Both the position numbers and the translations under genes were made by a program. This document shows positions 1 to 64,000 of a stretch of 64,000 nucleotides of DNA, in pieces (the stretch's first letter is position 1; each line of letters starts with the position of its first letter). Source of the stretch: Pirellulales bacterium. Its GTDB lineage: Bacteria > Planctomycetota > Planctomycetia > Pirellulales > PALSA-1355. The stretch spans positions 640,001 through 704,000 of the forward strand of contig CAVTBU010000006.1 of the NCBI GenBank assembly GCA_963733035.1, in the 5' to 3' direction. The notes under the pieces are model-generated. The model was not told where the DNA came from and did not search any database. It saw only the letters and a list, made by a program, of their open reading frames with translations.

Positions 1-2
1 GA

Positions 3-65
3 CTGAACTACGCACTTACTCCGTCGCACTTCTTCAACGAGCGGGCGATCAAGGCGCTGCAGTAA
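3..65 (+). CDS. 3' end of a gene truncated by the window edge (...LNYALTPSHFFNERAIKALQ*)
   Basis: Open frame from position 3 to TAA at 63-65, convergent with yebC; too short to identify. Confidence 0.4.
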   Translation: MNYALTPSHFFNERAIKALQ

Positions 66-114
66 CCGCCCATGGAATAGACGATTGCCGCGCCGACAGT
101 GTTCCGAGAAGCGC

Positions 115-864
115 CTAGCCTTCGATTTCGGCCATTGCTTCGTCAGGGATATTGAAGTTCGACACGACGGATTGGACGTCGTCGTGATCGTCGAGTCTTT
201 CCATCAACTGCAACACCCTACGCCCCGTTTCGACATCCAAATCGACGGTCGATTGCGGGATACGAGTGATTTCACTTCCGTCGATCGTGATATTCCGATC
301 GGCAAGTGCCGCGCCAATTTCGGCAAACACACTGGGATCGCAAGTGATCTCGTATTTATCGTCAACTCGCTTGACATCGTCCGCACCCGCTTCCAGGGCA
401 TGTTCCATCAGTGTTTCTTCATCGATTGAGTCGCCCGGAACGACGAATATACCCTTGCGATCAAACATCCAAGCCACGCAGCCGGTGGCACCCAGCTTGC
501 CGTCGGCGAGTTCGAATACTTTGCGAATTTCACCGGCGGTGCGGTTGCGGTTATCCGTCAGGATTTCGCAGAGCACCGCCACTCCACCGGCACCGTAGCC
601 CTCATAGAGGACCTCTTCCAGGTTGCCGTCGTCCAGTTCACCCGTCCCGCGCTTGATGGCTCGCTGGATGTTGTCTTTGGGCATGCTGATCGCTTTGGCC
701 GCGTCGATGGCGTAGCGGAGCTTGAGGTTGCTCGCTGGATCGCCACCGCCGCACTTGGCGGCCACGATGATCGCTTTGGAAAGCTTGCTCCAGACCTTGC
801 CTCGCTTATTGTCGACCAACGCTTTCTTGCGGGCGATGTTCGCCCAATGGGAATGACCTGCCAT
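115..864 (-). CDS. yebC: YebC/PmpR family protein
   Basis: MAGHSHWANI start; YEGYGAGGVAV, TDNRNRT and LDDHDDVQSV motifs. Confidence 0.96.
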   Translation of the reverse strand: MAGHSHWANIARKKALVDNKRGKVWSKLSKAIIVAAKCGGGDPASNLKLRYAIDAAKAISMPKDNIQRAIKRGTGELDDGNLEEVLYEGYGAGGVAVLCEILTDNRNRTAGEIRKVFELADGKLGATGCVAWMFDRKGIFVVPGDSIDEETLMEHALEAGADDVKRVDDKYEITCDPSVFAEIGAALADRNITIDGSEITRIPQSTVDLDVETGRRVLQLMERLDDHDDVQSVVSNFNIPDEAMAEIEG

Positions 865-882
865 TTGCCTCGCTCTTGCTGA

Positions 883-3246
883 CTACGGTTTCGCGTTCGC
901 CTTGCTTGAAACTTTGGGATCTGGTTCGGCGGGCGTCGGCTCGGGGACTGCTACTTTTTCGGTTGCTTGCGCTTCTGCGACTTTGATTTTCTCACTGACC
1001 TGCCGTGCCTCCTCGGGCTCACCATCCTGCTCGTAGACCGTAACCGCGCGGCGCCAAGTTTCGATGGCGTCGGCGATCTCGCCGCTTAGTAATTGCGCCT
1101 CGGCTAGATGGTCCAGGATCACGCCATCGGGCTCGGGCACGGCAGCCGCGACCTTGAGTTCGGCGACGGCCTCGGGGTAGCGCCCCAAGCGATACAAAAC
1201 CCAGCCCAGGCTGTCGCGGTAAGCCATATTCTTTGGGTCCTCGGCCACCGCCACTTGGATCATTTCCAAGGCGCGTTGCAGGTGCTTGCCGGCGTCGGCC
1301 CAAAGATAACCCAGGTCGTTAAGCGCACCGGCATCCTCGGGAAACTCGTCGAGCACTTGTTCGAGCCATTCCTCCGCCTGGTCCTGATCGCCCTGCATGG
1401 CGGCGATGTTTGAAAGCACGAGCCGCGCATCGCGCATCACGTCGCGTACATCAGGCGATTCATGGTTCTTGTCGTATTGGTCAAGCAAGGCGAGATAACT
1501 TTTGCGGGCATCGTCCAATCGCTTCGCGTGAAACTGAATCCAGGCGACGCGACTGGCAAACCGTGGCGAGTCCTGCTTGAGGTTGGCGGCCTCTTGCGCC
1601 CGCTGGATGGCGTCGTCCGTGCGGCCGTCCATTTCCAGGGCACCCGCCAGGTAGAAGCTGATCGCCGCGCTGTTTTCCGGCAACACTTTATCGTTCAAGG
1701 CCCGTTCGAAAACCTTGATAGCCCGCGGGTATTGGCCGGCGGCAAATAGGTCTAAACCCCAACTGACGAGGGCTTCGGCCGGTTTGACTCCCTCGGCTTG
1801 CATGGCGGCGTCAAACAACTTGTCTGCCGTATCGAATTCCTCCAACTTGCTGGCCACGAGGGCGGCGGCCATCCATTGTCCGTAGTCGAGTGCCGTCGGT
1901 TCCGCACCTTCGGCCGGTAGCCTTTTTTCCGCCTCGACCACAACCGACTCAGCAATCGGCTTGTCGGCCAGCAACTTGCTGCCCGATTGACCGAGAGGGG
2001 AGAGATTGCCGACTCTGCCCACAGAATTGCCTAACAGCGTCAATATCTTGGCGGGTTCATTCTCTTGGCGGTAGATATCGAGGAGCGCGGTAATGGCCTC
2101 TAGGGGTGGTCGTGTTTTTCGCTGTTCAATCAAGGTTTCAAGGATCGGCCGGGCCTTGTCGAGATCGCCTGCCGCACGATAGCGCTCCGCCAAAAAATAC
2201 GAGAGTGGCAAGTTCTCTGTATCGGTCGCTCGATACTTTTCCAATCGCGCTGCAAGTTGGTCTTCCTGTCCCAGCTCGCCGAGCACGTCGGCATACAACT
2301 CGTAGGGGCCGGTGCCTTGGTCGGAGAAATGTTTTTCCAGGTACGTGTCCAGCTTTGCCAAGGCCTGCGCGTGCTGTTTTCTCTCAGCCTCGGTGCGAGC
2401 CTGGTTGTACAGGTTTCGCGATTCCTCCGCCTTGAACTCGTTCGCCTTTTCAAAAGCCGTCGCCGCATCAGCGGGACGGTGAGCTTCAAGAAACGCCTCG
2501 CCGAACAATTGATAGGTAAGCTCACCCTTGTTCAAGAGGGCTTTTTCGACTTCCGAAGAAAGCCCAAATTCCTTGGGGCTATCCAAGGCCTGCATGACAC
2601 GAGCGAATTTCTCAGCCGCCCGGTCAAACTTTTTGGCGACAAAGTAGAGCCGGCCCATCTCCATATACATCAGTACGGCGTTGGCTGGCGGCTTCTCGTC
2701 CTTTTCGTCCTGCAGCGAGAGCGCCTTTTCATAGAGCCCTAGCGCGCGCTCCGTGTCGCCGTCCTCGGTTAGGTACATGGCCAGGCGACGCAGTAAGTTG
2801 GCGTCGTTCGGAGACCGCTCAGCCAAAATGATTGCATAGCGGACACCCTCTTCCTGGCGGTCGAGATTGAACGCCAGCGGTACGATCTCGCGAAGCGCAG
2901 CCAGCGCATCTGGGTCAAAGCGGTAGGCGCGTTCGTAGTTCTGAAGCGCCTCGGCGTAGTTCTGTTTCTGTTCCGCCACGCGGCCAGCGGCAAATAGTGC
3001 CAGAGCACGAATATGATCCTCCTCGCGTGGACTGCGCGGCCGCAAGGGCACGAAAGGTTCAGCCGGGTCTTCAAATTGCGATGCTTGCTGTGACTGTTCG
3101 ACGGGCACCGTTGGCGCTTTCGTCTCGTCGGCAGTCGCACGGACCGATCGCGCTGCCACAACCAGCGCGGCCAGACACATCAAGATCGCCACCATTGCCG
3201 GGTGAAAACCGGCCCGACGTTGTCGCCAGCGGATGATCAGGTGCAT
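883..3246 (-). CDS. Exported tetratricopeptide-repeat protein
   Basis: Multiple TPR-like helices; C-terminal ALNDLGYLWAD...AYRDSLGWVLYRLG repeat; hydrophobic signal-like segment. Start moved to the ATG at 3246. Confidence 0.85.
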   Translation of the reverse strand: MHLIIRWRQRRAGFHPAMVAILMCLAALVVAARSVRATADETKAPTVPVEQSQQASQFEDPAEPFVPLRPRSPREEDHIRALALFAAGRVAEQKQNYAEALQNYERAYRFDPDALAALREIVPLAFNLDRQEEGVRYAIILAERSPNDANLLRRLAMYLTEDGDTERALGLYEKALSLQDEKDEKPPANAVLMYMEMGRLYFVAKKFDRAAEKFARVMQALDSPKEFGLSSEVEKALLNKGELTYQLFGEAFLEAHRPADAATAFEKANEFKAEESRNLYNQARTEAERKQHAQALAKLDTYLEKHFSDQGTGPYELYADVLGELGQEDQLAARLEKYRATDTENLPLSYFLAERYRAAGDLDKARPILETLIEQRKTRPPLEAITALLDIYRQENEPAKILTLLGNSVGRVGNLSPLGQSGSKLLADKPIAESVVVEAEKRLPAEGAEPTALDYGQWMAAALVASKLEEFDTADKLFDAAMQAEGVKPAEALVSWGLDLFAAGQYPRAIKVFERALNDKVLPENSAAISFYLAGALEMDGRTDDAIQRAQEAANLKQDSPRFASRVAWIQFHAKRLDDARKSYLALLDQYDKNHESPDVRDVMRDARLVLSNIAAMQGDQDQAEEWLEQVLDEFPEDAGALNDLGYLWADAGKHLQRALEMIQVAVAEDPKNMAYRDSLGWVLYRLGRYPEAVAELKVAAAVPEPDGVILDHLAEAQLLSGEIADAIETWRRAVTVYEQDGEPEEARQVSEKIKVAEAQATEKVAVPEPTPAEPDPKVSSKANAKP

Positions 3247-3399
3247 GGAAACCTCGGGGGACGTTCTGAGGGCAAGCCGCGTGTGGCCAACCGCTCGGCG
3301 CTTCGAGCGGCTGGTGGCATTTCTCAAGCCATTTTCATTGTACCGCCCGGTCCAGAGTTGCCCCAACCTCAGCGGGTACGGGGAAGTCGAGACTTCCAA

Positions 3400-4314
3400 C
3401 TAGCGCGGTTTGCGTTTGGATAGTGCCTTGGCCGGAGTCTTCTTGGATGCCGTTGGCGACTTCTTCTTCGAAGTGGCTGCCGGTTTGGAGTTTCTGGTGG
3501 CCGACCTTTCTGATTTCTGCTTTTTGCCTGCGGCGGCTTCCTTGCGGGGATCGCGTTTGCCGTCCTTCTTCTTGGATCTTGCCGGTGGTTCTGCCGGTTC
3601 GGCTGGCGGCGGTTCTGTCGCTGCCTTTTTCGATGCACGTTTTGGGAATCGTTCCTTGGCGTCCGGAGCAATTGACAGCAACAGCTCCCGGACATTCGGC
3701 GAAAACGGAGTTTGGAAAAAGTCTGCACCCAGTTCGTGCAACAATGCCGCGAATTCCTGCCCCTTGCTTTTGGGAATCGCCCGTTCCATGCCCGGCACGT
3801 TGCCAGACTCGGCCTCGGTTTCACTGATCACACCGATCACGTAGAGCACGCCCAGGGTGCCCTTATCAATCGGAATGGCATGACCGCCCAGAGACATCTG
3901 CGTGGCGTAGGCGACGACGAACGGCGTACCACCCTGCAGCTTTTGCAGCCGCTTAACGGCCACTCCCAGGTTCTGCTTCTTGAGATGCTCCAGGTCGAAC
4001 GAGTAGTCCGACTCAAACACGCTTTGCAGGATTCCCTTAACCCGGCTGGCGGCGTCAGCAGCTGCCGGAAGGTGCGAGATGACCTCCGAAAGCTCCTTGA
4101 CGGTGCTGACTCGGATTTCGTTCCAGTCGAAGAACGCTCCTTTGAGCGTTTCAAACGCCTGGACGGCCGCGTCGTAGTGGGCGTTTTCCAAGCAGGCGGC
4201 AAATAGCAGCGAATCAAGCAGCACCTGGTCGCCTTTCACCGGCGTGTGCTTGAAGGTGCGCTTGAGCACTTTATGGGTTTTGGTAATAAGCGATGCGCGA
4301 TTAGTGGTACTCAT
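3400..4314 (-). CDS. HhH-GPD (endonuclease III-like) fold protein with a Lys/Ala/Pro-rich basic tail
   Basis: FFDWNEIRVSTVKEL and LGGHAIPID resemble Nth-family motifs; no FeS cysteine cluster; about 85-aa low-complexity, mostly basic C-terminus. Confidence 0.65.
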   Translation of the reverse strand: MSTTNRASLITKTHKVLKRTFKHTPVKGDQVLLDSLLFAACLENAHYDAAVQAFETLKGAFFDWNEIRVSTVKELSEVISHLPAAADAASRVKGILQSVFESDYSFDLEHLKKQNLGVAVKRLQKLQGGTPFVVAYATQMSLGGHAIPIDKGTLGVLYVIGVISETEAESGNVPGMERAIPKSKGQEFAALLHELGADFFQTPFSPNVRELLLSIAPDAKERFPKRASKKAATEPPPAEPAEPPARSKKKDGKRDPRKEAAAGKKQKSERSATRNSKPAATSKKKSPTASKKTPAKALSKRKPR

Positions 4315-4378
4315 GCCTGTCTCAACGGGTCACAAAAATTCAAAGGGGGGCGATTGGTGGCGGGCAGGGTCGTAGCTT

Positions 4379-4837
4379 CTAAGGTGCGTTCTCTTCGTCG
4401 TCGGGAGTATTGCGGTCTGCTCGTTGCTCGTCCGCGACATCGATTCGACCGGCATCGGCTTCGTCGGCGCCGGCCGCTGTGTCCTGCACGTCCGCCGGGG
4501 GCAGGACCGATTGCAAAATCTGACTGATCTCAATCGAACGCTTGACCCCCAAGTCTAGCACGAACGCCAGACGGGGGGTGTAGCGGGTGTCAATTCGCTT
4601 GGCGACCTTACTTTGCAGGAATCCCGCGGCATTTTGTAGGCCCCGCAGGCTGAGCTGCTGTTTCGTCTCGTCTCCCATCACGGACACATGGACCTTGGCT
4701 TGCCGCATGTCGGGCGAAACCTCGACGTATGTCACGGTCACGTCGCGAATGCGAGGGTCCTTCAGGTCCGCGATGATCGCCATGCTGACTACTTCGCGAA
4801 TCGCTTCAGCGGCCTTTTGCGTACGCCTGGAACTCAT
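4379..4837 (-). CDS. rbfA: Ribosome-binding factor A
   Basis: MSSRRTQK...LKDPRI...VTYVEVSPDMRQAKV...RYTPRLAF; directly after infB. Confidence 0.95.
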   Translation of the reverse strand: MSSRRTQKAAEAIREVVSMAIIADLKDPRIRDVTVTYVEVSPDMRQAKVHVSVMGDETKQQLSLRGLQNAAGFLQSKVAKRIDTRYTPRLAFVLDLGVKRSIEISQILQSVLPPADVQDTAAGADEADAGRIDVADEQRADRNTPDDEENAP

Positions 4838-5001
4838 GGCTTCCACCTCAGCGATTGCAAAATGCCACTCGGAAGATTGCCTGAGCCATGGGAAATCCGC
4901 CCACGTCGCGCGCAGCCGCCAACGTCGCCGCCCCCCCGAGACTCTTCCGGGCATCTGTCCCTGCGCTGAAACACTCAAATTCCCTGCCATGCCGGCCGCC
5001 G

Positions 5002-7641
5002 CTAGAACGTTCGAGCGACTTCCTCGACCTTGTAAAACTCGATGATGTCGCCTTCTTTCAAATCATTGAAGCCAGCCAGCTTGATACCGCATTCGAGCCC
5101 CTCGCGGACTTCGCGGGCATCATCCTTTTCTCGCTTGAGCGATTCTAGTGCGTAGTCGCCGATGATGCGGTTCTCGCGAATCAAACGAGCTCGAGCATTT
5201 CTCTGCACGAGCCCCGACAACACGCGGCAACCGGCGATTGTGCCAACGCGGCTGATTGTGAAAGTGCGCTGGACCAACGCGCGGCCTGTCTCGACTTCGC
5301 GTTGCTCGGGTTCGAGCATGCCTTCCAGGGCCGCCTTCAGGTCTTCAGTCAATTTGTAGATGATTTCGTAGCGACGAATTTGCACGCCCCGGTTCTCGCC
5401 CAGGACGCGAGCATTTTCATCCGGCACGACGTTGAAGCCAATAATCACCGCGTCCGATGCATCCGCTAGATGCACATCGGCTTCGGTCACGCCGCCCACG
5501 GTCGCCTGCAACACCTTGATTTTGACTTCCGGGTGCACGAGCTTGGTAAGTTCCTTCTGAATGGCTTCGATCGAACCACGGACGTCGGCACGCAGGATGA
5601 TGTTCAGCGTCTGCGCTTCTTTCTGGCCCAGCCGATCGAACAAGTTTTCGAGCGTGATGTGCACCGGCTTGACGCCCAGGGCGGCTCGGCGGCTCTTACC
5701 TTCACGTGTTTCGGCGATTTCGCGCGCCGTGGCGATATCGGGAAGTACGTAAAAGTGCTCGCCGGCGGCCGGGGCCACGTTCAAACCGGTGAGGTTTACC
5801 GGCAGGCTGGGACCCGCCTCTTGATGAAGGACGCTGGACTTCAGCGTGTCATACATCGCCTTGACGCGTCCAAACGCGGAGCCGCAAACAATTGCGTCGC
5901 CGATCTTGAGGGTCCCGTTCTGGACGATCATCTTCGAGACCACTCCTCGGCCTTCATGCAATTCAGCTTCGAGACACGTGCCGGTGGCGGCGCGATGCGG
6001 ATTGGCTCGATAGTCGCGCAATTCCGCCAAGGTGAGCAACGTTTCCAGTAGGTCATCGATGCCGGTACCGACCGTGGCACTCGTTTTCACGACTTCCGTG
6101 TCGCCGCCCCACTCGGTCGGCAGAAGCTCGGCAGACGCTAGTTGCTGATAAACGCGTTGTACGTCCACTCCAGGCAGGTCGATCTTGTTCAGCGCCACGA
6201 CGATCGGCACGCCAGCCGCCTTGGCATGGCTGATGGCTTCCTCGGTTTGCGGCATGATGCCGTCATCGGCGGCCACCACCAGCACGGCGATGTCGGTGAC
6301 GTTGGCGCCCCTCGCCCGCATCTCGGTGAATGCTTCGTGGCCCGGCGTGTCGACGAACGATATCTTTCGGCCGTCTTTTTCGATTTGATAGGCGCGGATG
6401 TGCTGCGTGATGCCACCGCTTTCACCGCTGACGACGTCAATTCCGATGATCTTGTCCAACAGCGACGTCTTTCCATGGTCGACGTGTCCCAGGAATGTGA
6501 TGACTGGCGGACGCGGTTCGAGCTGCGACGAGTCATCTTCCACTTCGAGAAGCTTGGCGAGAGTTGCTTCGCCCATGTCGACGGCGTGTTTGAAGTCCAC
6601 CTCCACGCCCAGTTCCACGGCCAGCAATTCGGCCATCTCGGGCTCGATTTCGGAATTAATGTTGCCCATCGTGCCCAGCCCGAGCAGTTGGCGCAACACT
6701 TGTTGTGCGGAAAGGCCGATCGCTTCGGAGAAGCTACGCACGGTGCAAGGCAACTCGAGAGTCACCTTGCTCTTGCGAGGTGCGGCGGTGTTCGTGCCGG
6801 TACGTCTGATCATCCTGGCCGATGAACGACGGCGGACGGGCGTCTCGTCGTCCTCTCCACGACGACCTTCATTACCGGCTCGACGACGATTCAATTGCCG
6901 TTGTTCGCGCCCCACCGGAGCGCTCTTTTCGTCCGGAGCGGCACCCGCTTTGCCGCGCCGCCCACGTTGCACGGGGGGGCCCGTGGCGTCGGCGGCCATA
7001 TCGCGACCGCGTCCAGGGCCGGCCGAGCGACCCGGACCAGCCGAGCGACCGACGGCAGGCGCCGTAGGTTCACCTGTCTCGTCGCGACGTTTGCCTTGCG
7101 TCTTGCGGACATGATCGATGAGCGGTTTGCTACCACCCCGATTGGCCGCCTTGATGGCATCGACCGGCAGCCGCAGGTCAGGTTTCTGAGCTTCCTGTTC
7201 CGGTACTGCCGCCGGCTCGGGTTGCGCGACATCTGGCAGCGGGGCGAGCTTGATCGCCGCAGGCCGGGGACTTGCCGGACGCGCAGGTGCGGCAACGTCG
7301 AGCTTCCGTTTCTTGCCATGTTCCCCGAGAACGGGGACGCGATCGCTGGTGGTGCCTCCCGGCGCGATGTAGTCTTCGCGTCGCACCGCTTCGGTCCCAG
7401 AAGTTGGCGAAGCGGTATCCGCCGATGCCAACTGCGAACTCGTAGCGCGCGGCTTCGCGCCGGCCGATTTGCCGCCCTGGCTGCCACCGGCGATGTAAGC
7501 CTTGACGCGCTCCACTTCGTCGTCGGTTAGACTGGCAAGCGCGGATCCCTTTCCGGTGACTCCGGCGCTGGTGCAAATGTCGACCAGGACTTTGCTGTCA
7601 AGTTTGAGTTCTTTCGCTAACGAATAAATACGTACGGGCAA
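5002..7641 (-). CDS. infB: Translation initiation factor IF-2
   Basis: [24 protein letters not shown] and NKID motifs; TTG start at 7641 ([11 protein letters not shown]) with GGGAGG SD upstream. Confidence 0.97.
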
Positions 7642-7742
7642 GTTTAAGCCCTCCCACTGCCTGTCGTGGCCAGCGCAAAAAAAGGCGGCCAAGACCTAAA
7701 ATGACGTTAATGCATGGACGAGTCTCCCTAAACGTGTTGGCC

Positions 7743-9119
7743 TCATCCGTCGGCCGAGGAGGGCGGCGACGAGGCCGACTCCTCAGACGAACTGCCCTCA
7801 CTTTCGCTTCCATCGGACGACGGCTCGGCGGTCGCTGCCTCGGTCGTTTCAGCCGTCTCCGTTTCACCTCGCGCCTCGCGTTCAGCTACTTCGGCCGCTT
7901 CAGCAGCGGCCGTCGCCGCGTCAATTCGCTCCTGTTCGCGTTGCCGACGACGCTCGAGCGCCGCGGCTTGTTCGGCCTCCTGGGCCTTGGCTTCGGCCTG
8001 CTCAACGATCAGATTGGCCTGCTCCTCAGTCAGCTCTCCCATCTCCATCAAGTCGTCCGGCTCGATGATGGATAGGTCGTCATACGACAAGAAACCTTCG
8101 CCGACCAACCGTTCGCTGAGACTTTCTTCCACTCCCTCGAGCGACGAGAATCCGACCACGGCCCGCTCGATCGATTCGTCGAGTTCCTCGCGGGTCATGA
8201 TTTCGATGTCCCAGCCACAAAGCTTACTGGCCAGCCGCACGTTCTGACCGCGCCGGCCGATGGCCAGCGAGAGCTGGTCTTCGCGGACAAGCACAATTGC
8301 CCGGCCGAGCATCTGGCACAAAATCACCTCTTCGACCTCGGCCGGCTGCAGGGCATTGGGAATCAACACCTGCAGGTCGTCACTCCAACGGACAATATCG
8401 ATTCGCTCACCGGCCAATTCATCGACGATGTTCTTGATTCGATTACCTCGCACTCCGACACAAGCCCCAACGCAATCAACACGCTGATCGGAACTGCTCA
8501 CCGCCACTTTGCTGCGGTAACCCGGTTCGCGGGCCATGGCCCGTACTTCAATCACGCCGTCAGCGATTTCCGGAATCTCCTGCTCAAATAGCCGCTGCAC
8601 CAACTGTGGTCGCGTCCGGCTGAGAATCACCTTCACCCGGCTTCCGGCTTTGCGAACTTCAAATACGGTTGCCCGCACGCGTTCGTTCGGATGGTGGGTC
8701 TCGCCCGGAATCTGTTCACTGCGGGGAAGGATTGCCTCAACATTCGTCAGCGAAACGGTGGCGGCGCCGCCTTCGTAACGCTGCACCACGCCGGTAATCA
8801 TTTGCCCGATCAATTCGTGGTATTCGTCGTACAGCGAGTCGCGTTCGGCTTCGCGGATCTTCTGGATCATCACCTGCTTGGCCGTTTGCGCCCCGATTCG
8901 TCCGACGGTTTCTTCGGGGTCGAGGGGAACGCCGTTGTGGGTGCCGCTGATCGAACCGTCCTTGCGGTCGATGTTCACGACAATGTCTTCCTCTTCGCCA
9001 TATTGTTTCTTGGCGGCCGAGACTAGCGCCGCCTCGATGGCCGTAAATACGATCTCCTTATCGACGTTCTTATCGCGATGGATGGCATCGACGATTCGCA
9101 GCAGTTCGTTGGCGTTCAT
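7743..9119 (-). CDS. nusA: Transcription termination/antitermination factor NusA
   Basis: [34 protein letters not shown] and [12 protein letters not shown] motifs. Confidence 0.97.
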
Positions 9120-9336
9120 GGTTATTGGATCCCCTCGGGTAGCTCGAATTGTCGGGGTGAAGCCACGGGCAGAGTTCGTCGACCGGATTTCCGTGCACTT
9201 GGCGTGCGATCGCGAGAACGGTGGCCGCGGCCTTCCCTCAGCGAATTGTTAAAGGCAACTTTTCAGACGAGGTGTCTCTCCACAAAAACAGTCAAAGGGT
9301 GAAGTATTTCTACTACTTGCCGCCTGCTTCGCTCTC

Positions 9337-10575
9337 CTAATAGCTAGTTGTACGTCGCGACTCGGGCTGTGCGACCAAGTTCTCACCCGATTCGGCATCG
9401 AATACGTGCCGTCGGCTCTCCTCGACGCGAACCCACACTGGCAACCCGGCCCGCAAGCGGGCGCGTGCGTCCGCCTTACTAATTACGTAGATCCCTGCAT
9501 CTTCGTGCGTTTCGGAACTCCTTGGTTCTTCGGCAGTTCCGAGTTTCAGTTTGATCGTCGCCACGGTCGCGTCTCCGAGCATCTCAACGATTTCAACGAC
9601 CCCCCGTTGACCGTCGCGGACGGGCTCCGTCGACACGATCACGTCTTCGGGCCGAACGCCCAACGTGGCAGGCAATTTGTCAGACTCGGTCGGCCGGTTG
9701 ATACGGCAGCCGGCCAGCGAAACATGCCACGAGCCGCGCCGAAACATCCACTCACCGCCCACGCCATCGATTTCGCCTTCAATGAAATTCATTCCCGGCA
9801 TGCCAATGAAACCCGCCACAAAGCGATTGGCTGGATGGTCATATAGTTCCATCGGTGGTCCGACTTGCTGTATTTTTCCTCCATCCATCACGACGATCCG
9901 GTCTCCCAAAGTGAGGGCTTCGACCTGATCGTGCGTGACATATATCATCGTCGTAGCGAGCCGCTGGTGGAGCTGCTTCAGCTCGCGCCGCATTTCCACT
10001 CGCAGCTTGGCATCCAAATTCGAAAGTGGTTCATCGAACAGGAACACGGCCGGGTTGCGGACAATTGCTCGCCCCAGTGCCACCCGCTGCCGCTCTCCGC
10101 CCGACAATTGTCGCGGATAGCGCTCTAGCAGAGACTCGATGCCTAGGATACGGGCCGCCTGATGCACCCGCTCCGCAATCGCATACCGCCTGACTGCCAA
10201 CGCTCGCTTCTTTTCAGCCGAGAGCGCCCACCGCCACAACCTGCCTATTCCGCTTACTCCCTCGCGGAGTTCCAGCCCAAACGCCATGTTCCGGTACACC
10301 GTCATGTGCGGATACAAGGCGTAATTCTGGAACACCATCGCGACGTCTCTGTGCTTGGCAGCGACGTCGTTCACGAGGCGTGTCCCAATCGTGATCCTCC
10401 CGTCAGTGAGCTCTTCCAAGCCCGCGATCAGGCGGAGCGTCGTGGTTTTTCCACATCCGCTCGGGCCGACCAGCACGAGAAACTCGCGATCGTGAACTTC
10501 TAAACTCACTCCATCGACTGCTCGCACGCCACCGGCGTAAGCCCTCGACACGTTCTCGAGGTTCACACCCGCCAT
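9337..10575 (-). CDS. Carbohydrate ABC transporter ATP-binding protein (MalK/UgpC family)
   Basis: GPSGCGKTT, VFQNYALYPHM, LSGGERQR, DEPLSNLD, YVTHDQ motifs and a C-terminal TOBE-like region. Confidence 0.93.
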   Translation of the reverse strand: MAGVNLENVSRAYAGGVRAVDGVSLEVHDREFLVLVGPSGCGKTTTLRLIAGLEELTDGRITIGTRLVNDVAAKHRDVAMVFQNYALYPHMTVYRNMAFGLELREGVSGIGRLWRWALSAEKKRALAVRRYAIAERVHQAARILGIESLLERYPRQLSGGERQRVALGRAIVRNPAVFLFDEPLSNLDAKLRVEMRRELKQLHQRLATTMIYVTHDQVEALTLGDRIVVMDGGKIQQVGPPMELYDHPANRFVAGFIGMPGMNFIEGEIDGVGGEWMFRRGSWHVSLAGCRINRPTESDKLPATLGVRPEDVIVSTEPVRDGQRGVVEIVEMLGDATVATIKLKLGTAEEPRSSETHEDAGIYVISKADARARLRAGLPVWVRVEESRRHVFDAESGENLVAQPESRRTTSY

Positions 10576-10804
10576 GCCCAGTCGTCTCGATTAAACCTGC
10601 TATTCCCTAGAAACAATTTCCGCGCAAACCGTATCGCACCGAGGGGCTCCTCGACACGGTCGAAAGACCAAAAAACCTTTTCGGCAATCAACTTAGATAA
10701 ATCCGCAATCCGGTAAAGATACCGCCTGCCGCGTCGAGTGTCAAGGTGCTGGAATGGCCAGGGCGCGTCTCCCAGCACTATCCGATTCGCCCATTGGCGG
10801 GCTG

Positions 10805-10855
10805 AAAAAAGAGAAACCGGTCTGACTGCCGAGGGGAGGGCAGTCGGACCGGTTT
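10805..10855 (-). terminator. Rho-independent terminator
   Basis: 17-bp stem AAACCGGTCTGACTGCC/GGCAGTCGGACCGGTTT (one imperfect pair) followed by CTCTTTTTT on the minus strand, about 50 nt after the stop at 10904. Confidence 0.75.
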
Positions 10856-10903
10856 GAACCGGACTCTCGTACACCGAATAGCGGTCGAGGTCGGGGTTAC
10901 TCG

Positions 10904-12643
10904 TCAGTCTTTTTCTTCCTCTGATTTGTTGGCCTTTGATTCGCCAGCGTCACGTTGATCGGCTCGACTTCCCTCGGTGTCATGCTTGCGATGCCGATGA
11001 TGCATCTTGCCAATGTCGTGCCTACGGTGCTGTGGACCGTCGCTGCCTGGATGAAATCCGTTGTTGCGACCGTGGCGAGGGCCACCGTCCCTTTTAAACC
11101 CCGCCATGGGCATTTGGTCCCAACCGGGACGTTGTGCCCCAGGCATCATCGACCGACCACCGCGAGGTGGAAACGCCGTTTCCTCGCGGCTGCGGCCGTG
11201 GGACGCCTCTGGGCCACGGAAATGCGCCATGCCAAGTGCGTGGTGTGGACCTGCCCCGTCATGGCCCCAATGCAGGCCAGCGCGGCGAAATTGGCTGGCG
11301 AATTGCGAATGGCCCTGTGCGTGTGACCAGTTGCGGTGCCAATTGCCATGGAGGCCGTGGCCGTATTGACCCCGGCCCTGAGACCGGTGGTACGCGAAAT
11401 GTGATCGGCCATGTCGCTGATTCGGATGGCGGCCGGCGAAACGGTGGTTTGGGCCACCGTGACCCGGTCTGCCGAAGCCGCAGTGTCGGCGGTGGTTGTC
11501 ATGGGCGGCAAGGCCATGGGCGCGGCCGTGATGACCATGTCCCCAAGCGATGCCGTGGCGCGTGTGCTGACTTGGCCCGAAAGATCTGTGGTGCCGGAAG
11601 GATTTCCGCACAAAGTTCCCGCGTGAACGATGTTGCCCGTGATATGAAAAGGACCGCTGACCATGTTCGTGTCCCATGGCGCGTGCGACCTTGCCCCAGG
11701 CCTCGGAATGCGCGTCGCGGCGATGGCCCGTCACATTCGGACGATGCCGGAATTGGCCGTCCAGCGATCGCACAGCATGATGGCCACGTGTGCCGCGAGG
11801 ATGGCGAGCGTGGGCAGATGGTGATTTGTAATGTCGAGAAGCGTGCTTCTTGCCCTGTTTCTTTTCACGTGTGCTCCGGGGTGGGCCTTCCGAATCGGCC
11901 GTCTCTTCCGCGTCCTCGTTTTCGCGGTCGGCGGTCAGGACCGAGAGCGTTTGGCCCGCTGGCGGAATGGCCGCCCCACCACGGCTGCGTCGCCCGCGGG
12001 GACCTTGTCCGCGGCCACCTTGTCCGCGCAACTCACCCGTGAACGGCTCCCCAGTCATTTCTTTCCACCTGGCTTGTTGTTCCGCGGTCAGCACTCCCTG
12101 GAGTTTCTTGCCGGTGGCTTTGCGCACTTCGGCGAACTTCATCCGCACGGCCTCGCGGTCACCATCGGCGGCTCCTTGGAACAGGCCGCGCATCTCATCA
12201 CGGGCAGAGGTTTGGATCTCTTCGATCTTCTCTTTCTGTTCGTCGGTGAGACCGAGCGCGGAAGCCACTTTGGAGGTGGTCAGTGCCTGGCCGCCTTGGA
12301 CTTGCAGCGCGATTTGCCGAAGCCGTTTTTGCTGTCCTTCATCGAGGATCGCCGAAACGGCCTTTTGGGCCTGCTCGCGGACTTCGGCCATTCGCTTCTG
12401 GCGTTCCTCGCGGCTGAGGTCGCGAAGTTCGCCGAATGACTCGCGTTGCTTTTCGAATGGCGCTTCAAGTTTCTTGATCTGGTCTTCGGTGAGATTAAGC
12501 TCGTCCTGCACCGACTTCTGAGACAGCAGCATCAGACCGCCACCATCAAAACCGCCTCCCCCTGGGCCGCCTCGTTGGGCCCAAGCGGTGGGCACCGCAA
12601 ACACGGTTGCCACCAAAACAATTGCAATGCCGGACGTCCGCAT
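10904..12643 (-). CDS. Secreted Spy/CpxP-like (LTxxQ) helical protein with a His/Gly/Arg-rich disordered C-terminus
   Basis: Signal peptide ending AWA; LNLTEDQ, LGLTDEQ and LTAEQ motifs; about 49 His (hand count) in the last ~310 aa; AGGAG SD. Confidence 0.75.
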   Translation of the reverse strand: MRTSGIAIVLVATVFAVPTAWAQRGGPGGGGFDGGGLMLLSQKSVQDELNLTEDQIKKLEAPFEKQRESFGELRDLSREERQKRMAEVREQAQKAVSAILDEGQQKRLRQIALQVQGGQALTTSKVASALGLTDEQKEKIEEIQTSARDEMRGLFQGAADGDREAVRMKFAEVRKATGKKLQGVLTAEQQARWKEMTGEPFTGELRGQGGRGQGPRGRRSRGGAAIPPAGQTLSVLTADRENEDAEETADSEGPPRSTREKKQGKKHASRHYKSPSAHARHPRGTRGHHAVRSLDGQFRHRPNVTGHRRDAHSEAWGKVARAMGHEHGQRSFSYHGQHRSRGNFVRKSFRHHRSFGPSQHTRHGIAWGHGHHGRAHGLAAHDNHRRHCGFGRPGHGGPNHRFAGRHPNQRHGRSHFAYHRSQGRGQYGHGLHGNWHRNWSHAQGHSQFASQFRRAGLHWGHDGAGPHHALGMAHFRGPEASHGRSREETAFPPRGGRSMMPGAQRPGWDQMPMAGFKRDGGPRHGRNNGFHPGSDGPQHRRHDIGKMHHRHRKHDTEGSRADQRDAGESKANKSEEEKD

Positions 12644-12820
12644 GGTTGTTCTCCTGGTTCCTCGACCTCTTGAGCGTGTCGCGCCTAGGGAAAGTCGATT
12701 TCCGCGAGCGCGCCACTGGCCAGTAGACGGCCAGTATTGCCGCGAATGCGAAAAAAGGGGCAGGGCAGCTACATGCTACCGTTCTGTCCACGGCGACTGC
12801 GTAAGAGTGCCGTTCCTAAG

Positions 12821-12851
12821 ATATGAAACCGGCGGCGAGGGTTTGAGTTTC
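12821..12851 (-). promoter_or_regulatory. Possible ECF-sigma-type promoter
   Basis: GAAAC-N17-GTTTCATAT on the minus strand, about 180 nt upstream of the Spy-like gene. Confidence 0.3.
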
Positions 12852-12905
12852 GCGGGATTCGTTGCGAAACCCGACTTGTGCAGTGCCATGCGGCAGCATG
12901 GGCAA

Positions 12906-14237
12906 TCAGTTTTCCAGGGATGATACGAGGACTGCGCTGGCTTGGCCTTGCGGCGTCACGTTAATGTTCATGAAGCTCTGGCCCGGGTCGTCGCCATTGC
13001 GATTGATGGCCAGTGGGCATTTTGGGTCGGGCGTTTCGTAGTTGAGCACCGGGAACAGTCGTTTGTTTTGCAATGCCAAAACGCTGGCGACAATCTCGAT
13101 CAACCCGCTGCCAGCGCCGAGATTGCCGAAATTGCTCTTGGCGGCTACGACCGGCAGCCTGGCCGTCTGTTCGCCGAAGATGTCCTGGATCGCTTTCGCT
13201 TCTTCTTCGTCACTGGTGCGCGTGCTTAGCCCATGGGCGTGGACGTGACCGACGTCGGCCGTCGTGCGGTCGGCATCGCGGAGCGTAGCTGCCATGACGT
13301 TCTTTAGCGCGGTTTCTCGTTGGGCAATGCCGCTCAGGTCGGCCACGGAACTGGAAGCCGTGCCGAGCACTTCGGCATAGATGCGAGCGCCGCGCCTCCT
13401 GGCGGACTCAAATTCTTCCAGCACGATGGCGCCCGCCCCTTCACCCAGAACCATGCCGCCGCGATTCAAATCAAAGGGCCGGCTTGCTTTCGCGGGTTCC
13501 ACGCCGTTGGCGGCCACTTCTTCTTGTGTCAGTGAGTGCACCATTTTCATGGGGTGAATGCGTGTGCCAGTGGCACCCGTCACGATGATCTCGGCGCTGC
13601 CGCGGATGATCGTGCGGTAGGCCTCTCCGACGGCCGCATTGGCCGATGCCTCCCGCAGCGTGATGGAATTGTTCGGACCGCGAAGGTCGTTGTAAATTGC
13701 GACATGGCTGGCTGGCATGTTGGGCAAATACTTGAGCAGCCACAGTGGCGTAAGCTGCTGCATCCCTTCGCTGGCCCAACGGGTGAAATCAAAATTCCCG
13801 TCCTCATCGATGCACTTCATAATGCCGGCGGCGAAGTCGTCGGGCAGCGTGAGCATATAGTCGGACCCGAACAACACACCGATGCGCTCTGGATCGAGTT
13901 GACCGCTATCGACCAGCCCTGCGTCGGTGAGCGCTCGCTGTGCCGCGGCAACACCCATTTGGGATTCGCGGCACATGATTTTGAGGCCTTTGCGAATGGC
14001 CTTTTTTTTCTCGCTTTCCAGCGTTCCAAAATCGTCGATCTTGCCAGTGAATTCTCGGGCTTCGGCGGCGAACGCCGTCGGCAAATAATCGACCGGCACC
14101 GTTTCCAACGGGGCCACGCCGCTCCTGCTGTTTGTGAGTCCTTCCCAGAGCGATTCCAGCGTTATGCCCAAGGGGCTGATGACCCCCATTCCCGTAATGA
14201 CCACGCGCCGTGAAGTATTCATATCCGCTTTTGCCAC
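12906..14237 (-). CDS. Beta-ketoacyl-ACP synthase (FabF-like) paralogue with a non-canonical active site
   Basis: RRVVITGMG, ASRPFD and GEGAG motifs; GPNNSITLREASA aligns with GPNYAVATACASA (Cys->Glu); KSNFGNL aligns with KSQLGHS (His->Asn); alternative start ATG at 14222. Confidence 0.9.
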   Translation of the reverse strand: MAKADMNTSRRVVITGMGVISPLGITLESLWEGLTNSRSGVAPLETVPVDYLPTAFAAEAREFTGKIDDFGTLESEKKKAIRKGLKIMCRESQMGVAAAQRALTDAGLVDSGQLDPERIGVLFGSDYMLTLPDDFAAGIMKCIDEDGNFDFTRWASEGMQQLTPLWLLKYLPNMPASHVAIYNDLRGPNNSITLREASANAAVGEAYRTIIRGSAEIIVTGATGTRIHPMKMVHSLTQEEVAANGVEPAKASRPFDLNRGGMVLGEGAGAIVLEEFESARRRGARIYAEVLGTASSSVADLSGIAQRETALKNVMAATLRDADRTTADVGHVHAHGLSTRTSDEEEAKAIQDIFGEQTARLPVVAAKSNFGNLGAGSGLIEIVASVLALQNKRLFPVLNYETPDPKCPLAINRNGDDPGQSFMNINVTPQGQASAVLVSSLEN

Positions 14238-14369
14238 GTTCCAATTGTTCCGGCTCGCGCGCCGTGCGAGCCGCCAGTTTATCGTTATACCGGGCAGTTG
14301 GCGAGTGACCCTGCGGGTTGGGCAAAGTTTGCTGCCCCGTATGCATCTCGATCAGCTGCTAGCGATAAC

Positions 14370-15684
14370 CTAGTAGCGATTGTGGATCATGCTCGCTTCG
14401 CGCTGGCCCGGTTGAAGTGCCGTCGGCTGCATGCCAAGTTTGCCGCGGCACTCGACAAAGATCAGCATTTCGGCACGCGGGGGCCCGGAAAGCAGCGGCA
14501 CGGAAAGGGTGCCTGCCGCATCTGGCACCGGTGTGGGGCCTACTCCCTGGCTAATTAGCAGTACCTGATCGGCCGGCCAACGGAAGCGTTCGTGCATTCG
14601 CGAACTGACCGGCTGTGGGACTTCAATTTTTTGCCGTTGCCGCGGGGCGGCAGTCGTGGGAACTTCGATCATCACGGGGATCATCTTTTCAACCTGGTCG
14701 ACTTCACATCGAACGACCGCGTCCACCACAGCGCCATCGATCGAGAGCAGGGGATTGAATTCCAGCTTGAAGCCCTCGTCGAATTGCCCCATGACCGGTT
14801 CAAAGCCGGGCCAAGTGCCGTCGGCTTTGAGAATCACGTCGCGGATGTAGTTGCGGGTCTGATTTGCCGAAATCTGCTTCGATTGTCCGTTGTTGACCAT
14901 CAGGTGCGGAGTGCCGTGTTCCTGGAAGTCGCTGCGGCGACGCATATCTGCCAATAGCAGGGCCGCATCTTCCTTGGCCAACAGCCAAGCCTGCGCGCCT
15001 TGCGACTGCGTGGCTACCGCGTGCAACACCTGGTGATGCTTGGCTCGCCAATCGGGACTGCGCAGCGTGACGACCCGCATGCCAAAGACGATTGATTCGG
15101 CTTCGGAATTGACGAAGCGATCGACCACGCCCTGCACGACCGCGTGCATTTGCGGGGTGTGGTAAACGCTTAAGCGGCGGTTGTCGATGCTGAGAATGGC
15201 CAGGGGCTGAGTGTGCCAAGCCTCGTAGCCGGTTTCACGCAAGATCCAATCGAGAATCGCCTGTTCTGGTTTGACGGTCGATGTGACTCGGGCCGTGTAC
15301 GGGGTAATATCGTATTCTCGCCATTCCTGGCCGCCGTCGTTCGGCAACGTACCCGGGCCAGGCGAAACGCGAGCAATCGGCGCGCGAGCCTGAATGGGGG
15401 CGGCCAGGTTCTGCGGCGCCGAGGCAGGAGCCTGGCCCGCCGGAGGTTGGGCGGTAGGAAGTTGTCCGAGTGGCGGTTGCGCGACCGGGGCGAGTTGCGT
15501 CGCGCTACGCGCGTGTCACCGTGCCAGGAGATCGCCACTTCATGCCGCCGTCGGATGCGTGTTCAGTATTGGCCGCTGCCGGCGTGCCGCCGGACAGGCC
15601 AGGCAGACTACGTGGCTGTTGTCCCAGTGTCGGGATGGCCGCCGACCACGCGGCAGCGAAAAACAATAAACGTCGAAAGAGCAT
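14370..15684 (-). CDS. Exported minimal secretin-like protein (apparent frameshift near 15507)
   Basis: ATG at 15684 gives the signal peptide MLFRRLLFFAAAWSAA; frame switches at ...GTVTRA/SATQLAP; C-terminal NNGQSKQI, EGFKLEFNPLLSIDG, IEVPQ and RAEMLIFV resemble secretin-domain motifs. Confidence 0.55.
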
Positions 15685-15839
15685 GGGGTCGGCCTCCTTG
15701 CCTGCATTCCCAGAAGCACACGCCGCGGGCCGCGCACTTCAGTCCACGTGCTCGATGGGGCGGGAAGTATAGGAAGGACCGCATGGGGCAGCAATAGCGG
15801 TCGGGTTGCTAGCAAGCGGACAGCAGAAACTCTGTCGAA

Positions 15840-17090
15840 CTATAGCCGACCGCTGCGCAGTCGGCCAATCAGAACCGACGCGTTGTGGCCGCCAAAGCCG
15901 AAGCTGTTACTCATTGCGGCGCTGATTTTTCGCTCGCGGGCGGTGTTCGGCGTGTAGTCCAGATCACAGAGAGGGTCCGGGTTTTCGAGATTGATCGTCG
16001 GCGGCACGACATTGTCCCGAAGCGTCAGCACGCTGAGTACCAGTTCGATGCCGCCGCTGGCCCCCAGCGAATGGCCAAGCTGGCTTTTTGTGCTGGAGAT
16101 ACTCAGCTCCCGGGCGTGTTCACCAAAGACTTTCTTAATGGCCGCCGTCTCGGCCTGATCACCCAGGGGCGTACTCGTGCCATGGGCATTGATATAGGTG
16201 ACCGTTTCTGGGCCGACCTGCCCATCTTCCAGGGCTCGTTTCATGGCCTGCGCGGCGCCGGTGCCCTCCTCGTCGGGCTGGGTAATGTGACCGGCGTCGG
16301 CACTGGCGCCGTAGCCCAGCACTTCGGCATATATCTTCGCACCTCGCTTGCGCGCGTGTTCCAGTTCTTCGAATACCAGCAAGCCCGCCCCTTCTGCCAG
16401 GACGAAACCGTCCCGCTCGCGGTCGAAGGGTCTGCTGGCGCGAGTTGGTTCTTCGTTGCGTTCGCTCAATGCCCGCATATTGGCAAAACCGCTAATGCCC
16501 ATTGGCGTGATGGCTGCTTCGCTGCCGCCAGTAATCATGATGTCGGCTTCGTCATATTGAATGCACTTGAATGCATCGCCGATGGCGTTGGTAGCACTCG
16601 CACAAGCAGTGGCCACGGCGTAGTTGGGTCCGCGAAGGCCATATTCGATCGAAATCTGGCCGCTAGCGGCGTTGAGCATCAGCTTGGGAATTGTGAAGGC
16701 CGAGACCTTGTCAGGACCCTTATGCAGCAGACGTTCAACCTGCGTTTCGATTTCATGCAGGCCGCCGATGCCCGAACCGAGGATTACGCCGGAGCGGAAA
16801 GGATCGAGTGTGCTGAAGTCGATGCCGCTGTCGCGCACGGCGTCGATGCCGGCGACCATGGCAAACTGCGTGAAGCGGTCGATGCGCTTGGCATCCTTGG
16901 GAGACATGTAGTCGCCCGTGGTCCAATCGTAAAGGTCACCGCCGAAATGCACCTTGTGGCCGGTGGTGTCGAACAGCCGGATCTTATGGATCCCGCTTTC
17001 ACCCGCCACCACGCGCTTCCAAAGGTCTTCGACCTGCCAACTGAGCGAAGTGACCGCGCCCAGTCCGGTTACGACGACGCGCCGTTTCAT
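15840..17090 (-). CDS. fabF: 3-oxoacyl-ACP synthase II
   Basis: TACASA, INAHGTST and KSQLGHSLGA give an intact Cys-His-His triad; NSFGFGGHN. Confidence 0.97.
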   Translation of the reverse strand: MKRRVVVTGLGAVTSLSWQVEDLWKRVVAGESGIHKIRLFDTTGHKVHFGGDLYDWTTGDYMSPKDAKRIDRFTQFAMVAGIDAVRDSGIDFSTLDPFRSGVILGSGIGGLHEIETQVERLLHKGPDKVSAFTIPKLMLNAASGQISIEYGLRGPNYAVATACASATNAIGDAFKCIQYDEADIMITGGSEAAITPMGISGFANMRALSERNEEPTRASRPFDRERDGFVLAEGAGLLVFEELEHARKRGAKIYAEVLGYGASADAGHITQPDEEGTGAAQAMKRALEDGQVGPETVTYINAHGTSTPLGDQAETAAIKKVFGEHARELSISSTKSQLGHSLGASGGIELVLSVLTLRDNVVPPTINLENPDPLCDLDYTPNTARERKISAAMSNSFGFGGHNASVLIGRLRSGRL

Positions 17091-17115
17091 GTATCCCTGC
17101 TTACGGCTGAGTAGC

Positions 17116-17352
17116 TTACGACTGGGAAGCTTCGATGAATTGCACCGCTTGGCCGACGGTTTGGATCTTTTCGGCCGCGTCGTCGGGAATGGTAATGTCG
17201 AACTCTTCTTCCAGTTCCATCACCAACTCGACTGTGTCCAGGGAGTCCGCACCCAAATCGTTCACAAACGACGTTTCGGGTGTGATCTTTTCTTTGTCCA
17301 CGCCCAACTGCTCGGCCACAATGTCGATCACACGTTCTTGAACTGACGCCAC
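17116..17352 (-). CDS. acpP: Acyl carrier protein
   Basis: [20 protein letters not shown]. Confidence 0.98.
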
Positions 17353-17478
17353 CTTCGCGATCCTCCAACTGATTCGGTATATTGGGGAGACCCAGACCGT
17401 TCGCTCCCTTTATTCGCCGGGCCAAAATCCTTCAGGCGAAGTCTCTGGGGCGGCTGTAAACTGCATTCAATGGACACA

Positions 17479-17508
17479 AAAATAGAGGATTTCCATAAGA
17501 CAGGTCAA
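17479..17508 (-). promoter_or_regulatory. Putative sigma70 promoter for acpP
   Basis: TTGACC-N18-TATTTT in the 350-bp fabG-acpP gap. Confidence 0.45.
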
Positions 17509-17705
17509 GATAGAAAGTTTTAGCTCACCTGTCCATATCTCCTGGTACCCGCTGTCCACCGGGTGAGCGGCTCAGTACCTGTTTCTTAACAGTTGCCGCT
17601 GAGTGCCCGCGGGTCACACCCCTATCTGAATCCTTCGGCATTGGGACGCACTTCTTTGAAAACGCGGTTTCCGGCCGGTATTGCCGGCTGGTTTTTCGCC
17701 TATCG

Positions 17706-18482
17706 TTATGCCACTAGTCCACCGTCGACCGTCAGCACCTGGCCCGTGATGTAATTGGCTCCATCGCTGGCCAAAAAGAGGACGGCAGCGGCAACATCGT
17801 CGACGCGTCCCAATCGCCTGGCCGGCACCCGTTTCTTCACCTCGTCGAGAACCGCAGCACCGAGCGCCTCGGTCATTTCTGTTTCGATGAAGCCCGGCGC
17901 CACGGCGTTGACGGTGATTTTGCGGCTGGCCAACTCCTTGGCCACGGTGCGGGTTAGGCCAATGACCCCGGCTTTCGACGCCGAATAATTTGCCTGACCT
18001 GGATTGCCCGTCAGTCCCGACACGCTTGCGATATTGATGATCCGGCCGTAGCGGGCATGCATCATCGGGCGGGTAGCGGCCCGCGTGAACAGGAACGTGC
18101 CGCGGAGGTTGGTGTTGATAACGTTGTCCCAGTCTTCGTCCGACATGCGAGGGATAAGCGTATCGCGAGTGATGCCGGCGTTGTTGACTACAATGTGCAG
18201 TTTTCCCCACGTTTCGGTGACGCGGTCGACAACTTGCTGTACGCTGTCCCCGTTGGTGACGTCGCAAGCAAAAACTTCAGCTGTTCCGCCGGCCGCGGCA
18301 ATCGCATTTGCCGTTTCGGCCAACTTCTCTGCGCTGCGTGCCACGCAGGCAACTTTCGCACCACTGCGAGCTAGGGCAATGGCGATCGCCCGGCCAATGC
18401 CCTGCGAGGCTCCAGTGACGATGGCCGCCTGGTTGGCCAGATCCACCTGCAGGGATCGCTTGACAAGATCAGATTCCATCAT
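17706..18482 (-). CDS. fabG: 3-oxoacyl-ACP reductase
   Basis: TGASQGIG, NNAGITRD, NYSASKAG and GQVLTVDGG motifs. Confidence 0.97.
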   Translation of the reverse strand: MMESDLVKRSLQVDLANQAAIVTGASQGIGRAIAIALARSGAKVACVARSAEKLAETANAIAAAGGTAEVFACDVTNGDSVQQVVDRVTETWGKLHIVVNNAGITRDTLIPRMSDEDWDNVINTNLRGTFLFTRAATRPMMHARYGRIINIASVSGLTGNPGQANYSASKAGVIGLTRTVAKELASRKITVNAVAPGFIETEMTEALGAAVLDEVKKRVPARRLGRVDDVAAAVLFLASDGANYITGQVLTVDGGLVA

Positions 18483-18563
18483 GTGGTTAGCTCCGCTGGA
18501 AACAGTAAGATGCGGCGAATCCTAGCCCGAAGTTTTCGCCAGGGAAAGACAGATCGTCGGCGT

Positions 18564-19472
18564 CTAGTCGAGCGCACCGTGGCACGCGGCGCGGCGTTCG
18601 ATGCGTTTGAGCAATCCGCGAAGTACGCGTCCCGGTCCGACCTCGTAAAACTGGTCGTAGCCCTCGGCCAGCAGCTGACGCATCGATTCTTCCCATCGCA
18701 CGGGCGAAACGATCTGCTTGACGAGGAGTTCGCGAATCTCATCGGGATCGAAGTGAGGCGACGCATCGACGTTGGAGATGACGGGGATCGACGGGCGATT
18801 GATACGCGTTTCGGCGAGCGCTTCTCGCAAGCGTTCGACGGCCGAGTCCATGATCGGCGTGTGAAAGGCGCCGGCCACGGCCAACGGCACCGCTTTCATT
18901 GCGCCCGCGGCAACTGCCAACTCGGCCGCGCGCTCGCAAGCGGCGTTTGTGCCCGAGACAACGATATTGCCCGGGCAGAGCAGATTGGCGATCTGCAGGG
19001 TTTCTCCCTGTCGCGCCTCGTTGCACAACTGTTCGACCTGGGCCTGCTCGAGCCCCAGGATGCTGACCATTCCGCTCGGCGTCGCGTCCGCGGCTTCTTG
19101 CATCGCTTCGCCTCGTACCGCAACCAGACGCAAACCGTCTTCGAACTCCATCGCGCCGGCATACACCAGGGCCGTGTATTCGCCCAAACTCAGGCCCGCC
19201 GTTGCCTCGCTCGAGAGAACAACCTCGGGGGACTTGTCGCGAAGCTGCTCAATCGCCGCCAGGCTTGTGACGAATAGGGCAGGCTGGCTGATCACGGTCG
19301 AATCCAACTCTTCGGCTGGACCTTCGAAACAGAGCTTGGCCAGGTCGTAGCCAAGCACTTCAGTGGCACGATCATAGAGGCGGCGAGCGGCGGGAAAGTT
19401 GTCGGCGGACTGGCGTCCCATCCCGACCGTTTGAGCGCCTTGACCCGGAAAGAGAAACGCAATTTTGCTCAC
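18564..19472 (-). CDS. fabD: Malonyl-CoA:ACP transacylase
   Basis: FPGQGAQ, GLSLGEY, GAFHT, SPVRW and EVGPGRVL motifs. Confidence 0.97.
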   Translation of the reverse strand: MSKIAFLFPGQGAQTVGMGRQSADNFPAARRLYDRATEVLGYDLAKLCFEGPAEELDSTVISQPALFVTSLAAIEQLRDKSPEVVLSSEATAGLSLGEYTALVYAGAMEFEDGLRLVAVRGEAMQEAADATPSGMVSILGLEQAQVEQLCNEARQGETLQIANLLCPGNIVVSGTNAACERAAELAVAAGAMKAVPLAVAGAFHTPIMDSAVERLREALAETRINRPSIPVISNVDASPHFDPDEIRELLVKQIVSPVRWEESMRQLLAEGYDQFYEVGPGRVLRGLLKRIERRAACHGALD

Positions 19473-19599
19473 GACAAGGCTCCCGCGCTATCCCTGGTGC
19501 GGAGAAATTCAAAACGTGCGAACAGGGTAGGCCAGCGTTCTCCGGAAAGTACCTGTGGTCGGCTTTCGGAAGACGCGGTACCTCGTCCGGCGAGCAGCG

Positions 19600-19782
19600 C
19601 TACTCTTCAGTCGAAGTGACAACCGTGCGACCCATATAGTGGCCGCAGTTGGGGCAGACCCGATGCGACGGCACCGCGGTGCTGCACTGCGGGCAGTATT
19701 CAAGCCTTAGGGGCTTGATTGCATTGTGAGCCCGGCGACTTCCGCTACGGGCATTCGAACTTTTTCGTTTAGGGACGGCCAT
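19600..19782 (-). CDS. rpmF: 50S ribosomal protein L32 (zinc-ribbon form)
   Basis: MAVPKRKSS...CPQC...HRVCPNCGHY. Confidence 0.96.
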   Translation of the reverse strand: MAVPKRKSSNARSGSRRAHNAIKPLRLEYCPQCSTAVPSHRVCPNCGHYMGRTVVTSTEE

Positions 19783-19862
19783 GGCTCGTACTTCACCTGC
19801 GAGGGCTCCTGGCGGCCCAAGCTCAATCGTAATAAGTCATTACATGCAGTAACAAACGAACC

Positions 19863-19892
19863 ATCCTATGCGACCGCTGCCGGAGCTGTCAA
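19863..19892 (-). promoter_or_regulatory. Putative sigma70 promoter for rpmF-fab
   Basis: TTGACA-N18-TAGGAT about 80 nt upstream of rpmF. Confidence 0.6.
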
Positions 19893-20129
19893 GCGGGAGT
19901 CCGGGTCAGAACATGTCCGAAAATCGAAGGCCCAGATTGCCACAAATCGAGTCTATCGTCCAGCCGCAAGCGAGCGGCGTCACGAGGTGCCACTCGGTCG
20001 CCAAATCCCGTTCGCGTGGTACGATTGAGGAGACCGCCCAGCTCCCCTTGCTCGGACCATTCGCGCCGTGGGTCCCTAAGGATTTTTGCCGTGCTCGTCT
20101 TTCGCCGCAATCGTCCAACCGGTTCCACG

Positions 20130-21014
20130 ATGGGATCTACCATCGCCCGCCGCTTGCTCGTCCTGGGCGTGCTGGCGATTTTGGCCCTGGTGCTAGTCAT
20201 GCGCAGGCGCGACGACACAGATCGGCCCTCGATACGACCGCCGGTGTTACCGCAAGCTCAGGTGGGAAGCCTCGCCCTGGCTGTCAGCGAACCGTCCCCC
20301 GCGGAGGTCCACAAGTCGTTGTTTCCTGGAGTCCGAAGCGATTACTTGGACTCGGTTCGTGACGACACCGTCTTTCGAGCGTCGGAGAGTGACGCCTGGT
20401 TTCATTTGTTAGAGCTCCTGGACAGGACGAGTCAGGCGAAACTCGAGGCAGCCTCGCTGGGACCCGTCGGCTATTTGCAGCTCGACGATCAGGCGCCCTC
20501 GTATCGTGGGCGGCTGGTCACAGTTTCGGGCACCGTCCGCAAGGTAAAGTTAGTCGAGGCGCCCGAGAACGGGTACGACATCAAGCGGTACTACCAATTG
20601 TGGCTGCAACCGCTGCGCAGCGAGCCAGAACTGATTGTGGTATACGCGTTGAAACTACCGGAAGGCTTTCCGCAGGGGGACGAATTGGATGCGGAGGTTC
20701 ACACAACAGGATTTTTTTTCAAACGCTGGGCCTACAAGTCGCAAGATGGAATCCGCAGCGTGCCGCTCGTCCTGGCACGCACGGTTGACTGGCGACCACC
20801 GCCGCCGGCGACGGCAAGACCGCCCGCCGGTGAGCAATATGTGTTTGTGGTCGGGGCCGCAATAGCGCTGGCCGTGGTCGTAATTGCTTTCGTGGCCGCA
20901 CGAAATCGACGGGCCGCTCGTCCTCGAGACAGCAATCCGGTCGCTCTTGCGATTCGGTTGCCGGACGACGAATCCGGCGACGCCTCGAGCGATCGCAATC
21001 ATTCCGTCTCATGA
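20130..21014 (+). CDS. Hypothetical membrane protein (N- and C-terminal TM segments, one OB-fold-like domain)
   Basis: Two hydrophobic segments flank a domain running YRGRLVTVSG...YYQLWL...TGFFFKRWAY; stop overlaps the next start (ATGA). Confidence 0.75.
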   Translation: MGSTIARRLLVLGVLAILALVLVMRRRDDTDRPSIRPPVLPQAQVGSLALAVSEPSPAEVHKSLFPGVRSDYLDSVRDDTVFRASESDAWFHLLELLDRTSQAKLEAASLGPVGYLQLDDQAPSYRGRLVTVSGTVRKVKLVEAPENGYDIKRYYQLWLQPLRSEPELIVVYALKLPEGFPQGDELDAEVHTTGFFFKRWAYKSQDGIRSVPLVLARTVDWRPPPPATARPPAGEQYVFVVGAAIALAVVVIAFVAARNRRAARPRDSNPVALAIRLPDDESGDASSDRNHSVS

Positions 21015-22570
21015 GAGAGTCCGTCGCGATGTTGGCCATGCTACTTGATTTATTAGAAAGAAATCGTTCGGCGATCGGCCTCGTCTGTTTGCTGGCGAGT
21101 TGCCACGGATTGGGGCCGTTTTGCATTCCAACTCTTGCCGAGGAGTCGGATCTCTCTGCCCACCTGTCCGTGCGCCCGGACGCCAGTCCGCGGGAGATGT
21201 TGGGCCTGTTGGGTATGGGAGACGACTTCTTTGCGGGTTTCGCGAGCGGTGAACCGCTGGACGACGCTGAGCGGGACAAACTACTGCGGTTGATGTTCCG
21301 ACTCGGGCAGATGTCAAAAGCGGTTCTCGAGACGCACGCCAACCCGCCGTTGGACGTAACGCGGATCGGCGACGATCCCGGCGCACGGCAGGGAGAGATC
21401 TTCAATTTGCGATTGAACGTTTTGCGAGTCGATCGCATCGACGTGCCGCCCGACCTGCGAGAGAAGTTTGGTTTTGAGCACTACTACAAGTGCCAAGTCG
21501 ACGCCTCGGGTCAACCAGCCACGCTCTACGCGCTGCGAGTCCCATCGGCATGGAAATTGGAGCGCGCGATTGACGAAAACGGCGAGACACTGGCGATGTT
21601 CATCAAGGAATTGCCGAGCGTGGTGCGGCCGCCCGCCGAAAATGTCAACGAGCAAAACGTCGACGGCCCGGCGTCTAAGGACGTATCCTCGCAGTTCTTG
21701 TTTGTTGCGGATCGAGTCGCCTGGCATCCGCCGACGATGCTCGGTCGGTTGGGAATGGATTACGGGCTATTCGACGAGGTACGTGATCGGTCGAAGCTGA
21801 CCGAACGCGAGGCATTTTACACCCTGCTGGCGATTACACGAACCGTGTCGCCCGCGCTTCTTGATCGCAATACGCGACAGTTGTTCGAGAAGCAGAACGA
21901 AGAACTCCAACGCGTCATCCGGAATCCGGATGTTTCTGCCAAAATGCGTGCTGAGGCTGAAAGAGCGTGGGAGCGAGTTCAACAGGGTGCCACGGACGTG
22001 GTGCCGCTGTTCAATGATCCCGCCGGACAGCGGGGCCGCTTTGTGGTTCTTCGGGGTGAGGCACTACGAGCCGTCAAGGTACGCGTCGACGACGTTGACG
22101 TCGTCAAGCGGTTTGGCATCGACCACTATTACGAAATCGAGATCATCACCCCAGATTCGCAAAACAATCCGATCGTCTGCTGCGTCACCGCGGTGCCGCC
22201 GAACATGCCTCTTGGCGATGCAATTCATGAAGATGTACGAGTCGCGGGATTCTTCCTGAAGTCGTGGGCGTTTGATACGAGAAAAAGCAACTCAAAAGTG
22301 GAGCAGGGGAGCCAGCGGGCTCGTCAACTTGCGCCGCTAGTCATTGGCAAACGCGTGGAATTACTGACACGGCCGAGAATCGGCGCTCCTACGCAAAGCA
22401 TCACATTGGCGGCCGCCTTACTCATCGTGTTCGTCGTTGTCGGCGTCGCCATGTGGTTGATTCGCCGTTCCGATCGTCGTGCCCTGCGGCAAATGGCAGA
22501 ACATCGGGGTTCACTCCCGGAGCAACTCGCAGTTGATCGAACAAAATCGAAAACCGCGAACGATAGCTAA
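21011..22570 (+). CDS. Hypothetical membrane-anchored protein, paralogous to the upstream gene, with two copies of the shared domain
   Basis: QRGRFVVLRG...HYYEIEI...AGFFLKSWAF...LAPLVIGK matches the upstream gene; C-terminal TM segment. Confidence 0.75.
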   Translation: MRESVAMLAMLLDLLERNRSAIGLVCLLASCHGLGPFCIPTLAEESDLSAHLSVRPDASPREMLGLLGMGDDFFAGFASGEPLDDAERDKLLRLMFRLGQMSKAVLETHANPPLDVTRIGDDPGARQGEIFNLRLNVLRVDRIDVPPDLREKFGFEHYYKCQVDASGQPATLYALRVPSAWKLERAIDENGETLAMFIKELPSVVRPPAENVNEQNVDGPASKDVSSQFLFVADRVAWHPPTMLGRLGMDYGLFDEVRDRSKLTEREAFYTLLAITRTVSPALLDRNTRQLFEKQNEELQRVIRNPDVSAKMRAEAERAWERVQQGATDVVPLFNDPAGQRGRFVVLRGEALRAVKVRVDDVDVVKRFGIDHYYEIEIITPDSQNNPIVCCVTAVPPNMPLGDAIHEDVRVAGFFLKSWAFDTRKSNSKVEQGSQRARQLAPLVIGKRVELLTRPRIGAPTQSITLAAALLIVFVVVGVAMWLIRRSDRRALRQMAEHRGSLPEQLAVDRTKSKTANDS

Positions 22571-22632
22571 ACCTTTCCGTCTTTCGAGGCCCTAAGTTGG
22601 TGCCTCGCCTCGCCTGTATAGCCGTCTACTGA

Positions 22633-23769
<1,137 letters not shown>

Positions 23770-23893
23770 GCCAGCACGCCGCCCCAGGCCGCGACTCGTG
23801 TCGTTTGCAGACGCGGTGAGCGAGGCCGCTCATTACTAGAGGTTGCACCGATGCTAGCGTGCGCTTGGCAGCAGTCGTGCGAGCCCCTTGCCG

Positions 23894-23922
23894 TTGACAG
23901 TGAAAAAACACTGGGGTAGAGT
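23894..23922 (+). promoter_or_regulatory. Putative sigma70 promoter for the amidase gene
   Basis: TTGACA-N17-TAGAGT. Confidence 0.6.
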
Positions 23923-24041
23923 CCGCCACTTGTGGCATGTTTGGTTTCTGTAGGAAGCATGGAGCCGACGTCATCGCAGACGAAAGCGATTTTAGTGGGT
24001 CTGAGCGAAGTGTTCGGAATACGCGTCTGACGAGTCTCACC

Positions 24042-24608
24042 ATGCTGCTACAACACATTCTGATCGCGCTGCTGACCACGCACGGCGTGGCGGCCGTATT
24101 TGCCGTATCTCCGGCACCAGGCGCCTCGGATTTCTTGCCGCCTGTAGCACCCCGAGATTGGCGCTCGATTGTCGTACATCACTCAGCCACCGGCGGTGGC
24201 AGCGTCGCTTCGATCGATGCCGCGCATCGACGAAAAAAGGATTCGGGCGGCAAGCCCTGGTTGGGAATCGGCTATCACTTTGTCGTCGGCAATGGCCATA
24301 GTATGGCCGACGGCGAAATTCAGCCGACTTTTCGTTGGCAGCGTCAACTCGCCGGCGCGCATGCCGGAAAGCGCGAACAAAATGAACACGGTATTGGAAT
24401 CTGCTTGATTGGCAACTTCGATATGGCTCCTCCGACGGAAAAGCAACTTGTTTCTCTAGCCGCGTTGTTGAAGACTCTCAGCACGCGCTATGCGATCTCG
24501 CCTACTCAGGTGCTTCGTCACCGGGACGTTAGCCCCACTTTATGCCCTGGCCGCTTGTTCCCCTGGAAGCAAGTGGTTAGCAACCTTTCCCAGGACAAAG
24601 GATCGTAG
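24042..24608 (+). CDS. N-acetylmuramoyl-L-alanine amidase (Amidase_2/PGRP family), exported
   Basis: IVVHHSA, WLGIGYHFVV, GAHA, IGICLIGNF and RHRDVSPTLCPG; His/His/Cys zinc ligands present. Confidence 0.9.
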   Translation: MLLQHILIALLTTHGVAAVFAVSPAPGASDFLPPVAPRDWRSIVVHHSATGGGSVASIDAAHRRKKDSGGKPWLGIGYHFVVGNGHSMADGEIQPTFRWQRQLAGAHAGKREQNEHGIGICLIGNFDMAPPTEKQLVSLAALLKTLSTRYAISPTQVLRHRDVSPTLCPGRLFPWKQVVSNLSQDKGS

Positions 24609-24673
24609 GCGACTTTCTGAACTCCCGCGGTGAATCGTTTCGATTCCCACTTACCCCGCCAGCGTGAGACGTA

Positions 24674-25426
24674 ATGAACCGCATTCAAAATCTGCTCGAC
24701 GACGTGCAAACATGTCCTTTTGCTACGCCACCCGAGGCTGTCTTTACTCCCGCGTCCGACAGCATCGAAAACCCGCATTGCCTTTTTACGCCCCAGCATT
24801 ACGAACGGAACTACGCCTATCCACTCATCGTCTGGCTGCATGGCCCCGACGATGACGAACGGCAGGTTAATCGCGTGCTACCGCTGGTGAGTTTGCGAAA
24901 CTACGTGAGCGTCGCCCCTCGTGGCACGATCGCCTGCCCCGAGGGCGGTTACGCCTGGTCGCAGCAGGCCGAGCAAATCGCATTGGCCGAGGAGCGGGTT
25001 TTTCGCGGAATCTCGTTGGCCAGGCGATGGTTGAATGTGGCATCGCGGCGGATCTACATTGCGGGCTACGATTGCGGCGGCACAATGGCTTTGCGTCTGG
25101 CGCTTCGACACCCTGGTACGTTTGCTGGCGTCCTTGCGATTGGCGGCGGCTTGCCCGGTACGCTGCGGCCCTTTGCTCGCTTGCACGAGTTGCGGGGGAT
25201 GAACATTTTTCTGGCCACCGGTCGGCATAGCCAACTTTACCCAGAACGAGACGTTTGTCGCGATTTGCGGCTATTCCACTCCGCCGCGATGTCGGTCAAT
25301 CTGCGGCAGTATCCGTGTGGCGACGATGTCACTACGGACATGCTTGCCGATATGGACCGCTGGATCATGGAACAGATCAATGCCGCGGCGCCCGTGACCC
25401 GCGACCAACACAGCCACCGGTCGTAG
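24674..25426 (+). CDS. Alpha/beta hydrolase (phospholipase/carboxylesterase-like) with degenerate catalytic residues
   Basis: YPLIVWLHG and RIYIAGYDCGG (GxSxG Ser->Asp); YPCGDDV at the expected His position. Confidence 0.8.
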   Translation: MNRIQNLLDDVQTCPFATPPEAVFTPASDSIENPHCLFTPQHYERNYAYPLIVWLHGPDDDERQVNRVLPLVSLRNYVSVAPRGTIACPEGGYAWSQQAEQIALAEERVFRGISLARRWLNVASRRIYIAGYDCGGTMALRLALRHPGTFAGVLAIGGGLPGTLRPFARLHELRGMNIFLATGRHSQLYPERDVCRDLRLFHSAAMSVNLRQYPCGDDVTTDMLADMDRWIMEQINAAAPVTRDQHSHRS

Positions 25427-25602
25427 TTGCGAACCAACTCCGCTACGGCTCTGTCGAATACCTCGCGATTTCGGACGATTTGCCTCGCAGTCGCGTTGCT
25501 GCTGGGCTCACGTGCCGCTTGTCGACGGTGACGCGATCTGTTTCAATTGACTCCTGACGGGCATCGGTTGTTCTCATTCCGCAAGCGGTACGTCAGGACG
25601 AT

Positions 25603-27369
25603 ATGGCCAAGCTGTGGCGGATTCATCCTCATGACTCAACGCGCATCGTGGCGCTTGAACGATCGGCTGGCATCCCCACCGTCGTGGCCCAGTTGTTGCT
25701 CTGCCGGGGCATTCACGAAGCCAACCTGGCACGCGAGTTTCTCGATCCGCGGCTGAGCAGCCTTCGCGATCCGGAAGAACTGCCGGGTTTGGCGGACGCG
25801 GCCGATCGGATTATGGATTCGGTGCAAACCGGCCGGCGAATCGTGATCTACGGCGACTACGACGTCGACGGCATGAGCGGCACCGCCATCTTGTTTCTGT
25901 GCCTCAAGTTGCTGGGTGCCGAAGTCAGCTACTATGTGCCCAATCGCATTGACGAGGGCTATGGTTTAAATTGCGAGGCGCTGGCCACCTTGGCCGGCCG
26001 TGGCGCGCGGACGATCATCACAGTGGACTGCGGCGCCTCGAGCGTTCGCGAAGCTGAAGAGGCCCGTCGACTGGGTCTCGAACTGGTCATCACCGACCAC
26101 CATCACTTCGCCGACGTGCTGCCCGCGGCCGACGCAATCGTGCATCCGGCGCTGCCGGGCGGTGCGTATCCATTCACGGGACTTTGCGGTGCGGGCGTCG
26201 CTTTCAAATTGGCTTGGGCCCTTTGCCAACGAGCCAGCCAATCGAAAAGAGTCGGTGACCGCATGCGCGAGTTTCTTATGCAAGCGGTGGGGCTCGTTTC
26301 TCTGGGAACCGTAGCCGACGTCGTTCCGCTCGTCGACGAGAATCGCGTGTTGGTGCGTCACGGATTGACCAGTCTGCGGCAGCGGCCCCCCTTGGGTGTG
26401 GCCGCATTGATGCAGGTTATCGGCATGGACGCGGCCGGCCCGCTGTCGAGCGAGGACATCGCATTCAAACTCGCGCCGCGACTTAATGCGGCCGGTCGAC
26501 TGGGGCAGGCCACGCTCGGCATCGAGCTGTTGACAACCGACTCGACCGAACGAGCCGGTGCGTTGGCCGCCTACTTGCACGAACTAAACGGAAGCCGCGA
26601 GAGTTTGGAGCGCAGCATCTACTTGGCAGCCAACAAACAGGCGACCGAACAGTTCGATCCCGAGGGCGACGCAGCCCTGGTGTTGGCAGATCGTGGTTGG
26701 CATCCGGGCGTGATTGGCATCGTCGCGGCACGGTTGGCCGAGAAGTTTCACCGCCCAGTCGTGCTCATCGCTTTCGACTCGCTCGGCGCGAAGCCCGGAG
26801 TTGGTTCCGCGCAAAGCGCTGGCGGATTCAACCTTCACGACGGATTCGCCGCCTGTGCGGAACACTTGATCAGTTATGGCGGGCACGCGGCGGCCGCGGG
26901 GCTCAAAATTGAAGCGTCACGGCTCGAGGCCTTCCGCACGCAGTTCTGCGAATTCGCTGCGGGCGAAATGTCCGCCTCGGCTCGCGTGGCCGAACTACGG
27001 ATCGACGCCGAAGTCCCTTTCAGTGCGCTCACTTCCGCGGCGGTGGCCGATATCGAGCGTCTGGCACCCTTTGGGCACTCAAATCCCCGGCCTTTGCTAT
27101 GCACGTCCGACGTTGTCTTGTGCGAACCTCCCAAGGCCGTCGGGGGCGGGCAGAGGCACCTGTCGCTTCGCCTTTCGCAACACGGCGTACAATTCAAGGC
27201 GATCGCCTTTGGCGGTAGTGATTGGGCGGACGATCTGCTGCAGACTTCCGGTCCGATCGCCGTCGCCTTCCGTCCGTTCGTGAATCATTTTCGCGGCCGC
27301 AAGTCGGTCGAGCTTCAGGTCTGCGACTGGCAGCCGGCCGCGACCATGAAGAACGAATTGTGTGCTTAA
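25603..27369 (+). CDS. recJ: Single-stranded-DNA-specific exonuclease RecJ
   Basis: YGDYDVDG, TVDCG, TDHH, GTVADVVPL, PRLNAAGR and GGHAAAAG motifs. Confidence 0.96.
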   Translation: MAKLWRIHPHDSTRIVALERSAGIPTVVAQLLLCRGIHEANLAREFLDPRLSSLRDPEELPGLADAADRIMDSVQTGRRIVIYGDYDVDGMSGTAILFLCLKLLGAEVSYYVPNRIDEGYGLNCEALATLAGRGARTIITVDCGASSVREAEEARRLGLELVITDHHHFADVLPAADAIVHPALPGGAYPFTGLCGAGVAFKLAWALCQRASQSKRVGDRMREFLMQAVGLVSLGTVADVVPLVDENRVLVRHGLTSLRQRPPLGVAALMQVIGMDAAGPLSSEDIAFKLAPRLNAAGRLGQATLGIELLTTDSTERAGALAAYLHELNGSRESLERSIYLAANKQATEQFDPEGDAALVLADRGWHPGVIGIVAARLAEKFHRPVVLIAFDSLGAKPGVGSAQSAGGFNLHDGFAACAEHLISYGGHAAAAGLKIEASRLEAFRTQFCEFAAGEMSASARVAELRIDAEVPFSALTSAAVADIERLAPFGHSNPRPLLCTSDVVLCEPPKAVGGGQRHLSLRLSQHGVQFKAIAFGGSDWADDLLQTSGPIAVAFRPFVNHFRGRKSVELQVCDWQPAATMKNELCA

Positions 27370-27447
27370 GTGCACGGTTCTCGAGTTCCTACGTGCTCAA
27401 CCCCGTGACGCCTCAACGGGCGGCCGTTGTTGATTCGCATTGGTGCC

Positions 27448-28110
27448 ATGTTTTTTCAACCTGACTTTCGCGAAGCCCGCCTGGAAATGCTCGAACTGCT
27501 TGCCGATCGCGGCATCTGTTCACCGCGCGTGTTGAATGCCATGGCCCGCGTGCGCCGCGAGCGGTTTGTGCCCGAGGGCGCGCGCCATCTGGCCTACGCC
27601 GATCGTGCGCTGCCGATCGCATGCGACCAGACGATTAGCCAGCCGTACATCGTGGCGCTGATGACCGAGGCGCTGCAATTGTCTGGCGACGAACGTGTAC
27701 TAGAGATTGGTACGGGCAGCGGCTATCAGGCCGCGGTGCTCGCGGAACTGGCCGCCGAGGTAGTGACGGTCGAGCGACATGCCGCGCTCTCGGAAGCCGC
27801 ACGGGCGGTGCTTGACGAACTGGGTTACACGAACGTCCGCTGCATTGTCGGCGACGGCACGCAGGGTTGGGCCGAGGGTGCCCCGTACGATCGCATTTTG
27901 GTGGCCGCGGCGGCCGCGCAGATTCCTCCGGCGCTTGAGGAGCAACTGGCCGAACGAGGCACGCTGGTGATTCCGATTGGGCCGGCCGACAGTCAGGTGC
28001 TGGAAGCCTACCACAAGATCGGCCGGCGGCTGCACGCCGAACCGCTTAGCGGCTGCCGTTTCGTCCCGCTGGTCGGAGCACAGGGGAATGATCCGGGCGC
28101 AGATGTGTGA
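27448..28110 (+). CDS. pcm: Protein-L-isoaspartate O-methyltransferase
   Basis: QTISQPYIVA, VLEIGTGSGYQAA, GDGTQGW, APYDRI and RFVPLVG motifs. Confidence 0.95.
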   Translation: MFFQPDFREARLEMLELLADRGICSPRVLNAMARVRRERFVPEGARHLAYADRALPIACDQTISQPYIVALMTEALQLSGDERVLEIGTGSGYQAAVLAELAAEVVTVERHAALSEAARAVLDELGYTNVRCIVGDGTQGWAEGAPYDRILVAAAAAQIPPALEEQLAERGTLVIPIGPADSQVLEAYHKIGRRLHAEPLSGCRFVPLVGAQGNDPGADV

Positions 28111-28150
28111 GCACGCCGCACCACCCGCCTCCGCCACGCCCGAACCGCCG

Positions 28151-28178
28151 TTGACCCCCGCACTGGGTCGGCTAGAAT
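28151..28178 (+). promoter_or_regulatory. Putative sigma70 promoter for tRNA-Pro
   Basis: TTGACC-N16-TAGAAT, 17 nt before the tRNA. Confidence 0.65.
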
Positions 28179-28195
28179 ACGTAGCTTCACAATCA

Positions 28196-28270
28196 CGGGG
28201 CGTAGCTCAGCCTGGCTAGAGCGCTGCGTTCGGGACGCAGAGGTCGCATGTTCAAATCATGTCGCCCCGA
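28196..28270 (+). tRNA. tRNA-Pro (anticodon CGG), CCA not encoded
   Basis: Acceptor stem CGGGGCG/CGCCCCG, D-arm TAGCTCAGCCTGG, anticodon arm CTGCG-TTCGGGA-CGCAG, T-loop GTTCAAATC. Confidence 0.96.
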
Positions 28271-28434
28271 TTTTATTCGATGGTCGATGCTCGCAAGGAC
28301 CGATTCCTAAAGGAATTGTGCATAGTTCAATTGTGTCCTGTCGCCATGGGGCGACTGGACGGGACTGATCCTAAAGGCCCGCCGAGACCGTGGTAGTTGG
28401 CTACGGGCTGTGATCAGAGCACACGCCCGCGACC

Positions 28435-28899
28435 TTACGCCCAGGTGGGCTCCCTGAGCAGGCCCAGGAAGGCCTCGATGCCATCAACGAGGTAGTAGAA
28501 GTCGCCGAAGGCTTTCTTTAGTTAGATCGCGCCTTGGCCTTCCTAGGGCGCGGTGTCCAGAATGACGAGTCCCCCCATGCCCGTGTACCCAATGGGCACG
28601 ATTTTCGGCGGATCGTTATCCTCAAATAGCGCAATTCGTTCGGGGGTTCCTAGCTCCGCCTCTTCATGCGAAGCGCCGATGCCGAACAGGATTTCCAATG
28701 AATCTTGTGGGCATCCCTCGCCGACGGGTGTGATCTCCGGCTCGCTGAAATCCCCGCCGTTGAATTCCAGTACGAACTTTCGATAGTCATGGGGAAATTT
28801 TACGCCGATGCGACGTTCGAGTTCCGCGACCTGAGCTTCAGTGGGCAACCGGAATCGATCCACCTAGAATCGTTCGCATACGTTCGCAATGGTCGTCAT
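28435..28899 (-). pseudogene. SMI1/KNR4 family immunity protein pseudogene with three in-frame stops
   Basis: AQVAELERRIGVKFPHDYRKFVLEFNGG is SMI1-like; the frame from ATG 28899 to TAA 28435 is interrupted by TAG (28864-28866), TAG (28543-28545) and TAA (28522-28524). Confidence 0.8.
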
Positions 28900-29339
28900 A
28901 TCGGCAGCATCCTGGGTTCGTGTGAGACGATGAACGCCCTCTTCATCAATCCGCCCAGCGTCGTCGCGGACGCCGTTCCATTACTCGATCAAAGGCAAGG
29001 ATTTTCGCTTTTTCCCTGGGATGCAGCGTGGCTCCGAAAACGGTGAGCCATTGCCAAGCAATCACTCTGGCCCCACTAGCTCGCCAGTCTTAGCGGCTCA
29101 AAACCTAACCGAATAAGCTTCTAATGGACTTTGACGGACCGCTCGGTTGTCAATTCTCGAAAAACGGTTACATTGGGGGTATTGCGAGCCCGCCTGGGTC
29201 TTCCTGCCTGCCGACCCGCCGTCTTCAAGCTCTTGATCGCCGTCTCGCAATTCTTGTCCATAGACCAATGCTTCGTCGGACGATTGGCATGGTGCCGCCG
29301 TCCCGAGCAAGACAATCAATTCAAGGAAATCGTTCTTTC

Positions 29340-29585
29340 ATGTCTGTCCAGATGGAGCAGAAAGTCACCTCTTTTGAAATCGCCGCGATTGCGGAAGCTC
29401 GACTCAACGCCAGCTCGCACCCAGCCCTGCGAAACGTCTCCTGCAAATGTGTGAGTGGTGTTCTTGTGCTTCAGGGTCGCCTGAACAGCTTTTTTCACAC
29501 GCAGTTGGCCCAGGAGACGGTTGCCAAGATCAAGGGCGTCGAACGAGTCGTCAATCAGATCGAAGTGCTCGGCCGTGCGATGTGA
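29340..29585 (+). CDS. Single BON-domain protein
   Basis: GVLVLQGRLNSFFHTQLAQETVAKIKGVERVVNQIEV; AAGGA SD. Confidence 0.85.
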   Translation: MSVQMEQKVTSFEIAAIAEARLNASSHPALRNVSCKCVSGVLVLQGRLNSFFHTQLAQETVAKIKGVERVVNQIEVLGRAM

Positions 29586-29907
29586 CGGGAATTGCCGATA
29601 CCAGTATTTGCGTGGTACGACGCACAGGCAGATTCTTTCCCCCCCGACCGGTCCGTTCTCCGAACGCTCGCGCCATCAGGATCAAGCCAGGCTCGACTCA
29701 GGGCGGCGGTCGTTGGAACGACACGTTGTCACAGGTTACTATCAGGGTGTCCTTTGCCGTGTTCCGCGATGGATCCCACCGCGCGCGGATGGCATGAGCC
29801 AAAGGTACACGTAGTGGGGAAAGCCGACTCGAATCGGTTTTGCGCGGAGAATGTCGCCCGCGAAATACCGTTGTCAGGCACCCAGTTCGCTTCCACTGGA
29901 GAACCTG

Positions 29908-31562
29908 ATGATACGCAGTTGTACGTTGGCCCTCTGGGCCTGTCTGTTGATTCCCACCACGGTCTTGGCGGCGGATGCAAGGCGGCCCAACATTCTGTTT
30001 GCGTTTGCTGATGATTGGGGAAGGCACGCCGGCGCGTACGCCAAACTGGATGGGCCTGGCACGCTCAACGACGTTGTCCGCACGCCCAACTTCGATCGCA
30101 TCGCGCGCGAGGGGGTGTTGTTTCGCAGCGCTTTTGTCTCGGCGCCAAGCTGCACACCCTGCCGCAGTGCGCTATTGTCGGGCCAGCATTTTTGGCGCAC
30201 TGGGCGCGGCGGATCTTGCGCGGCGCTGTGTGGGACGGCTCGCAACCAGCCTTTCCTTTGCTACTGCACGCGGACGGCTATCACATCGGCGAGACGTACA
30301 AGGTCTGGAGTCCGGGCCGACCCAACGATGCACCCTACGGGGCAGGCAAGTACGGATATGAGAAAGCCGGCGGACAGTTCAATCAGTTCTCGCAAAACGT
30401 GGCCAAGCTCGTTTCGCAGGGGGTGCCACTCCAAGAAGCCAAGGAGAAGCTGTACCGGCAAGTGATCGACAATTTTGACGCATTCCTGAACGCGCGGCAT
30501 CCCGATCAACCCTTCTGCTATTGGTTCGGACCAACGAACGTGCATCGTAAGTGGGTTGCCGGTTCCGGAAAGTCGCAGTGGGGAATCAACCCCGACGACT
30601 TTCAAGGTAAGCTGCCGCCATTTCTGCCCGATGTTCCCCAGGTGCGCCAGGATTTGGCAGATTATTTCGGCGAGATTCAGGCCTTCGATACGGCGTTGGG
30701 CCGATTGGTCAAACGGTTGGAAGACACCGGCGAACTCGACAACACGCTGATCGTCGTCAGCGGCGATCATGGCGCGCCCGGATTTCCGCACGGCAAGTGC
30801 AACCTGTACGATTTTGGGGCCAGCGTTCCGTTGGCGATCCAATGGGGCGGCGCACGTGGTGGTCGCGTCGTCGACGATTTGGTGAGTCTGACCGATTTGG
30901 CGCCCACATTTCTGGAGGTTGCGGGCGTTGCAGTGCCGGACAACATGACGGGAAAGAGCCTGGTGAACGTGCTTCAGTCGGATCGATCAGGGCAAGTCGA
31001 CCCCGCGCGAGACGCCGTATTCATCGGACGCGAACGCCACGTGGAGAATGCGCGTGCCGATTATGCACCCTATCCTCAGCGGGCCATTCGCACGCATGAC
31101 TTTCTCTACATCGTCAACTTCCGGCCGGATCGTTGGCCGCTGGGCGATCCCTATCGCCTCGACTCTGACAATCCGCCTACCACCGAGGAAGTGACGGAGA
31201 ATACACGCTGCACACTCCCCGATGAAGATGCCGGGCCGACGAAGGCCTGGCTGGTAAGTGTGCGAAATGATCCTCGCTGGAAATCGCATTTCGAGTGGGT
31301 CTACGGCAAGCGGCCCCGTGCGGAGCTATACGACCTGAAGACGGATCCGTATCAAGTGAAGAACGTGGCGGACATTCCAGCGTATGCCAAGACGCGCGAG
31401 CAACTAGAGCAGCGGCTGCTCGCCGAGTTGCGGCGTACCGGCGATCCGCGGATGGTGGACGGTGGCCGCTTCTTCGAGACGCCGCCGATGGCGGGTCCTG
31501 TCGACGATCGGTCGGCCGAAATACGGAAAAGCAAACGCCGCGCATCATCTGTTCAAAACTAG
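29908..31562 (+). CDS. Exported sulfatase (apparent frameshift near 30212)
   Basis: [13 protein letters not shown] and [11 protein letters not shown] in one frame; ...ILRGAVWDG...SGDHG...GKCNLYD continues in another. Confidence 0.88.
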
Positions 31563-31627
31563 CAGGCAGGGGCCGAACCATAAGTAAGAAGCATCAACCG
31601 TTCGAGATACAGCCAGCCGGAGTGAAC

Positions 31628-33178
31628 ATGAAACCGTTGCTTTGTTTTGTCGCGGCGATTTGCGCCTTGGTTGGCACGGCGAGTGCCTTCGGTGCCGCGC
31701 CGCGCCCGCCGAATATCCTTTTCATCATCGTCGACGATCAGTCCCCCTTCGATCTGCGTGTCTACGAGCCGACTTCTGCCCTGCAGACTCCCGCAATCGA
31801 TCGCCTGGCGGCCGAGGGAATGGTGTTTGACGGCGCACATCACATGGGGGCATTCACGGGTGCGGTCTGCACGCCGTCGCGGCACATGGTTATGAGTGGG
31901 CGGACAGTATGGCACTTGCCGATCGGTCCAGGCGCCCAGAGCCACTGTCCGCCCGAACTTGAGCAGAATACGTTAGGGGCGGTCTTCAATCGTGCGGGTT
32001 ATGCCACGATGCGTACTTGCAAGATCGGCAATAGCTACGATGGCGCCAACAAACAATTCAGCGTTCGCAAGGACGCCACCAAGCGCGGCGGCACCGACGA
32101 GCAGGGGAGTGCGTGGCACGCCGCGCAGGTGCTCGATTACCTCGACCACCGAGAAAAGACGGAAGATGTCCGACCGTTCCTGATCTACTACGGTTTTTCG
32201 CATCCGCACGATACCCGAGACGGCAAACCTGAGTTGCTGGCAAAGTACGGGGCGGTGAATCACACCGACAAGAGCTCCCTGCCGCCGGCCAATCCCAAGC
32301 AGCCCAGGCTGCCGACAAACTATCTTCCCGCCCACCCGTTTCCTCACGGACATCCCGGATTGCGAGACGAAGTGGCCGTCAGTGGTGTGTGGGAAAACCG
32401 CGACGAACGAACGATCCGCAATGAACTCGGACGCGAGTTCGCGTGTAGTGAGAACATTGATGTTCAGATCGGTCGCGTGCTGAAAAAACTCGAGGCCATG
32501 GGTGAACTAGAAAACACCTATGTCTTCTACACCTCCGACCATGGCATCGCGATCGGTCGGCACGGTCTGCAGGGGAAGCAGAACCTCTACGAACATACTT
32601 GGCGGGTTCCGTTCATCGTCAAAGGTCCCGGGATCAGGCCGGGAACCCGTGTCCAGGGCAACATCTATTTGCTGGACGTGCTCGCCACGCTGTGCGACCT
32701 GACCAGCGTGACGCCTCCAGAGTCGAACGAAGGCATCAGTTTCACGCCGGTTCTCAAAGGCGAACGGCAAACGATCCGTGATGTGCTGTATGGCGTTTAC
32801 AACGGTGGCACGAAACCCGGCATGCGTTGCGTCAAACGGGGAGATTGGAAACTCATTAAGTACGATGTACTGGATGGAAAAGTCCGAGAGACGCAACTCT
32901 TCAACCTTGCAGAGAATCCCTACGAGTTTCTCCAGCAGCATCACGAGTCGCCGGTAATCCGCCTTACCGGCCATACGCCCGAGGCCACGCAAACGAATCT
33001 GGCCGGCGACCCGCGCTACGCGGAAAAGCTGGCAGAAATGGAGGCGCTATTGCTCGCCGAGATGCGGCGGCTGCACGATCCCTACCGCCTTTGGAATCAA
33101 CCCGATGACGACCTGCCGCCACCTACCGAGCAGCAATCCAAAAACAAGAAGCGCGGATCCGCCAAGAAGTCCTCATGA
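31628..33178 (+). CDS. Exported sulfatase (choline-sulfatase-like)
   Basis: Signal peptide; [21 protein letters not shown] and GKQNLYE motifs. Confidence 0.92.
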
Positions 33179-33233
33179 CCTCTCCGGAGTGGAGACCCGC
33201 AGTGACGAAACGACAACACGAGGAACCGCGAAC

Positions 33234-34640
33234 ATGATGCGACTCAGTTGCTTGGCGTTGTTGGCACTTGCGGCGGCAAGGACCGTTCCGCTATTCGCCG
33301 CCGATGCCCAGCGGCCGCACATCATTTTCGTGATGGCCGATGATATGGGTTGGGGAGAGACCGGATATTACAACCACCCGCTACTGAAAACGCCAAATCT
33401 CGATGCGATGGCTGCCAATGGGCTGCGTTTTGAACGGTTCTATGCCGGCTGCCCGGTCTGTTCACCGACCCGCGCCACCGTGTTGACCGGGCGTGCCAAT
33501 GATCGCACCGGCGTGCTCAGTCACGGCTATGCCCTACGGTTGCAGGAAAAAACGATCGCCCAGGCGCTTCAGGACGCGGGGTACGTCACAGGTCATTTCG
33601 GCAAGTGGCACTTGAACGGCCTGAAAGGACCGGGCGTGCCGGTGTTGGCATCCGATCCACGCAACCCGAGCGTGTTTGGTTTTGATGAGTGGGTATCAGT
33701 GACGAACTTTTACGATCTGAACCCCGTTATGTCTCGTCAAGGTAAGGTCGAACAATTCCAAGGAGACTCGTCGGAGATCGCCGTCGCCGAGGCGATCAAA
33801 TTCATCGACCGCCATCGGCAACTAGACAAGCCGTTGTTTGCCGTCATTTGGTTTGGCACTCCGCACAGTCCGTTCCGTGCACTACCAGAGGACAAAGCGC
33901 AATTTGACCAGCTCGATAAAGCGTCGGCCAATCACTACGGTGAACTGGTGGCGATGGACCGCAGTATTGGCACGCTGCGAAAGCAACTGCGAGATTTTGA
34001 AATTGCCGACAACACGTTGCTCGTCTTCTGCAGCGACAATGGAGGCTTGCCGAAGATTAAGCCGGCGACGGTCGGCGGCCTGCGCGGCTACAAGGGGAGC
34101 GTATTCGAGGGTGGCTTGCGCGTACCCGCCATCATCGAGTGGCCAGCCGTCATTTCGTCGCCGCGCGTCACCCGCTATCCTGCCTGCACGATCGATCTGT
34201 TTCCCACCGTGGCCGACATTCTAACTCTGCCCGCCAACGTGATGATACACCCAGTGGACGGGAGCAGTTTGAAGCGTTTGTTCACCGAGGAGCTCGGCGA
34301 GCGGGACAAATCAATCCCGTTTCGCTACCAAGGCAAGGCGGCGCTTGTGGACAACCGCTACAAGATCCTCAGCGAAGACCTGAACAAAGGACGCTTCCAA
34401 CTCTTTGACCTCGACGCTGATCCGAGTGAGTCGCGAGACATATCTGCCCAGCATCCAGCCATTGCGGCTCGCCTGAAACAAGAACTGCTGGCATGGAGCA
34501 CAAGCGTCGACGAAAGTTTCGCGGGCAAAGACTACCCGGAAGGCCGCGTTGCGCCCCGGACCCCGAGCCGATTCAGTGGGCCGATCATCCGGACTACCGC
34601 CAGTTCAGATCCAACTGACGAACGGCGCGCGAACTTCTAG
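33234..34640 (+). CDS. Exported sulfatase (possible C-terminal frameshift near 34555)
   Basis: [27 protein letters not shown] and [12 protein letters not shown]; after DYPEGRVAP an alternative frame reads [14 protein letters not shown]. Confidence 0.9.
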
Positions 34641-34836
34641 GTAAGTCGCGATGTTTGGCTGCGTCGATTGAGTCCGCGTGAGCGCCGGTTGGGCGAGGAC
34701 TTGTTGCGAATTCCCGGCTGCAGAACAGGTCGTTTGCAGAGTGGACACGGGTCGTTCATAATTCGCTAACCTTAGTGGACTACGATGGTTTTTTTGGGCG
34801 ATATTTGGCGGCTTGTCATTTAGCGGAGAAGCGATC

Positions 34837-37398
34837 ATGCGACGGTGTCAGCTTGGACAATTTGCTGCAAGGCTCGTTTTGTTGGCGGCCTGCCTCGTCG
34901 CCTGGGCACCGATGGCCTGGGGTGCCGAGGTCCTACAATTGTCCGACGCCAATTGGGACCAGGCGGTACCCGAGGGCAAGGAGGTCGATGCCATCTATGG
35001 CGACTGGGTGCTCCGCAACGGCAAGATCGTCGCCGTGATCGCCGAAGCAATCGAAGGACGCAACGCGAATATGACCGTACGCAACGTGGGCGGGTCGGTC
35101 ATCGATCTAACCGAGCGTGCGGTTCCCAGCGACCAACTCAGTGCTTACTACCCGCTGGGCACTGGCTACAGGTTGAGCGGACCGATTGGCAATGGCAAAG
35201 ATGCGATACAAAATGACGACAATGCACGGCTGACTTTTCGTGGGCCGGCACTCGACGATCGGTCGAAAGGCGAGATTGTGTATGAGCTTGCAGACGACGC
35301 GCGATGGCTCAAAATTACCACGCGGATTACCAACACGAGTAAGGATCCCATTGCGCTAAAGCATGTCGACGCGATTCGCGCCGACGGCGAGTTCGAAACG
35401 GGCGCCGATGACGCCCTGGGGGTATTTTGGGTATACGACCCGTTTTGGCGCCAGGCTTATGCGGCGGTGTTTTCCAACGCCGACGTGCGAGTAGTTGGAA
35501 CCACAAACGGTCGGCGGAGTCCCGACTTGATGCTCGACGCCAAGGACGCGAAGCAGCTAACGCTCGCCCCGGGCGAAACACAGGAACTTGTCCGCTACCT
35601 GATTCCAGCGGCCAATAGCATTGATGTCCGGGCACTGGCCAGCGACGTGCGTGGCAAATCACTCGTTGACGTGAAGCTTGCGGTTCGCGATCCCGTCGGT
35701 CCAGTGGATGCGGCCCAGGTCACAGTGAAGTCCGGCGGCCAAGTCTACGGGCGTGGTGTCACCGGCGCCGACGGCCAATTTGCCGCACGGTTGCCCGTGG
35801 GGAAATACCAGGCGGTGGTTAGCGCCCTCGGACGTGGTGAAAAGTCGCTCGACTGGAACCTTGCCAATCCGCTTGACGCGGAGGTTGAGTTGGCAGCGCC
35901 GGGCTACGTGGCGGTCAAGGTGACGGGCAGGGACGGCAAGCCAATCGCCTGTAAAGTTCAGTTCGCCGGCCGCGAGGGAACGCCCACTCCCAACTTCGGA
36001 CCGGATAGCGCGATTCACGGAGTGCGTAACGTTTTCTACACCGAAAATGGTGCTTTTCGCACGGCATTAGCTCCCGGCGCGTACGACGTAGTCGTTAGTC
36101 ACGGGCCGGAATATGATGCTGTGTTTACGGTGGTCGAAGTCGCCGATGGCGATGAAACGCTGTTGGTGGCGGAGCTCAAGCGAACTGTTGACACGCGCGG
36201 CTGGCTGAGCGCCGACTTTCACAGCCATTCGACCCCTTCGGGCGACAATACGTCGAGCCAACGGGGGCGGGTGCTGAATCTGCTGAGCGAGCACATTGAA
36301 TTTGCCCCGTGCACCGAGCACAACCGTGTGACCGTTTACGATCCGCACCTGGAGCACTTTCAGGCCTTCGACCGGATGCTGACCTGCCCGGGCATGGAAC
36401 TCACCGGCCGGCCTCTGCCAATCAATCATCAGAATGCGTTTCCGCTGGTGCCCCACCCTCGCACGCAGGACGGCGGCGGTCCTCAGGCCGACGTCGATCC
36501 GGTCGTGCAGATCGAGCGGCTGGCCATGTGGGATAACAACTCGGAAAAGCTCGTGCAGATCAACCATCCGAACATTCCACAGATGGTTGGTGACCGCGAC
36601 ACGAACGGTTCGCCCGATGGCGGCTTCGAGAAGATGTTCAGTTTCATGGACGTCATCGAAGTGCATCCACTCGATAACATCTTCAAAAACCCCGAAACGC
36701 TTCCCAACGAACGAGAGCAGGGCAACGCGATCTTCCACTGGCTGCAACTGATGAACCTGGGCTACCGCATGCCGGCCGTTGTGAATACTGACGCCCATTG
36801 GAACTTCCATGGCTCGGGCTGGCTGCGCAACTACATCAAGTCGCCCGTGGAGGATCCGACCAAAGCGTCCGTGGCCGAACTGGTTCACACCTGCGAGCAC
36901 GGCAATATCATGATGACCAACGGTCCGTTCTTGGAAGTGACGGCCGCGGCCGAACGTGATGGCGACACTGCCGATGTAGGCGATGATTTGGTAGCTCCGG
37001 GCGGCAAACTGGCGCTGAAGGTTCGGGTGCAATGCCCAAACTGGTTGAAAGTGAACCGCGTACAGGTGTTCATCAACGGCCAGCCCGCCGAGAATGTAAA
37101 CTTCACGGAACGCACGCATCCGCAAATGTTCCACCAGGACACGGTGGTCTTCGATCAGACCATTCCGATCGCGGTTGATCGTGATGCACACCTGGTTGTG
37201 GCCTGCGCCGGTGAAGGCAAAGAGTTGGGGCCGGTAATGGGACCCGACCATGGCAAAGACATGCCGTGTGCCGTGGGCAATCCGATCTTCGTGGACGTCG
37301 ACGGTGGCGGCTTCGAACCTAACGGCGACATGCTGGGATTGCCACTGGTCATGGAGCCGGGGGCGAAACCGTCGAAAGGACACCGGCACCCGCATTGA
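34837..37398 (+). CDS. Exported CehA/McbA-family (PHP-like) metallohydrolase with N-terminal beta-sandwich domains
   Basis: Signal peptide; metal motifs DFHSHS, TEHN, GMELT, HQNAFP, INHP and NTDAH. Confidence 0.82.
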   Translation: MRRCQLGQFAARLVLLAACLVAWAPMAWGAEVLQLSDANWDQAVPEGKEVDAIYGDWVLRNGKIVAVIAEAIEGRNANMTVRNVGGSVIDLTERAVPSDQLSAYYPLGTGYRLSGPIGNGKDAIQNDDNARLTFRGPALDDRSKGEIVYELADDARWLKITTRITNTSKDPIALKHVDAIRADGEFETGADDALGVFWVYDPFWRQAYAAVFSNADVRVVGTTNGRRSPDLMLDAKDAKQLTLAPGETQELVRYLIPAANSIDVRALASDVRGKSLVDVKLAVRDPVGPVDAAQVTVKSGGQVYGRGVTGADGQFAARLPVGKYQAVVSALGRGEKSLDWNLANPLDAEVELAAPGYVAVKVTGRDGKPIACKVQFAGREGTPTPNFGPDSAIHGVRNVFYTENGAFRTALAPGAYDVVVSHGPEYDAVFTVVEVADGDETLLVAELKRTVDTRGWLSADFHSHSTPSGDNTSSQRGRVLNLLSEHIEFAPCTEHNRVTVYDPHLEHFQAFDRMLTCPGMELTGRPLPINHQNAFPLVPHPRTQDGGGPQADVDPVVQIERLAMWDNNSEKLVQINHPNIPQMVGDRDTNGSPDGGFEKMFSFMDVIEVHPLDNIFKNPETLPNEREQGNAIFHWLQLMNLGYRMPAVVNTDAHWNFHGSGWLRNYIKSPVEDPTKASVAELVHTCEHGNIMMTNGPFLEVTAAAERDGDTADVGDDLVAPGGKLALKVRVQCPNWLKVNRVQVFINGQPAENVNFTERTHPQMFHQDTVVFDQTIPIAVDRDAHLVVACAGEGKELGPVMGPDHGKDMPCAVGNPIFVDVDGGGFEPNGDMLGLPLVMEPGAKPSKGHRHPH

Positions 37399-37609
37399 TG
37401 TCCTAGCCGGTCCTGAGGTGGCTTCACAAGCCAAGTGCGAGTTGCCTTCCCAACCAGCACAACCGGTAACGACGGCCCGCGAAAAGGCTACCGGATTGTG
37501 GCTCAATTGACGCTACTCGTTTCGGCTCCTACGGTTGCTTGCGCCCGCACCTCTTGATTGCAGGTGGTCGTTGAGGCGCTTGCACAGTCTCCGTGGGAGG
37601 TAAGCAACA

Positions 37610-39384
37610 ATGGATAGCGCCCTTTGGTTTCGGTCTGCGGCCATAGCGACCGTGGTCGCCGTTCTGGCTTGGCTGCCTACGGAGAAATGCGAGGCCGGCG
37701 CCGGTGCGGTGGCCGATGCAAGAGGCGACGCCAGCAACCGTCGCCCCTACAACATCATCTTTGTCATTTGTGACCAGGAGGCATATCATCTCAGCGCATC
37801 GGGCGACTATCGCCTACCAGCGCGCAGGGCACTCATGCGCCGGGGCACGACGTTTTGCAATCACTACATTGCCTCGGCCATGTGCACCGCATCGCGGGCG
37901 GCATTCTTGACCGGCCAGCCGCCACAAGTCACGGGCGTCTTCGACCAGATGGAATACGGCTATGTGCCGAACCTAAGCCCGAGCTTTCCCAATGTGGGCT
38001 CGGTGCTTAAAGGTCTTGGCTACAGAACGGCCTACTTCGGCAAGTTTGAGATGAACGCCCAGATTCTGGCGGACAAGCACTCGGTCAACTATAGCGACGC
38101 CCTGAAGCCCTACGGGTTTGACGAGTTTAGCGCCGACGGTGACGTACGGAGCGGACCATATGATGGTTACACGAAGGACTTCTTCACGGCGGCAGAGGGC
38201 GTTCGCTGGCTGCGCACACAAGAGGCGTGGCAGCGTGAGGAGGGGGGGCCACCATTCTTCATGGTGCTCAGCTTTCTCAATCCGCACGACATTATGTACG
38301 CGGATGCCAATTTGGCGAATCAACCAGCCGTGCAAAAAGGCGCAGTGCCGCGCGTGCTTACTCCTCCGCCGGCCAATTCCATTTATCGGGAGCACTGGAG
38401 CTTCGCGCTCCCTCAGAGTCTCGAGCAATCGCTAGGCGCGCCGGAATGCCGGCGGCACTTCGTGAGTATCACGAGGGCTGGTCCAGTGCCCTCGGCTTGA
38501 TACCTGCAAATCGACCTGACATGTGGACCGTTTTCTACGATTACTATCTCAACTGCATTCGCGACAACGACCGTGCGATACAGCTGCTCGTCGATGCCAT
38601 GGATGAGATGCAATTGTGGCAGAATACGGTCGTCGTGTTCAGCGCTGATCATGGTGAGATGGCTGGTGCGCACGGAGGACTCAAAGGCAAAGGCCCGTTT
38701 TGCTACGAGGCCAATTCGCACGTTCCCTTGGTGATCGTACATCCGCAAGGTAAGCCCGGAAGCAAATGCTCCGCTGTGACCAGTCATCTCGACTTGCTCC
38801 CGACGTTCTATGGGCTTACCGGTTTGCCTACTAGCCAATGTCCGGCGGAAGTTGCTGCTCTGCCGGGTCACGATTTTTCGATCTTGCTTGATGACCCGGA
38901 GAATGCCAGCCCGCACGCCATCCGTCGGGCAGCACTCTTCAACTACGTGGGGCTCGCCACGGTCGACGGCCACTACCTGTTTCGCGCTCTGTCTCAATCG
39001 TTCACGAAACGCCCCGTGCCGCCTTTGGTGGAAATCGACCTCGGCAAACGCGGCTTTGTTTCGTTTGCGTTCGATGGCCGCTACAAGTTCGGCCGCTACT
39101 ACGCCCCCAGCGAGTTCAACACGCCACGGACCATCGACGAGATATTCGCACACAATGACGTGCAACTGTTCGATCTGAAAAACGATCCGGACGAGATGCA
39201 CAATCTCGCACTCGAGCCGGAGCGAAACAAGGAGGTCATCCTGCGGATGAACGCGGTGCTCAACGAGCTTATCGCCGCGGAAGTCGGCGAAAATGACGGC
39301 AGTTTTCTACCTGAAAGCGTGCGACCCACGCGGCCCGAGCTGACATTCGATCGTCCCCAGAGCCGCCGTGACACCTTCGAGTGA
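37610..39384 (+). CDS. Exported sulfatase (apparent frameshift near 38444)
   Basis: YNIIFVICDQE, CTASR and NPHDIM in frame 1; MPAALREY...SADHGEM...GKGP in frame 2; junction GCG CCG GA ATG lacks one G. Confidence 0.87.
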
Positions 39385-39565
39385 ATCCGCCCGACGAAGA
39401 ATGGTTGGCGATCTCTTTTGCTGGTCACGACACTATTCACCCCGCCAACGCCGGTCGCCCGAGTCGTTTCCTTGAACATCCTCACCTGGTGGGGCTGATC
39501 CGCTAGAATGACGGGCCGTAGCTCGACGGAAAACCTTCAGACTCGTGCGACGCAAGGAAGGCGAA

Positions 39566-42328
39566 GTGACCAACTGGCACAAGCAAACAGTAGCTCAATC
39601 GCTTGAGCAGTTGAATTCCGACGAGAAACGGGGCTTGAGCGAGAATCAGGTTGAATCTCTGCGTGCTCGGTATGGTCCAAACGAACTCATCGAGACAGGT
39701 GGCCGTGGGGCATGGCGCATTCTTTGGGAGCAAGCCAGCGGTGCCCTGGTCTTGCTGCTGTTCGTGGCAGCCGGGGTCTCGTTCTACCTCGAGGAGTACA
39801 CCGATGCGGGGGTGATTCTCGCCATCGTATTGCTGAACGCAACCCTGGGCTTCGTTCAAGACTATCGCGCCGAAGAGGCGCTGGCCGCCTTGAAGAAGTT
39901 TGCTGTTCCGTTGGTGCGCATGCGCAGAGACAACATCGTGCGTGAGATTTCCGCTCGCGAACTGGTGCCCGGCGATATCGTTTTGCTGGAGTTGGGTAAC
40001 AACGTGCCGGCCGACTGCCGGTTGTTGGAAAGCGTTAATCTTAAGACGCAGGAGGCGGCACTTACCGGCGAGTCCGAATCGGTCGACAAGCAAGCCGAGC
40101 CAGTTGCAGGCGACGATTTACCGCTCGGCGACCGCACCAACATGGCCTACATGGGCACCGTGGTGACATACGGTCACGGTCACGGCGTCGTCACGGCCAC
40201 CGGTATGGACACAGAGTTGGGGCAGATAGCCCGCTCGATGCAGACCATCGAAGCCGAGCCGACGCCGTTGCAGAGGCGGCTCGGTCAATTAGGGCGAACA
40301 CTGGCCCTCGTGGCAATTGCCATCGTGGCGATCGTATTTGTCATGGGGTTGCTGCGGGGAGAAGAACCCCGTTTCATGCTACTAACTGCTCTGAGTATGG
40401 CGGTGGCCATTGTGCCCGAGGGACTGCCCGCCGTGGCGACCGTGACCTTGGCCATCGGCGCCCGCCGGATGTTCAGGCGAAACGCACTCATCCGCAAACT
40501 GCCCGCCGTGGAGACATTGGGTTCGGTAACCGTGATTTGCTCGGACAAGACGGGGACGCTCACCGAGAATCGAATGACGGTGACGGTGCTCGACGTGGCT
40601 GGGCAGCGACTCGATCTGTTGGAGTCGCTCGAGAGAGGAGAGCTTGCCGCCCAGGCCGACGGTCGGAATGGCGTCGACGCTCCCAAGCCGCAAGCGGCCG
40701 AGAATTCATCCTTGAGCTTGCTGCTCACGGCCGCAGCCCTGTGCAACGATGCAGAACTTGAGTTCGATTCGGAGCGGCAGGAATTTCATTCACTAGGCGA
40801 CCCGACCGAAGCGGCATTGGTCGTCGCGGCTGCGCGGTTCGGACTGCCAAAGAATCGTCTGCTGGCCATCTGCCCGCGCGTGGCGGAAGTTCCGTTCGAC
40901 TCTGACCGCAAGCGGATGACGACGGTGCACAGCCTGGATGAATCCGCCGACCGAGTTTCCGACGAACCCCTGCACTCGGTTGTCACGATGATTCGCGACT
41001 TGGAAGGTGCGTACGTGGCCTTTACGAAGGGCGCGGTCGACTGCATCCTCGACGCGTGTGACCGGGTGTGGGATGGCGGCGACGTCAAACCGCTTGACGA
41101 TAACTGGCGGCAACGCATTGCAAGTGCCAACGAAGCGCTAGCCGCTAGCGGAATGCGCGTGCTGGGTGCCGCGTTTCGGGCCCTCGCGGAATCTCCAACC
41201 GACAACGTCGAATCGGTTGAGCAGGACCTGGTGTTCATTGGCATCCTGGGCCTGCTCGACCCGCCCCGGCCCGAGGTGGCCGAGGCCGTTGCACGCTGCC
41301 GCTCGGCCGGCATTCGCCCGATGATGATCACCGGAGATCACCCGCTGACCGCTGGCCATATTGCCGCGCAGCTGCGGATCGACGACGGCGGGCGTGTTGT
41401 CACGGGACAGCAGTTGGAACAAATCTCACCGGAACAGCTCAATGAGATTGTCGAACAGACGGCGGTTTATGCCCGCGTGGCCCCAAAGCACAAGTTGCGC
41501 ATCGTGCGAGCCCTGCAAGGCAATGGCCAGGTGGTTGCGATGACCGGCGACGGAGTTAACGATGCCCCGGCGCTGCGGCAGGCGCACATCGGCATTGCGA
41601 TGGGCATTACCGGCACCGACGTTTCCAAGGAAGCCTCGCAGATGGTGCTGCTCGACGACAACTTCGCCACGATCGTCAATGCGGTTGAGGAAGGCCGTAT
41701 CGTCTACGACAACATCCGCAAGTTCGTAAAGTACACCATGACCAGCAATGCTGGCGAAGTTTGGGTGATGGTGCTCGGACCGCTGGTGGGCATGCCGCTC
41801 CCGCTCTTGCCGCTGCAGATTCTATGGATCAATCTGGTGACCGACGGCTTGCCCGGTTTGGCCCTGGCCGTGGAACAGGCCGAGAGCGATACAATGCGGC
41901 GGCCACCCTATCCGCCCAACGAACACGTATTTGGTCGCGGCATGATGCGCGATATCGCTTGGATCGGCCTGTTGATGGGCCTGGTGTCGCTGGCGATGGG
42001 CTATTGGTATTGGGCTTTTGAGTCCGCAACCAACGTGCAATGGCGAACGATCGTGTTCACCGTGCTGACGCTGTCTCAAATGGGCAACGTGATGGCAGTG
42101 CGTTCCAACCGCGATTCGTTGTTCCGGATCGGCGTCTTCTCGAACCGGCCACTCCTCGGCGCGGTGCTCTTGACGTTTGGATTGCAATTAGCCGTGGTCT
42201 ATTGGCCCCCGTTGCAAAACGTGTTTCAGACGGCGCCCCTGTCCGCAATGGACCTGCTGTTGTGCATTGCCCTGAGTAGCGTCGTTTTCTGGGCCGTCGA
42301 GGCGCAAAAGCTGCTCAAGCGCCGCTAG
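39566..42328 (+). CDS. Cation-translocating P-type ATPase (P2A, Ca2+-type)
   Basis: TGES, PEGLP, DKTGTLT, KGA, TGDH and TGDGVND motifs; [11 protein letters not shown] start at 39566 with AAGGAAGG SD. Confidence 0.93.
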
Positions 42329-42468
42329 CTGCGACAGGCTTTCGACACGAAAGCCAGGGCTCTTGACGGCGGTGGAAAAGGAGCACGGCTCGGCGGGCCT
42401 GGGCCTGATGTTGCTCCCACGGTTGCGAGTCGGCACGGAGAACGTTCCCGAATCCTAGTGACTTCAGA

Positions 42469-42780
42469 CTAACCGCCCGCGAGCGCTCCGATCACCAAGT
42501 AGGGTTCCGCTCCCGATGCGACCGCATCAGGCAGCGGAGAATCGGGCGATTCATTCGATAGATCCTCCTCGCAAGCGAAGAACCTAAGGAATGCCCGCCG
42601 CTGTTGCGTGACATGATCGCGAATGGTGCCGCGCAGCATTGGATACCGCGCTTCAAGCGCATCGAGAACCGTTCGCTGCGTCACGGGACCGTCGAGGGAG
42701 ATCTCCACCTCTGGCCCAACCTTCGCCAGCATCCGTAGATGCAACGGCAGCATCACGCGTATTGCGGCTGCACCGGTCAT
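42469..42780 (-). CDS. MoaD/ThiS-family ubiquitin-like (beta-grasp) protein
   Basis: [13 protein letters not shown]...[12 protein letters not shown]...IGALAGG* with a free C-terminal Gly-Gly; ATG overlaps the upstream TGA. Confidence 0.88.
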
Positions 42781-43895
42781 GACAACGCTTGCACCTCGAC
42801 GCTTAGTACGGGTGGCAGGTCGCGGACGATCGGAGCCCAGTGATCGCCGGAATCGGCAGAACAGTACACTTGTCCGCCGGTCGTGCCGAAATAAATGCCA
42901 CAAGGATCCAGCGAGTCGACGGCCATCGAGTTTCGCAGTACGTTCACGTAACAGTCACTCTGCGGCAACCCGTCAGTGAGCGCCTCCCACTCGTTGCCTC
43001 CGCTACGGCTGCGATAGACGCGCAGCTTACCATCGGGCGGATAGTGCTCTGAGTCACTCTTGATAGGCACGACGTAAATGGTTTCCGGCTCGTGCGCGTG
43101 GACGTCGATCGGAAAACCGAAATCGCTAGGCAAGTTGCCGCTCACTTCGTGCCACTCGTCTCCAGCATTGTCGCTCCGCATCACGTCCCAGTGTTTCTGC
43201 ATGAATAGCACGTCTGGCCGCGCGGGATGCATGGCGATGCGATGCACGCAATGGCCAACCGCCGCGTCCGGGTCGGGCAACACGTAAGGCGACTTCAGGC
43301 CTTGGTTGATCGGCTGCCACGAACTGCCGCCGTCGTCGGAGCGAAAAGCGCCGGCTGCCGAAATCGCAATGTAAAGTCGCTGTGGATTGCTTGGGTCAAT
43401 CAAAATTGTATGCAGGCACATGCCCCCAGCCCCCGGCTGCCAGAACTTACCCGAGCCATGCTCGCGCAGGCCCGGAAGTTCGTGCCACGAGCGACCGCCG
43501 TCGGTGGTGCGAAACAGCGCCGCGTCCTCCACACCGGCGTAGACGGCATCCGGGTCGGTTCGCGAAGGCTCCAAATGCCAAACGCGCTTGAACTCCCAGG
43601 GGTGTGGCGTGCCATCGTACCACAAATGCGTGCCGGGCGTGCCCTCGTACGCGAACTTGTTGTCGACCGGCTCCCAGGTCTGCCCTCCGTCGTCCGATCG
43701 CTGGATCAATTGGCCAAACCAACCACTCGACTGCGAGGCGTAGAGCCGATCGGGATTGGCGGGGGAGCCCTTGACGTGATAGATCTCCCAGCCGCCAAAG
43801 TGTGGCCCGACGACTTCCCAAGCCTGGCGTTTGCCGTCGGACGTCAGGATGAATGCGCCTTCGCGCGTGCCAACAAGTACGCGTACACCGCTCAT
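42777..43895 (-). CDS. Cytoplasmic BNR/Asp-box beta-propeller protein (sialidase-like fold)
   Basis: Repeated SxDGGxxW boxes ([48 protein letters not shown]); no signal peptide. Confidence 0.88.
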
Positions 43896-43940
43896 TCCGA
43901 GCTCCTCGCAATTGGACGTGATGCAAAGTATTCGATCATG

Positions 43941-44345
43941 CTACGCACGCAGAGGCAACAAAGCTCTCAGCCGGGGATCACGCAGAAACAAACCCAACCA
44001 AACCAATACGCCGAAGAAAACTGGAGCGGCGACCGAAATAGCCGGGTCTTCGACGCGAACGTGCGTTGCCGTTGCGCCGCCCAAATAGCCGGTCAGCAGA
44101 ACCGCCCCCAGCACCGCGGTTTGGGGGAAGACATAAACCAACGTGCAAACAAGTTCGACAACCCCGATCGCAATCGTGAGTTTTGGATCATAGCCCAATT
44201 TCGTGAAGGTCTCGACGACGGCGTCTGGCTTTGCCAGTTTCATTGCCCCACTTGTCAGCAGCATCAGGACGGCCAGCGTGCTCATGATCCGTCCAGCCCA
44301 CACCATTTTTGCGGATACCGCTTTCGTAGGTGCGTCGGTGTGCAT
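43941..44345 (-). CDS. DoxX family membrane protein
   Basis: SGAMKL...IGVVELVC...LGAVLLTGYLGGATATH; four TM segments. Confidence 0.9.
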   Translation of the reverse strand: MHTDAPTKAVSAKMVWAGRIMSTLAVLMLLTSGAMKLAKPDAVVETFTKLGYDPKLTIAIGVVELVCTLVYVFPQTAVLGAVLLTGYLGGATATHVRVEDPAISVAAPVFFGVLVWLGLFLRDPRLRALLPLRA

Positions 44346-44359
44346 GCGAAGGCCTTTCG

Positions 44360-44908
44360 CTATTCACGGGTTGGAGCTTCAAGTACCGATTTCATATTCG
44401 CCAACCCCTCTTCAAATTGGCCGCCGACCATCTTATCCATGTTCAAGGCCAAATGAATAGCTTTGCTCATGAAATTGTTGGTGCCATACATCGTCCACGT
44501 GACGTCGGTCCGATCTCCATTTGGCCTGAAGCGGAACTCCGCGGTGTTCGTGGCGGCAAAGGGTTTGAGGAATTCGAGCTTGATTTTGACCAGCTCATGT
44601 GGGCGGCTTTCCACGATCGTCATCTTGCCCTCGCCGACCTGGTTGCTACCGATCCATTGGAAGATGGCGCCTTCGCCCGAGTCCGGACCGTTGTAGGTAT
44701 TTTGGGCCTGAGGGTCGAGCTTTGCCCATGGTGACCACTGCTGCCAATTGTGAAGGTTGTTTACCTGGGCGAAGACCGCCTCTGCAGGTCCGGGCATCGT
44801 GGCGGATCGCGTCACGCGAAATTCCGATGGCTGCATGGCCACAATACCAGCGAACACCACGACCACTACGAACAAGATTGCCAATACAATGAAAAGGACT
44901 GTAACCAT
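44360..44908 (-). CDS. SRPBCC (polyketide cyclase/START-like) protein with an N-terminal membrane anchor
   Basis: FRVTRS...WQQWSPW...FEEGLANMK; alternative start at 44956. Confidence 0.85.
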   Translation of the reverse strand: MVTVLFIVLAILFVVVVVFAGIVAMQPSEFRVTRSATMPGPAEAVFAQVNNLHNWQQWSPWAKLDPQAQNTYNGPDSGEGAIFQWIGSNQVGEGKMTIVESRPHELVKIKLEFLKPFAATNTAEFRFRPNGDRTDVTWTMYGTNNFMSKAIHLALNMDKMVGGQFEEGLANMKSVLEAPTRE

Positions 44909-45028
44909 CGGATGTCTCTTGCGCCTTGCACCGTGCTGGGAGGGCTCACTGTCCATGGTGTGTCTCGCTGACTAGAAAGCAAAGCTCGATCGGTAATTTA
45001 CCTACTGATTTTATCGACCGCTTCCGAT

Positions 45029-45499
45029 TTACGACCCATTGAGGTCGCTTACTCGACGCTCCGCGACCTTTCGAACAGTCGATAGCTCGTGCGCCCAGCC
45101 ACCCGGCATGCCGTCGCGGTGTTCGGCAATTATCTGACCGATCGCGCGATGCTGGAGCGTCAACCGTGTTTTGTCGCCCTCGGGCGATAGACGATATTGT
45201 ACGTGGTTGACCGCCGGATACGACATGCACAGTGGTCCGCAGATCTCCAGCAGTAACGGCGGTTTGAACACCTGTACGTGTCCCCAGAAATGGCCCGCAT
45301 TGTCGCCCAAATCGCGATACCAGCGGCCTCCGGGCCAGGGTTCAATTCTCATTGGCAAGGGGGAATCCGGTCCGGTGGCGTTGTGAGGGCCGAGTTGTTC
45401 CAGGATTGCCTCGAAGACAATGTCTGGCGGGGCGGCGATCAGCTCCTCTTTGCAAATCTCCAGCGTGTGTACCGTTGTTTCGATGGTGCCCGCGGCCAT
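45029..45499 (-). CDS. SRPBCC (AHSA1-like) protein
   Basis: IAAPPDIVFEA, EPWPGGRW, TRLTLQH and GW motifs. Confidence 0.85.
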   Translation of the reverse strand: MAAGTIETTVHTLEICKEELIAAPPDIVFEAILEQLGPHNATGPDSPLPMRIEPWPGGRWYRDLGDNAGHFWGHVQVFKPPLLLEICGPLCMSYPAVNHVQYRLSPEGDKTRLTLQHRAIGQIIAEHRDGMPGGWAHELSTVRKVAERRVSDLNGS

Positions 45500-45501
45500 G
45501 T

Positions 45502-45876
45502 TTATTGCTCCACGTCGTTGGAGGTTGCGTTGTTGTGCGACGACCGTTCGCGAGCCGTCCGTTCGGCTCGCTGTTTGATGCCTTCTAGTTGATGGCTCCA
45601 GTAGCGCTCGTACGTCTTGACCCATTGATGCACGGGCTTGAGCCGCTCGACTTCCAATCGGTAGAGCCGTCGCTGCCCTTGCTTGCTGACGGATACCAGT
45701 CCCACTTTTCGCAGCACACCGAGATGCTTGGAAACTGCTGGCTGCGGCATCCGCAAGTGGTCGACGAGCTCACCGACGGCATGCTGGCTTCCTCCCCGCA
45801 ACAGGTCGATGATCTGTCGTCGCCGGGGTTCGGCAATGGCCTGGAAAACATCGGCGCTTGCGGCGGTTCGTGGCAT
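45502..45876 (-). CDS. ArsR/SmtB family transcriptional regulator
   Basis: DVFQAIAEPRRRQII, QPAVSKHLGVL and GQRRLYRL motifs. Confidence 0.92.
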   Translation of the reverse strand: MPRTAASADVFQAIAEPRRRQIIDLLRGGSQHAVGELVDHLRMPQPAVSKHLGVLRKVGLVSVSKQGQRRLYRLEVERLKPVHQWVKTYERYWSHQLEGIKQRAERTARERSSHNNATSNDVEQ

Positions 45877-45882
45877 GTCGCC

Positions 45883-45910
45883 AGTATATGCCAATAATGG
45901 AATATATCAA
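45883..45910 (-). promoter_or_regulatory. Leaderless sigma70 promoter with an overlapping palindromic operator
   Basis: TTGATA-N16-TATACT-N6-ATG; the imperfect inverted repeat TATATGCCA-ATAA-TGGAATATA spans the spacer. Confidence 0.7.
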
Positions 45911-46244
45911 GTCCAGCCGCCAGTTTTCCATATGGGCGACCTTGTTCCGGCGCGCGGCGCGGCCCGGCGTGGGATTTCCAGTACGAGTTACGCCGCAGGA
46001 CGGGCATATTCCAGGCAGTGCGGTTCGTTGGTTGCCGCGCACCGCGGCCAATCCGCTAGCACCGGCGGCATGACCCGCCGAATACGCGCGAAGTGCCTTG
46101 CCGAAATGCCAAAAGGCCCCTGGTGGATTGGCCGATATTCCCTAGGTAGGCACTTCTTCGCTTCCGTCCGGGCCCGCATACCCCGATGGAAGCATCCGTT
46201 TCCCGCCACGTTCAAGGCGCGGACACATCATCGGGGATCCAGCA

Positions 46245-47195
46245 ATGCGCGTGATCAGCGTGACTCCCGCAGGCCGTCGTCGTTATTTGGCGGCGCTCGT
46301 GCCGCATTTGTTGGCGCAGCGCCACGTCATCGACGAGCACCATTGGTGGCTCAACACTAACGATCCAGATGACGCCCGCTACGTAGAGCAGATCACCGCC
46401 GAGCATCCGGACTTTTTCAGAATTTGCCAAAAGCCGGTACGGTCCGATTTAAACATTGGGCAGAACATCTGGCGGTTCTTTGCGGAGTACTGCGAGCCCG
46501 ACACATTGTACTTACGGTTCGACGACGACATCGTCTATATGGCTCCGGACGCCGTTGAAAACCTGGTGCGTTTTCGCCTGGCACATCGCGAACCAGTCGT
46601 TGTGCTCGGCAACGTCGTCAACAACGGAGTCTGTTCGCATTTCCTGCAACAAGCTGGCCTCATACCACGAACCTGGGGTGAAGTAGAGAATTTCTGTCTG
46701 GACGGAAACGGTTGGGCGTGCGGCGAGTTTGCCTGCAAGCTTCATGGCCTGTTTCTCGACGAACTGCGTTGCGGAAACTGGGAACGCTGGAAACTTACAG
46801 ACCTGCCCGTCGACGGACGGCGTCGGTTCTCGGTCAATGTCGTGTCGTGGCTGGGAGAGGATCTTTGCCGCGTGCCGGAGGTTCATGGCGGGGTCGTCGA
46901 CGAGGAGTTGTTCTTGACGGTCGAGTTGCCGCGCCGCCTTGGCCGCTCGAATGCGGCTTGCGGCGACGCATTGTTTGCGCATTTCGCCTTCTTTACGCAG
47001 CGACCTTACCTTGAGTGGACTTGGCCACAGTTGATTGGCCACTACCAGGAAATCGCTCAGCGCCGCCAAACGGCGCCGTCATGGAACGAGCCGGCCCTCA
47101 CGCTGCTGCGGCACACGGCCTGGCGTTACGGCAAGCACGTGCGCAAGCTACGCCACAGCATTGAAAAGCGCAAGCAACGCCGCATGGCGGCGTAG
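46245..47195 (+). CDS. Hypothetical protein, probable GT-A glycosyltransferase-like fold
   Basis: VTPAGRRRYL N-terminus and YLRFDDDIVY (DxD-like) motif. Confidence 0.6.
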   Translation: MRVISVTPAGRRRYLAALVPHLLAQRHVIDEHHWWLNTNDPDDARYVEQITAEHPDFFRICQKPVRSDLNIGQNIWRFFAEYCEPDTLYLRFDDDIVYMAPDAVENLVRFRLAHREPVVVLGNVVNNGVCSHFLQQAGLIPRTWGEVENFCLDGNGWACGEFACKLHGLFLDELRCGNWERWKLTDLPVDGRRRFSVNVVSWLGEDLCRVPEVHGGVVDEELFLTVELPRRLGRSNAACGDALFAHFAFFTQRPYLEWTWPQLIGHYQEIAQRRQTAPSWNEPALTLLRHTAWRYGKHVRKLRHSIEKRKQRRMAA

Positions 47196-47197
47196 GC

Positions 47198-48745
47198 CTA
47201 GCGACTCGCTTTTGCGTTTTCCACTGGCCGAGGCGATGTGAACGGTGGTTTGGCCTCCGGCACCTTTGCCAACTCGGCCCGCAACTCTGCTACCAATGCT
47301 GGGCGTGATGAAGCGAGGTTCTGAGTCTCTTCCGGATCGCACTGATAGTCGTAGAGTTCCAGGTCGGAAGTATCCGCGGGCGCGCCCGGGTTCTTCCACT
47401 CCACCAGGCGATAGCGCGCCGTGCGCACGGCGCGACCTACCAGCGTCCCCTTGCCGCGTGGATTTCTGGGATATGCATGAAAGACGGCGGTTTTGGATGT
47501 CGTCTCGGGGTTGCACAACACGGACACGAGACTTTGGCCGTCGAGCGCTTGCATGGACGGCGTCGGCAGCCCGGCCAGTTCACAAAGAGTTGGATAAATG
47601 TCGACCGACTCGGCCAACGACGTGGTTCTGGTTCCGGGCTTGGCAAAGCCCGGAGCCACGATGAGCAGCGGAATGTGAGCGGCCTGTTCGTAGTTGGTGT
47701 GCTTGCACCAAATACCATGGTCGCCCAGGTGCCAGCCGTGATCGCCCCACAATACGATCACCGTGTTGTCCGCCAATTTGAGCCGATCAAGCTCGTCAAC
47801 CACGCGGCCTAGTTGGGCGTCCATGTAGCTTACGGCGGCATAGTAGCCGTGGATCAGGGTCCGCTGCAGCTCGTCGGGAACAGGACCCTGCTTCGGAATT
47901 CCGGCATATTGCCGCAGCTCACCGCCAAACTGCGGCGCGTAGGAGGGCGCGCCGTCTGGAGGCGTACGACGGGAGGCCAGGTTGAAGTCTTCCCGACGAT
48001 ATTGATCCCAGTATTTCGCCGGTGCACAAAAGGGGAGGTGCGGTTTGACAAAACCGATCGCCATGAAGAAGGGCTGCCCGGGCCGCGTGGCTGCGGCTTG
48101 CAGGCGGCGGATCGCTTCATCGGCCAGGATGCCGTCTGGATATGCGTTGTCTGGCACTTCGGCACGTTCGTAAGCGGCCCCTCTCGGCAGACCTCGCGCC
48201 GATCGATTGGCGAACAAGGCCTCCTCGCGAGTCAATTCACCGCCGGCTCGGCTTTCCGGCAGTACATAGGCCACAACGTTCGCCTTCCAGTGCGGCACCG
48301 ACCAGGATTCCGGATCTTCGTGATTGCCATGGCCCACGTGAAAGATTTTACCCAAGCCTTCGCTTTGGTAGCCATGTTGCTTGAACCACTGCGGCAGTGC
48401 AATCGCGTCTGGAGTGGCCTGGCGAAAGTTCGTGCCGAGATCGTAAATGCCGGTTGTCTGTGGTCGCAATCCCGTGAGCAGTGCATTGCGCGACGGTGCG
48501 CAAACAGCTTGATTACAATAGGTCCGCTCGAAGAGCAAACCACGCGAGGCCAGCCGGTTGATGTTCGGGGAGCGTGCCAATGCATCTCCGTAGCAGCCGA
48601 GCGCTGGCTTGAGGTCATCGACACAGATCAAGAGGATGTTTGGATGCGGCTTTTCAACGGCGACGGCGAACGCGACGGATATTCCAAGGCCGTTTACTAG
48701 CGCAAAGCCAAGTAGGAAAACCCAACGGCGTCTATGGAGCATCAT
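47198..48745 (-). CDS. Exported sulfatase (iduronate-2-sulfatase-like)
   Basis: PNILLICVDDL, CAPSR, GKIFH, KPHLPF and WGDHGWHLGDHGIWCKH motifs. Confidence 0.92.
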   Translation of the reverse strand: MMLHRRRWVFLLGFALVNGLGISVAFAVAVEKPHPNILLICVDDLKPALGCYGDALARSPNINRLASRGLLFERTYCNQAVCAPSRNALLTGLRPQTTGIYDLGTNFRQATPDAIALPQWFKQHGYQSEGLGKIFHVGHGNHEDPESWSVPHWKANVVAYVLPESRAGGELTREEALFANRSARGLPRGAAYERAEVPDNAYPDGILADEAIRRLQAAATRPGQPFFMAIGFVKPHLPFCAPAKYWDQYRREDFNLASRRTPPDGAPSYAPQFGGELRQYAGIPKQGPVPDELQRTLIHGYYAAVSYMDAQLGRVVDELDRLKLADNTVIVLWGDHGWHLGDHGIWCKHTNYEQAAHIPLLIVAPGFAKPGTRTTSLAESVDIYPTLCELAGLPTPSMQALDGQSLVSVLCNPETTSKTAVFHAYPRNPRGKGTLVGRAVRTARYRLVEWKNPGAPADTSDLELYDYQCDPEETQNLASSRPALVAELRAELAKVPEAKPPFTSPRPVENAKASR

Positions 48746-48790
48746 TTCACCTTCCAGTCCGGCTAGCGGCGAGACGCGTGCCATTGTAGC

Positions 48791-49549
48791 TCACTGCACT
48801 ATCAAGGGCCGACCAGGTGTTTCGATCTGCTGCATATATTTTGGATTGGAATGCGCGCCACTGAGCGTGCGAACGAGGGGGCACGTGCTCTTCGCGTCCT
48901 TTCCGCGCCGATAGGACTCCAGCAGTTCCTTCGATTTCTGCGCGAGCATTCGACGAACTTCGCGGCGTTTGCCTTTGGTGCGAGGAATAGTCATCGCGTC
49001 GTAGGCTGTGGTCTGGTGTCTCAGCCAGGCAATGACCGCCGCCTCGGCTCGCTTTTCGACCGGGATTCGCTTGGTGCGGGCCACCGTGCCGCTGCCAACG
49101 GGCGTCGCGTGCAACGTAACGGCGCGGGCCAGCCGTTGCGCCAACTTCTGGTATCGGTTGTGAAATGCGAGATACGCCATCACGGCATGGAAAAAGTCTT
49201 CGACGTATTCGGCCTGAGCCCGACGGCGGCGCTCGGCATCGGCCTGTCGCCGTTTGGCGTAGCTCGCCGTGGAACGTTCCGCGAACAGTTGCTTGCGAAT
49301 TCGCTCAATTAGTTCCGCGGGCGCCCACAACCCGTGCGAGTACACCCGGCCTCCCTTGTTCTCTTGCACCCGCCAATGTGGGCCGGCAAGTTTGACCCGT
49401 CGGGTCAATGCGGCATCACCCGGCGGCAGGTGAACCCAGTCGGCCGGCACGCTCAGAACGGCACCGCGCCGATCGCGCACCGTTCGAGCCCGGGGCCCGG
49501 GCGAAAAACTCTCCACGGCTGGTTGTGATTTCAACGCCGTACTCCCCAT
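48791..49549 (-). CDS. DUF2293-like domain protein
   Basis: LPPGDAALTRRVK, HATPVGSGTVART and AVIAWLRHQTTAYD; family assigned from recall, start uncertain. Confidence 0.7.
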   Translation of the reverse strand: MGSTALKSQPAVESFSPGPRARTVRDRRGAVLSVPADWVHLPPGDAALTRRVKLAGPHWRVQENKGGRVYSHGLWAPAELIERIRKQLFAERSTASYAKRRQADAERRRRAQAEYVEDFFHAVMAYLAFHNRYQKLAQRLARAVTLHATPVGSGTVARTKRIPVEKRAEAAVIAWLRHQTTAYDAMTIPRTKGKRREVRRMLAQKSKELLESYRRGKDAKSTCPLVRTLSGAHSNPKYMQQIETPGRPLIVQ

Positions 49550-49650
49550 CAGTGCGCGTTGCTGCCGATCATCAAGTTGGCAATCATACGAGGCGCCCTG
49601 GCTCAAATTCAAGCAATTCCGTGGCAACGGGTGACCATCACGCGGCACCT

Positions 49651-50295
49651 TCAAGAAGCCGGTTTGCTTGGTGCCGTCGGCTCAAAAGCCGCGGCGGCCA
49701 GCCGACGGGCGTGATTGCGTACGTCGGTGGGCCAGGTTTCGGTGAGCTCGTGGAATTTTTCCGCGTTGGGAGCAAACAGGGCCCGCGTCACCTCCTCAAA
49801 CCCCGGCAGGTTTCCCGCCAGTGCGTGCAGAAACCGGTAGGCAGCCTCTTGACCGCGACGAATTGCGTCAGCCGTTTGCCGCGAGCGACGAGCGTCGTCC
49901 ACCAGCTTGCGCAAGGCAACCGAGGCTCCGCCGGGCTGCGCGCTGAGCCATTCCCAATGCCGGGGGAGCAGTGTGACCTCGCGCGCCACCACGCCCAGCT
50001 TTGGCCGGCCACGGCCCCGCGGGGTGGAGTCCGTAGCACCTTTAGCGTGCCGCCCCGCCGAGTCGACGCTTGAGCGCGTCTCCGGCAGCTCCAGTCGACG
50101 TAGGACGTCTCCCAATGGGCCGCGAAAGTCGACCTCCAAAAGTTCGCTGGTGGTTTCGTCAAAAACGAGCACTGGCGCCCGCTCTCCGCGTTCAAGCACG
50201 GCCTTGGTCTTGGCGACCACGTTCTTGATTTCGCCCGATGCGATCCGCTCGAACCCTTCAAAAGCAATACAGTGGCTAGATGCCGTTGGGTGCAT
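49651..50295 (-). CDS. DUF2239 family protein (RHH-like DNA-binding motif)
   Basis: RGRGRPKLGVVAREVTLLPRHWEWL...GGASVALRKLV...AGNLPGFEE. Confidence 0.85.
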   Translation of the reverse strand: MHPTASSHCIAFEGFERIASGEIKNVVAKTKAVLERGERAPVLVFDETTSELLEVDFRGPLGDVLRRLELPETRSSVDSAGRHAKGATDSTPRGRGRPKLGVVAREVTLLPRHWEWLSAQPGGASVALRKLVDDARRSRQTADAIRRGQEAAYRFLHALAGNLPGFEEVTRALFAPNAEKFHELTETWPTDVRNHARRLAAAAFEPTAPSKPAS

Positions 50296-50333
50296 GGCGT
50301 GCGATTCCTCGGTTGAATGGGAGTTTCCTGGAG

Positions 50334-50375
50334 TTTTACCCGGATATAAATTATCGTCAATAGTCCCGGGTAAAA
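50334..50375. promoter_or_regulatory. Inverted-repeat operator upstream of DUF2239
   Basis: Perfect 10-bp inverted repeat TTTTACCCGG-N22-CCGGGTAAAA flanking a minus-strand TTGACG. Confidence 0.65.
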
Positions 50376-50554
50376 TTAAGAAACTTCGCCGGTTGATTGC
50401 CAACCTCGGTGTCGCCGTGCGGATCGGCTCCCATCGAACACGGCCAGCGAGATCACTCGAATCGCATCCATCGAGGCCCAATTGATGCAGCTGCGCGGAT
50501 TCGTCGGCAAGCGAGCCTTAGATTCGGAGATGGATTCACCCCCCCCCCGCTACG

Positions 50555-51796
50555 CTAACTTGCGCTCAAATCAACGGCTGAAGCATAGAGGAAGAAGAGC
50601 AGCGTGCCGATCAAGATCAGCACGGTGAGCCACGAATTTTTGTAACGGCTGCCGACCCAATCGGCTCGTCCGTTGAGCACCAGCAGCACGACGGCCAGCA
50701 TGGGTACGAACGCGGCCCCCACAACGGCATAGGATTGCTGCACCAGACGAAAATTGGTGCCCGCCATCCCTAGGATTGGCACTACCGCGATCGCATACAG
50801 ATAGCCGCGGTAGGGGAGGCTCGACGTATCGACCCTTTCGTGATGCCGCTCTCCGCCGCGCATCCGCCACAGGTCGGCGAACAAGTAGGGCACGCTTTGC
50901 CACACGCCAAACAGGCTGCTGAATACCGCGCCCCAAGCTCCGGCCAAAAAAGCCCATCGGGCCAGCGGGCCGGCGTGACCAAAGGTTAATTTCAATTTCT
51001 GCGACATTTCGACAACCAATGTCGCTCCGCCGCCGGGAAGTTCGCCAAGAGAATTGCCGATGATGACCATTGCCAGACCGAACAGAGCCGTCGCCGCGTA
51101 GCCCGCCGCCAGATCGACGCGACAGGTTGTAAGATCTTCGACGCTGGTGCGATTTTCCTCGCGAATCCAGTAGCCATAGCACAGAATGGTGACCGTTCCG
51201 CCCACGCCGCCCAAAAGCGCGATCGTCCAAACCGCTCCGCCCGTGGGGATTCTCGGAACTAGTAAACCACGGATCATGTCTATCGGGTCGGGGCGTAGTG
51301 CGACTGCCGTCACCAGTACGACGACGAACATCACCGCGATACAAACGCTCATCACTCTTTCGAAAAGCTTGTATCCTCCGATCTGGACCAGCGCCACGGC
51401 GACCAGGCTGTGCAGCACGCCGTAGATGATTTTGTCGCGAGCAGCCGAATCGGTCAGCGGGTAGATGGCATGGCATGTCACGCCGACCGCTCCCATCAAT
51501 GCCGCGGCGACAAAATAGCTCCAAACGAACAAGTAGGCCAGGAAGAACCAGCGAGCCGGTCGTCCAAGCCGTTCCACACAACCCTCGATGAGCGTGCTCC
51601 CGGTGGCCAATTGCCAGCGTGTGAGCCCCTCGTTCAGCACGAACTTCAGAAAGGCGCCTAGCACGGCAGCCCACAGAATAGCCAGACCAAGGGTGCTGCC
51701 GGCAAACGATGCCGTTGCCAAATCGCCGGCGCCAACGCCGGTGGCGGCAACTAAGATTCCCGGTCCGAACGACCGCAGCAAGGTCTTAGCGTTCAT
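50555..51796 (-). CDS. Nramp-related transporter (non-DPGN type)
   Basis: GPGILVAATGVGAGDL and EGLTRWQLATG motifs; about 11 TM segments; canonical DPGN motif absent. Confidence 0.8.
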   Translation of the reverse strand: MNAKTLLRSFGPGILVAATGVGAGDLATASFAGSTLGLAILWAAVLGAFLKFVLNEGLTRWQLATGSTLIEGCVERLGRPARWFFLAYLFVWSYFVAAALMGAVGVTCHAIYPLTDSAARDKIIYGVLHSLVAVALVQIGGYKLFERVMSVCIAVMFVVVLVTAVALRPDPIDMIRGLLVPRIPTGGAVWTIALLGGVGGTVTILCYGYWIREENRTSVEDLTTCRVDLAAGYAATALFGLAMVIIGNSLGELPGGGATLVVEMSQKLKLTFGHAGPLARWAFLAGAWGAVFSSLFGVWQSVPYLFADLWRMRGGERHHERVDTSSLPYRGYLYAIAVVPILGMAGTNFRLVQQSYAVVGAAFVPMLAVVLLVLNGRADWVGSRYKNSWLTVLILIGTLLFFLYASAVDLSAS

Positions 51797-52017
51797 GGAG
51801 CCCCTTTTGACAGAGTAGTAGAACCGGTGCCGGCTCCGTTATAAGCTGTCCGTTCACTCAGTAACATCGCAATGGGACAGCACGGCCGTCGTGGCCCGAC
51901 GTTCGTGCCGAGGAACCGCCGGCGTGGAGCAACCACCTCGAATTTTGCCCCCCTTTACATACTTGCCGAGCTAGGAGCTCTGCCACTTACGGTCCGCAAG
52001 CCGAGGACGATGGGGCG

Positions 52018-53163
52018 CTAAGAATTGCGAGAAGGCTCAGGGTCTGAAGGTTGAGTGCGGTGCGACGAGTCGCCATTGTCGGGTACCGATTCCGGACTTT
52101 GGTTTTGCTGAAGTGTTGAGAGCGCTTGCTTTTGCTCGGTGGTTAGAAGTCCCAAGCTTCGGCGGCCCAAGATCAGTTGCGGATCGTCTTCGCCGATCAC
52201 CTCCGACAGCGACTTCGCGGCAGTTCGGCTCTCGACCATCAACCGGCGCAAACGCATCCGTTGAGCTTCTGTTAGCCCGAGTTGCCGGGAGATGTCAGGC
52301 CTCAAGAGGAAATCGGGTTGCGCAGAGCGGATGATGCCCCGGTCCAACTTGATGTTCGGCAGATGAGACAACTTGGGTGCCTCGGCCGCTTTGCGCGCAC
52401 CCTTTAACAGACCAGGCGGTACCGAAGGGAGCCGCAATTTTCCAAGCTGGCGATTGCGCGTCTCGCTCGAGGCGGAACCTCGCTTTGTCTTCTTGTCCGT
52501 GCCCGTCGGTTTCCAAGGTTCTCGTGAGTCGGGTTCCGATCCGATTGACCGACGATGCTTCTCCACTTCGTGTTTGAGTGACAGAACGGCTTTTGGCGCT
52601 AATTCGAGAGGATTGCGTATCTTTGCCACGCGGGCTTCGGAGTGACTGCCGTCTATTGGATTCAGCGGCCTGGATTGATTGAGCGCGTAGAGAATTCCTC
52701 CGCCGATCACACACAAACCCGCAACAATCGCAACGGCGGACCCCAACATCGACTGCGTGAGTGCAAACATGCGCGGCCGACGAAGCAGCGTCATGCTTCC
52801 TTTGCACTGCCGGGCCATCTCCCACGTTTCGTCGTCTGAAATGCGTTTCAGACCCAGCCGGGTGCGGCTGGTCAGGTGACAGCCTTCGAACCTTTCGACA
52901 CCTACGTCCTCCATGTCAATGAAAACGACGAGGACCTTGAACCACTCGTCACCGACGTGCAGCATGAGCATGTCGCCCGCTCTGCAGTCCGCGATGTGAT
53001 CAAACTCGACCGCGAAGCCACCGGCCGATTCGTCGACCACCACGACCGGAAACGGTATTTCACCGATCTTAAGCTGGCCGTCGCGCCGGATTCCGCTTAC
53101 TGGGAAGCGAAACGCCGCACGACGTTCGGGTGGAGCTGCACGCTTGCGACGGGAGCGAGACAT
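52018..53163 (-). CDS. PilZ-domain membrane protein with C-terminal LTxxQ motifs
   Basis: ERRAAFR (RxxxR) and DESAGG (DxSxxG); single TM segment; LGLTEAQ and LLTTEQ. Confidence 0.72.
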   Translation of the reverse strand: MSRSRRKRAAPPERRAAFRFPVSGIRRDGQLKIGEIPFPVVVVDESAGGFAVEFDHIADCRAGDMLMLHVGDEWFKVLVVFIDMEDVGVERFEGCHLTSRTRLGLKRISDDETWEMARQCKGSMTLLRRPRMFALTQSMLGSAVAIVAGLCVIGGGILYALNQSRPLNPIDGSHSEARVAKIRNPLELAPKAVLSLKHEVEKHRRSIGSEPDSREPWKPTGTDKKTKRGSASSETRNRQLGKLRLPSVPPGLLKGARKAAEAPKLSHLPNIKLDRGIIRSAQPDFLLRPDISRQLGLTEAQRMRLRRLMVESRTAAKSLSEVIGEDDPQLILGRRSLGLLTTEQKQALSTLQQNQSPESVPDNGDSSHRTQPSDPEPSRNS

Positions 53164-53557
53164 GGGCCGGTTCGATGCAAAGTGAATGCCAGCAGTGATT
53201 TCTAAGGATTGCAAAGGGCGAGAGCATTGCTGCTCTATTTGAAAGGATAGGCCAAGAAGGCATTACCGACGGTGCGGTGGTAACGATTTTCAGGGTTCCG
53301 ACTGGCGCCAACGTGGAACGTCGCCGGTGAGAGCGGAGGCTCCGTCCGCGAACTGACATCACAGCTTAGATCGGAAACCATGCGTCCAGGTCGGAGTGGA
53401 TTAAGAATTCGCCTTCGAGTGCTCCGCGAGCAACGGATTCTGGTGGTGGGGTTAGGATACTACCTGATCCCATGCGGGTTAGACGCGGCGGAGATGGGGA
53501 AAGTTCCCCGACAACAAGGCACGAGACGAGCCCGAAAGATTTCCCAATCGGAGGGCG

Positions 53558-54616
53558 TTAGGCGCGCATTCGTCCGGTGAATGCCATCAGTTGAGCCTGG
53601 GCTTGTTTATAGGCTGGGTCGCGCAACCGCTGGCTTGCCCCCAGTAGCGAGAGACTCGTACTGTCCACATTGAATCCGAGCTGATTGCCTAGCATCCGAC
53701 GGCGTTTCATGATCGCGTATTTGAGCCTGCGATTGCCCAACAGGCCCAGCATCCCCAAGACGTATCCGCCCGGATAGAAAGGCGCCGTGCGCGTGGCCAG
53801 GGCGAAATACGCCATCGCCGTTTCGTGGAGGCCGAGAATGGCATTCTTCGCGCCGTGGGAGCAGAACGAGCGAGCGCGTTCCACAGCGGACAAACCGCGA
53901 AATTCACGGCCCTGCATGATATGGCGCTGAACCGCGAGCTCGGCGTTGAGCGCTTGCAGGCGGTTCGAGGCAATGGTCATCGATTCGTGATGCCGATAAC
54001 ACATCAGAGGTTCATCGACAAATTGAAAGTGCCAGTTGCCGGCCAACCGTCGCCAGAAGTCGTAGTCTTCGGCACAATGCATGCTCGTGTCAAAGCGAAC
54101 GCCGCTCAGGCATTGACGCCGCACCATCGACGACACGGTGAGAAAGCAGCGACGCGAAAGTTCCGCCAACACCATTCCTGAAGGGCGTAGCCCTGGCATC
54201 GCTTCCGAGTAAAGTTCGACTGCATCCCCCCGGTCGTTGACGATCAATGCGTCGGAATAGACCACGCCGATTCTGGTATCCTTGACTAGCGCGGCAGCGC
54301 AAGTCTCGAGATTTGTCGGCAGCAGCATGTCGTCAGAATCGAGAAACATGATTGCGTCGCCACGAGCCTGGTCAAGGCCGACATTACGCGCGACCGAGCG
54401 ACCGCGGTTCGGTTGACGAATCACTCGCACGGACGGTCCATACCCGGCCAATATTTCAGGTGTCTCGTCAGTCGAGCCGTCATCAATGACAAGAATTTCA
54501 TAGGGAGGATGCGATTGGTTCAGTGCGCTATCCACCGCGTCGCGGATGTATTTCGCGCGATTGAACGTGGGAATGATAACGGTGACTTTCAAGTCGGCCG
54601 GTGAATTCATGGACAT
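53558..54616 (-). CDS. Glycosyltransferase family 2
   Basis: VIIPTFNR, VIDDGSTD, FLDSDD and EDYDFW motifs. Confidence 0.92.
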   Translation of the reverse strand: MSMNSPADLKVTVIIPTFNRAKYIRDAVDSALNQSHPPYEILVIDDGSTDETPEILAGYGPSVRVIRQPNRGRSVARNVGLDQARGDAIMFLDSDDMLLPTNLETCAAALVKDTRIGVVYSDALIVNDRGDAVELYSEAMPGLRPSGMVLAELSRRCFLTVSSMVRRQCLSGVRFDTSMHCAEDYDFWRRLAGNWHFQFVDEPLMCYRHHESMTIASNRLQALNAELAVQRHIMQGREFRGLSAVERARSFCSHGAKNAILGLHETAMAYFALATRTAPFYPGGYVLGMLGLLGNRRLKYAIMKRRRMLGNQLGFNVDSTSLSLLGASQRLRDPAYKQAQAQLMAFTGRMRA

Positions 54617-55973
54617 GTACTGGCCTCGTTGGGCAAGTGCGGACTGAGGGATGAAGAGTCGAGCACATAAAACAGGGTGATCGACCGCGCGACTGCTGCC
54701 GTGGCTGAGCCCGACAGAGTCGCCAACGCGGCGCCCCAGCGCGAAGGAGTGGGACCAGCAATACGGCCGACGATATGGTTACCGACACGCTGCACAAGTC
54801 GGCCAGGAAATTGGCTCGTGGCCGATCAACCGACCACAGACCGATTCCGGCCACCATTTCGAGCGACGTCGTCATGCTGGCAGCTGCCAGCGTGGCGAGA
54901 ATCGGCCCTGTTTGCTCGTAGCCTTCGCCGTAGACGAATACGGCCAACCAGGGGCCCGTTAGAAATACAAACAGGCAAAACGGCGCCAGTGATGTCAGCA
55001 AGAAGGCGCCCGCTCGCAGCAACACGCCTTTGAGTTCCGAACTACCCCCTTCAAAGAATGCCGAGGCCGCGCGCGGCGTGAGCCAACGGTCGACACCGGT
55101 GAGCAGCAGTGTGGTCAGTCCGATCAGTGTGGTACACGCACCCAGGAGGCCAGCTCCGACGGTGCCTGTTGCCGCCCCCACAATCCAGACCATTGCATAG
55201 GGGACGATATTGTGCACGAGATAGCTGCGCAGAGCCCAACGGCCGAACGACCAATTGCTCTTCCAGTCCTTCATCATGCGGGGCCGTTCGAAGCGTACTT
55301 GCGGAGGTCGCAGTGCGTACCAGCCCAGGGATGCCAATCCGCAAGCCATACCCATGACCACGTAGATATTGAAGATTGTCAGGCGGCCGAAGTAAGCCAC
55401 CACTAACAGGCCGGCGAGTTGAGCGATCGCCACTACCAAGTCGATTACCAATGCGGTGGTAAAATCGAGATCCGCAAAGGCGAAACGGCGAATCCACTCC
55501 CGCAGCAACAGCAGTGGGCCGGCACCCAATAGCGCCCACAATGCTGGTAGCAGTGTAGCGGGAGCTGTGAACGTCAGGCCGGCGATCGCCAGCAGCAAGA
55601 TCGCGATGGCCAACACGGTTAGTGTTGCGTGGTGTACCCAGGCACTGCCTGCGTAGGCCGCCCGCTCAGGGTCGCGAAAACGCCGCGAGTAGATCGTGTA
55701 CGGAGCTGCGATCAGGCGTTCGTGAACCCCGATGGCCACCAGCACGAGCGACAAACTGAGATAATACAGACCGACTTCGTCCTGCGAACAGGCACGGTTG
55801 ATAATGACCGCGGTAGCAAAGCTCGTAGCACTGACAACCGCTTGATCGACCAGCGAGACCAGGCCGGTCCCCACAGAGTGAAACCGCTTCCACAGTTGAG
55901 CGGCGCGCACGCGGCGGCTTATCGCCTGCGGCTGCTGGCTTACGGCATTTTGTGTGATTGGATTCGTGTTCAT
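54607..55973 (-). CDS. Wzx-like oligosaccharide flippase (apparent frameshift near 54740)
   Basis: DQAVVSATSFATAVII; multi-TM; the true C-terminus GAALATLSG...TCP* lies in another frame and overlaps the GT2 start. Confidence 0.82.
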
Positions 55974-56141
55974 GAGTGATTTGTAACGATGCCGAAGCCC
56001 GGGCCGTTGAGACGCCGAATAATACCTTGCATGCAGGCCGCCGTGTTTGGGGGTGCTCCTCTCGTCGGACTCGTATAACAAGAGAAACTCCCCGAACAGC
56101 GGCCAAAGACCAACGTCGCTCTCCGCTGCGTCTCAGCGCGA

Positions 56142-56948
56142 CTAACCGTAGGATAGCTCCTGCATGGGTTGAACTGCATCATGTGGATCAAATGAGCGAA
56201 GGCCGGCCTTCTGCAATGCGAGATAGGTCAGATACAAGGGATTAAGCAGCACATAGCGGCGCCACAACCGGCGCGGTTCGTGGGCCAGGCGAAACAGCCA
56301 TTCAAGGCCATTGCGTTGCATGAAGTCCGGCGCGCGAGCAAGTTCGCCGGCATGAAAATTGAACGCCGCTCCGACGGCCAGGATTGGCATCGAAAGAGCT
56401 TCACGCAGTTCGAAAGCGAACACTTCCTGCCGGGGGCAGCCGAGACCGACCATTGCGATCCGCGCGCCGCTCGAGCGAATTTCTGCGACGAGCTCTGCAC
56501 GTTCGACCGGTTGCAGTTGTCGGAATTTCGACGCCCGACAGCCAGCGATCTTTAATTCTGGCGCGAGTTCAAGCAGTTGCGAGGCCAGCGTATCGAGCAA
56601 TTCCTGCGTGCCGCCGAAGAGAAAAATCGGTACGCCGTCCGCGGCGGCATGCTGGCAAGTTTTTAGCATCAGCGAAGGGCCATCCACCCGACGACGCAGA
56701 TTGAGTCCGTGTAGCCAATTCAGGCCCCAGCGAACCGGCTGGCCATCGGGCACGAGCATGTCGAAGCGATTCAGTCGGTAGCGATGCACCGGATCCAGCA
56801 CGCCGGTCATCAGTCCGTGTACGGCCAACGCGGAGACGGCCAGCGGACGACCCGCGCGTGCAGCGGAGAGGATGCGGTCGATGGCGGCCTCGAAGTCGAC
56901 CGCGTCGATGCGAATGCCTAGTACGTTGTGCCTGCCATGGTCGATCAT
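56142..56948 (-). CDS. WecG/TagA/CpsF family glycosyltransferase (GT26)
   Basis: [22 protein letters not shown] and [19 protein letters not shown] motifs. Confidence 0.93.
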
Positions 56949-58039
56949 TGGGCCACTGCCTCCTGCCAGCGTTCAGCGTTGACTTCGTGAATCTCGACGA
57001 GAATGTCGCGGACGCTGTATTGCAACTGCCAATTCGGATAGTGACCGGCGAACTTGCTGACATCGCTAACCCACCATATGTGGTCGCCGGAGCGATTTTG
57101 CTCGGCGTATGACCAATTTAGCTCGCGGCCGGTGATTTCCTGGCAAAGCTCGATCGCCTCAAGCATCGAACAGTTGCTGTGCCGCGCGCCACCGATGTTG
57201 TAGACAGCGCCCGAACGGGGTGCCTTGGCGAATTCGGCGAACGCGCGAATCAGATCGGCACTGTGAATGTTGTCGCGGACCTGTTTTCCCTTGTAGCCGA
57301 ACACGGTGTAAGGGGTTCCCGTCGCGGCACACTTCATCAGATATGCCAGGAAGCCGTGTAGTTGCGTGCCCGAGTGGCTGGGACCGGTCAGGCAGCCGCC
57401 GCGGAAGCAGGCGGTGTTCATGTCGAAGTAACGACCGTACTCTTGCACCATCACGTCGGCCGCGACCTTTGACGCCCCAAACACGCTGTGTAGCGTGTGA
57501 TCGATCGACATGTCTTCGCGTATGCCAAGCGCGTAGATGTGATCGGGCTCGATCTCGAAGCGCGTTTCCTGCTCGACCAAGGGCAGCCGGTTTGGCGTGT
57601 CGCCGTACACCTTGTTCGTTGACGTGAAGATGAACGTGGCCTCGGGGGCGAACTGCCGCGTCGCCTCTAACATGTTCAGCGTGCCTTGAGCGTTCACGCC
57701 AAAGTCGGTCTTTGGCTCGCGGGCGGCCCAGTCGTGCGACGGCTGCGCCGCAGTATGAACGATTAGCGAAATCTCGCGCCCATAGAGCTTGAAAAGACGG
57801 TCGATCGCCTCCCCGTCTCGAATATCGACCTCGACGTGCTGATAGTCGTTGCCCAGTTCATTGCGTAGGCGGTCGGCTTGCCGAGCGGTCGACGCCTCAG
57901 CGCCAAAGAACCGTTTGCGCATATCGTTGTCGATGCCGACGACATGCATGCCGCGGCCCGCGAAATACCGTGCGGCTTCCGAGCCGATCAATCCAGCGGA
58001 TCCTGATACAATTGCCACACTCATGTTACGGTTCAACAA
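56945..58039 (-). CDS. NAD-dependent nucleotide-sugar epimerase (CDP-tyvelose/paratose 2-epimerase-like)
   Basis: [23 protein letters not shown] and GKQVRD motifs; FGASK in place of YxxxK; alternative start at 58024. Confidence 0.88.
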
Positions 58040-58106
58040 GGGGTGAAAGGATACTGATCTTCAAGGTCGCAAATTGGATGCATCTGGTTCGTGTAAGTGG
58101 GCGGTC

Positions 58107-59360
58107 CTATGGCTGCAATTGGACCTTCGGATTCGAGACGCGCGGCTCGGGCACGTCCGACTGGAGGCAGGCTTCCGCGGCGGCACGATTGCCTCGTGCT
58201 CGCAGCGCATCTGCATAAACAGCCATCAATTGCCTGTAGTTGTGCGCGGCGGTGTATCGGTCCTCGTACTCTTTGCGAGCCGCGCGCCGGCTGGCCAGCA
58301 ACAAGCGAGGATCGGAGGAAAGCCCCTCAACCTGTGCGGCCAGATCAAGTGCGTCGCCTGGTTTGAACAGCCGGCCCGTGCGACCATGATCCACTCCGCC
58401 GGCCATGCACCCCAACCGCGATGCAACAACCGGCGTGCCGGCCGCCAGCGCTTCTAAAATCGTGCGTGGCAACGCTCCCTCGTACCATTCGGAGGGAGCG
58501 ACTAGTAGGGCGGCGTCCTGAAGCAACTTGTGCACTTCCGAACGACTGCGCCGGCCTAGCCACTCGATGGCAGGAGATTGATCCGCGGCCTCACGCACGC
58601 TGCCTGCCAGCGGACCATCGCCGACAATCTTGAGCGACAATCCGCCTGGCGCCTGGCGCCAGGCTTCGAGCAGCGTCGGCACACCCTTCTCAGCTACCAA
58701 GCGTCCAATGAAAAGCGCGTAACCGCCTCTTCCTTGGCCGGGGCCGGGGTCGGGCGTGATGAAATTCGACTTGACCACGATCTTATCGGCCGGCAATCCG
58801 CCGGCGATGAACTTGTCAGCGGCGAACTGCGTCAGTGCAATGTACCGGTCTACAAGATGTTTCCAGGTGCCGATCGCGCGGTGCGTTGCCAGCATGCCCG
58901 CGGTAACGGCGGTCGTCGCACGACTTTCACGGTAGCAACCGTGAAGCACGGCCGGCCATGCAAAGAGCTTTCCGAGGCAATCTTCACAGACTTTTCCCGC
59001 GCGGAAGAAAAGCGCATTCGGACACAGCAATCGATAGTTGTGCAAGGTTTGCACCACCGCCATTCCCTCCGCCCGTGCAACGTAGTAGGCGGCGGGTGAA
59101 ACGAGCGGAAACGTATTGGCGCAGTGCATCAACAGCGGCTTTTCGCGGCGGATAAGGGTTTGCAATTCGGCGCGAGTTCGACCGTTCCAAATGGTATTAG
59201 CCGCCATTTTCAGGCGGCCGGTGTCGCGCAGCGAGTCATTGTGCACGCTGTAGGTGACGACTTCGTGGCCGTGGTCTCGCAGCAACTCGACCTCGTCGGC
59301 AAAAACTTCGTCTTCGCCCCCGGCTTGCTGGTAGTAGTTGTGGACGAGCAGAAACTTCAT
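58107..59360 (-). CDS. Glycosyltransferase family 4
   Basis: HNYYQQAGGED, TLHNYRLLCP, GRLVAEKG and PSEWYEG...EALAAG motifs. Confidence 0.92.
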   Translation of the reverse strand: MKFLLVHNYYQQAGGEDEVFADEVELLRDHGHEVVTYSVHNDSLRDTGRLKMAANTIWNGRTRAELQTLIRREKPLLMHCANTFPLVSPAAYYVARAEGMAVVQTLHNYRLLCPNALFFRAGKVCEDCLGKLFAWPAVLHGCYRESRATTAVTAGMLATHRAIGTWKHLVDRYIALTQFAADKFIAGGLPADKIVVKSNFITPDPGPGQGRGGYALFIGRLVAEKGVPTLLEAWRQAPGGLSLKIVGDGPLAGSVREAADQSPAIEWLGRRSRSEVHKLLQDAALLVAPSEWYEGALPRTILEALAAGTPVVASRLGCMAGGVDHGRTGRLFKPGDALDLAAQVEGLSSDPRLLLASRRAARKEYEDRYTAAHNYRQLMAVYADALRARGNRAAAEACLQSDVPEPRVSNPKVQLQP

Positions 59361-59475
59361 GACGTGCCTCCTCGCCACGCGGTATCAGCGCAAGGGCCCA
59401 TTTCATAGCCATGTTCCGTCGCCAGGCAAGTGCTTCTGCGCGTCGTTCGGCTGTTGCAGAGGTGCATAGCGTGTT

Positions 59476-60549
59476 TCATGAGTTGGCCCACACTGGCTTT
59501 TCCGTGGAAATCGAGGGCTTCTTCTCGCTGTCCGGCGCCGCATCTGACAAGTTCATCAAAGGTGCGACGTCGCTGAGCATCGCGCGCTCCGAGCGAAAGT
59601 CGAGGTAGTTGGAGAAACTGTGCTGTCTGAACAGACGCGGCGCCAACAACTGCAGTCCGGAGCGAACATATCCAATCGCACGCCACATGCGGCACTGCCA
59701 TCCGAGAGCGGTTGCTTGATCGCCGCGAAGTCGCGCCGGTAGCCACTGCATGATTCCGACAAATGCAATCTGCGTGGCACGTGCCGCCAGCCGCGCCGAT
59801 ATTCCCAGTAGGCTGTGCGATTTCCGATCACGCAATGCGCGGGCCGCGCCTGTGCGGCAGCAGGTCCAGCGTAAGTAGTTCGGCTGAAGTCGATACGCTG
59901 GAATGACATGCCGCACGATCGCACGCGGCGTGTACCAAGCCGGTATCTCGGCTTGAAAGATACGCAGAAACAGGTCGCTGTCCTCCGCTCCCATGTTGAG
60001 CGTTTCGTCGAAACGTCCGATCTGTCGAAACACGTCGCCATGGATCAGCAGATTGCCGGTACCAGGCATACAGCGCAGGTGATATGGCATGGGCTCATCT
60101 AATCCGACTGATTCGCCCAGCTGCGCCCGACAATGGCGCGAAACCTGCGGGGCGTTTTCGGGCAAACGCAGCCTGACGGCGCCCCCCACGCAGCGCAGAT
60201 TCTTTTCGCGTGCGATCGCCACCAGTTCCGTTAGCCAATTGGGATCCGCGATCTGGTCGTCATCAAAAAATGCAATCCACTCGCCACGCGCAGTGGCGAT
60301 CGCGCGGTTGCGGGCCGCGGCGACGCCCGGTTGCCGTTCGTACACTGCGCGAAGTGGCACGGGTGACGTGGCAATCGATCGGGCAATAACTTGCGGCGTT
60401 GCGTCGGTCGATGCATTATCGACCACCAGGATCTCGTGCTGGAAATCGCTACTCGATTCGAGAGCCATCAGACTTTGCAGGGCATCCGTCAGCATTTCCG
60501 CACGGTTGTAGGTGCAAACGGCGATGGTCACGCGCATGTTAGTGCTCAT
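59476..60549 (-). CDS. Glycosyltransferase family 2
   Basis: VCTYNR, VVDNASTD, FFDDD and AEDSDL motifs. Confidence 0.92.
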   Translation of the reverse strand: MSTNMRVTIAVCTYNRAEMLTDALQSLMALESSSDFQHEILVVDNASTDATPQVIARSIATSPVPLRAVYERQPGVAAARNRAIATARGEWIAFFDDDQIADPNWLTELVAIAREKNLRCVGGAVRLRLPENAPQVSRHCRAQLGESVGLDEPMPYHLRCMPGTGNLLIHGDVFRQIGRFDETLNMGAEDSDLFLRIFQAEIPAWYTPRAIVRHVIPAYRLQPNYLRWTCCRTGAARALRDRKSHSLLGISARLAARATQIAFVGIMQWLPARLRGDQATALGWQCRMWRAIGYVRSGLQLLAPRLFRQHSFSNYLDFRSERAMLSDVAPLMNLSDAAPDSEKKPSISTEKPVWANS

Positions 60550-60555
60550 GGGATG

Positions 60556-61938
60556 TTAGTACGCGCGACCTGCGGTGCGCAAATTGCCGACCCATGTTCC
60601 GACAGGATCGAGTTTGACCGCGTTTGGCTCCGTCACAATGCGGCCTGCGATCTGCAGCACCCCGCAGCTGCCCAACAGGCAAATGACCGACGCTTGCACA
60701 AGCTCGGATTCTGTAAACGATCCGATCGCTAGAAAAACCACTAGCGCGAGTAGGAATCCGGTGGCCGGAGTTCCGATCTGACGGAACAGATTCGCGGCGC
60801 TGCCAATGACCATCAGCAGCAACAGGACCAGCAGCAGCACGCCGCACAGTCCCAGGTCCAACATTGCTTCGAAGTACGCGGAATGGGCGCTGGGTACCGT
60901 CCAATAGAGAACGCCCGAGATAAAATCGGTTCGCTCGACGTTCCAAAACGCTCCATAGCCATACCCCAAAATCGGGCGCTCGCCGATGAAGTAGGTCAAT
61001 TCGTTCCAAAGTGGGACGCGGCCGGTTAACCCCTCGGACGCATCCTCCCGACCCATGCTCGCCAAACCTTCGAACAGTTCGTCACTGTCGGCACTCGCGA
61101 ACTGACCCACCACCAGCACGGCACAAAACAAGGCTCCTGCTGCCATTGCGGCCATAATTCGCTTACGATCCGGTTTCAAGACGCACAACACCGAAAGCGC
61201 GGCGATCAGCGAGACGGTGGCAGTCCGTGATTTGGAAACAATCAACACGCAGATGGCCAGCGCCGCGAGCGTGAGCCACAGAGTTCGATAACGCGGCGTG
61301 AGCGAGAGTTCAGCCAGCGCGCCTAGCAAAAGCAAAGCGCCATAGACGCCCTGGGTATTCGGATGGACCAATCCCGAAAACCGATAGCCCGACTCCCAGG
61401 GGCGAAACTTGCCCACCGCCAACTCGGACGCGAGTCCCACGCCGATCCATAAGCAGGTCAACCCCACGACAAAATGGACCAGTTCCCGTGGCGTCAGTTG
61501 TCGTGTCAAACCGACGCCCGCGGCGCAAATGCACAGCAGGGCGATATAGCGACGCATTGTTAAATCCGGCTCGGAAGACCAGAAAATGCTTAGCGCGCCC
61601 CAGCCCATCAGGGCGATGGCGGTCAGCAAAATTGGGGCATTCCAGTCGCGATGCCAGCCACTTCGGCAGAACGTGAGATACACGCCGAAGATCCCCAGAG
61701 ACAGAACTGCAACCTTTGTCGTCCAGCTACCGGTCGCGAGCATGTCCACCTGTTCGTCAACGGCATAAATGCCGCCATCCCACGCGTCGATCTTCAATAG
61801 GTTCGGGTCGCTATACGCCAACATCAAGCCGATTCCGACGACCGCGATCGCCAGCCACAAGCGGCCGGTCGAACGGGATTCGTCCACCGGTGGCGCCGGT
61901 TGCCAGCGAGGAGTTAGTTGAATGGTGTGTAAGCTCAT
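60556..61938 (-). CDS. O-antigen ligase/polymerase (Wzy_C) family protein
   Basis: RFSGLVHPN, SKSRT, LTGRVPLW, PILGYGYG and AHSAY motifs; multi-TM. Confidence 0.88.
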   Translation of the reverse strand: MSLHTIQLTPRWQPAPPVDESRSTGRLWLAIAVVGIGLMLAYSDPNLLKIDAWDGGIYAVDEQVDMLATGSWTTKVAVLSLGIFGVYLTFCRSGWHRDWNAPILLTAIALMGWGALSIFWSSEPDLTMRRYIALLCICAAGVGLTRQLTPRELVHFVVGLTCLWIGVGLASELAVGKFRPWESGYRFSGLVHPNTQGVYGALLLLGALAELSLTPRYRTLWLTLAALAICVLIVSKSRTATVSLIAALSVLCVLKPDRKRIMAAMAAGALFCAVLVVGQFASADSDELFEGLASMGREDASEGLTGRVPLWNELTYFIGERPILGYGYGAFWNVERTDFISGVLYWTVPSAHSAYFEAMLDLGLCGVLLLVLLLLMVIGSAANLFRQIGTPATGFLLALVVFLAIGSFTESELVQASVICLLGSCGVLQIAGRIVTEPNAVKLDPVGTWVGNLRTAGRAY

Positions 61939-61983
61939 GGATCGTCAGCCGTTTGTCGGCTGGAAGGCAGTTTCTGGTTCGAG

Positions 61984-63399
61984 TCAGGTCGTCGGTTTCA
62001 AATTCACGCTGTGGTCGGGAACTAACGGCGTGTTGCGGATGGTCGGGAAGGCCGACGACAGTGATGCGATTGCACGCAATGCTCGGGCCAGCGTCAGCCA
62101 TCTCACCGTCGCATCGATGAAGGCACCGATCAGCAGGGCAGTGGCGGCACCCTGAGCCCCAAACGGATAAACCAGGAAAGTTACGGCAAGAGCAGTCGTG
62201 AGCACGCTGCAAATATCGGCCAGGAAGTTCAAACGCGGTTGTGCAATGGCCCAAAGACCGTTGGCGGCCACAACTCCAAGGCTGCCGCTCAAGCGAGCGA
62301 AGGCCAATAGGATGACCATCGTTCCGCAATCAAGGTACTGATCGCCATACACAAAGACCGGCAACCAATCACCAGCTAGCGTGACCAAGAGACATAAGCT
62401 GCCCAGAGCGCCGGCCATCAACGTCGCGGCACCCGTAAGCACCCGCACCAGCTCTTTGCGCCCGCCATCTGCGAAGGCCTTGGCCGCCTGGACGGTCAGC
62501 ACGTTGCTCACGCCGGTGACGAAGACGTTGGAGAGCCCGACCAGGGTGACGCAGGCCCCGAGCGTACCGGCGACAGCCACGCCGGATACGATTCCCACGA
62601 TCCACAACAGGGCATAGTCGGTCAGATTGGTAAGCAGAAAGGTGGGGACGGCCCACCGTGAAAATGCCCAATTGTGGCACCAGTCGGTAAGGAACCGTTG
62701 GCGGATAAATCGAAGCGGCGGATGATCGACGACGTACCACGCAGCAGCGGCCAGCGCGCAGGCAGTGGCCATGGCAGCATAAATGGTCCACAGCGACAAC
62801 AGCCCCAAATAACCCAGGACAGCAAGGCTGGACAGTTGCACCACGGCTACCGTGATGTCAATCGCGACAGGCGTTGCCAGTTTCAGGTGGGCGTATGAGA
62901 AGCGGCGAATGGCCTCTCGCAACAGTAGCAGTGGCAAGGCGATGGCCAGCGCGGTCGCTCCAGAGAAGACCTCGTGCCAGCCAAACAGCCATGATATCGG
63001 CACCGCTAAATATAGCGACAGGGCCACGATTCCTGTGAACAGAAACTGGTGAACCCAAGTGCTGCCTGCGTATTCGCGCAGCTCCCGTCCGCGGCGGTGA
63101 TGAGCGAACACAGAGTACGGTGCGACGATCATTTGGTACTGCAAACCGAGCGCAAGAAAGACGATGCTCAGGGTGAGGTAGTATGCCCCCAGATCGTCGG
63201 GCGAGGTCGTGCGACCGATAATCACCGCGGTAGCGAAGCTTGTGGCACTGACGATCATCTGATCGACCACGGCGAACAGCTTATCGGAGGCCAGCGGGAA
63301 TCGCTTCGCGAACCTCCGGATTGGCCCGGTCCATGCCGCAGCTATTTCGCGACCGTGGGGGTCAGCGATGACTTCAGGATTCATCGATTGCTGGTCCAT
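61984..63399 (-). CDS. Second Wzx-like oligosaccharide flippase
   Basis: DQMIVSATSFATAVII and GAQGAATA; multi-TM; paralogous to 54607-55973. Confidence 0.85.
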   Translation of the reverse strand: MDQQSMNPEVIADPHGREIAAAWTGPIRRFAKRFPLASDKLFAVVDQMIVSATSFATAVIIGRTTSPDDLGAYYLTLSIVFLALGLQYQMIVAPYSVFAHHRRGRELREYAGSTWVHQFLFTGIVALSLYLAVPISWLFGWHEVFSGATALAIALPLLLLREAIRRFSYAHLKLATPVAIDITVAVVQLSSLAVLGYLGLLSLWTIYAAMATACALAAAAWYVVDHPPLRFIRQRFLTDWCHNWAFSRWAVPTFLLTNLTDYALLWIVGIVSGVAVAGTLGACVTLVGLSNVFVTGVSNVLTVQAAKAFADGGRKELVRVLTGAATLMAGALGSLCLLVTLAGDWLPVFVYGDQYLDCGTMVILLAFARLSGSLGVVAANGLWAIAQPRLNFLADICSVLTTALAVTFLVYPFGAQGAATALLIGAFIDATVRWLTLARALRAIASLSSAFPTIRNTPLVPDHSVNLKPTT

Positions 63400-64000
63400 A
63401 CGCCGCGATTCTCTCGCTTCTGTCCAGTTGATGAGTTCGTTGACGCCGGACGCGATTGGAGGATGCCTAAGGATGTCACAGATGCCAAGGATCGCTTGAC
63501 CGGCCGCGCGACACTCGCCACCGACTCATACCACCCCGTGAGCTTGGCGGCCAACGTCGCCGGTGTGTCTCTCTCGGTGACGTTGAATCGTCCCCAATGA
63601 AATGGATCGGTATTCGGTAGAACACATTCGTGACGCGTCGATAACGCGCACGAGACATTCGACTCTCGGGCGATCTGAATCAGTTTCGGCTCGACAAATC
63701 CGAACGGGAACGCGAACGGCGGCTTGTCCACGCCGAACTGCGAGCTGAGGATTTGGACCGACCTTGCCAGGTCCTTGCGAAACAACTCAGCTTTGTTTTC
63801 AAACAACTGATGGGTGTGAGTATGCGCCCTAGTCCTACCAGTCCGCTCGCCTGAAGTGCATGGCACTGCTCGATTGAAAGCAGCCGCCAACTGGAAACCG
63901 GTACTCGCGCCTTGCCAGCCAACGACCAGGTGTCACTGGGAAACGGTTCTTGGCTCCCCAGGAATCCGGTTGCCAGGAAGATGGTGGCCGGAATCCCGAA
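63381..64000 (-). CDS. Polysaccharide deacetylase (NodB/CE4), 5'-truncated, apparent frameshift near 63828
   Basis: GIPATIFLATGF...GLVGLG in one frame, then AHTHTH...FAFPFG in the next; one G missing from a G run. Confidence 0.85.

Follow-up and report, generated by a model that had tools for sequence, protein, structure and literature searches.

We report that a seven-bladed Asp-box beta-propeller, annotated in relatives as a sialidase, and a ubiquitin-like beta-grasp protein (Ubl) that ends in Gly-Gly form a two-gene module conserved across more than ten phyla. The pair was found in a 64,000-nucleotide stretch of Pirellulales DNA (the window), where it closes a set of six minus-strand open reading frames (arsR, two SRPBCC genes, doxX, propeller and Ubl), all in one orientation, that a reading of the window's ORFs places at 42469-45910. 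The original prediction had described six co-oriented genes, an ATGA overlap between the last two and a Ubl with a Gly-Gly end, and each of these holds at the positions below.

45883..45910, minus strand: sigma-70-like promoter match 5' of arsR, TTGATA-16-TATACT, 10/12 matches (a consensus match only)
45502..45894, minus strand: ArsR/SmtB-family regulator (PF01022, 51.6 bits, cut-off 22; NF033788, 83.4 bits, cut-off 55)
45029..45499, minus strand: SRPBCC (AHSA1-like) protein (PF08327, 22.0 bits, marginally below the 22.1 cut-off)
44360..44956, minus strand: SRPBCC (Polyketide_cyc2) protein with an N-terminal hydrophobic helix (PF10604, 53 bits)
43941..44345, minus strand: DoxX_2 membrane protein (PF13564, 79.7 bits)
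42777..43895, minus strand: propeller, 372 aa, seven-bladed Asp-box, YP_299179.1/3B7F family (by profile, model and Foldseek)
43410..43418, minus strand: codons C160-L161-H162, start of the inner strand of blade 4 (strand E160-166)
43242..43253, minus strand: codons H215-C216-V217-H218, start of the inner strand of blade 5 (strand E217-222)
43191..43199, minus strand: codons Q233-K234-H235, end of the second strand of blade 5 (H235 and Q233 invariant)
42777..42780, minus strand: ATGA shared by the propeller stop and the Ubl start
42469..42780, minus strand: MoaD/ThiS/SAMP1-like beta-grasp protein (Ubl), 103 aa, C-terminus ...GALAGG (by fold and relatives)

Among 80 close-family loci, with propellers 76-84% identical, the Ubl gene lies directly downstream of the propeller gene in 78, and the identical 4-nt overlap recurs in 70 of 77 related loci. 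The groups that carry the pair include Acidobacteriota, Planctomycetota, Verrucomicrobiota, Chloroflexota and Gemmatimonadota, as well as Actinomycetota, Armatimonadota, Hydrogenedentota, Methylomirabilota, Alphaproteobacteria and others; it is also present in C. metallidurans CH34 and R. pseudosolanacearum, and in Mitsuaria its members are annotated 'MoaD/ThiS family protein' and 'exo-alpha-sialidase'. The pairing extends to diverged propeller subfamilies (35-55% identity), to which the Cupriavidus, Ralstonia and Mitsuaria loci also belong; here 40 of 42 Planctomycetota loci retain it: a neighbouring same-strand ORF ending in [S/A]GG lies up- or downstream in 38 of the 42, and in the two remaining paired loci the Ubl domain carries a C-terminal extension. 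No neighbour other than the Ubl is conserved across these 42 loci. The association far exceeds chance, the conserved unit consists of Ubl and propeller only, and this gene-neighbourhood survey bears out the suggestion that the pair is probably widespread. An adjoining Ubl is missing from the propellers of L075, L090 and L108 and from the plasmid-borne propellers of Streptomyces (L139), Fuscovulum (L140) and Rhodobacter (L144). Literature searches found no published function for the pair.

The remaining four genes of the window are local context and lie outside the conserved system. Relatives of arsR occur in four of 80 related loci, of doxX in eight and of SRPBCC-2 in three, while SRPBCC-1 has none, and the ArsR-led six-gene set is not conserved. 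The arsR stop is separated by a 2-nt gap from the ATG, at 45499, of the AHSA1-like SRPBCC gene, and the regulator scores above the HTH_5 and NF033788 cut-offs for ArsR/SmtB metalloregulators; as to its effector there are only matches to BigR, CmtR and SdpR, all below threshold. Elsewhere the recurrent neighbours are of a stress type, with YCII proteins at 18 loci and an ECF sigma factor with DUF6596 at 15, joined by VOC/glyoxalase, HxlR, DoxX, SRPBCC and ArsR proteins, and ahpCF adjoins the Mitsuaria pair. Placement of the module behind an ArsR-type regulator with SRPBCC and DoxX proteins would be one among many interchangeable stress or detoxification contexts.

An AF2 model of the Ubl (pLDDT 90.1) has the beta-grasp fold and finds SAMP1 (3po0; TM 0.75/0.85) as its best Foldseek match, then CysO, MoaD and Urm1, with top matches at TM 0.65-0.75 and the Ahp1-Urm1 complex 7q5n included. 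No Pfam or NCBIfam model matches the window Ubl at E<=0.01, and it stays short of the PF02597 (ThiS) gathering score; at E<=1 that profile picks up 39 of 76 relatives, the best of them with 2e-4, but not the window copy, and Ubl partners of other propeller subfamilies pass it, with 32.5 and 36.8 bits against 22.5. The predicted MoaD/ThiS assignment of the window Ubl rests on its modelled fold and on its relatives. All 76 Ubls compared have G102 and G103, and the A-x-[A/S]-G-G tail is conserved in all subfamilies. In the close family, 66 of 77 Ubls stop exactly at Gly-Gly and 11 run past it, three of them into other domains, so a free C-terminus is not always encoded. The genome has a single ThiF-type E1 gene, on contig C5, the window being on contig C6. 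Its only MoaE gene likewise lies on C5, a canonical MoaD-MoaE pair existing outside the window, as does its only Prok-JAB match, a weak one (24.6 bits, below cut-off), in agreement with the earlier observation that the window holds no E1, JAB or Moco genes.

The propeller matches 3b7f in PDB profile searches (E 2e-79, residues 4-366), and its AF2 model (pLDDT 89.8) superimposes on that structure (Foldseek E 9e-35, TM 0.87/0.88, 36% identity), which places it by full-length sequence and fold similarity in the YP_299179.1/3B7F family. In Pfam it matches Sortilin-Vps10 (54.4 bits) and BNR (31.8 bits). The fold differs from that of JAMM/MPN+ Ubl hydrolases (MPN fold, E..HxH..S..D motif). As had been noted, there is no signal peptide: the chain opens with a beta-strand and lacks a hydrophobic leader, from which the protein is predicted to be cytoplasmic. 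3B7F (Reut_B4987, YP_299179.1, of Ralstonia eutropha JMP134), a structural-genomics entry titled 'putative glycosyl hydrolase with BNR repeats', is the closest solved structure and belongs to the same seven-bladed Asp-box family (profile E 2e-79 and 1e-118; TM 0.87). It retains H146, H162, H218, Q233, H235 and R321, and in Cupriavidus and Ralstonia a MoaD-like gene stands immediately upstream of its relatives, but at 36% identity it carries Asp216 and Lys160 where the window protein has two Cys. The passages on 3B7F in PMC2716378 give its tunnel as 9 x 11 A and call the protein functionally uncharacterised; the same source, in its part on Asp-box propellers, names the top face as their functional face.

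Three motifs had been singled out in the propeller, GMCLHTI, GHCVHRI and QKH, and they are present at residues 158-164, 214-220 and 233-235. Across 71 propellers W152, H162, S179, H218, Q233, H235 and R321 are invariant. At position 216, where GHCVHRI has its Cys, 40 of them carry Cys and 26 Asp, and the other five genes read an in-frame TGA; a 35-row alignment (A3) has Asn at 216 in two rows and Arg in one, and Gln for H218 in two. The expectation that both CxH motifs are conserved therefore stands for C216 and H218, which with Q233 and H235 belong to the family core, but the first motif keeps only H162: C160, H215 and K234 vary, the last being N or H elsewhere. In a DSSP strand map the conserved residues fall at inner-strand starts or second-strand ends, which is the top face. 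The three invariant His and position 216, together with S179, Q233, W152 and R321, may form one site, whose predicted location is the mouth of the central tunnel on that face, at blades 4, 5 and 7. We take this to be a putative mononuclear metal site, which in the Cys and Sec clades would act as a metal-assisted thiol/selenol redox site. With Asp at 216 in 26 of 71 propellers that keep the Ubl, the proposed Cys/His enzyme cannot cover the whole family; a metal ligand fits better, and the exchange of Cys for Asp fits such a role. C160 co-occurs with Cys or Sec at 216, which could mean a dithiol or selenol-thiol redox pair absent from the Asp clades.

The in-frame TGA falls exactly at codon 216 in five genomes from four families, all five with a tRNA-Sec(TCA), and is followed 18-42 nt downstream by a hairpin. 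The minimum free energy of this hairpin is -11.9 to -17.6 in four Sec forms, while 94 Cys forms average -7.2 (sd 3.1) and two of these reach -14 or lower; in three of the four scored Sec forms it is stabler than in 92 of the 94 Cys forms. Among the best 120 database matches to a Sec form, nine are gene calls of 216-217 aa that end one residue before the TGA. A TGA at the Cys-homologous codon, a tRNA-Sec and a SECIS-like hairpin are thus found together in relatives, and codon 216 probably encodes selenocysteine there, which marks the position as functionally critical. The window gene is a Cys form (TGC), and no tRNA-Sec was found in its genome, where the best Rfam match is a tRNA-Ser. The arrangement resembles that of fdhF-type Sec/Cys families, which likewise have TGA at a Cys position, a tRNA-Sec and a nearby downstream hairpin; fdhF is the paradigm for bacterial selenoproteins with an in-ORF SECIS. 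Selenocysteine serves more commonly in redox catalysis than as a ligand. Literature searches found no papers linking selenoproteins with BNR repeats, MoaD or beta-propellers.

Our preferred reading, which we put forward tentatively, is that the Ubl is a dedicated MoaD/ThiS-type carrier and the propeller its partner enzyme, whose His3-Cys/Sec/Asp metal/redox centre would receive the Gly-Gly tail. The genome's single ThiF/MoeB-type E1, encoded elsewhere, would activate the C-terminal Gly of the carrier to an acyl-adenylate and then a thiocarboxylate; the flexible Ala/Ser-Gly-Gly tail would enter the propeller funnel, where R321 would grip the terminal (thio)carboxylate, and the centre would carry out sulfur chemistry, for example transfer of S to a small-molecule acceptor or its release. 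The scheme would be analogous to MoaD-MoaE, ThiS-ThiG and CysO-CysM, with a new acceptor fold. In these pairs and in CysO-BexX, a Gly-Gly beta-grasp gene stands beside that of its partner enzyme, often translationally coupled, and the E1 gene, as here, stands apart from the pair; the Ubl profile also aligns end to end with chain 4n6e_B, from a BexX/CysO complex entry. The present module differs in that the partner is a beta-propeller and biosynthetic pathway genes are not linked. To our knowledge, no sulfur-carrier acceptor enzyme has a beta-propeller fold.

Several other explanations were weighed. The propeller could be a hydrolase specific for the C-terminus of the Ubl, equivalent in function to JAMM/MPN+ proteins like Mec+ or QbsD, and would then trim residues past Gly-Gly or cleave adducts or conjugates through a His/Asp(Cys)-bound metal and S179. 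QbsE ends in GG-CF, and QbsD removes the CF. The 11 extended Ubls suit this idea, with ends that include GGAI, GGQI, GGCF, GGCY, GGER, GGQWV, GGENKFR and GGEFLAER, an 18-aa tail and fusions to AAA+ and YjbR, as do a Ubl-GG-DinB_2 protein (L096), a 20-aa tail (L137) and a Ubl-propeller fusion with an internal VSGG (P0207); the propellers offer His, His, His, Asp and Ser at invariant or alternating positions, and no gene in this genome reaches the Prok-JAB cut-off. We nonetheless consider it unlikely, given that 66 of 77 Ubls already end at Gly-Gly and need no trimming while the propeller is always there, that the extended and fused forms stem from MAG contigs, where stop codons may have been lost, and that no linked gene supplies conjugation machinery, be it E2, E3 or a nearby E1. 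Selenocysteine argues in the same direction, as we know of no hydrolase that uses it. A decidedly unlikely alternative is a SAMP/Urm1-like protein-modifier or persulfidation system acting under oxidative or electrophile stress, in which the Ubl thiocarboxylate would react with Cys/Sec216 or with other proteins and the propeller, instead of an enzyme for small molecules, would be the dedicated target, a receptor or an E2/E3-like factor. In Urm1, conjugation goes together with the persulfidation of cysteines, and SAMP1 (of Haloferax) and Urm1, both dual sulfur carriers and protein modifiers that work without E2 or E3, match the Ubl best in structure (7q5n among the entries) and share its Gly-Gly end; the company that C160 keeps with Cys/Sec216 and the stress-type neighbours, ahpCF beside the Mitsuaria pair included, also agree with it. 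Identity to SAMP1 and Urm1 is however only 17-19%, and the obligate propeller partner has no counterpart there. Asp216 propellers keep their Ubl, so the partnership can do without a reactive thiol; such a system leaves the invariant His triad without a function, and the neighbours vary, with none conserved.

Still harder to uphold is a Ubl that serves as a structural or regulatory subunit or chaperone without C-terminal chemistry, beside a propeller that is a ligand-binding or sensor protein. P0139 joins a Ser/Thr kinase to a propeller, a fusion that a ligand-binding or sensor protein would explain no less well than an enzyme would, and P0207 and the C-terminally fused Ubls suggest that the free end is dispensable. 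Against this, a Gly-Gly kept in 76 of 76 Ubls at the end of a conserved tail is not easily understood if the C-terminus has no role, and selenocysteine and the invariant His triad point to catalysis. That the annotation is right, the propeller being a glycoside hydrolase or sialidase and the Ubl an unrelated neighbour, we regard as highly improbable. Database names ('exo-alpha-sialidase', 'sialidase family protein', 'glycosyl hydrolase, BNR repeat') speak for it, and the next structural neighbours after 3B7F are GH74 xyloglucanases (TM 0.57-0.65), yet those are two-propeller proteins of about 730-790 aa and the matches cover only one propeller. The window protein falls below the cut-offs of the Sialidase (GH33)/BNR_2 model PF13088 (16.7 vs 31.4) and the F510_1955 glycosylhydrolase model NF045728 (78.3 vs 175), so the label, which the original prediction had doubted, rests only on the Asp-box repeats. 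A predicted cytoplasmic location and the description of 3B7F itself as uncharacterised in that part of PMC2716378 also count against it, and a glycosidase would account for neither the Ubl linkage (78/80 and 40/42 loci) nor the Sec codon.

Peptide binding is found in related Asp-box propellers, a likeness that speaks for the subunit reading. Sortilin/Vps10 and Ycf48 hold peptide ligands in or near the tunnel or on the top face, as indicated by passages of PMC2716378, which place the sortilin ligand in the tunnel, and by PDB titles that name Ycf48-D1 peptide complexes. Sortilin, with ten blades, and Ycf48, a PSII assembly factor, differ from the present family in having neither the His3-Cys/Asp constellation nor a Ubl partner, and their sequence similarity to the propeller is confined to the Asp-box repeats.

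Only the last two genes of the ArsR-led operon, encoding a beta-propeller with Asp-boxes and a ubiquitin-like protein of MoaD/ThiS type (Ubl), form a conserved unit. The operon comprises six co-oriented genes:

45502-45894, minus strand: ArsR/SmtB regulator (NF033788, 83.4 bits against a cut-off of 55)
45029-45499, minus strand: AHSA1-like SRPBCC protein (SRPBCC-1), with its ATG 2 nt past the arsR stop
44360-44956, minus strand: Polyketide_cyc2-type SRPBCC protein (SRPBCC-2), with a hydrophobic helix at the N-terminus
43941-44345, minus strand: DoxX_2 protein
42777-43895, minus strand: propeller, 372 aa
42469-42780, minus strand: Ubl, 103 aa, C-terminus ending GALAGG

A sigma-70-like match (10/12) lies directly upstream of arsR, no terminator-like site was found between the six genes on the minus strand, and the propeller and Ubl genes have an ATGA in common at 42777-42780. 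The gene order, this overlap, the Gly-Gly end of the Ubl and three propeller motifs, GMCLHTI (residues 158-164), GHCVHRI (214-220) and QKH (233-235), are as the original prediction had described them. The absence of E1, JAB and Moco genes from the window, also stated there, holds for the families searched (ThiF, MoaE and Prok-JAB): the genome's sole ThiF match, its sole MoaE, beside a canonical MoaD, and a Prok-JAB match below threshold all lie on contig C5, and the window is on contig C6. The flanks hold a P-type cation-transporting ATPase of 927 aa convergent with the operon's end (39545-42328, plus strand), an ORF resembling, by eye only, the C-terminal part of a sulfatase (38446-39384, plus strand), a 316-aa ORF divergent from arsR without a Pfam match at E<=0.001 (46245-47195, plus strand), a sulfatase ORF (47198-48784, minus strand; PF00884, 165 bits) and adjacent DUF2293 and DUF2239 genes with a 4-nt overlap (48791-50481, minus strand), a pair of uncharacterised conserved proteins.

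Scanning one genome per species yielded 595 stretches with propeller relatives, of which we kept the best 80, at 76-84% identity to the window propeller. The record titles of these loci name Acidobacteriota, Planctomycetota, Verrucomicrobiota, Chloroflexota, Gemmatimonadota, Actinomycetota, Armatimonadota, Hydrogenedentota, Methylomirabilota, Alphaproteobacteria and others. When the best 80 of 595 were searched by tblastn with the six window proteins, the Ubl lay directly downstream of the propeller in 78; at one of the two exceptions the sequence stops 86 nt past the propeller (L066), and the other has no Ubl (L075). The 4-nt overlap recurs in 70 of the 77 loci with an assignable Ubl start, a count that leaves out these two and L058, where our script found no start and the Ubl was later detected by HMM. 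Relatives of arsR (4/80), SRPBCC-2 (3/80), doxX (8/80) and SRPBCC-1 (0/80) are rare, and the six-gene operon is rejected as a conserved system. The recurring neighbours of the pair, namely YCII proteins in 18 of the 80 loci, ECF sigma factors with DUF6596 in 15, and further VOC/3-dmu-9_3-mt, HxlR, DoxX, SRPBCC, GyrI-like, DUF3224 and SDR proteins, are small stress or ligand-binding proteins that make up an interchangeable set, and the ArsR operon of the window is one such setting.

The pairing is older than this close family, which is one 50%-identity cluster in an exhaustive HMMER search of the propeller that returned 2,035 representatives at E<=1e-30 and 39,908 at E<=1e-3; next come many full-length relatives at 36-55% identity. 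At E<=1e-40, 59 of 151 sampled Planctomycetota genomes had a family member, with 80 matches in total. The family also occurs in 66 of 201 genomes from a second phylum, that of the genome behind the close-family locus L005, titled Acidobacteriota (the 201 include the unpublished G204 and G307). We examined the neighbourhoods at 42 of the 80 Planctomycetota places. In 38 of them a small ORF on the same strand, ending in [S/A]GG, adjoins the propeller gene, upstream in some clades and downstream in others; in two more the Ubl domain is extended at its C-terminus (L096, by fusion to DinB_2; L137, by 20 further residues). The survey thus agrees with the expectation that the pair is widespread, which it found in 78/80 close-family and 40/42 diverged loci. 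The remaining two, L090 and L108, have a propeller without a Ubl, and no Ubl or UGSC-like small ORF is recognisable beside it. No other neighbour is common to the 42, and no conserved third gene (E1, JAB, rhodanese or desulfurase) was found in the 80 close-family or 42 diverged loci.

A collection of plasmids and chromids has the pair in Mitsuaria, under the NCBI names 'MoaD/ThiS family protein' and 'exo-alpha-sialidase', and in Cupriavidus metallidurans CH34 and Ralstonia pseudosolanacearum, so the branch of the nearest solved structure, 3B7F, is paired too. Three propellers of this collection stand alone: one in Streptomyces with no notable neighbour, one with Cys at position 216 on a Fuscovulum plasmid, with an SCO-family protein and a multicopper oxidase as neighbours (L140), and another with Cys-216 on a Rhodobacter plasmid, divergent from the ergothioneine synthesis genes egtB-egtD (L144).

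Two loci carry two tandem propeller genes behind one upstream Ubl gene (L120:2501-5226 and L124:2501-5323).

The propeller was modelled with AF2 at high confidence (pLDDT 89.8, pTM 0.90). Its first strand begins at residue 3 and there is no leader, in keeping with the predicted lack of a signal peptide. The structure nearest to it is 3B7F (Reut_B4987 of Ralstonia eutropha JMP134; profile E 2e-79, Foldseek TM 0.87, 36% identity), which is described, in the text available to us, as a seven-bladed Asp-box propeller of uncharacterised function that forms a 'YP_299179.1 family' of its own, is the sole known Asp-box propeller without Velcro closure and has a tunnel of 9 x 11 A; Asp-box propellers are said there to have their functional residues on the top face, opposite the Asp-boxes (Quistgaard and Thirup, PMC2716378). 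Doubt cast earlier on the 'sialidase' label proved justified. All glycosidase-type models are sub-threshold (PF13088, 16.7 against 31.4; NF045728, 78.3 against 175), so the names 'sialidase', 'glycosyl hydrolase' and 'PSII assembly factor-like' derive from the repeats alone, and the annotated glycosidase activity is very unlikely. Two database proteins join the propeller to other domains: P0139 (704 aa) has a Ser/Thr protein kinase fused N-terminally to a propeller of the YP_299179.1/3B7F family, and P0207 (454 aa) has a Ubl ending in VSGG joined to its propeller by about nine residues.

We aligned 71 propellers, consisting of the window protein, 44 genes of the 42 diverged loci, those of 6 loci on plasmids and those of every fourth locus among the 77 in the close family. 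W152, H162, S179, H218, Q233, H235 and R321 are invariant in all 71. At position 216, 40 have Cys, 26 have Asp and 5 have an in-frame TGA. The predicted conservation of the CxH motifs is therefore borne out for their histidines, H162 and H218, and only in part for their cysteines, as C160 is not universal and position 216 is Cys in 40/71. H215, K234 and H146 are not universal either. C160 occurs in most clades with Cys or Sec at 216 and is absent from all Asp-216 clades. A separate 35-row alignment has exceptions, with Asn at position 216 in two rows, Arg in one, and H218 replaced by Gln in two; 3B7F itself has K160, H162, H215, D216, H218, Q233, H235 and R321. On a DSSP map of the AF2 model, C160/H162 and C216/H218 start the inner strand of blade 4 and of blade 5, S179 and Q233/H235 end the second strands of the same blades, and R321 precedes the inner strand of blade 7. 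Judged from the topology of a propeller, all the residues located on this map would point to the top entrance of the tunnel.

A FastTree phylogeny of the 71 propellers, approximate and with many unsupported forks, separates six groups: Asp-216 forms with the Ubl upstream, including Burkholderiales; Asp-216 forms with the Ubl downstream; Cys-216 forms with the Ubl upstream; Sec/Cys-216 forms with the Ubl downstream, where one Cys form (L094) is nested among Sec forms; a small Cys-216 clade with the Ubl downstream; and the window's close family.

The relatives with TGA at codon 216 are probably a selenoprotein family. A single in-frame TGA interrupts 5 of the 80 propeller matches in the 151-genome Planctomycetota sample (L091, L092, L097, L136 and L137, in genomes G083, G023, G089, G108 and G024), and in all five it is codon 216 (VGT*VHKLLVHP, against a 12-residue counterpart), aligned to 43248-43250 of the window. 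The halves on either side are both conserved (e.g., 231 and 211 bits). The five genomes represent four families, and each encodes a tRNA-Sec (Rfam RF01852, 65.7-75.2 bits; gathering score 47), called by ARAGORN as tRNA-SeC(tca). A G+C-rich hairpin of 8-9 bp lies 18-42 nt past the TGA, and four Sec forms have a minimum free energy of -11.9 to -17.6 over nucleotides 15-48, against a mean of -7.2 (sd 3.1, n=94) in Cys forms, 2/94 of which reach -14 or below; this comparison leaves out 25 pattern-unmatched loci, among them the fifth Sec form, L097, which folds alike. Among the 120 best hits of one Sec-form query, nine gene calls of 216-217 aa end one residue before codon 216, one of them being the query's own fragment. 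No stop interrupts the propeller matches in the 201 genomes of the second phylum. In the window gene codon 216 is TGC, and the best RF01852 match in its genome is a tRNA-Ser.

The window Ubl has no match at E<=0.01 in Pfam or NCBIfam. Pfam ThiS is matched by 39 of 76 aligned family members at E<=1 (best E 2e-4), and the partners in diverged subfamilies score above the ThiS threshold. The family profile and the CysO chain of 4n6e align end to end (E 0.15), Gly-Gly on Gly-Gly, and the AF2 model (pLDDT 90.1) is closest in fold to SAMP1 (3po0, TM 0.75/0.85), followed by CysO, MoaD and Urm1. G102 and G103 are invariant in 76/76 Ubls, and an A-x-[A/S]-G-G tail is common to all partners. Sixty-six of 77 close-family Ubls end exactly after Gly-Gly. 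The other 11 run on, by 2-8 residues (GGAI, GGQI, GGCF, GGCY, GGER, GGQWV, GGENKFR, GGEFLAER), an 18-residue tail, or a whole AAA+ or YjbR domain. These run-ons come from metagenome bins, and stop codons may have been lost there; genuine ones would mean that the Ubl is processed after Gly-Gly. The fusions past Gly-Gly to an AAA+ ATPase (L037:7110-8864), YjbR (L050:1200-1883) and DinB_2 (L096:3578-4441) are either ubiquitin-fusion-like precursors or lost stops in metagenome bins.

Three invariant histidines and a fourth position that is Cys, Sec or Asp form, as far as sequence can tell, the pattern of metal ligands rather than of a nucleophile. Formate dehydrogenases and [NiFeSe] hydrogenases use selenocysteine as a metal ligand. 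The co-occurrence of C160 with C/U216 would also allow thiol/selenol redox chemistry in the clades concerned. The invariant Arg at the funnel, together with the invariant flexible A-x-[A/S]-G-G tail of an obligate partner, suggests that the site may act on the terminal (thio)carboxylate of the Ubl, much as the tail of MoaD is handled in MoaE. Since the metal-ligand pattern and the invariant Arg and tail favour it, we prefer a model in which the pair is quite possibly a carrier and its predicted acceptor enzyme, with a new acceptor fold. The post-Gly-Gly extensions of some Ubls would instead support a JAMM-like C-terminal hydrolase, which we consider unlikely, and a SAMP/Urm1-like modifier or persulfidation system is improbable as well. 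Fusions of the propeller to a kinase (P0139) and to a Ubl (P0207) speak for a non-catalytic binding partnership, to which we give little weight.

Extending the carrier-and-acceptor model, the propeller might be an unrecognised class of sulfur-carrier-dependent metallo- or seleno-enzyme, in which a His3-Cys/Sec/Asp centre at the tunnel mouth would take the thiocarboxylated Gly-Gly tail of its private carrier and pass sulfur to a stress-linked reaction (e.g., persulfide delivery, thiol-cofactor repair or electrophile/metal detoxification), the module spreading horizontally at ~80% identity among soil bacteria of more than 10 phyla; taken jointly, this whole reading is doubtful. We know of no MoaE-, ThiG-, CysM- or TtuA-type acceptor that carries out such a reaction. 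To our knowledge, the acceptor enzymes of Ubl sulfur carriers are few (MoaE, ThiG, CysM, TtuA, BexX and the PDTC/quinolobactin enzymes), and here a carrier is tied to a fold other than theirs.

We found no function for the propeller family, no MoaD/ThiS linkage and no selenoprotein entry in the available text of PMC2716378, PMC1779556, PMC1949818, an ECF56 preprint and PMC6180224. Beyond PMC2716378, where the family is uncharacterised, no paper treating it was found among the texts available. As far as the text at hand extends, BNR, sialidase, glycosyl hydrolase and propeller are all absent from Iyer et al. 2006 (PMC1779556), 'propeller' occurs in one figure legend only of Burroughs et al. 2007 (PMC1949818), and none of the module's genes is named in either the ECF56 preprint or the S. 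meliloti ECF paper. With 39,908 representatives, the propeller family is very large. Identity within its close branch is ~80% between phyla, an unusual level for a protein without a housekeeping role. Characterising the family would correct a widespread mis-annotation and add a selenoprotein family that we did not find described. The alternation of Cys, Sec and Asp beside three invariant histidines offers a concrete, mutable active-site hypothesis, and the function is directly testable because a solved structure (3B7F) and culturable hosts exist.

Two features are found in the close family and are absent from the diverged subfamilies: a 20-residue insert at propeller residues 81-100 (~43596-43655), and the additional invariant residues H40, H90, H107, H268, H284, C315 and C332.
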